This document shows positions 1 through 43,491 of a DNA stretch of 43,491 nt, piece after piece. Under the pieces are notes generated by a model. It searched no databases, had not been told where the DNA came from, and worked only from the letters and a program-made list of their open reading frames with translations. The translations under genes and the position numbers were made by a program. Numbering within the stretch: position 1 is the stretch's first letter; each line of letters begins with the position of its first letter. Source of the DNA: an uncultured Aquificales bacterium (GTDB lineage: Bacteria; Thermosulfidibacterota; Thermosulfidibacteria; Thermosulfidibacterales; Thermosulfidibacteraceae); assembly GCA_964453345.1 (NCBI GenBank), contig CAYVOC010000011.1, positions 1 through 43,491 on the forward strand. The letters run 5' to 3'.

Positions 1-10
1 TGGTTGCTGG

Positions 11-1093
11 TTAAAATGTGCGTATGATTTTATACAGGGTTGTGCGTTGGGCGGGGGTGAAGCCTGCGTCTTTTATGAGTCTTAGTATTTCTTCGAGTTT
101 TAGCCTGTAGGTTACCCCTGCTGCTTTTACCACGTTCTCCTCTATCATGAGGGAGCCGAAGTCGTTGGCGCCGAAAAAGAGGCTCACCTGAGCCACATTG
201 CCGCCCTGGGTCACCCATGAGGCCTGTAGGTTGTTGAAGTTGTCGAGGAATATGCGGGATAGGGCAAGCACTCTGAGGTATAGTGCGCTTGTCGCCTTTT
301 CTATGTGGGATAGGCTTGTGTTTTTGGGCTGGAAGGCCCAGGGGATGAAGGCGGTGAATCCCTTTGTTCTGTCCTGCAGTTCTCTTATCCGGGAGAGGTG
401 TTCGATTATGTCTTCTGGTTTTTCTATGTGGCCGAACATCATGGTGGCGGAGCTTTTTATCCCCAGTTTGTGCGCCGTTTCCATGACCTTTAGCCATTCT
501 TCAACCGTGCACTTGTTGGGGGATACTTTGCTTCTGACCCTTGGGGATAGGATTTCGGCTCCCCCTCCCGGTATGGAGCCGAGGCCGGCCTCTTTTAGCC
601 TTTCCAGGGCCTCTTCGAGGCTTAAGCCGGAGTTATTTGCGTAATAGACTATTTCGGGAGCCGATAGGCCGTGTATGTGTATCTGGGGGAACCATGTTTT
701 GATCTTTTTGAACATTGTGCAGATCCATTCTATGTCAAGCTCAGGGTTGAGTCCTCCCTGTATTAGGATGGAGGTGGCTCCCAAGTTTACCGCTTCCTCT
801 ATCTTTTTGTAGAGGGTTTCGTCGTCTATTACGTAGGCTTCGGGTGAGTCTTTGTCCTTCCAGAAAGCGCAGAATTTGCACTTGCTTGTGCAGATGTTTG
901 TGTAGTTTATGTTTCTGTCTATGAGGAAGGTGACTATTTTTTCGGGAGCCTTTCTTTTTCTGATCTCGTTTGCGAGATACCCCAACTCAATCAGTTGCGC
1001 TTCCTTGAAGAGGGTGAGAGCCTCTTCTTCTGTTATTCTTTTTCCTGAAAGCACCTTGTTTTTAATATGCGAAAGTGAGTTCCGGCACTTCAT
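11..1093 (-). CDS. mqnC: Cyclic dehypoxanthinyl futalosine synthase (radical SAM, menaquinone futalosine pathway)
   Basis: [15 protein letters not shown] CxxxCxxC motif, [37 protein letters not shown]; clustered with mqnA and mqnE. Confidence 0.9.
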
Positions 1094-1883
1094 TTAGCAA
1101 CCCCGATGTGTGCATTTGGTGAAAGTAGGCCTTCAGGCCTTCGATGTATTCCTTTTCAAGGTCAAAGTGCAGGGTTTTAAGATACTCAAGGCACTCTTTT
1201 TCTGTCAGTCCCAGCTCTCTGGATTTTTCCTCCGCTATTTTTGGGTATAGTTTTCTGCTTATTTTTTTGGATTCAAGCAGGGCTTCCCAGCATCTTTTGA
1301 CTTCATCGGGCTGCTTCATATATGCCTCTTTTCTTGTGCACCATAGGGCAAAGACCATGGGTTTTTTTGTTTTTTGCCACCACAGCCCTGCAAGATCGTA
1401 TACGAAGGGCAGGCACCCCCGCTTTTTTACCTTCAGGGCGTCGTCCCCTATGAGGAGTATCCCCATGTATCCGTTGTTGGGGATTCCCTCCTCCATGGAA
1501 AATTCTCTGTAGATGGGCTTTATCCCCATTTCTTTGAAGAGGTGTATCAGGAGGTTTTTTGATGTGAGGGAGGCCTTTGTCAAAAAGACCTCTTTGCCAT
1601 TGAGTTCCTCCATCGGGACCGTGGAGAAGAAGAGGACGCTTTTGACTTCTTTTTCTGCTCCTATGCAGAGTTTGGGAAGTATCAGGTAGTTTTTGTGGTT
1701 CTGGGCGTATTCGAAGGCTGAGACCACGGCCACATCTATGCTGCCATCGGAGAGCATCCTGTTGAGTTCAGAAGGGACCCCCTTGACCACTTCAATATCC
1801 TCTGGAAGCTTCACCAGCCCCTTTTCTATGGCGTAATATACCGGCAGGGTGTTCAAATAGGATATGATTCCCAGCCTAAGCAT
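1062..1883 (-). CDS. mqnA: Chorismate dehydratase
   Basis: ISYLNTLP N-terminus, GVPSELN, SVLFFS, LIGDDAL, DLAGLW, PMVFALW motifs; mqn context. Confidence 0.88.
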
Positions 1884-2961
1884 ACTCCGCCACCAGGTTG
1901 TATAGTGCGTCTCTTTCCGCAGGTATTTTGCCTGCCTCTTTTATGAGCTTGATGATTCTCTTTTTGCTTAGCCCCTGTGGGGATCTGGCGCCGGCTGCAT
2001 GGGTGATCTTTTCCTCAAATACGGTTCCCTCGAGGTCGGAGGCGCCGAAGTTGAGGGATATCTGGGCCAGCCCTTCGCCCAGCATTATCCAGTATGCCTT
2101 TACGTGGGGGATGTTGTTTAATATGAGCCTTGATACGGCTATGGTTTTTAGACAGTCTAAACCTGTGGGGCCTTTTACCTTTATGGATGTGTTTTCAGGA
2201 TGAAAAGCCAGGGGTATGAAGGCCTGAAAGCCTCCGGTCTTTTTCTGGAGTTCCCTGAGCTTTATGAGGTGATCCACCCTCTCCTCAAGGGTCTCTATGT
2301 GGCCGAAGAGCATGGTGCAGTTGGTTTTTATGCCGAGTCTGTGGGCGGTTTCGTGGATTTTTAGCCACATCTGCCAGGAGGTCTTCTGGGGGCACAGCCT
2401 TTTTCTTACTCTATCATTCAGGATTTCGGCTCCGCCTCCGGGCATGGAGTCAAGGCCTGCCTCTTTGAGTTTTTTCAGCACCTCTTCTATGCTCAGTCCC
2501 GATATCTTTGAGAAGTGCTCTATCTCCACGGCGGTGTAGGCCTTTATGTGTATGTGGGGGAACCTTTCTTTTAGCCTTTTCACTATGTTGAGGTAGTATT
2601 CAAAGGGCCAGTCAGGGTGCAGGCCGCTGACTATGTGGAATTCCCTTGCGCCTTCCTGTGCCGCCTCTTCGGCCTTTTTCTCCATCTCCTCAAGGGTATA
2701 TTCGTATCCGCCCTCCTCGCCCTTGGTCTTTGAGAAGGCGCAGAAGGCGCATCTGTTTATGCAGTAGTTGGTGGGGTTTATGTGCCTGTTGACTACAAAG
2801 AATACCCTTTTGCCGTTGATCTTCTCCGCCAAGGTGTTTGCCGCATGGCCGAGGCCGAGGATGTCTTCGCTTTTGAAAAGCTCTATTCCCTCCTCAAGGC
2901 TCAGGGGCCTTCCGGACAGAACCTTTTCAAGGGCCTTCTCTATTTTGGGGTCCTGTATCAT
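1876..2961 (-). CDS. mqnE: Aminofutalosine synthase (radical SAM)
   Basis: [47 protein letters not shown]; start moved to ATG at 2961, which forms an ATGA overlap with the upstream gene. Confidence 0.9.
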
Positions 2962-3902
2962 TCCAGCTTCCTCAGCTTTGCCACAAAGAATCCCCCCACT
3001 TCGTTCTTGTGGGGATACACCCTTATACAGTTTTTCACAAGTTCGTGGAAGACTCTGCCTTCCCATTCCGGTATGGCTTCGCTTGTGTTCAGCCCTTCAA
3101 GCTCTATGGGTTCGGTTATCACATTGTAGCGCTCAAGCAGGTATGAGACCACCCCTTCGTTCTCTTCGGGTGCGAAGGTGCAGGTGGAGTATAGTATCAG
3201 GCCTCCGGGTTTTGCCGCCTTGTATGCGGACACAAGCAGCATCTTCTGGGTTTCGGCAAGCTTTTCGTGGACCCAGTGCCTCCAGTTGTGTATGGCCTTG
3301 TAGCTCTTTCTTATGGTCCCCTCGGCGGAGCAGGGGGCGTCCACAAGCACCATGTCGAAGGTGTCGGGGGCGATCTTTCCAAATCTTCTTCCGTCAAGCT
3401 GGGTGACGCATACGTTTATCACCCCCATCCTCTCGAGGTTGTTGGTGAGGGCCTTCAGCCTTTTTACGCTGACGTCGTTTGCCACTATGCAGCCTCTGTT
3501 TTTCATGTGCTGGGCGAGCTGGGTGGTCTTTGATCCGGGGGCGGCTGCCATGTCAAGAACGAGCATATCCTCAGTCGGCCTCATGACTTCCGGGGGGATC
3601 ATGGAGGAGGCCTCCTGTATGTAAAAGAGGCCGGCAAAGTGCTCCCAAAAGTTGCCCAAGGCCTCTTCTTCAAGATCCTCCTTTATCCAGAAACCCCATC
3701 TGCACCAGGGGATCGGCTCCAGCTCTATGCCCCTTCGGGAAAAGATGTTCAGGAACTCTTCAACCGGTATCTTGATGGTGTTTACCCTTATGCTTTCGGG
3801 AAGGGGGCTTTTTATCGCCTCGATGAATTCTTCCAGTTCGCTTCCGAAGATTGCCCGCCAGCGTTTAAGCAGTCCTTCCGGTATGTCGAGGTCTTCCGGC
3901 AC
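2958..3902 (-). CDS. RsmB/RsmF/NOP2-family RNA m5C methyltransferase (catalytic core only)
   Basis: [31 protein letters not shown] and PEENE motifs; both catalytic Cys present. Confidence 0.88.
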
Positions 3903-4315
3903 TACTCCTCGTCCTCGTCTCTGAAGTCGCTCATTACGGCGTCGATGTAGTTTTCATACTCTTCCTTGGGCATGAGCCTCTGGAGTTCATCGGGATCGCT
4001 CATGCGTATTATGGCGATCCAGCCGTCTCCGTAGGGGTCCTCGTTCAGCAAAGAGGGGTTGTCTATGAGCATCTCGTTTATCTCAATGATCTCTCCGCTC
4101 ACGGGCGCGTATATCTCCATGGTGTCTCTTAGGGATTCGACGGCTCCTATCACCTCCATCTGGGAGACCTCGGTTCCTATGGGGGGAAGTTCCACGTAGG
4201 TTATGTCTCCCAGCTCTTCAACGGCAAATTCAGAAAGGCCTATCGCCACGGTCTCCTCGTCCTCTATCCTTGCCCATGAGTGTTCCTTGGTAAACAGGAT
4301 TTCATCCCTGTCCAT
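3902..4315 (-). CDS. Glycine cleavage H-like protein with the lipoyl Lys replaced by Arg
   Basis: [40 protein letters not shown] at the site of canonical VESVKA; start moved to ATG at 4315. Confidence 0.85.
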
Positions 4316-5666
4316 TGCCGAAAACCTCCAGCACGTATTTGACTGCTTCCTCCTTTGTTCTGATCTTCCCTTCCGTCTGCTCCTCAAGCAGACTCTTCAG
4401 AACCCTTCCCACCATGGGGCCGGGTCCAATTTTTAATATATCCATAACTTCGTAGCCGGAAAGTAGGGGTTTTTGCAGTTTTTCCTCTTTCAGCATTTCC
4501 AGATAAAAGTCAATCATCTGGCGCGCGTATCTAAGGAGGTAGAAGAAGCCCGCATCCCCGGAGCTTGCCCATGAGTCGGCAAGGGATAGGATCACTGTGG
4601 GGATGGCGCTCTCTTTGAGGTTTCTGAAGAATCTGCCCTTGGCTCTCGGTGTGATCTCTCCGGTTCTTGCAAGTAAGTGCAGTCTCATGTGGTTTGCAAC
4701 CATGTCGGATACCAGGCGAACGCTTTTGCTGGAGAATTTTAGCCTTTCCATGGCCTCTTTCGCCATCTCTCCCCCGAGCCTGTCGTGACCCCAGAAGGTG
4801 TATTCGTCGTTCTGGATTCTGAAGGTTTCGGGTTTCCCTATATCGTGCAGAAGGGCTGCTATTTTGATGAGGTTTGCGGTTCTTATTCCCTTCTCCGCTT
4901 CCCGGATTACCGCCTTCTGAACGGGTTCCTCCGGAAAGAAGAATTGCATGAAGTTTATTATTCTTTCCGCGCACTGGTAGCAGTATATGAGGTGTTCTTT
5001 GAGGTCGCATCCCCTGAATTTTCCCTGAAACAGCCCTGTGCACGGGGCTATTTCGGGAAAGATTTTGTCAAGAAGTTTAAGCCTGTTTGCCAGAAGGATG
5101 GCCTTGTGGGATACAGGATGAGAGATTATTTTTGCCAGCTCGTCCTTTATCCTTTCGGGCGCACTTTTTTGCAAAAGAGGGGACAGCTCGGATATGGCCC
5201 TTTCTGTTTTTTTCGCCATCTTCAGGGGAAGATGCAGCCACAGTCTTATGCCCCTCAGAAGTCTTATGGGATCTTCCTTCAGGTTCTTCTGGCTGACAGG
5301 TTTTAGCAGGCGATCCTTTAGATCCCTCAGTCCACCTGTCGGATCTATGATCCTCTGACCCTTGATGTCGTAGGCCAGGGCGTTTACAGTGTAGTCCCTT
5401 CTCAAAAGGTCTTCCTCTATGCTTTTCCCCTGCATCTTTGAGACGTCAATTGTTAGATTCTGCCACAGAAGCCGGTAGATGCCCCTCTCTTCATCTAAGG
5501 GGAAGGCTTTGCCCCTTAGAACCTCCTTGGGATCCCTGTCTATGACAAGGTCTATGTCCCTTGACTCTATCCCGAGCAGGTGGTCCCTCAGGGCTCCTCC
5601 CACCATGTAGATTTGGCGGCACCTTGATGCCAGTTCCCTTACAGGTTGAATATCTGTATACTTCAT
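4302..5666 (-). CDS. Class II tRNA nucleotidyltransferase with HD domain (probably CC-adding)
   Basis: VGGALRD, DIDL, EDLLRRDYTVNA, EDPIRLLR, ERIKDEL, LLHDIGK; start moved to ATG at 5666. Confidence 0.85.
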   Translation of the reverse strand: MKYTDIQPVRELASRCRQIYMVGGALRDHLLGIESRDIDLVIDRDPKEVLRGKAFPLDEERGIYRLLWQNLTIDVSKMQGKSIEEDLLRRDYTVNALAYDIKGQRIIDPTGGLRDLKDRLLKPVSQKNLKEDPIRLLRGIRLWLHLPLKMAKKTERAISELSPLLQKSAPERIKDELAKIISHPVSHKAILLANRLKLLDKIFPEIAPCTGLFQGKFRGCDLKEHLIYCYQCAERIINFMQFFFPEEPVQKAVIREAEKGIRTANLIKIAALLHDIGKPETFRIQNDEYTFWGHDRLGGEMAKEAMERLKFSSKSVRLVSDMVANHMRLHLLARTGEITPRAKGRFFRNLKESAIPTVILSLADSWASSGDAGFFYLLRYARQMIDFYLEMLKEEKLQKPLLSGYEVMDILKIGPGPMVGRVLKSLLEEQTEGKIRTKEEAVKYVLEVFGNGQG

Positions 5667-5704
5667 GTGCCAAGCTAATATACGCATGGGAGGTGTATGT
5701 AAAT

Positions 5705-6220
5705 ATGCAGGATAGGTTGTCCAAGGTGAGGCTTCTTGTGATGGATGTTGATGGGGTTATGACCGATGGCAGGATTGTCCTTGACGGGGAGGGAAACGAG
5801 TGGAAGTTCTTTAACGTGAGGGATGGACACGGGATAGTGATGCTTCACAGAATAGGGGTTGAGACGGCCATAATTACGGGTAGATCCTCCAAGGTGGTTG
5901 AAAGAAGGGCCAAGGAACTTTCTATAGGCCATGTCTATCAGGGCGCTCACAACAAGCTGGAGGTCTATGAGGAACTTAAAAGAAAGCTGGGGCTTTCCGA
6001 TGAGCAGGTCTGCTATATAGGGGATGATGTGGTGGATATGCCCATAATGAGCAGGGTGGGGTTTGCGGTGGCCGTCGCCGATGCCCATCCGGAGGTGAAG
6101 AAGGTGGCTCACTATGTGACGGCAATGCCCGGTGGCAGGGGAGCCGTGAGGGAGGTTGCGGAGATGATTATAAGGGCCAAGGGCAGATGGGACGAGGTGA
6201 TGGAGAGGTATAGGCGCTGA
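5705..6220 (+). CDS. kdsC: KDO 8-phosphate phosphatase (HAD family)
   Basis: MDVDGVMTDG, FNVRDGHG, ITGR, YIGDDVVD, GGRGAVRE; GGAGG upstream; precedes lptCAB. Confidence 0.92.
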   Translation: MQDRLSKVRLLVMDVDGVMTDGRIVLDGEGNEWKFFNVRDGHGIVMLHRIGVETAIITGRSSKVVERRAKELSIGHVYQGAHNKLEVYEELKRKLGLSDEQVCYIGDDVVDMPIMSRVGFAVAVADAHPEVKKVAHYVTAMPGGRGAVREVAEMIIRAKGRWDEVMERYRR

Positions 6221-6738
6221 TGAAGAGGTGGGGGCTTTTCTTAGGCCTTCTCGTTCTTGCGGTGGTTTTTGCTCTTAGAAAGGGTCTGAGCGTTTACGAA
6301 AGGATGAGGATGCTCTCCCGCGTCAGGGTTGAGCAGGTGGGGGAGAGCCTGAAGCTTACCATAGTCTCCAAGGATCTCAGGGGAGCGAGATGGGAGGTTG
6401 TTGCTAAGAGGGCCAGGATGAAGGGGGAAGTCCTTGAGCTTGATGGGGTGAGGATCGTATATCGGGATGGTGAAAAAAGGGTGGTTGTGGAGGGGAAGAA
6501 GGGCAAATACTTCAAGAGGACAAAGACAGGGGAGCTTGAGGGTGACGTTGTGGTGAATGGATCCGACTGGAGGCTTTCCGGGAAAAAACTTGTGTGGAGG
6601 GAGGAGAAGGGGGAGGTGTGTATTCCTTCTCCCTTTGTTTTTAAGGGCAGATATCTTATGGAGGGGGAGGGTTTATGCTATTATCCTGCAGGTGAAAGGA
6701 TAAGGGTTAATAGACTTAAAAGGGTGGTGATAAGATGA
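6220..6738 (+). CDS. lptC: LPS export protein LptC-like
   Basis: N-terminal TM segment and beta-rich body; position between kdsC and lptA. Confidence 0.7.
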   Translation: MKRWGLFLGLLVLAVVFALRKGLSVYERMRMLSRVRVEQVGESLKLTIVSKDLRGARWEVVAKRARMKGEVLELDGVRIVYRDGEKRVVVEGKKGKYFKRTKTGELEGDVVVNGSDWRLSGKKLVWREEKGEVCIPSPFVFKGRYLMEGEGLCYYPAGERIRVNRLKRVVIR

Positions 6739-7214
6739 GGGTGCTTTGGGGAGTGCTTTTCTGGCTTGTCCTTGCGGGAGTAGGGCTGGCTTCTTCTGAG
6801 CAGCCCATTGTTATTGAGGCCAGAAGCCTTGAAGCTGACAACAAGGCAGGGTGGGTCCTCTTTACCGGGGATGTTGTTGCTGTAAAGGGCAAAATGCACA
6901 TGAGCTGCGATAGGATGAGGGTTTTTACCAAGAAGGGCAAGGTGGTTAAGATTATAAGCTACGGCAATGTTAAGGTGGTCGTGGATGATAAGGTGGTAAA
7001 GGCGGAGAAGGCCACCTACTATGCGGATCAGGATAAGGTTGTGTTTGAGGGAAATCCTAAGGTGTGGCAGGAGAACAATGTGGTCTCTGGCGATGTGATC
7101 GTATACTACATAAAGGACGGAAGAACCATCGTTAAGACCACCCATGGGGACAAGGTGAGGGCGGTTATCGTGCCCCAGGAGAAGGAGAATGCTGAGGGCA
7201 GAGGGGCTCGTTAA
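6735..7214 (+). CDS. lptA: LPS transport periplasmic protein
   Basis: Signal peptide, PIVIEA, FTGDV, GNV, GNPKVWQ OstA-like motifs; synteny. Confidence 0.85.
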
Positions 7215-7905
7215 GTCCTACGGTGGAAGGAGGGTGGTTGACGGGGTTTCCATAGAGGTCAGGAAGGGGGAGGTTGTTGGGTTGCTGGGTCCCAACGGCG
7301 CCGGGAAGACCACAACCTTCTACATGATTGTGGGGCTTATAAGGCCGGATGAGGGCAAGATCACCCTGGACGATGAGGATATAACCCATCTTCCCATGCA
7401 CCTCAGGGCGAGGGCGGGCCTGGGGTATCTTCCCCAGGAGGCCTCCGTTTTTCGAAAGCTCACCGTCAGGGAGAACATAGAGGCTGTTCTGGAGCTTCTG
7501 GATGTTCCGGCATCGGAGATAAAGAGGAGAACCGATGAGCTGCTCGAGGATTTTGGTCTGAAGAAGGTTGAAAACACCAAGGGATACGCCCTTTCCGGTG
7601 GCGAGCGTAGAAGGGTGGAGATTGCAAGGGCCCTGTCCGTTCTTCCGAAGTTTATGCTTCTGGATGAGCCCTTTGCCGGTCTGGATCCCATTGCGGTTTC
7701 CGATTTGCAGGGGTTGATAAGGGATCTAAAAAAGAGGAGCATAGGGGTTGTTATAACCGATCACAATGTTAGGGAGACCCTGAAGGTCACCGACAGGGCC
7801 TACATTATAAGCGATGGAAGGATAATAGCCCATGGGACCCCGGAGGAGATCGCTTCCATGGAGAGGGTCCGGGAGATCTACTTGGGCAGGGAGTTTGAGC
7901 TGTGA
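7189..7905 (+). CDS. lptB: LPS export ABC transporter ATPase
   Basis: [45 protein letters not shown]. Confidence 0.95.
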
Positions 7906-9092
7906 GGCAGAGGCTTGAGCTGACCCTTCAACCCAAACTTATCCTCACCCCCGAAATGCAGGTCTCCCTCGAGGTGCTTGCGGCTCCCCTGCTTGAGCTA
8001 AAAGAGATGGTTGACAGGGAGCTTCTTGAGAATCCCTTTCTTGAGGAGGTTCCGCCGCCCGCCGACGCCTACTATCCCGAGGAGGACGAGCTGCCCTGGT
8101 GGGAAAGGATACCGGACGGCAGGTTTTCCCTTCAGGAGCATCTGATCCAGCAGGTTGCCTGCATAGACTGCCCGGATGGGGAGAGAGGGGTTCTCGTGGA
8201 GATAGCAAGGCATGTGGATTCAACGGGTCTTCTGGGCGAGAATCCCGGCAGGCTCTCAAAGACTCTCGGCATCCCCTTAGATGAGTTTGAAAAGTGCAGA
8301 AGGCGCTTTATGCGTGTGGTTGATCCGGAGGGCTGCGGCGCCCTTTCTGTTGAGGAGTTTATCCGCTTTCAGTTGGAGCTTAGAGGCGTTTCGGTGAATG
8401 GCCTTGATGAGAAGCGTTTGAAGGAGCTTGTGGATAGGTATTCCCTTAAGCCCTATCCCGCCTGGGGCATGGGAGAGGTGACACCCGCCTATGTTGAGCC
8501 GGATGCCTTTGTGGTTAAGGTGGGGGATGTTTACCAGGTCTATCTCAACGAGAGATACACCCCCAGGCTTGTGATGAACGAGAGCTACAGGTCCCTGTTG
8601 TATGATGCCGGCCTTGACGAGAGGACCCAGGAGTTCCTGAAGATGAAGATGAAAAGGGCGATATACCTTATGAAGGCTATTGAGCAGAGGAATAGAACCC
8701 TCAGAAGAACCGTCGAGGCCATAGTGGAGCTTGAGAGGGACTTTCTGGACAAAGGATTTGCCCATTTCAGGCCCCTGAAGCTGAAGGATGTTGCAGAGAG
8801 GGTTGAGCTTCATGTGTCAACCGTAAGCAGGGTTGTGAATTCCAAATACGTGCACACGCCCCAGGGGACGTTTTCTTTAAAGTTTTTCTTTGAGGACAAG
8901 GGTTTCCAGATAAAGCTCAGGATAAAACAGCTTATAGAGTCTGAGGATAAGAGAAGGCCCCTCAGTGATGCTGCCATAGCGGAATTGCTAAAACGGGAGG
9001 GATTTGATATTGCACGACGGACTGTGGCAAAATATAGGGAGGAGCTTGGGATACCATCTTCTGCGAAAAGGAGGGTTAGGGAATGCAGGTGA
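7902..9092 (+). CDS. rpoN: RNA polymerase sigma-54 factor
   Basis: ENPFLE, HVSTVSR helix-turn-helix, RpoN box [10 protein letters not shown]. Confidence 0.95.
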
Positions 9093-9607
9093 TAATCACC
9101 GGCAAGAATGTTGATCTTACAGATGCCCTTAAAGGGTATGTTGAAAAGAAGGTGAAGAGGCTTGAGAAGTATCTGGAGGAGCCTATAACCGTTCAGGTTG
9201 TTTTATCTTCCGAAAAGTTCAGGAGGATAGCGGATCTCACCATATCCTCTAAGTCCGGCGTTTTCCACGGATCCGAGGAGTCCCACGACATGTATACCTC
9301 CATTGATAAGGTCATTGACACCATGGAGATAACCCTGAGAAGGCGCAAGGAGAAGGTGAAGGATGCAAAGGGCAGGGTGAGGCCCGGTTCCGGGCAGGAG
9401 TTTGTGGAAGCGCCGGAGGCAGCCGTCAGGGAACCCGAGGTGATAGAGGAAAGGGTGGATTCCAAGCCCATGAGCGTTGAAGAAGCCGTTCTTCAGCTTG
9501 ATGCTTTGGGGAGGGATTTTCTCGCCTTTATAAACGCTGCAACGGGCAGAATGAACGTTATATACAAGCGCAGGGACGGCAACTACGGGCTTATAGTGCC
9601 GGAGTGA
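9083..9607 (+). CDS. hpf: Ribosome hibernation promoting factor (long HPF)
   Basis: ITGKN..LTDALK, DMYTSID, C-terminal KPMSVEEA and YKRRDGNYGLI. Confidence 0.93.
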   Translation: MQVIITGKNVDLTDALKGYVEKKVKRLEKYLEEPITVQVVLSSEKFRRIADLTISSKSGVFHGSEESHDMYTSIDKVIDTMEITLRRRKEKVKDAKGRVRPGSGQEFVEAPEAAVREPEVIEERVDSKPMSVEEAVLQLDALGRDFLAFINAATGRMNVIYKRRDGNYGLIVPE

Positions 9608-9608
9608 G

Positions 9609-10088
9609 ATGAGATTCACCGATTACCTGACGCCTGAAAGCATCATAGGGGATGTCTCCTCCTCCACCAAGGAGGATGTGCTGAGGGAGATTGTCTCCAT
9701 CCTCAAGGATAGAAGGGTGATTGAGGATGAGGAACCCTATCTTAGCGCCCTTCTCGAGAGGGAAAGGCTCTGCAGCACCGGCATAGGCAGGGGGGTGGCT
9801 ATCCCCCATGCGAAGTTGAAGAATCTAAAAAGGATGCTTTTGTCCTTTGTCAGATCCAGATCAGGGGTGGACTTTGATTCCCTTGATAAGAAGCCCGTTC
9901 ACTTTATCTTTGTCATCTTCACCCCGGAGGACGTGCCCGAGGAGTATTTGGTGCTTCTTGCGAACATATCCAGAATAGCCAAGGATGAAGAGTTCAGAAG
10001 GGCTCTTATGGAGGCTGAAGGCGAGGGGGATATACTAAGGCTCTTTTTGAAGAAGGACGAGGAGCTTGAAGAAGGGGCTTCTGGTTAA
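9609..10088 (+). CDS. ptsN: PTS EIIA(Ntr/Fru)-type protein
   Basis: ERE..STGIGRGVAIPH phospho-His motif, FDSLDKKPV; follows rpoN-hpf. Confidence 0.88.
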   Translation: MRFTDYLTPESIIGDVSSSTKEDVLREIVSILKDRRVIEDEEPYLSALLERERLCSTGIGRGVAIPHAKLKNLKRMLLSFVRSRSGVDFDSLDKKPVHFIFVIFTPEDVPEEYLVLLANISRIAKDEEFRRALMEAEGEGDILRLFLKKDEELEEGASG

Positions 10089-11010
10089 GGAGTTTTACGA
10101 GGATTTAAGGGAGAGTTTGCGGCTGGAGCTTTTGGGGGGCAGTGGCGGCTTTTACAGGACCATAGACAACTACAGGATACAGAAGCCCGGGCTGGCTTTA
10201 GCGGGGTTTCTCAGGCACATCCATCAGGAGAGGGTCCAGGTTTTCGGTGAAACGGAGATCTCCTATCTTAGACACATAGGGGACGAGGTAGGCAGAAGGC
10301 GCGTGGAGGACTTTTTCAGGCTTGGTGTGGCCTGTGTTCTCATAACCAAGGGACTTGATGTTCCGGGATACATAGCGGAGGCGGCCGACAGAACCGATAC
10401 CGTGGTGGTTCGCTCTCCTCTGGTCAGTTCTCAGTGCATCGAGATGGTCACCGACTATCTTGAGGACAAGCTCTCTCCTGAGGTCAGCATCCACGGGGTC
10501 CTTGTGGATGTTTTCGGGGTGGGTGTGCTTATAACGGGCAGAAGCGGCATAGGTAAAAGCGAGTGCGCCCTGGATCTTGTATACAGGGGACACAGGCTCG
10601 TGGCTGACGATCTGGTGATCGTCAGGAGAAAGAGGGAGGTGCTATGGGGAACCTCTCCGGTCAGGATCCAGCATCTGATGGAGGTGAGGGGGCTCGGGAT
10701 AGTGGATGTTAAGGATCTGTTTGGGGTTTCCTCCATAAGGGATAGAAAGAGAATCGATATGATTGTGGAGCTGGTGAGGTGGGAGGGAGACTCCAGGGTT
10801 GAGAGGGTGAGCTTTGCAGAGGAAAAGAAAAATATACTGGGGGTAGAGGTTCCGCTGGTGGTGATACCGGTTACCCCGGGGAGGAACATAACCCTTCTTA
10901 TAGAGATAGCGGCCAGAATCTTTATGCTCAAAAGGGCCGAGGGAAGCACCTGGAGGTGGGAGGATAGATTGCTCTTCGGGGGAGAGGTGAATGGGAGAGG
11001 GGTTGAGTAG
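10066..11010 (+). CDS. hprK: HPr(Ser) kinase/phosphorylase
   Basis: HGVLVDVFGVG, GRSGIGKSE, HRLVADD, EVRGLGI, PGRN. Confidence 0.95.
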   Translation: MKKGLLVKEFYEDLRESLRLELLGGSGGFYRTIDNYRIQKPGLALAGFLRHIHQERVQVFGETEISYLRHIGDEVGRRRVEDFFRLGVACVLITKGLDVPGYIAEAADRTDTVVVRSPLVSSQCIEMVTDYLEDKLSPEVSIHGVLVDVFGVGVLITGRSGIGKSECALDLVYRGHRLVADDLVIVRRKREVLWGTSPVRIQHLMEVRGLGIVDVKDLFGVSSIRDRKRIDMIVELVRWEGDSRVERVSFAEEKKNILGVEVPLVVIPVTPGRNITLLIEIAARIFMLKRAEGSTWRWEDRLLFGGEVNGRGVE

Positions 11011-11869
11011 TTTCGTGCTTGTTACCGGTATGTCGGGTGCAGGCAGAACCACAGCGCTCAAGGCCCTTGAGGATGTGGGCTTCTACTGTATTGATAATCT
11101 GCCCGTTCCCTTTCTCAGGGAGATAGCCTCCTACTGCAAAAGCAGCGGGAAGAAGGATAGGGTTGCGGTGGGGCTTCAGATCCTCAGCTCCACGGAGGTT
11201 GAGGATTTCATATGCACTCTTGAAGGGCTGAGGGAGCTTGTGGAGGTGAGGCTTATCTTTCTGGAGGCAGAGGATGGGGTCCTTCTCAGGAGGTTCAAGG
11301 AGACAAGAAGATTCCATCCCCTGATGAAGGGATCCATTCTTGAATCCATAGAGCAGGAGAGAAGGCTTTTAGAGCCTGTGAAGAGGGCGGCCTGGCAGGT
11401 GATAGACACCAGCAACATGAACAGCTACGCCTTAAGGAGGCTCATCTTTGATCTGTTTTACGGCCTGGTCAATAAGCTGTTTCAGGTTTCCATAACCTCC
11501 TTCGGTTTCAAATACGGCATACCCTCTTACATAGATATGCTTTTCGATGTCAGGTGCCTGCCCAATCCCTATTATGAAGAGTCCCTGAGGGATCTGGACG
11601 GCAGGGACGAGAGGGTGAAAAGATTTGTCTTTTCCGATGATGGGCGTTTCCTCGAGCTTATGTGGGGCTTTGTGAAGGAGTCTGTCCTCTTTCTGAGGCG
11701 GGATGGGAGGCTAAATATTAATATTGGAGTGGGATGCACGGGCGGGGTTCACAGGTCCGTGGCCGTCGCCGAATGGCTGGGGAATAATCTGCTGGAGGAG
11801 GGATACAGGGTCTCTGTATATCACAGGGAGCTTGGACAGTATAAGAACCTGCTGGGGGCATCTCCGTGA
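10991..11869 (+). CDS. rapZ: RapZ/YvcJ-family P-loop protein
   Basis: TGMSGAGRT, IDNLP, ETRR.HP, SFGFKYG, DVRCLPNPY, GCTGGVHRSV. Confidence 0.92.
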   Translation: MGEGLSSFVLVTGMSGAGRTTALKALEDVGFYCIDNLPVPFLREIASYCKSSGKKDRVAVGLQILSSTEVEDFICTLEGLRELVEVRLIFLEAEDGVLLRRFKETRRFHPLMKGSILESIEQERRLLEPVKRAAWQVIDTSNMNSYALRRLIFDLFYGLVNKLFQVSITSFGFKYGIPSYIDMLFDVRCLPNPYYEESLRDLDGRDERVKRFVFSDDGRFLELMWGFVKESVLFLRRDGRLNINIGVGCTGGVHRSVAVAEWLGNNLLEEGYRVSVYHRELGQYKNLLGASP

Positions 11870-12144
11870 AGAAGGGAAAGGTGGTTGTTTCAAACAAACT
11901 CGGGATACACGCCAGGGTGGCCGCTGAGATAGTCAGGGAGGCGAGCAGATACAAGTCCACCATATATGTTGAAAAGGTGGATGATGGGATGAAGGCCAAT
12001 TGTAAGAGCATCCTCGGGCTTTTAGCCCTTGGTGCAGGCAGGGGAACGGTTTTGAATCTTGAGGTTGATGGGGAGGATGAGAACCAGGCCTTTGAGGCGT
12101 TGAGGAAAATCTTTGAGGGAGATGACGGTGAGAAGGGTGTATAA
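11866..12144 (+). CDS. ptsH: HPr-family phosphocarrier
   Basis: GIHAR (His15 site) and KSILGLLAL (Ser46 site). Confidence 0.9.
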   Translation: MKKGKVVVSNKLGIHARVAAEIVREASRYKSTIYVEKVDDGMKANCKSILGLLALGAGRGTVLNLEVDGEDENQAFEALRKIFEGDDGEKGV

Positions 12145-13705
12145 AGGATTTTCGCTTTCGCCGGGAGTTGCCAAGGGGAGGGTGGTCTTCTCCTTCCACA
12201 CCCGGCCGGAGGTGGGCAAAAGGCGTTCCTTTCAGTTTTCCGATGAGGTGAGGCGCTTCTTTAAGGCCCTTGGGGCCGCCAAGCGGGATCTTGAGCTTAT
12301 GAAATCAAGAATTGCCAAATCCCAGGTCCAGAAGGAGGTCCTTGATGTTGTGGATGTCTATCTCATGTTCATAGAGGACCCGTCCTTTTCCGATTATGTG
12401 GTTGACAAGATAAGGTCGGGGTATCCTGCCGATGTTGCCATCTTTGATTTCTTCAACGAATACGCTGAGAAGTTGCTTTCTGCCGGTGACAGGTATCTCA
12501 GGGAGAGGGTCAAGGACATAAAGTATGTCAAGAGATTTTTGCTCAACAAGCTCTTTCAGACGGAGATAGACTGGGACGAGGTGGCTTCCAGGGGCGATAT
12601 TCTGGTCATTCCCTTTATCTCCCCCGTGGATGTGGTCAGCGTGGCGGAAAGGGGGATAAGGGGAATTGTGGTGGAGAAGGGGAGTGAGACCTCCCACACA
12701 AGCATAGTGGCCCGATCCATGGGCATACCCATGGTGAAGCTTCCCGATGCCACAGAGCTTCTGAGGGAAGGGGAGCTGGTTCTGATTGATGGAGATAAGG
12801 GTGAGGTGGTTGTGGAGCCCCTTGAGGATGAGGTCCACGCATCTCCGGAGGTGGTTGAGAGGGTTGAGGTTGGGAGGCTTCCCGTTGAGATCTACGCCAA
12901 CGTGGATTTCCCTGAAGAGGCCAAGGTTTTGAAGGACATGGGGGCAGCCGGCATAGGCATATTCAGGACCGAGTATATGTATCTTATTGTCAGAAGCTGG
13001 CCCTCGGAGGATTTTCAGAGGGAGTATATAAAGAGGCTTCTTTCGCATCTTCCTGAAGATATGCCTGTTACCATAAGGATTGCGGATCTGGGGGGAGATA
13101 AGGTTCCTGTTTACGCCGAGCACATGCGGGAGGTGCTTGACTACAGGGGGATAAGGTTCTTCATGAAAGAAGAGGGCCTCTTTATGATCCATCTCAGGGC
13201 CATAATGTCCGCCTTTAAGGGAAGGGTCTTGAGGCTCCTTATTCCCATGGTCTCCGATGTTCTGGAGGTTGAGTGGGTGAAGGAAAGGGTTCAGGCCCTT
13301 ATGGGTGAGCTTGAGGATAGACCTGAGAGGGTTCTTGTGGGAGCCATGGTGGAGACGCCGGCTGGAGTCATAAATATCAGGGAGATTTCCAAAAAAGTAG
13401 ATTTTGTGAGCATAGGCAGCAACGATCTTACGAGTTTTCTGTTCGGTATGGACAGGGAGTGCAAGCTGCCCGAATACCTCGAGCCCCCCAACAACATGGT
13501 TGTTATTGAGTGCATAAAGAGGATCCTCAGGGTCTGTTCTCCGGAAAGGGTAACCCTGTGCGGTGAGGTTGCCAGATCTGAGAAGTATCTGCCCTATATC
13601 CTTTCCACGGGCCTGAAGAAGCTGAGCGTGAATCCCGCCTTTATTCCCAAGCTGAAGCTGTGGCTGTGGGAGCACTTAAAATCCGAAGAAGGGGGTGCAT
13701 CATGA
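12122..13705 (+). CDS. ptsI: PEP-protein phosphotransferase (enzyme I, no GAF domain)
   Basis: [10 protein letters not shown] phospho-His, FRTEY, DLGGDK, MVETP, SIGSNDL, CGE; start is 12113 (TTG) or 12122 (ATG). Confidence 0.85.
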
Positions 13706-14247
13706 GGGTGATGGCCGAAAAGAGGCTTTCAAACGGCAGGGTGATAAAGGTCATTCTGGGCGATATAACTGAGGAGGAGACCGACGCCATCGTGAACGCT
13801 GCCAATTCCCACCTCAAACACGGAGGCGGTGTTGCCGGTGCCATTGTCAGAAAGGGTGGGAGGATCATTCAGGAGGAGAGCGATAGGATAGGCTACTGTC
13901 CCGTTGGGAAGGCGGTTTATACGAGTGCCGGAAAGCTTAAGGCCAAGTATGTTATACACGCCGTTGGCCCCCGCTGGGGCGAGGGGGACGAGGAGAGAAA
14001 ACTGAGGAGTGCGGTGAGAAGCGCCCTTGAGGTGGCAACCCAGCTCGGGTTGAAGAGCGTTGCTATTCCCGCCATAAGCACCGGCATATTCGGGTATCCC
14101 AAGAGGGAGGGGACGAAGGTGATACTTGATGAGGTGGTGAAGTTTCTCAAGGGGGAGGATACCACCCTTGAGGAGGTTCACCTTACCAACATAGATGAGG
14201 AGACCACAAAGCTTTTTGTTGAACACTTGGAGGGGGTTGAGCCATGA
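13702..14247 (+). CDS. Macro-domain ADP-ribose binding/hydrolase (MacroD/YmdB type)
   Basis: [42 protein letters not shown] overlap with ptsI. Confidence 0.92.
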
Positions 14248-15155
14248 GGCCTGTGGCTGTGGATAGGGTGAGGATAACCATCCTTGTGGATAACTATTAC
14301 GATGTGCTTCTTCCATCAACGGATCGTGTGAAGAGGGTGGGGCCCGGTCAGACCAAAAAGCCCCTGATGGCCGGGCATGGCTATTCCCTTTTTGTGGAGG
14401 TTTTTGAGGGGAACAACTCTGCCAATATGCTGGTGGACTTCTGCCATTCTCCGGTGGTTCTTCTGAACAACATGGAGTCCCTCGGCATAGATCCCGATTC
14501 TGTTGAGGTGGCCTTTCTCACCCATGGTCACTACGATCATTTCGGCGGGCTTGTTGGTTTTGCAAGGGCCCGTTCGAAACCTGTAACCGTTTATCTGCAT
14601 CCGGATGCCTTTTACCCCAAGTTTGTGGTGACCCCTGCTGGAAGGCGCGGCCCCTGGCAGCTGAATAGATCTGAATGTGAAGATGCCGGGGTTCTCTTCA
14701 GTGAAGTGAACATGCCTTCCGTTGTGAACAACTACTTCCTCATATCGGGGGAGATAGAGAGGACAACGGATTTTGAGAAGCCCTGGCAGGCGGCCAGGGT
14801 TATAAAGGGGGAGAGGGAGGTTCTGGATCTGTTCATAGACGAGCAGGCGGTGGGGATTCTGGTTAAAGACAGGGGGCTTGTTGTGCTTTCGGGCTGTTCC
14901 CATCCGGGCATAGTCAACATTGTCAGGCACATGCATAATATAACCGGGGAGAGGATCCTCTGCGTTATAGGCGGTTTCCACTGGAGCATCCTTCCGGACG
15001 AGGTGGTGGAAAAATCCCTTGATGCTCTGCTCGAGCTTGATCCGGAGCTGGTTGTTCCATGCCACTGCACGGGGTTCAGGCCTTCGTGCATGGCGGCAGG
15101 TAAACTCGGAAGCAGATTTGCCGTAAGCAGTGTGGGATCGCGCATAGAATTTTGA
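14244..15155 (+). CDS. MBL-fold metallo-hydrolase
   Basis: [33 protein letters not shown]. Confidence 0.85.
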
Positions 15156-15165
15156 GGGGGATAAG

Positions 15166-15576
15166 ATGAAAAAGCTTCGGTTTCTTACTCTATTTGCAGC
15201 CCTTTTTCTTCTCGGGCTTGGGGGAAGGGGAGTTGAACAGTTCAGATCCATTCCCCTCCCGGAAAAGAACTTCACCGCCGTTGTCACGGATAGGGCGGGG
15301 GTTGTGACAAGGGTCTCTCTTTTCAGCTGGGAAGGTCAGGTTTACTTTGCGGGATACCGGGGGGACGGTGTCTTCACCGTGTATTTTGGAAAGGTGGCGA
15401 GGGCCGAGTTTGGTGAGCCTGAAAGGGGCAGGGTGCCCGTAAGGCTTTATCTGCGTGATGGCTCGACCTTTGAGATGAAGATGGACGCTGAGAAGTTTTT
15501 CTACGGCAAAACCAACATCGGAAACTTTAGGATAAAGGTTTCCAAGGTGAAGCTGATAGAGATAGAGGAGGGATAG
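15166..15576 (+). CDS. Hypothetical exported beta-rich protein
   Basis: GAGGGG RBS, signal-peptide-like N-terminus, fills the gap between flanking genes. Confidence 0.7.
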   Translation: MKKLRFLTLFAALFLLGLGGRGVEQFRSIPLPEKNFTAVVTDRAGVVTRVSLFSWEGQVYFAGYRGDGVFTVYFGKVARAEFGEPERGRVPVRLYLRDGSTFEMKMDAEKFFYGKTNIGNFRIKVSKVKLIEIEEG

Positions 15577-16437
15577 ATGGCTCTGATAGGTGTTATAGGC
15601 GGATCCGGTCTCTATCAGATGGAGGAATTTGAGGTTGTTGAAAGGATAGATCTGCCCACTCCCTTTGGCATGCCCTCGGATGCCCTTGTTCTGGGGAGGC
15701 TCTCCGGGAGGGATGTGGTCTTCTTGCCCAGACACGGGGTCGGGCACAGGTTCTGTCCCGGTGAGATCAACTACAGGGCGAATATCTGGGCCATGAAGAA
15801 GCTCGGGGTGGAATGGATCATATCGGTGAGTGCGGTTGGTTCCATGAAGGAAGAGATAAAACCGGGGGACTTCGTTATACCCCTGCAGTTTATGGATATG
15901 ACAAAGGGCAGGCCCAGCACCTTCTTTGGGAACGGGATCGTGGCCCATGTCTCCTTTGCCGATCCGGTGTGTCCCGATCTTTCGAGGATACTCTATGAGA
16001 CCGCTGAATCCTTGGGATACAGGGTCCATTTCGGCGGCACCTACATATGCATAGAGGGTCCCCAGTTCTCTTCGAGGGCGGAGTCCATGCTTTACAGAAG
16101 CTGGGGCGTCGATGTTATAGGGATGACCAACGCAACCGAGGCAAAGCTGGCGAGGGAGGCGGAGATCTGTTACGCGACCATTGCCATGGCAACCGATTAT
16201 GACTGCTGGCACGAGGAAGAGGAGGATGTTAGTGCCGATGCGGTTATAAAGGTGCTGATGGACAATGTGGAGAGGGCGAAGCGCCTGATAGCCGAGGTTG
16301 TTCCCAAAATTCCCGAAGAGAGGACCTGCAGCTGCAAGGACGCCTTGGCAACGGGGATAATAACTCCAGAGGACAAGATACCCCTGGAGGTGAAAAGGGC
16401 CCTGGCGCCCATCATCGGGAGATACATGAAGGCATGA
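15577..16437 (+). CDS. mtnP: S-methyl-5'-thioadenosine phosphorylase
   Basis: [51 protein letters not shown]. Confidence 0.93.
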
Positions 16438-17246
16438 GGGTGGCCTTTATCGGTGCGGGAAGGGTTGGCCTTTCCCTTGCCCTCTTCATGAAGGGCAGGG
16501 GAGTCGATGTGGTGGGGGTGTATTCCCGCAGTGCGTCCTCAAGGGCGAGGGCTGAGGCCCTGCTTGGAAGAGGGCTTGTGTTTGAGAGCATGCATGAGCT
16601 GCCCGGTTCCGATATAGTTTTTTTGACTGTTAGCGACGGTGCCATAGCCTCTGTGGCGGAAGAGGCTAGAAGGATCTTTCCGGATGCCGTTATGGTTCAC
16701 ACGAGCGGTGCCCATCCCTCAAGCCTCATACCGGGTTCGGGAAGGGCGTCTCTGCATCCCCTGCAGAGTTTGTCCGATGTCCATCAGGCCCAGGAGCTTA
16801 TTCCCGAAAGCCTTTTCACCCTTGAGGGGGATGAGACGGGAGTGGAGACTGTGGGTAAGCTCCTGGATGGGCTTGGGTTGAGATACGAGATAATAGATGA
16901 AAGGGGCAAGGTTTTTTATCATGCGGCGGCTGTGGTGGCATCAAATTACTTAGTCACCCTTATGGAAAGGGCGCTCAGGATAATGGAGCTATCGGGCTTC
17001 CCGGTTGAGACAGGCCTTGAGGGGCTTGTTGCCCTTGCACGGGGAACCCTGAAAAATATAGAAGTTAAGGGTGTTCCCGATGCCCTCACCGGTCCCATAG
17101 CCAGGGGGGATTGGGATACGGTCAGGATGCACGTGAATGCTTTGAGGAGGTATCCGCAGCTGCTCGATTTTTACAGGTTCATGGGGAAACTTACGGCAAA
17201 CATGATAGGAGACGAGTGGAGGATCCATGAGGATACTGGCCCTTGA
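16434..17246 (+). CDS. Rossmann-like + DUF2520 oxidoreductase (PanG-type ketopantoate reductase candidate)
   Basis: [35 protein letters not shown]. Confidence 0.8.
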
Positions 17247-17883
17247 TACCACAACCCCTCTTTTGAGCGTGGCCGTTATGGCCGATGATGCGGTTCTTGC
17301 CCAGATGAGCTGTTCCGCTAAAAGATCCACATCCTCGAGGCTCTTTCCCATGATAGATACCCTTTTGAACTACGCCGGACTCAGGAAAGGGGATATTGAT
17401 TTTATCGCCCTGACCGTTGGTCCGGGGTCCTTTACGGGAGTCAGGGTTGGGGTTGCGGCGGTAAAGGGCCTTGCCTATGCCCTTAAAAGAGAGGTTATAG
17501 CTGTTTCCACCTTGGAGGCCATGGCCCATCTCTATCCGCTTGAAGGAATGCTTCTCTTCCCCCTTCTGGATGCGAGAAGGGGGATGTTCTACGGTGCCAT
17601 GTTCAGATACATAAATGGCTCCCTTGAGAGGCTTACGGAGGATGCCCTCTTGAGTCGGGAGGATGTGGAGAGGGTTTCGGGATCTGTAACGTTTATAGGG
17701 GAGGTTGCATCCCGCCTTGGCTATCCATCCTTGCCCTTCAGGGAGCTTGCCCCCTCTGTTGCCCGCATCGCCCGGAAAAGGGCTGAAAGGGGCGAATTCA
17801 CCCGCCTTTTCGATCTCAAGCCAGTCTATCTGAGGCCCTCGGATGCAGAGGAGACAAGGGGTATCATCGTCTATAAGGATTAG
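17227..17883 (+). CDS. tsaB: t6A biosynthesis protein TsaB
   Basis: [31 protein letters not shown]. Confidence 0.92.
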
Positions 17884-18304
17884 AGAGGCCTCCCTTTTAG
17901 ATGTCCCGAGGATAGCAAAGATAGAAAAAAAGGTTTATCCCAGGCCCTGGAGCTGGGATGCCTTCTTTTCGGAGTTTTTTAAGTCCTATTCAAGAATCTT
18001 TGTTGCAGAGTGCAACGGCAGGGTGTGTGGTTATCTGGTCCTGTGGCTTTTCCCCCCTGAGGCCTACATAGCCAATGTGGCCGTTGATCCTGAAAGCCAG
18101 GGAAAGGGTGTGGGAAGCGCCCTGCTTGAACATGTGGTTGCCTACTGCCAGGATGAACAGATAAGCTGCATAACCCTTGAGGTGAGGAGAAGCAATCTCA
18201 GAGCCCAGGCCTTATACAAAAGGTTTGGTTTTGAGGTGGTTGGGATAAGGAGAGGAATGTATCACGACGGTGAGGATGGACTGATAATGGAAAAACTGCT
18301 ATAA
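17843..18304 (+). CDS. rimI: RimI-like N-acetyltransferase
   Basis: [35 protein letters not shown]; follows tsaB; start uncertain. Confidence 0.85.
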
Positions 18305-18305
18305 A
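18277..18305 (+). promoter_or_regulatory. Putative sigma70 promoter for the DUF465-ilv operon
   Basis: TGGACT (18277-18282), 17-nt spacer ending in TG-n, then TATAAA (18300-18305); AT-rich gap followed by AGGAGG. Confidence 0.4.
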
Positions 18306-18334
18306 ATTAAGTCAAACTTTCAGGAGGTGCCGGG

Positions 18335-18565
18335 ATGACCGAGCAGGAGATCATTGAGAAGTTGATGGAAAAGAATGAAGAATTCAGGGCGCTAAAGGAA
18401 AAACACGCTCAGCTTGAGGAGCGTTTGGAGGAGCTTCAGAAAAAGCTATACCTCACCACCGAGGAGGAGCTTGAGGTTAAGGCCATAAAGAGGCAGAAGC
18501 TTGAGTTGAAGGACAAGATGAACGAGATCATCTCAAAGGTGAAAAGAGGGGAGATTCAGCTATGA
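18335..18565 (+). CDS. DUF465/YdcH-like small coiled-coil protein
   Basis: EFRAL..KH..LE and KRQKLELKD pattern; AGGAGG RBS. Confidence 0.75.
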
Positions 18566-20238
18566 GGAGCGATGAGGTCAGAAGGGGAATAGAGAGGGTT
18601 CCCCACAGGGCGCTTCTTTATGCCACAGGTGTCCCCAAAAGGGCCATGGAGGAGATGCCCTTTGTGGGGATCGTGAGCAGCTTTACCGATCTGATCCCCG
18701 GCCATGTGGGGATGAGGGATCTTGAGCGCTGGATAGAGAAGGGGATACATTCTGCCGGTGGATACGCCTTCATCTTTTCCGTTCCCGGCATCTGTGATGG
18801 TGTGGCCATGGGCCATTCGGGCATGAAGTATTCCCTCCCCTCAAGGGAGCTTATCGCCGATATGATAGAGTGCATAGTTGAGGCCCACAAGCTTGACGGG
18901 CTGGTCTTTTTAACCAACTGCGACAAGATAACGCCGGGCATGCTGATGGCTGCAGCCAGGATAAACGTTCCTGCTATAGTCGTGACCGCCGGTCCCATGC
19001 AGTCGGGAAGGATCGGGAGAAAGAGGTTGTCCCTTGTGAGGGACACCTTTGAGGCTGTGGGAAGGTTCAAGGCAGGGGAGATAACCGAAGGTGAGCTTGA
19101 GCTTTGTGAGATGGAGGCCTGTCCCGGTCAGGGGTCCTGTCAGGGCCTCTACACCGCCAACACCATGGCCTGCTGCACCGAGGCCATGGGCATGTCTCTT
19201 CCTGGCTGTGCAACCGCCGTTGCCGGGCTTGCCAAAAAGCGGAGGATCGCCTTCGATTCGGGATACAGGGTGGTGGAGCTTATAAGGGAGGGGATAAGGC
19301 CCAAGGATATCATGACCAAGGAGGCCATACACAACGCCATAAGGATAGATATGGCCCTCGGTGGTTCCACCAACGCCGTTCTGCACCTGACCGCCATTGC
19401 CAATGAGGCCGGCGTCAGGCTTGATCTTAGGGACTTCGACAGAATATCTAAGGAGACGCCCCATATATCAAACCTCAGGCCCGGCGGCGATTACATGATG
19501 GAGGATCTCGATGCCGCGGGGGGAATCCCTGCCGTTATGAAGAGGCTGAAGGAGCTGCTCAACGATGTTCCAACCGTGTCCGGTAAGACTGTTTATCAGA
19601 TAGCGGATGAGGCCGTTATATTCGATGAGGATGTGATAAGGCCCCTCGATAATCCCTATCACAAAGAGGGTGGGATTGCGGTCCTTTACGGAAACCTTGC
19701 TCCCGATGGCGCCGTTATAAAGCAGACGGCTGTGAGTGAGAAGATGATGGAGTTCACCGGTAGGGCGAGGGTCTTTGATTCTGAAGAGGCGGCCATGGAG
19801 GCCATACTCGGTGGAAGAATAAAGCCTGGCGATGTGGTTGTCATAAGGTATGAGGGTCCCAAGGGCGGCCCGGGGATGAGGGAGATGCTTGCCCCCACCT
19901 CCGCCATAGTCGGCATGGGGCTTTCCGATTCCGTTGCGCTTATAACGGATGGCAGGTTCTCCGGCGGAACCAAGGGGCCGTGCATAGGCCACGTCTCCCC
20001 TGAGGCTGCCGAGGGCGGTCCCATAGGGCTGCTCGAGGATGGGGATGAGATCTACATAAACATACCGGAGAGAAGGCTTGAGGTGAGGCTCAGCGAGGAT
20101 GAGCTTAAAAAGAGAAGGGAGCGCTGGCAGCCTCCGGAGCCCAAGGTCAAGAGGGGTTATCTTGCAAGATACGCTAAGTTTGTCACCTCAGCTTCCACAG
20201 GTGCCGTATACAAAGATGTGGTTGAGGAGGGGAAATGA
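18562..20238 (+). CDS. ilvD: Dihydroxy-acid dehydratase
   Basis: [49 protein letters not shown]. Confidence 0.97.
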
Positions 20239-21989
20239 AGCTTAAGGGCAGCGATATCTTTTGGGAGATGCTGATAAAGGAGGGGGTTGAGGTAGTCTTT
20301 GGCCTTCCGGGCGGTGCAGTCATAAACATATACGACTCATACCCCAAGTATAGGGATAAGATAAAGCATATCCTCGTTCGCCATGAGCAGGCGGCCGTTC
20401 ACGCCGCGGACGGATACGCAAGGTCCACGGGAAGATGCGGTGTCGCCCTTGTCACCTCCGGTCCCGGCGCCACCAACACGGTCACGGGAATAGCAACAGC
20501 CTACATGGACTCATCCCCCGTTGTGGTCTTCACGGGCCAGGTCCCCACTGCTTTGATAGGCAACGATGCCTTTCAGGAGGCCGATATAGTCGGTATCACC
20601 AGGCCCTGCACCAAGTATAACTACCTTGTTAAGAGCACCGAGGATCTGCCCAGGGTGATAAAGGAGGCCTTTTACATAGCCTCAACGGGTAGGCCCGGCC
20701 CCGTTCTGGTTGATATGCCCAAGGATGTGGTGGTGGGGGAGGCGGACTTCGTCTATCCGGAGAAGGTTGAGAGAAGGGGCTACAATCCCAACATAAAGGG
20801 GCATCCCCTGCAGGTGGAGAAGGCCGTTAAGGCTATGGTCAGGGCTTCAAGGCCCCTCATCTACGCCGGCGGAGGGATAAACTGGGCCAACGCCTTTGAT
20901 GAGTTGAGGGAGCTTGCCGAAAGAATCCACGCACCTGTCACCCTGACCCTGATGGGACTGGGGGCCTTTCCCGGGGATCACCCCCTCTTTTTAGGAATGC
21001 TCGGTATGCACGGAACCTATGCCGCCAACATGGCGGTTACAGAGTGCGATCTTCTGATAGCTGTGGGCGCAAGGTTTGACGACAGGGTGACGGGAAGGGT
21101 TGAGGATTTCGCTCCCGATGCCGTCAAGATCCACATAGATATAGATCCCGCCTCCATAAGCAAGAACGTTATAGTTGATATCCCCATAGTGGGAGACGCC
21201 AAGGTTGTGTTGAGGCAGATTTTGCAGGCGCTGGATAGGGTGGATGTGGACTGGGAGAAGAAGCACAGGGACTGGCTTGAGAGAATCGAGGCCTGGAAGA
21301 GGGAGCATCCATTGACCTACGAGAAGAGCGACAGGGTCATAAAGCCCCAGCAGGTTATTGAGACCATATACGAGCTTACCCAGGGCAACGCCTACATATG
21401 CACCGAAGTGGGACAGCATCAGATGTGGGCGGCCCAGTTTTACAAGCATAAGTATCCCAGACACTTCATAACCTCGGGTGGATTGGGGACCATGGGCTTC
21501 GGCTTCCCCGCCGCCATAGGCGTTCAGGTGGCCCATCCCGACGCCTTAGTGATAGACATAGCGGGAGACGGCAGCATACAGATGAACATACAGGAGCTTG
21601 CAACGGTTGCCCAGTATGATCTTCCCGTTAAGGTTGTGATAATAAATAACGGCTATCTGGGTATGGTGAGGCAGTGGCAGCAGCTCTTCTTTGACAGGGT
21701 CTATTCCGAAACCGATATCTCAGTTCAGCCGGACTTTGTGAAGCTTGCAGATGCCTACGGGATAAGGGGCATGGTGGTGGAAAAGCCCGCTGAGCTTAAA
21801 TCCGCTCTCAAGGACGCCTTTGAATACAAGGGTCCCGTGATTGTTGATGTGAGAGTGGACAGGGAGGAGAATGTTCTTCCCATGGTGCCAGCGGGGGCCT
21901 CTGTAAGGCAGATGATACTTGAGGAGCCTAAAACCACGGAGAACGGCGATGCCCTTAAGAAGATGAAACCCATAAACTTCCCGTCGTGA
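20235..21989 (+). CDS. ilvB: Acetolactate synthase large subunit
   Basis: [32 protein letters not shown] ThDP motif, GMVRQWQ. Confidence 0.97.
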
Positions 21990-22002
21990 GGGGGAAAGGG
22001 GT

Positions 22003-24140
<2,138 letters not shown>

Positions 24141-24144
<4 letters not shown>

Positions 24145-24869
24145 GGCTTTATCTTTTGCCAAATCTTCTGACCACGGGCAATCTTTTTTTTGGCTTTTAC
24201 TCAATCGTTTCTACTGTTAATGGAGATTACGAAAGGGCTGCATGGGTCATTTTTCTCTCCATGCTCATGGATATCCTTGACGGTAGGGTGGCCCGCATAA
24301 CCAACACCACCAGCCTCTTCGGCGTGAATTACGACTCCCTTGCAGATCTGGTCTCCTTTGGAGTTGCCCCTTCCCTTCTGATCTACAAGTGGGCGCTCAT
24401 GCCCATGGGAAGGGTGGGGTGGCTTGTGGCCTTTCTCTTTATTGCCTGCGGCGCTTTGAGGCTCGCAAGGTTCAACGTTATGGTCACCTCCTCCAGCTCA
24501 AAGGAATTTGTAGGGCTGCCCATACCCGCTGCGGCGGGGCTTCTGGCATCATACTATCTGTTTGTCTCCAAGGGGCTTCTTTTGAAGGATATGCGGGTTT
24601 GTGCCTTTCTGGCCGCCTTCTTCATGTTTACCGCTTCTCTGCTTATGGTGAGCAAATTCTCTTACCTGGCGTTGAAAGGGGGGCTTTCCAGCAGAGCCTC
24701 CTTTGCCCTTATGATCTGCTTTGTCCTTGCCCTTTTTGTGGTGGCCTCTTACCCTTCGCTCTTTCTCTTTCTGGTCTTCTTCCTCTACTACCTTTCCGGT
24801 CCCGCCCTTTACCTGAGGAGGGGGCTGTCCTCCTCTGTTGGGAAGGCGGAGGAGCAGAATGGGATTTAA
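24141..24869 (+). CDS. pssA: CDP-diacylglycerol-serine O-phosphatidyltransferase
   Basis: [40 protein letters not shown]. Confidence 0.93.
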
Positions 24870-25947
24870 ATGCGGCATAGTTGGACTGCCCAATGTGGGG
24901 AAATCCACCATATTCAACGCCCTCTCCGGTGCGTCGGTCCCCGCTGAGAATTACCCCTTCTGCACCGTTGATCCCAATGTGGGGGTGGTTGAGGTTCCGG
25001 ATCCCAGGCTTGAGGTTGTCCGGAGGGTTGCGGGAAGCCCGAAGGCTACTCCCACCTACCTTGAGTTTGTGGATATTGCGGGGCTGGTTAAGGGGGCGAG
25101 CAGGGGCGAGGGGCTTGGAAACCAGTTTCTGTCCCACATAAGGGGCATGGACGCCATAGCCCATGTGGTCAGGTGCTTTGAGGATCCCAACGTCTCCCAT
25201 GTGGAGGGAAGCGTTGATCCCGTTAGGGATGTGGAGATAGTGGAGCTTGAGCTTGTCCTTTCGGATCTTGAGGTTGCCGAAAGGAATCTAAAGAAGCTTG
25301 AGAAGGTGGTGAGATCCGGGAACAGAGCCCTGAGGCCCGAGCTGGAGGCCCTTGGCAAGGCCTACGACGCCCTGAAGGAGGGGACACAGCTCAGGTTCCT
25401 TGAGTGGAGCAAGGAGGAGCTTGAGGCAATAAAGCACTACCAGTTCATAACCCTGAAGCCGGTTCTGTATGTGGCGAATGTTGATGAGGGCGGATTCGAT
25501 TCTCCCGCTGTGGAAAGCTTAAGGAGGCTTGCAGAGGAGAGGGGCGCCGGATTTGTGGTTCTGTGTGGGAAGCTTGAGCAGGAGCTGGGTGAGCTTGAGC
25601 CTGAGGAGAGAAGGGAGTTTCTGGAGCAGCTCGGTCTTGCCGAAAGCGGCATAGAGCGCTTTGTGAGGGAGGGATATAGAATCCTGGATCTTATAACCTT
25701 TTTCACCGCCAATGAGAACGAGGCCAGGGCCTGGACGGTAAAGAGGGGAACCACCGTGATTGAGGCGGCGGGCAAGATCCATACCGATATGCAGAGGGGC
25801 TTTATAAGGGCCGAGGTTGTCTCCTACAGCGATCTTGAACGGGTCGAATCCCTTTCCGCTGCTAAGGAAAGGGGGCTTGTGAGGGTTGAGGGGAGGGACT
25901 ATGTGGTGGAGGATGGGGACCTCATCTACATAAGATTCAAGGTTTAG
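24859..25947 (+). CDS. ychF: Ribosome-binding ATPase YchF
   Basis: [29 protein letters not shown]-terminal TGS domain; start moved to ATG at 24859. Confidence 0.96.
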
Positions 25948-25959
25948 GGAGGGAGCAAG

Positions 25960-27144
25960 GTGGGAGACATTTTCGCCAAATGCTACGCCTTCAAGGATCC
26001 GGATGTTGTCAGAAGCCTGGGTGTATACCCCTACTTCAGGCCCATAGCCACCCAGCAGGGCCCCGTGGTAAAGATAGGGGACAGAGAGCTTATAATGCTC
26101 GGCTCCAACAGCTACCTTGGCCTCACGGACGATCCGAGGGTGAAGGAGGCCGCCAAGAGGGCCATAGACAGATACGGGACCGGCTGTGCGGGATCCCGCT
26201 TCCTCAACGGGACCCTCGATCTGCATATACAGCTTGAGGAGGAGCTGGCCGATTTCCTCGGGAAGGAGGCGGTTCTGCTGTATAGCACCGGCTTCCAGAC
26301 CAACCTGGGGATAATCTCCACCCTTGTTGACAGGGACGATTATGTGATCATTGACAAATCCGATCATGCAAGCATTGTTGAGGGGTGCCGCCTTTCCTAT
26401 GGCGAGGTTAAGAGATTCAGGCACAACGATGTTGAGCATCTTGAGAAGGTGCTTTCCAGACTTGAGCCTGAGGCGGGTAAGCTGATTGTGGTGGATGGCG
26501 TATACAGCATGGAGGGGGACATTGCCCCTGTGCCTGAGATAGTTAAGCTTGCCAAGAAATACGGCGCCAGGTTCATGATTGATGATGCCCACGGCCTTGG
26601 GGTGCTTGGTGAGACGGGGGCTGGCACCGCCGAACATTTCGGGATGACCGACGAGGTTGATATAATAATGGGAACCTTCAGCAAGTCCCTGGCATCCTTG
26701 GGGGGATTCGTTGCCTCCAGCAGGGAGGTGATAGAGTATCTCAAGCACAGATCCAGACCCCTGATCTTCAGCGCCAGCATATCTCCTCCCAATGCGGCGG
26801 CTGCTCTGGAGGCGTTGAGGATCCTGAGGAGCGAGCCTGAGCGCAGAGAAGCCCTCTGGGAGAATACCAGAAGGCTTCAGAAGGGACTCAGGGAGCTTGG
26901 TTTTGACATAGGCAACACCCAGACGCCGGTGATCCCCGTGTATATAGGGGACGACATCAAAACCTTCCAGATATGTATGGCCCTTCATGAGGAGGGGGTT
27001 TTCGTGAATCCGGTGGTGTCGCCGGGTGTTCCCCCCGGTAAGGCTCTGCTCAGGTTGAGCGTTATGGCCACCCACAGGCCGGAGCACATAGATACGGCCC
27101 TTGAAAAACTCGAAAAGGTAGGGAAGAGGTTTGGGATAATATGA
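25960..27144 (+). CDS. spt: PLP-dependent alpha-oxoamine synthase, serine palmitoyltransferase-like
   Basis: [41 protein letters not shown]; directly upstream of a bCerS-like GNAT. Confidence 0.75.
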
Positions 27145-28265
27145 GGATACTTGAGGCTACAGATAAAAGATCCCTGATAGAGTTTGTCAGGGTTCCCTGG
27201 GGGATATATAAGGGGGACGACAACTGGGTTCCGCCCATCGTGGTTGAACTTGTAAACAGCCTTGATAAGAGGCGCAATCCCTTCTTCCAGCACGCCGATG
27301 CGGCCTATTTTTACGCCGTGGATGATAGGGGCAGGCCCTTGGGCAGGATCGCCGCCATCTACGACAGGCTGCACTTCAAATTCAGGCAGGAGAACGTGGG
27401 ATACTTCGGCTACTTTGAATGCGTGGATGACGGGGATGTGGCATCAGCCCTTCTTGAGACGGCTGAGGACTGGCTGAAGAGAAGGGGTGCCGTTTACATG
27501 AGGGGGCCTATAAACCTCAGCATGAACAACGAATGCGGGCTTTTGATTGAGGGGTTTGATGACCCGCCCTGTTTTATGATGCCCTATAATCCCCCCTATT
27601 ATGCGGAGCTTATAGAAGGTTACGGACTGGAGAAGGTGAAGGATCTTTTGGCCTACTGGGTTGATCTCTACTATCAGAGCGATCACAGACAGCTCGTTAA
27701 GTTTGCCGAAAGGGCCGCCAAGAGGCTTTCCGGTTTCAGGGTCAGATCCGTTGACATGAAGCGTTTTAATGATGAGCTTGAGCGTTTCAAAGAGATTTAC
27801 AACGAGGCCTGGGAAAACAACTGGGGCTTTGTTCCCCTGACGGAGGAAGAGATAGAGTATATGGCCAAGAAGATGAAGCCCTTGGTGGTGAGGGATCTTG
27901 TTGTCTTTGCCGAGACCTTGGAGGGGGAGCCGGCCGGGGTTGCCATGGCCATGCCCGACTACAATTTTGTGTTCAAGCGGATGAAGGGGAGTCTCTTCCC
28001 CTTGGGGATCATAAAGTTCTTCATATACAGGAATCACATTCCCAGGATCAGACTCATGGTTCTGGGGGTGAAGAGAAAGTATCGTTTAAGGGGCCTTGAG
28101 TATCTCATGCTGGGGAAGATGTATGATTATGTGATGAAGAGGGGCTACACGGGGGCGGAGTTTTCCTGGATCCTTGAGGACAACGAACCCATAAAGGCCA
28201 TAATCGAGCGGTTTGGTTCCCGCATCTACAAAAGATACAGAATCTATGAGAAGAAGATACGGTAG
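27141..28265 (+). CDS. GNAT-fold protein of the bacterial ceramide synthase (bCerS) type
   Basis: [69 protein letters not shown] overlap with spt. Confidence 0.72.
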
Positions 28266-28764
28266 GTGCGAACCTGAAAGGCGTGGACGCTCGAGCTGGT
28301 TTATCCTCTTCTTTCTTCTTATCGCCATATTTTTCTTCAACTACTTCGGGAGAAAGCTGGGGCAGGTTTCCAATCCTCCCTTTCCGGTGGATGTTGCCCT
28401 CTACGATCATGAGGGCAGGTTGAGACATTTAAGGTTTTCCCGTGGGTTTACGGTGGTGGTTCTTGTGAGCAGAGGTTGCAGTCCCTGCGAAAGGCAGATA
28501 GAGGAGCTAAAAAGGCTTGATGTGGGCTGGGCTAAGTGGATGGTCATCTTCCTGGACGGGCCGGTTCCGAAGGGCATGGGTGAGGGCTTTTTCTCCGTCC
28601 ATCCCAAGGATGTGGAGAGGCTGGTGGAGGCCTTAGGGGTGGAGAGGGTTCCCATTACCTTTATAGTGGACTCATCGGGGCTTATAAGAAGAAGGATAGA
28701 GGGCTACATAGATGCCTCTGATCTTGAGGCCTTTTTGAGGGTTGTGAAGAGATACGGAATTTAG
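28246..28764 (+). CDS. Membrane-anchored thioredoxin-like (TlpA/ResA-like) protein
   Basis: N-terminal TM segment, [13 protein letters not shown]; start uncertain. Confidence 0.7.
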
Positions 28765-28775
28765 GAGGATGCGGG

Positions 28776-29696
28776 ATGAAGAAGCTTTATGACCTTGTGA
28801 TTGTGGGAGCGGGTCCTGCGGGCCTTACCGCCGGGATATACGCTGCCAGGGCCAAGCTGGATGCGGTGATAATTGAGCGTTTCGCCCCCGGGGGACAGAT
28901 AGCCCTGAGCGATTGGGTGGAGAACTATCCGGGCTTTGAGGGCATATCGGGCATGGAGCTTACGGAGAGAATGCGTGCTCAGGCGGAGAAGCTCGGCGTG
29001 AGGTTTATAACGGGAGAGGCCAAGGGGCTTGAGGAATACAGGAATAAGAAGGTCATCTATGTTGATTCTGACTGGTATGAGTCAAAGACGGTTATCGTTG
29101 CAACCGGTGCCTCTCCCAAGGAGCTGGGAGTGGAAGGGGAGAGGGAATTTGTGGGCAGGGGGGTTTCCTACTGCGCCACCTGTGACGGCGCCTTCTACAA
29201 GGGGCTTGAGGTCGCCGTGGTTGGAGGTGGGGATACCGCCGTCCAGGAGGCCATATTTTTGACCAAGTTCGCCTCCAAGGTCTATCTTATCCACAGGAGG
29301 GAGAAACTGCGCGCCGCTCCCATACTGCAGGAGAGGTTGTTCAAGAACGAGAAGATAGAGGTTATCTGGGATACGGTGGTGGAGAGGATTGTGGGAACGA
29401 ATGCGGTTGAAAAGCTTGAGCTGAAAAATGTCAAAACGGGCGAAAAAAAGGAGCTTCCCGTTGCGGGTGTCTTCATCTTCATCGGCATAAGGCCGAACAC
29501 CGCCTTTGTTGAGGATGTGCTTGAGCTTGATGCAAACGGCTTCGTCATCACCGGTGAGAACCTTGAGACCAACATCCCCGGGGTCTTTGCGGCAGGGGAT
29601 GTGAGAAGAAAGAGCCTGCGGCAGGTGATCACCGCCTGTGCCGATGGCGCCGTGGCCGCCTTCCAGGCCCAGCAGTTCATAGAGAGGATGTGTTAG
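28776..29696 (+). CDS. trxB: Thioredoxin reductase
   Basis: [34 protein letters not shown]. Confidence 0.96.
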
Positions 29697-29697
29697 C

Positions 29698-29970
29698 TTG
29701 AGGCTGGATAAGTTCCTCAAGGTCTCAAGGCTGATAAAGAGGCGGGGGCTTGCCAAGGAGGCATGTGATGCCGGGATAATAAGGGTCAACGGTGTCCCCG
29801 CCAAGCCTTCAAGAAAGCTGAAGGAGGGCGATGTTATAGAGATTGATGCGGCAAGGTTCTATCTGAAGGCGCGGGTTCTGCGGATTCCGGCAGGCTCCGT
29901 TTCCAAATCGGAGGCGTCAAGCCTGTATGAAATTATAGAGGAGAGGAAGAAGCCGTGGGATGCCTTCTGA
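29698..29970 (+). CDS. S4-domain RNA-binding protein (YabO/RqcP-like)
   Basis: [19 protein letters not shown]-terminus, 90 aa, TTG start. Confidence 0.85.
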
Positions 29971-30941
29971 TAACCATGGGGGATGCGGCCGGCATAGGCC
30001 CTGAAATCATACTTAAGGCCTACGCCGCAGGGGATCTTGACTGCGCCCTTCCGGTTGTTGTGGGGGACTGCTCGGTCCTTGAATACTACAATAGACTTTT
30101 GGGACTTGGCGTTCCTCTAAAGATGATCTCCGATCCTTCTGAGGCATCCTCCGGAACTCTTTCCGTGATTCAGGTGGGGTCTTTAAGGCCCGGAACCGAT
30201 TTTGAGCCGGGCAGAAGCAGTGCGGCGTGCGGAGAGGCTGTTGTGGAATACATAAAAAGGGCCGTAAAGCTCTGCCTTGAGGGGAAGGCGCTGGCCATGG
30301 TCACAGCCCCCATAAGCAAACATTCCATGCATCAGGCGGGATACTCCTATCCCGGACACACGGAGCTTCTCGCCGAGCTGACGGCCACCGACAACTACGC
30401 CATGATGCTGGTGGGGGGAGGCGTAAGGGTCTCCTTGGTCACAATCCATGTTGCCCTTAGGGAGATTTTCAGCCTGATAACCGAAAACGAGGTGTATCGG
30501 GTTGCAAGGCTAACCGCCCGTGAGCTTGTGAGGCTGTTCGGGTTTGAAAGACCTAAGGTTGCCGTGTGCGGTCTAAATCCCCATGCGGGGGAGGGGGGCG
30601 CCTTTGGAAGGGAGGAGATAGAGGTTATCGCCCCTGCGGTTGAGAGGTTGAGATCCGAAGGGTATGAGGTTTACGGCCCTCTTCCCTCGGACACCCTCTT
30701 CTACTGGCATCTTAAGGGCAGATACGACGCAGTTGTGGCCATGTATCACGATCAGGGGCTGATTCCTGTGAAGCTTGTGGGCTTTGAGGAGGGGGTGAAT
30801 GTGACCCTTGGCCTTCCCATAATCAGAACCTCCCCCGATCACGGAACGGGGTTCGACATAGCGGGAAAGGGTGTCGCCTCGTGCAAAAGCTTGGTGAGCG
30901 CCTACAGGCTCGCCTGTAGCTTCGCTTCTGCTGTCAGGTAG
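29955..30941 (+). CDS. pdxA: 4-hydroxythreonine-4-phosphate dehydrogenase family
   Basis: [38 protein letters not shown]. Confidence 0.93.
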
Positions 30942-32415
30942 CCTTTGGTTTGAGGATCACCACCGCCCTCGGGCACTCCTCTTCGCAGATGCCGCACCCC
31001 TTGCAGTGATCCCTGTCTAAGGTGGGTTTCCCGTTCTCGTCCAGAAGCACCGCCACATCCGGGCAGAAGGTCCAGCAGTTGCCGCATCCGTTGCAGTATC
31101 CGCAGCTGAAGCACCTTGAGGCTTCCCTCTGCAGGTCTTCGAGATTCCCGATTTGCCTTACTCGGGGTGACTTTTCAAAGTAAAAGAGGTTCAGGCTGTC
31201 AAAGCTTATTATTTCCTCCCTGTCCCTTTTGATAGTAGAAGCCATGATGGCTCTGCGGGCGGAGGCCATGGCTTCCGCCACGGTGGACGGGCCGAGTTTA
31301 TAGTCTCCAATGCACTCCGCATCCACCTCATCAAACCTTCTTTTTTGGCCCGTGGCCACTATAACCGCATCGGCCGTTAAGGTTCCTCCCTCCTTCACTA
31401 TCCTTGTTGTCTTCCAGCCCTTCTCCTCTCCGATGACTTCAACCTCTGCAAGTTTTACTTTGATCTTGCCGTTGATCTTTTCGATAAGGGTGCAGGCGGT
31501 TCCGTCCTTGATGGAAAGCCCGAGATCCTTGGCCTCCTCCACCTCCTCCCTGAAGGCGGGCATATCATTTTCACTTTCAACGCACACGAGGGTGACGGAT
31601 CTTCTGTTCTTCAAAAGGCATATGGCCACATCCACGGCAACATTTCCGCCGCCTATCACCACGAAATCCTTCCCTTCGGGAAGCAGACCCTTTGTGTTGT
31701 ATTCCTCAAGAACCCTTATTCCTACAAGTGCCTTTTCCACCCCCGGAATGTCTGGGATCCTCGGCTCAGTGAGCCCTCCCGCAAACACCACCCTGTCGAA
31801 CTCGCTTTTCAAAGCCTCCAGATCCTCGGGGAAGATGCTCCTTCCCACTTCAAATCTCACCCCTATCTCCTCAAGCCTCTTGACGGCTTCCGCAACCAGC
31901 TCCTTGGGAAGCCTGTGCTTGGGAATTCCCCAGTATAGCAGCCCGCCGGGTTCGGTCTTCTCCTCAAACACCACCACCCGGTTCCCCTTCAGGCTTGAGA
32001 ACCATGCATAGGTGAGTCCCGCCGGCCCGGAACCGATTACGGCCACCCTTTCGCCGTCATACCCTTCCTTCGGGGGAAAGAGCTTCTCCTCAAGGATCAC
32101 ATTGCCCAGAAATCCCTCTATTCCCTTAGTGTTTACGGCCTCGTCGTATTCCCCTCTGTTGCAGTGGCTCATGCAGAAGGCCGGGCATACCCGTGATGTT
32201 ATGAAGGGGAAGGGGTTGATGTTCATGATGCTGAGGGCAGCCTCCTTTATCATCCCCTTGAGGATGAGTTCAACCAGAGCCGGCACATCCGTTTCCAAAG
32301 GACAGGCCTTGATGCAGGGGGCGAAGGCGCTTGCAAAGACCGGCTGCTGCTTGCTCCAGGTTCCGGTCTTTATGCGCCTTGTTGTTGAAAAGCTCCTTAG
32401 AAGGGTTATGTCCAT
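30934..32415 (-). CDS. GltD-like FAD/NAD(P) oxidoreductase fused with a 2-oxoacid oxidoreductase delta (2x[4Fe-4S]) subunit
   Basis: N-terminal [38 protein letters not shown]-terminal [13 protein letters not shown] and [12 protein letters not shown]. Confidence 0.8.
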
Positions 32416-32951
32416 GCCCTGACTTCTCCGTAGGCTCTTAGTGCCGCTTTTTTATTCTCCTCAACCTTCTCCTTAACATACTCCTCTATGGCTGAAAGCA
32501 CGGAATCGATCTTCAGAATTCCTGTGGCTCCGGCGAAGGCTCCCACCATCGCCGTGTTCACTATGGGGTATGCAGCCGTTCCGAGTCCTAAGGAGAGGGC
32601 GATGCTTGTGGCGTCCACCGTGTAGAGCCTTCCTCTGGGTATGTCAACCCTCTGCGGGGAGTTTACAAGAACTATTCCCTCTTCCTTAAGCCCCTGGGTG
32701 ACATCCACATCCCTTATCAGGGTGTCGTCCAGCACCACCAGTATGTCCGGATTCCTTATTCCGCATCTTAGGAGTATCGGCTCGTCGTCCACCCTGGTGA
32801 AGGCGGCAACGGGTGCCCCTCTTCTTTCCGCACCGAAGGTGGGGAAGGACTGGACCCACTTGCCTTCCTTGAAGAAGGCTATGGCAAGAAGCCTTGATGC
32901 GACAACCGCTCCCTGTCCGCCACGTCCGTGTATTCTTATCTCAAGCATCAC
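32406..32951 (-). CDS. 2-oxoacid:acceptor oxidoreductase gamma subunit
   Basis: [28 protein letters not shown]. Confidence 0.92.
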
Positions 32952-33484
32952 TCACCGCAGACAACGACTATGGCTGTTGCGGGTCCTCCGATACCCCTGA
33001 GGGAGTGGGGGTATCTCGATTCGTATGAGGCTGTGTCCCCCGGCTCAAGTATCACCCTCTCGTCCTCAACGCATATCTCAAGCTTTCCCTCAAGCAGAAA
33101 GAGGAACTCCTTTCCCTGGTGCTGGAAGAAGACCCTTTCGTCCTCCTCTTTCTCTTCAAACACCACCAGGAAGGCGTTTATGCCCTCCCTCGATGCCAGG
33201 CTTTTGTAGTGATAGCCGGATCTGCTCGGCCCCGTCTTGGGCCTTCTCTCCACATCCTTCCTCTGCATCTTGCGGACGACGTTTATCTTGCCCCTCTGCT
33301 TTTCTCCCATAAGCTCGGATAGTTTAACCCCGTAGGCCTTTGATAGGTTGATGAGGGTGGATATGGAGGGAGTGAACCTGCCCTCCTCGATCTCCCTCAA
33401 GAGCTCTGCACTGATGCCGCACAGCCTTGCGGCCTCCTCCACGGAGAGGCCCTTATCTTCCCTTAGCCTTTTCAGGTTTTTCAT
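32948..33484 (-). CDS. XRE-family HTH + cupin transcriptional regulator
   Basis: LKRLRE..GLS and IEEG..TPSISTL helix-turn-helix; H.G.EF and PH cupin motifs; start moved to ATG at 33484. Confidence 0.88.
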
Positions 33485-33491
33485 ATTTTTC

Positions 33492-33520
33492 AGGATAGCT
33501 GCAGTTTTGTTGAAGTTCAA
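33492..33520 (-). promoter_or_regulatory. Putative sigma70 promoter for XRE-gamma-delta/GltD operon (leaderless)
   Basis: TTGAAC (33520-33515), 17 nt, TATCCT (33497-33492), 7 nt, ATG; no SD present. Confidence 0.6.
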
Positions 33521-33538
33521 GAGGGGGTTGGGTATAAT
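33510..33538 (+). promoter_or_regulatory. Putative sigma70 promoter for the alpha-beta subunit operon
   Basis: TTGAAG (33510-33515), 17 nt, TATAAT (33533-33538). Confidence 0.7.
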
Positions 33539-33554
33539 TTCGAAGGGATGGATC

Positions 33555-34676
33555 ATGAGAAGGGTTCTTACTGCAGCTGAAGCCGTTGCCTATGCTGTGA
33601 AGGCCGTAAAGCCGGGGGTGATTTCCGCCTATCCCATCACGCCCCAGACCCATGTGATAGAGAAGCTGGCCGAGTTTGTGGAGACCGGAGAGCTCGATGC
33701 TGATTTTGTGAGGGTTGAGGCTGAGATTTCCGCCATCTCGGTGGTTGCTGGAAGCGTGATTCAGGGGGTAAGGGCCTTTACCGCCACCTCGTCCCACGGA
33801 TTGGTGTATATGCACGAGCTTCTCCACTGGTGCGCAGGCGGGAGACTACCCATTGTTATGGCGGTTGCCAACAGGGCCCTGGGAGCGCCTTGGAATATCT
33901 GGTGCGATCAGCAGGATATGCTCTCCCAGAGGGATACCGGATGGATGCAGATCTTCGCCAGAAACGCTCAGGAGGCCCATGATCTTATCCCCGTGGCCTA
34001 CCGGGTGGCGGAGAGGGTCTTTCTGCCTGTGATGGTGGGCTTCGACGGCTTTATACTCTCCCACACGGCTGAGCCGGTGGAGGTGGTGGAGGATCTGGAT
34101 GGGTTCCTTCCGCCTCTGGATAACCCCCTCATGCTCAGCCATCATCAGCCCTTTACTCTGTGGCCCATACTGGAGCCCGGCGTTTATCACCTTCAGAGAA
34201 AGGATCTCTTTGAGGATCACAAAAGGGCCCTTGAGGAGTGGAAGAGATCCCTTCAAGCCTGGAAGGAACTTTCCTCAAGGGAGTATGGAGTAGTTGAGGC
34301 CTTCTACCTGGATGATGCAAAAAGCGCCTTTCTGTGTGTGGGTTCCATTGCGGATACGGCCCTTGAGGCGGTGAAGCTTTTGAGGAGGGAAGGGGAGAGG
34401 GTGGGGCTCATATTGTTGAGGTTGTTCAGACCCTTCCCCTCCGTTGATCTTGCCGAGCTTGTGGTTGACCTTGAAAGGCTGATGGTTCTTGACAGGGCGG
34501 TCTCCTGGGGGGCGGAGGGGATAGTCTCTCAGGAGGTGAGGAACGCCGTTGCGGGGGCCTGTCCCGTTCAGTGCTGCGTGGTCTCCATGGGGGGCAAGGA
34601 TGTGTTTCCGGAGGATATAGCGGAGCTGTATTACAGGGGTATGGGCGTTCCCGAGGGGGTGGTGCTTTGGAGCTGA
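33555..34676 (+). CDS. 2-oxoacid:acceptor oxidoreductase alpha subunit (PorA-like)
   Basis: AYPITPQT, FTATSSHGL, NRALGAPWNIWCD, DGFILSHT, FRPFP; start moved to ATG at 33555. Confidence 0.9.
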   Translation: MRRVLTAAEAVAYAVKAVKPGVISAYPITPQTHVIEKLAEFVETGELDADFVRVEAEISAISVVAGSVIQGVRAFTATSSHGLVYMHELLHWCAGGRLPIVMAVANRALGAPWNIWCDQQDMLSQRDTGWMQIFARNAQEAHDLIPVAYRVAERVFLPVMVGFDGFILSHTAEPVEVVEDLDGFLPPLDNPLMLSHHQPFTLWPILEPGVYHLQRKDLFEDHKRALEEWKRSLQAWKELSSREYGVVEAFYLDDAKSAFLCVGSIADTALEAVKLLRREGERVGLILLRLFRPFPSVDLAELVVDLERLMVLDRAVSWGAEGIVSQEVRNAVAGACPVQCCVVSMGGKDVFPEDIAELYYRGMGVPEGVVLWS

Positions 34677-35533
34677 AAAATTTGCCCTATGAGGGGCTGG
34701 AGCCGGGACACCTTGCCTGTGCGGGGTGCGGTGCCGCCCTCGCCATGCGCATGGCCGTTAAGGCCCTTGGCGAGAAGATCAGGGTGGTTATCCCGGCAAG
34801 CTGCTGGAGCGTGATAGCGGGAAGGCATCCGGATGCTTCCTTGAAGGTTCCGGTGGTCCACAGCACCTTCGAGGTTGCTCCAAGCATCGCCACGGGTATC
34901 CGCAGGGCCTTGAGGAGGCTGGGACAGGACGATGTTAAGGTGATGGTGTGGGCCGGAGACGGTGCCACCTACGACATAGGCTTTGCGGCTCTATCCGCTG
35001 CCGCCGAGAGGAACGAGGACATCATATACGTGTGCTACGACAACGAGGCCTACATGAACACGGGGATACAGAGAAGCTCATCCACCCCCTTCGGGGCGTG
35101 GACCACCACAACCCCCACAGGCAAGTCCGAGCAGAAGAAGGACATTGTTTCCATCATGCTTGACCACAGGATCCCCTACCTTGCAACGGCCACGGTGGCT
35201 TTCCCCGAGGATATGGTGGAGAAGTTCAAAAAGGCTGCATCCGTTAAGGGGTTCAGGTTCATTTTGGTTCTGGCCCCCTGTCCCACCGGGTGGGGCATGC
35301 CGGAGAACAAAACGGTTCTGGCTTCAAGGCTCGCCGTTGAGACCGGGATCTTTCCCCTTGTTGAGGCCGAGCATGGCGATCTTAGGGTGACCCACATGCC
35401 CAAGTTTATGCCCGTTGAGGAGTATCTCAAGATACAGCGCAGATTCAGGGGAATTTCAAAGAGGGAGATTGAAAGAATAACCCTTCAGGTTGAGGCCATG
35501 TGGAGGCGGCTTAAATCTCCTTCTCCATCCTGA
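34667..35533 (+). CDS. 2-oxoacid:acceptor oxidoreductase beta subunit (ThDP-binding, PorB-like)
   Basis: ACAGCG, GDGATYDIG, DNEAYMNTG.Q.S..TP, PCPTGW; TTG start inferred at 34667. Confidence 0.9.
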   Translation: MELKNLPYEGLEPGHLACAGCGAALAMRMAVKALGEKIRVVIPASCWSVIAGRHPDASLKVPVVHSTFEVAPSIATGIRRALRRLGQDDVKVMVWAGDGATYDIGFAALSAAAERNEDIIYVCYDNEAYMNTGIQRSSSTPFGAWTTTTPTGKSEQKKDIVSIMLDHRIPYLATATVAFPEDMVEKFKKAASVKGFRFILVLAPCPTGWGMPENKTVLASRLAVETGIFPLVEAEHGDLRVTHMPKFMPVEEYLKIQRRFRGISKREIERITLQVEAMWRRLKSPSPS

Positions 35534-43489: not shown

Positions 43490-43491
43490 TT

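Follow-up and report, generated by a model that had tools for sequence, protein, structure and literature searches.

Two overlapping genes from a genome of the phylum Thermosulfidibacterota code for what are, with good support, a serine palmitoyltransferase (Spt) of the Bacteroidota/myxobacterial type and a protein of the bacterial ceramide synthase (bCerS) family. Together with a predicted reductase encoded elsewhere in the genome, they would probably convert serine and an acyl thioester to 3-ketosphinganine, which would then be N-acylated and reduced to dihydroceramide. The gene set is apparently phylum-wide and vertically inherited. The chemistry and enzymes of this pathway are already known, and the pathway is ordinary; what is added is their phylum-wide presence in a thermophilic vent lineage that includes a cultured type strain, in which the spt gene is annotated as one for a biotin enzyme. 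Spt-like genes have been reported from 40 phyla, anaerobes included, in PMC11334938, whose main text does not contain the word Thermosulfidibacter. We found no paper on sphingolipids in Thermosulfidibacterota, and published supplementary phylum tables may list the phylum; the relevant passages of a paper naming both Thermosulfidibacter and sphingolipids mention the lipids for Sphingobacteria only.

The spt and bCerS genes overlap in a tight gene run

The window, as we call the whole 43,491-nucleotide stretch analysed, belongs to a genome of 1.51 Mb in 64 contigs (52% G+C, 99.9% complete). On its plus strand, spt (25960..27144) begins with GTG and encodes a 394-aa PLP-dependent alpha-oxoamine synthase, with the catalytic Lys242 in the motif GTFSKS. 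A GGAGG at 25948..25952 on the same strand, 7 nt before the GTG, is its likely ribosome-binding site. The second gene (27141..28265, plus strand, ATG start) encodes a 374-aa tandem-GNAT N-acyltransferase of the bCerS/YghO family, and the stop of the first and the start of the second share an ATGA at 27141..27144, as read from the sequence. The two reading frames, their lengths and their overlap are as the initial annotation had described them, and all nine of the motifs it quoted are present: YPYFR (residue 23), GSNSYLGL (48) and an 11-residue motif (75) in the synthase, and WVPP (29), NPFF (46), GRIAA (68), MPYNPPYY (147), NWGF (227) and WILEDN (343) in the GNAT.

The pair sits in a tight plus-strand run of ilvD, ilvB, ilvN, ilvC, psd, pssA, ychF, spt, bCerS, a gene for a thioredoxin-like protein, trxB, a gene for an S4 protein and pdxA. 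Two genes upstream are psd and pssA (23536..24869, plus strand), for phosphatidylethanolamine synthesis from serine, both over their cut-offs (NF003685, 205 bits; TIGR00473, 147 bits) and kept in this order in one relative, G010, as well. Between them and spt lies ychF (24838..25947, plus strand; TIGR00092, 445 bits), a conserved neighbour found 5' of spt in relatives. Downstream, on the plus strand at 28213..29696, are the genes for a thioredoxin-like membrane protein (a weak PF13098 match of 21 bits) and TrxB (TIGR01292, 410 bits), which also lie 3' of bCerS in relatives. The spt/bCerS junction falls at an identical position in G002 and G003, and short gaps separate the two genes in other genomes of the phylum. 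The pair had been described as part of a core operon. Close spacing and conserved order agree with this, but scans for promoters (9 against 8.6 expected) and terminators (19 against 15.4) gave only chance-level counts, so we use "operon" here in the sense of spacing and conserved order only.

The pair is conserved across the phylum

We searched a sample of 18 genomes of the phylum. Full-length spt is present in 14 and bCerS in 15 (one partial, one split), and the two are neighbours in 12, in one order, so that their pairing is not due to chance. Loss of the pair in G001 was considered and rejected, since a contig end truncates its spt at residue 91. G006 and G017, which are 71% and 73% complete, are without ychF as well. 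In G012, spt and bCerS are each close to an end of their contig, and the contigs differ; in G013, the truncated side of bCerS is the one on which spt would be expected, and a ychF end, on another contig, has no spt after it. In G010, spt and bCerS are on separate contigs, with bCerS next to a BioF-like paralogue, an exception that may be real or a product of mis-assembly; a spt/bioF chimera in this genome was rejected on the evenness of sliding identity. Because the GNAT gene of G010 adjoins a BioF-like paralogue, adjacency alone proves little.

The named homologues that best match both proteins come from the cultured Thermosulfidibacter takaii ABI70S6, from which we take the host to belong to Thermosulfidibacterota. 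T. takaii has orthologues of the Spt (BAT72053, 88%), of the GNAT (BAT72052, 72%) and of the reductase described below (BAT71768, 54%). That BAT72053 and BAT72052 are consecutive accessions suggests that their genes are adjacent there too.

The synthase groups with Bacteroidota-type Spts

The synthase matched 12 NCBIfam families, best of all NF047600 (SerpalmtaseCFB) at 598.4 bits; the BioF and Kbl models scored 408-422 bits (BioF 408, Kbl 415). The best score is below the NF047600 cut-off of 640, a cut-off set for a model built for the CFB group and reached in none of the 31 genomes searched. Thermotoga maritima, a control genome, had no match to the Spt model. Among 57 PDB sequences the best match was SPT (3a2b/8guh) at 471 bits, gapless over residues 4-390. 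Sequences outside SPT (the classes BioF, Kbl, HemA and cysteate acyltransferase, CFAT) gave 333, 291, 273 and 230 bits; of these scores, 333 bits, which is 138 bits lower than SPT, belongs to BioF/Kbl and 273 bits to CFAT.

Using a set of 26 active-site and core residues of Sphingobacterium multivorum SPT taken from PMC10196870 and PMC13692747, numbered through the gapless PDB alignment, we found 25 kept in the synthase, the exception being Met271, which is Ile. By comparison, 12-13 are kept in BioF, Kbl and HemA, and 17 and 16 in the Spts of E. coli and Sphingomonas; given these last two scores, the set is as much a sign of the subgroup as of the function.

We then built a tree of 60 alpha-oxoamine synthases, leaving out hits with fewer than 300 aligned residues, duplicates and the S. 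multivorum SPT; the Bacteroidota rows are non-assayed enzymes, and the root was placed at the midpoint. The 14 Spts from the phylum fall into a single clade (100/100), within which they branch by the three families, and this clade joins a Bacteroidota-containing one (97/95). Its closest relatives outside the phylum in this tree are from Bacteroidota such as Parabacteroides and Mucilaginibacter, which are mesophiles. Across the midpoint root lie BioF, Kbl and HemA. The synthase thus groups with Spts, as the initial annotation had read it from its motifs, though the node uniting all Spts, including those of E. coli and Sphingomonas, is weak (95/72). From profile, residues and tree, its assignment as an Spt of the Bacteroidota/myxobacterial type is well supported.

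The GNAT belongs to the bCerS family

As a reference for the GNAT we used E. coli BL21 YghO, a stand-in for the assayed Caulobacter bCerS: PMC9386255 lists YghO as the orthologue of CC_1154, while saying only that it "might be" the N-acyltransferase. The GNAT aligns with YghO over its full length at 35% identity (379 columns; E 7e-83, or 5.5e-79 on this genome), and is the sole YghO match in the genome. By the thresholds given for bCerS orthologues in PMC11334938 (E<=1e-30, coverage>=50%), it counts as an orthologue when compared with YghO. It is also 33% identical (E 3e-65) to the N-acetyltransferase of the Sphingomonas cerR-acp-spt-lptFG cluster.

A structure model from a 119-row alignment reached a pLDDT of 94.9 and has a GNAT fold. 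Its top Foldseek matches are tandem GNATs at a TM of about 0.6; among the 39 matches listed, none is titled ceramide synthase. NCBIfam has no model for either the GNAT or YghO. A PDB sequence search with the GNAT returned two chance-level rows and no close relative, and a thermostable Spt and bCerS could serve structure work.

Genomic context points the same way. At 33 distant loci encoding members of this family, an Spt-type gene adjoins the GNAT gene in 14, among the matches listed, and a CerR-like short-chain dehydrogenase/reductase (SDR) gene lies beside it in nine. Some genomes have two to three family members. The earlier reading of the 27141-28265 product as a bCerS-family protein is well supported by its sequence and modelled fold.

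A CerR-like reductase is encoded on another contig

Neither a CerR nor an ACP gene had been noticed in the window, and this holds for the 49 window ORFs that we scanned. In the rest of the genome, the best match to E. coli CerR is a reductase on contig C15 (G000:C15:14251-15192; 25.5%, E 3e-13), unlinked to spt-bCerS. Its identity to the E. coli and Sphingomonas CerRs is 25-26%, and the single-sequence E-values obtained in this genome, 3e-13 and 2e-15, are far from the 1e-30 filter of PMC11334938, where the database size was different.

A profile was built solely from SDRs whose genes lie next to spt-bCerS in other phyla, nine in number. By this profile the C15 reductase ranks first in the genome at 149 bits, a score between those of E. 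coli CerR (178 bits) and Sphingomonas CerR (143 bits); the next SDR of the genome scores 78.5 bits. SDRs on C42, C19 and C40 were rejected as CerR candidates at 86 bits or less, the one on C42 being of the nucleotide-sugar epimerase type.

The C15 reductase is present in all 18 phylum genomes. We also examined its co-occurrence with bCerS in 93 outside genomes, no two of them from the same family, of which 30 have bCerS and 63 do not. Matches to C15 occur in 25 of the 30 bCerS-positive and six of the 63 bCerS-negative genomes (Fisher p 2e-12, an overstated value because kinship and genome size are uncorrected). In 14 of those 25, the listed coordinates put the C15-like gene no more than about 4 kb from bCerS. 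Profile and co-occurrence together make C15 the likely third enzyme of the ceramide pathway, a predicted reductase.

An Aur1-like gene could encode a head-group transferase

A second unlinked gene, outside the window at G000:C13:15482-16321, encodes an Aur1-like PAP2 membrane protein (PF14378, 75 bits, over its cut-off). Its FPSGH and HRYHY..D motifs, which we take to be catalytic, are conserved in 17 aligned rows, and the gene is found in 18/18 genomes of the phylum. Outside the phylum it occurs in 15 of 30 bCerS-positive genomes against one of 63 bCerS-negative ones, adjoining a ceramide gene in three of the 15. On NF052609, the model for phosphoinositol dihydroceramide synthase (BT_1522), it scores 38.4 bits against a cut-off of 480, and a PDB sequence search with it gave no match. 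The C13 protein could be a ceramide head-group transferase, with a lipid phosphatase as the alternative. Since the Aur1-like gene tracks bCerS, phospho-dihydroceramides are suggested, and from gene content such a product is plausible.

Genes for MIPS, a PIP-synthase-like protein, PgpA and the PAP2_3/Aur1-like protein are all present in the genome, scattered. MIPS adjoins an IPCT/DIPPS gene and may serve di-myo-inositol phosphate, and PgpA is needed for phosphatidylglycerol too. Two other routes to a head group were rejected: no DAGK_cat match over cut-off, as for a ceramide kinase, was found in the genome, and its single PLD is NucT-like by Pfam models.

Proposed pathway and alternative products

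From its close homology to known enzymes, Spt would condense L-serine with a long-chain acyl thioester, either acyl-CoA or a housekeeping acyl-ACP, to give 3-ketosphinganine. The GNAT would add a second, amide-linked chain, and the unlinked C15 reductase is predicted, from profile and co-occurrence, to reduce the ketone to yield dihydroceramide. Which of these two reactions comes first is under dispute even in Caulobacter (PMC11087976). More speculatively, the C13 enzyme may move a phospho-head group onto the dihydroceramide.

The same pathway might run with an Spt whose main substrate is alanine, glycine or a different amino acid, and so yield 1-deoxyceramides or related amide lipids. We think this unlikely: the serine-contacting set (Asn52, Gly80, Ser81, His138 and Ser243) is intact in the synthase, and 1-deoxyceramides have no C1 hydroxyl, the group on which the conserved Aur1-like enzyme would depend.

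A still smaller probability attaches to the product that the initial annotation proposed because CerR was absent from the window: that the pathway consists of Spt and bCerS alone and stops at oxidised (3-keto) ceramide. The pair indeed has no reductase beside it, the identity of C15 to known CerRs is low, five of the 30 bCerS-positive outside genomes have no C15 match, and a cerR mutant of Caulobacter builds up oxidised ceramide (PMC11087976). Against this, C15 fits the CerR-neighbour profile, is universal in the phylum sample and tracks bCerS outside it, and PMC11334938 describes unlinked pathway genes as normal in Bacteroidota. C15 thus behaves like a third pathway gene, so reduced dihydroceramide is likelier than oxidised ceramide, and the earlier proposal is probably wrong.

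It is very improbable that the pair consists of a BioF or Kbl paralogue and an unrelated acyltransferase that adjoins it by chance. The NCBIfam BioF and Kbl models do match the synthase at E<1e-120, the T. takaii orthologue BAT72053 is annotated as 8-amino-7-oxononanoate synthase, and G010 offers a GNAT gene adjoining a BioF-like one. However, those models score 180-190 bits below the Spt model, the tree and the residues place the synthase with Spts, and spt recurs beside the GNAT at distant loci (14/33, among matches listed). In addition, a search for a separate bioF found one: the genome's sole other alpha-oxoamine synthase, on contig C55, passes the BioF cut-off (487.7 vs 426.45), and homologues of bioA and bioD are present. 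We therefore rejected a BioF/Kbl identity.

The least probable reading of all, that the synthase is a cysteate acyltransferase (CFAT) and the product a sulfonolipid, draws on an SPT scaffold common to CFATs (PMC13692747) and on a host lineage living in sulfur-rich vents (PMC13457557), but it was rejected on the 273 bits of the PDB CFAT 28eh against 471 for SPT and on the SPT residues Ser81, Asn117 and Ala274 of the synthase, where CFATs have, according to PMC13692747 and by our pairing of positions, Ala82, no Asn117 counterpart and Lys280.

Host traits and the question of heat

Two host traits proposed earlier find support in the genome. For a thermophile-like organism, reverse gyrase is present over its cut-off. 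The IVYWREL fraction is 0.444 over 954 long ORFs, which by formula corresponds to about 80 C, as a rough guide. For an LPS-making one, there are homologues of lpxA, B, C, D and waaA in the genome and of lptA/lptB in the window. Thermosulfidibacterota are described as vent chemolithoautotrophs, with a share of up to about 12.5% in vent samples from the Mediterranean (PMC13457557).

That sphingolipids may protect membranes from heat is a published hypothesis. In hydrothermal sediments of Milos at 40-80 C, phosphosphingolipids, including inositol, ethanolamine and glycerol types, make up <=40% of bacterial lipids; PMC5572230 proposes a membrane-stiffening role for them and names Bacteroidetes as a tentative source. 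Sphingolipids in thermophiles are not new, because the same paper cites three thermophilic bacteria as having them. The bCerS pathway is common elsewhere, in 30 of our 93 outside genomes. The main text of PMC13457557 does not name Milos, and neither that source nor PMC5572230, the literature checked on this point, shows a link between Thermosulfidibacterota and the Milos sediments.

As a tentative and broader proposal, which may well prove wrong, this deep-branching phylum would have inherited a complete phosphosphingolipid pathway of Spt, bCerS, CerR and an Aur1-like transferase, possibly leading to phospho-inositol or phospho-ethanolamine lipids, from its last common ancestor, would rely on the products at about 70-80 C, and would be one source of the orphan phosphosphingolipids in 40-80 C sediments. 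If this is true, the cultured T. takaii would be a model in which to study how bacteria adapt to heat by means of sphingolipids. A cultured relative carries the pathway, and the idea of membrane heat protection is therefore testable.

Comparison with known ceramide and sphingolipid systems

In Caulobacter, the pathway genes are spt (CC_1162), cerS (CC_1154) and cerR (CC_1164), the latter two corresponding to yghO (ECD_02850) and ECD_02852 in E. coli BL21. As in those organisms, all three enzyme types are present here, and the reductase fits the profile that E. coli CerR also fits. The arrangement differs: cerR is unlinked, spt and cerS share one gene run, whereas PMC11324152 describes cerS as always lying in a different operon, and one LptF/G pair is found instead of a second set. 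The rhodobacterial variant with AcpR and AasR was not encountered with E. coli queries: AcpR gave one ACP-like match in the genome (34%, beside an SDR gene on C12 and not near spt), and AasR gave adenylate-forming enzymes at 23-25%, with no clear orthologue and none near spt. The pathway resembles in this respect the Bacteroidota/delta-proteobacterial Spt subgroup, as window and genome queries found no specialised ACP nearby.

In B. thetaiotaomicron, inositol sphingolipid is made by MIPS (BT_1526), PIP synthase (BT_1523), a PgpA-type phosphatase (BT_1525) and an Aur1-like PI-dihydroceramide synthase (BT_1522) (PMC9246714). The same four types of gene are present here; unlike in that organism, they are scattered, and the C13 protein, at 38 bits on NF052609, is distant from BT_1522. 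The overlap of spt with bCerS also sets this genome apart from sphingolipid-producing Bacteroidota, in which PMC11334938 reports that the three genes are not close.

The nearest characterised enzyme is S. multivorum SPT (3A2B, 8GUH). The synthase differs from it in having Ile for Met271, in falling below the NCBIfam CFB cut-off and in coming from a thermophilic vent anaerobe, but is like it in the gapless alignment over residues 4-390, the GTFSKS motif and the 25 of 26 active-site and core residues that the two share.

A candidate ceramide head-group transferase

All 18 genomes of the phylum encode an Aur1-like PAP2_3 membrane protein, located in the genome under study at G000:C13:15482-16321 (L152:1171-2013). 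Among 93 genomes from outside the phylum, each representing a different family, the gene was found in 15 of the 30 that carry bCerS vs one of the 63 that lack it, and in three of these outside genomes (G021, G024, and G053) it adjoins bCerS or CerR. We consider the Aur1-like protein a candidate ceramide head-group transferase. The genome under study also contains a stand-alone PIP-synthase-like gene (G000:C10:5463-6044), found in 16 of the 18 genomes of the phylum, and MIPS with IPCT/DIPPS (G000:C42:2418-4906), a combination with which both inositol lipids and di-myo-inositol phosphate are possible products.

Exceptions to the spt-bCerS pair within the phylum

The gene run is split in one genome, G010, between two contigs (C27:53912-56242 and C37:10206-11378; L058 and L059), with the break falling precisely between spt and bCerS. 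The order there is now a BioF-like paralogue followed by bCerS-trxB-S4-pdxA, and neither spt nor the BioF-like synthase appears chimeric; the break is either a rearrangement or a mis-assembly. In a second genome, G005, bCerS is divided over two frames (C13:926-2022; L017), covering residues 1-134 and 136-374, as a result of either a sequencing error or pseudogene formation.

Other genes in the window

Two genes upstream of spt, within a common tightly packed run, lie psd and pssA (23536-24869), which occupy the same position in G010, and genes for serine-based glycerolipids and sphingolipids may be co-expressed. Ferredoxin oxidoreductase genes surround a cupin regulator at 30934-35533, with the gamma subunit and an FAD/delta fusion on the minus strand and alpha and beta on the plus strand; none of these subunits reached an equivalog cut-off. 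At 11-3066, a VitK2_biosynth gene is flanked by mqnC and mqnE of the futalosine route to menaquinone.

Further relatives of Spt and the GNAT

A Clostridia genome carries a tandem pair of bCerS-like genes (L053:4884-7279), with an Spt-type gene at another place. Another GNAT-family member, P0022 (638 aa), matches with 40% identity and 100% query cover, and has ~260 additional residues to which a Pfam search gave no name. Two vent thermophiles, Deferribacter autotrophicus and D. abyssi, encode the closest named Spts outside the phylum, P0273 and P0277, which share 65-66% identity; P0273 keeps 25 of the 26 active-site and core residues named for Sphingobacterium multivorum SPT.
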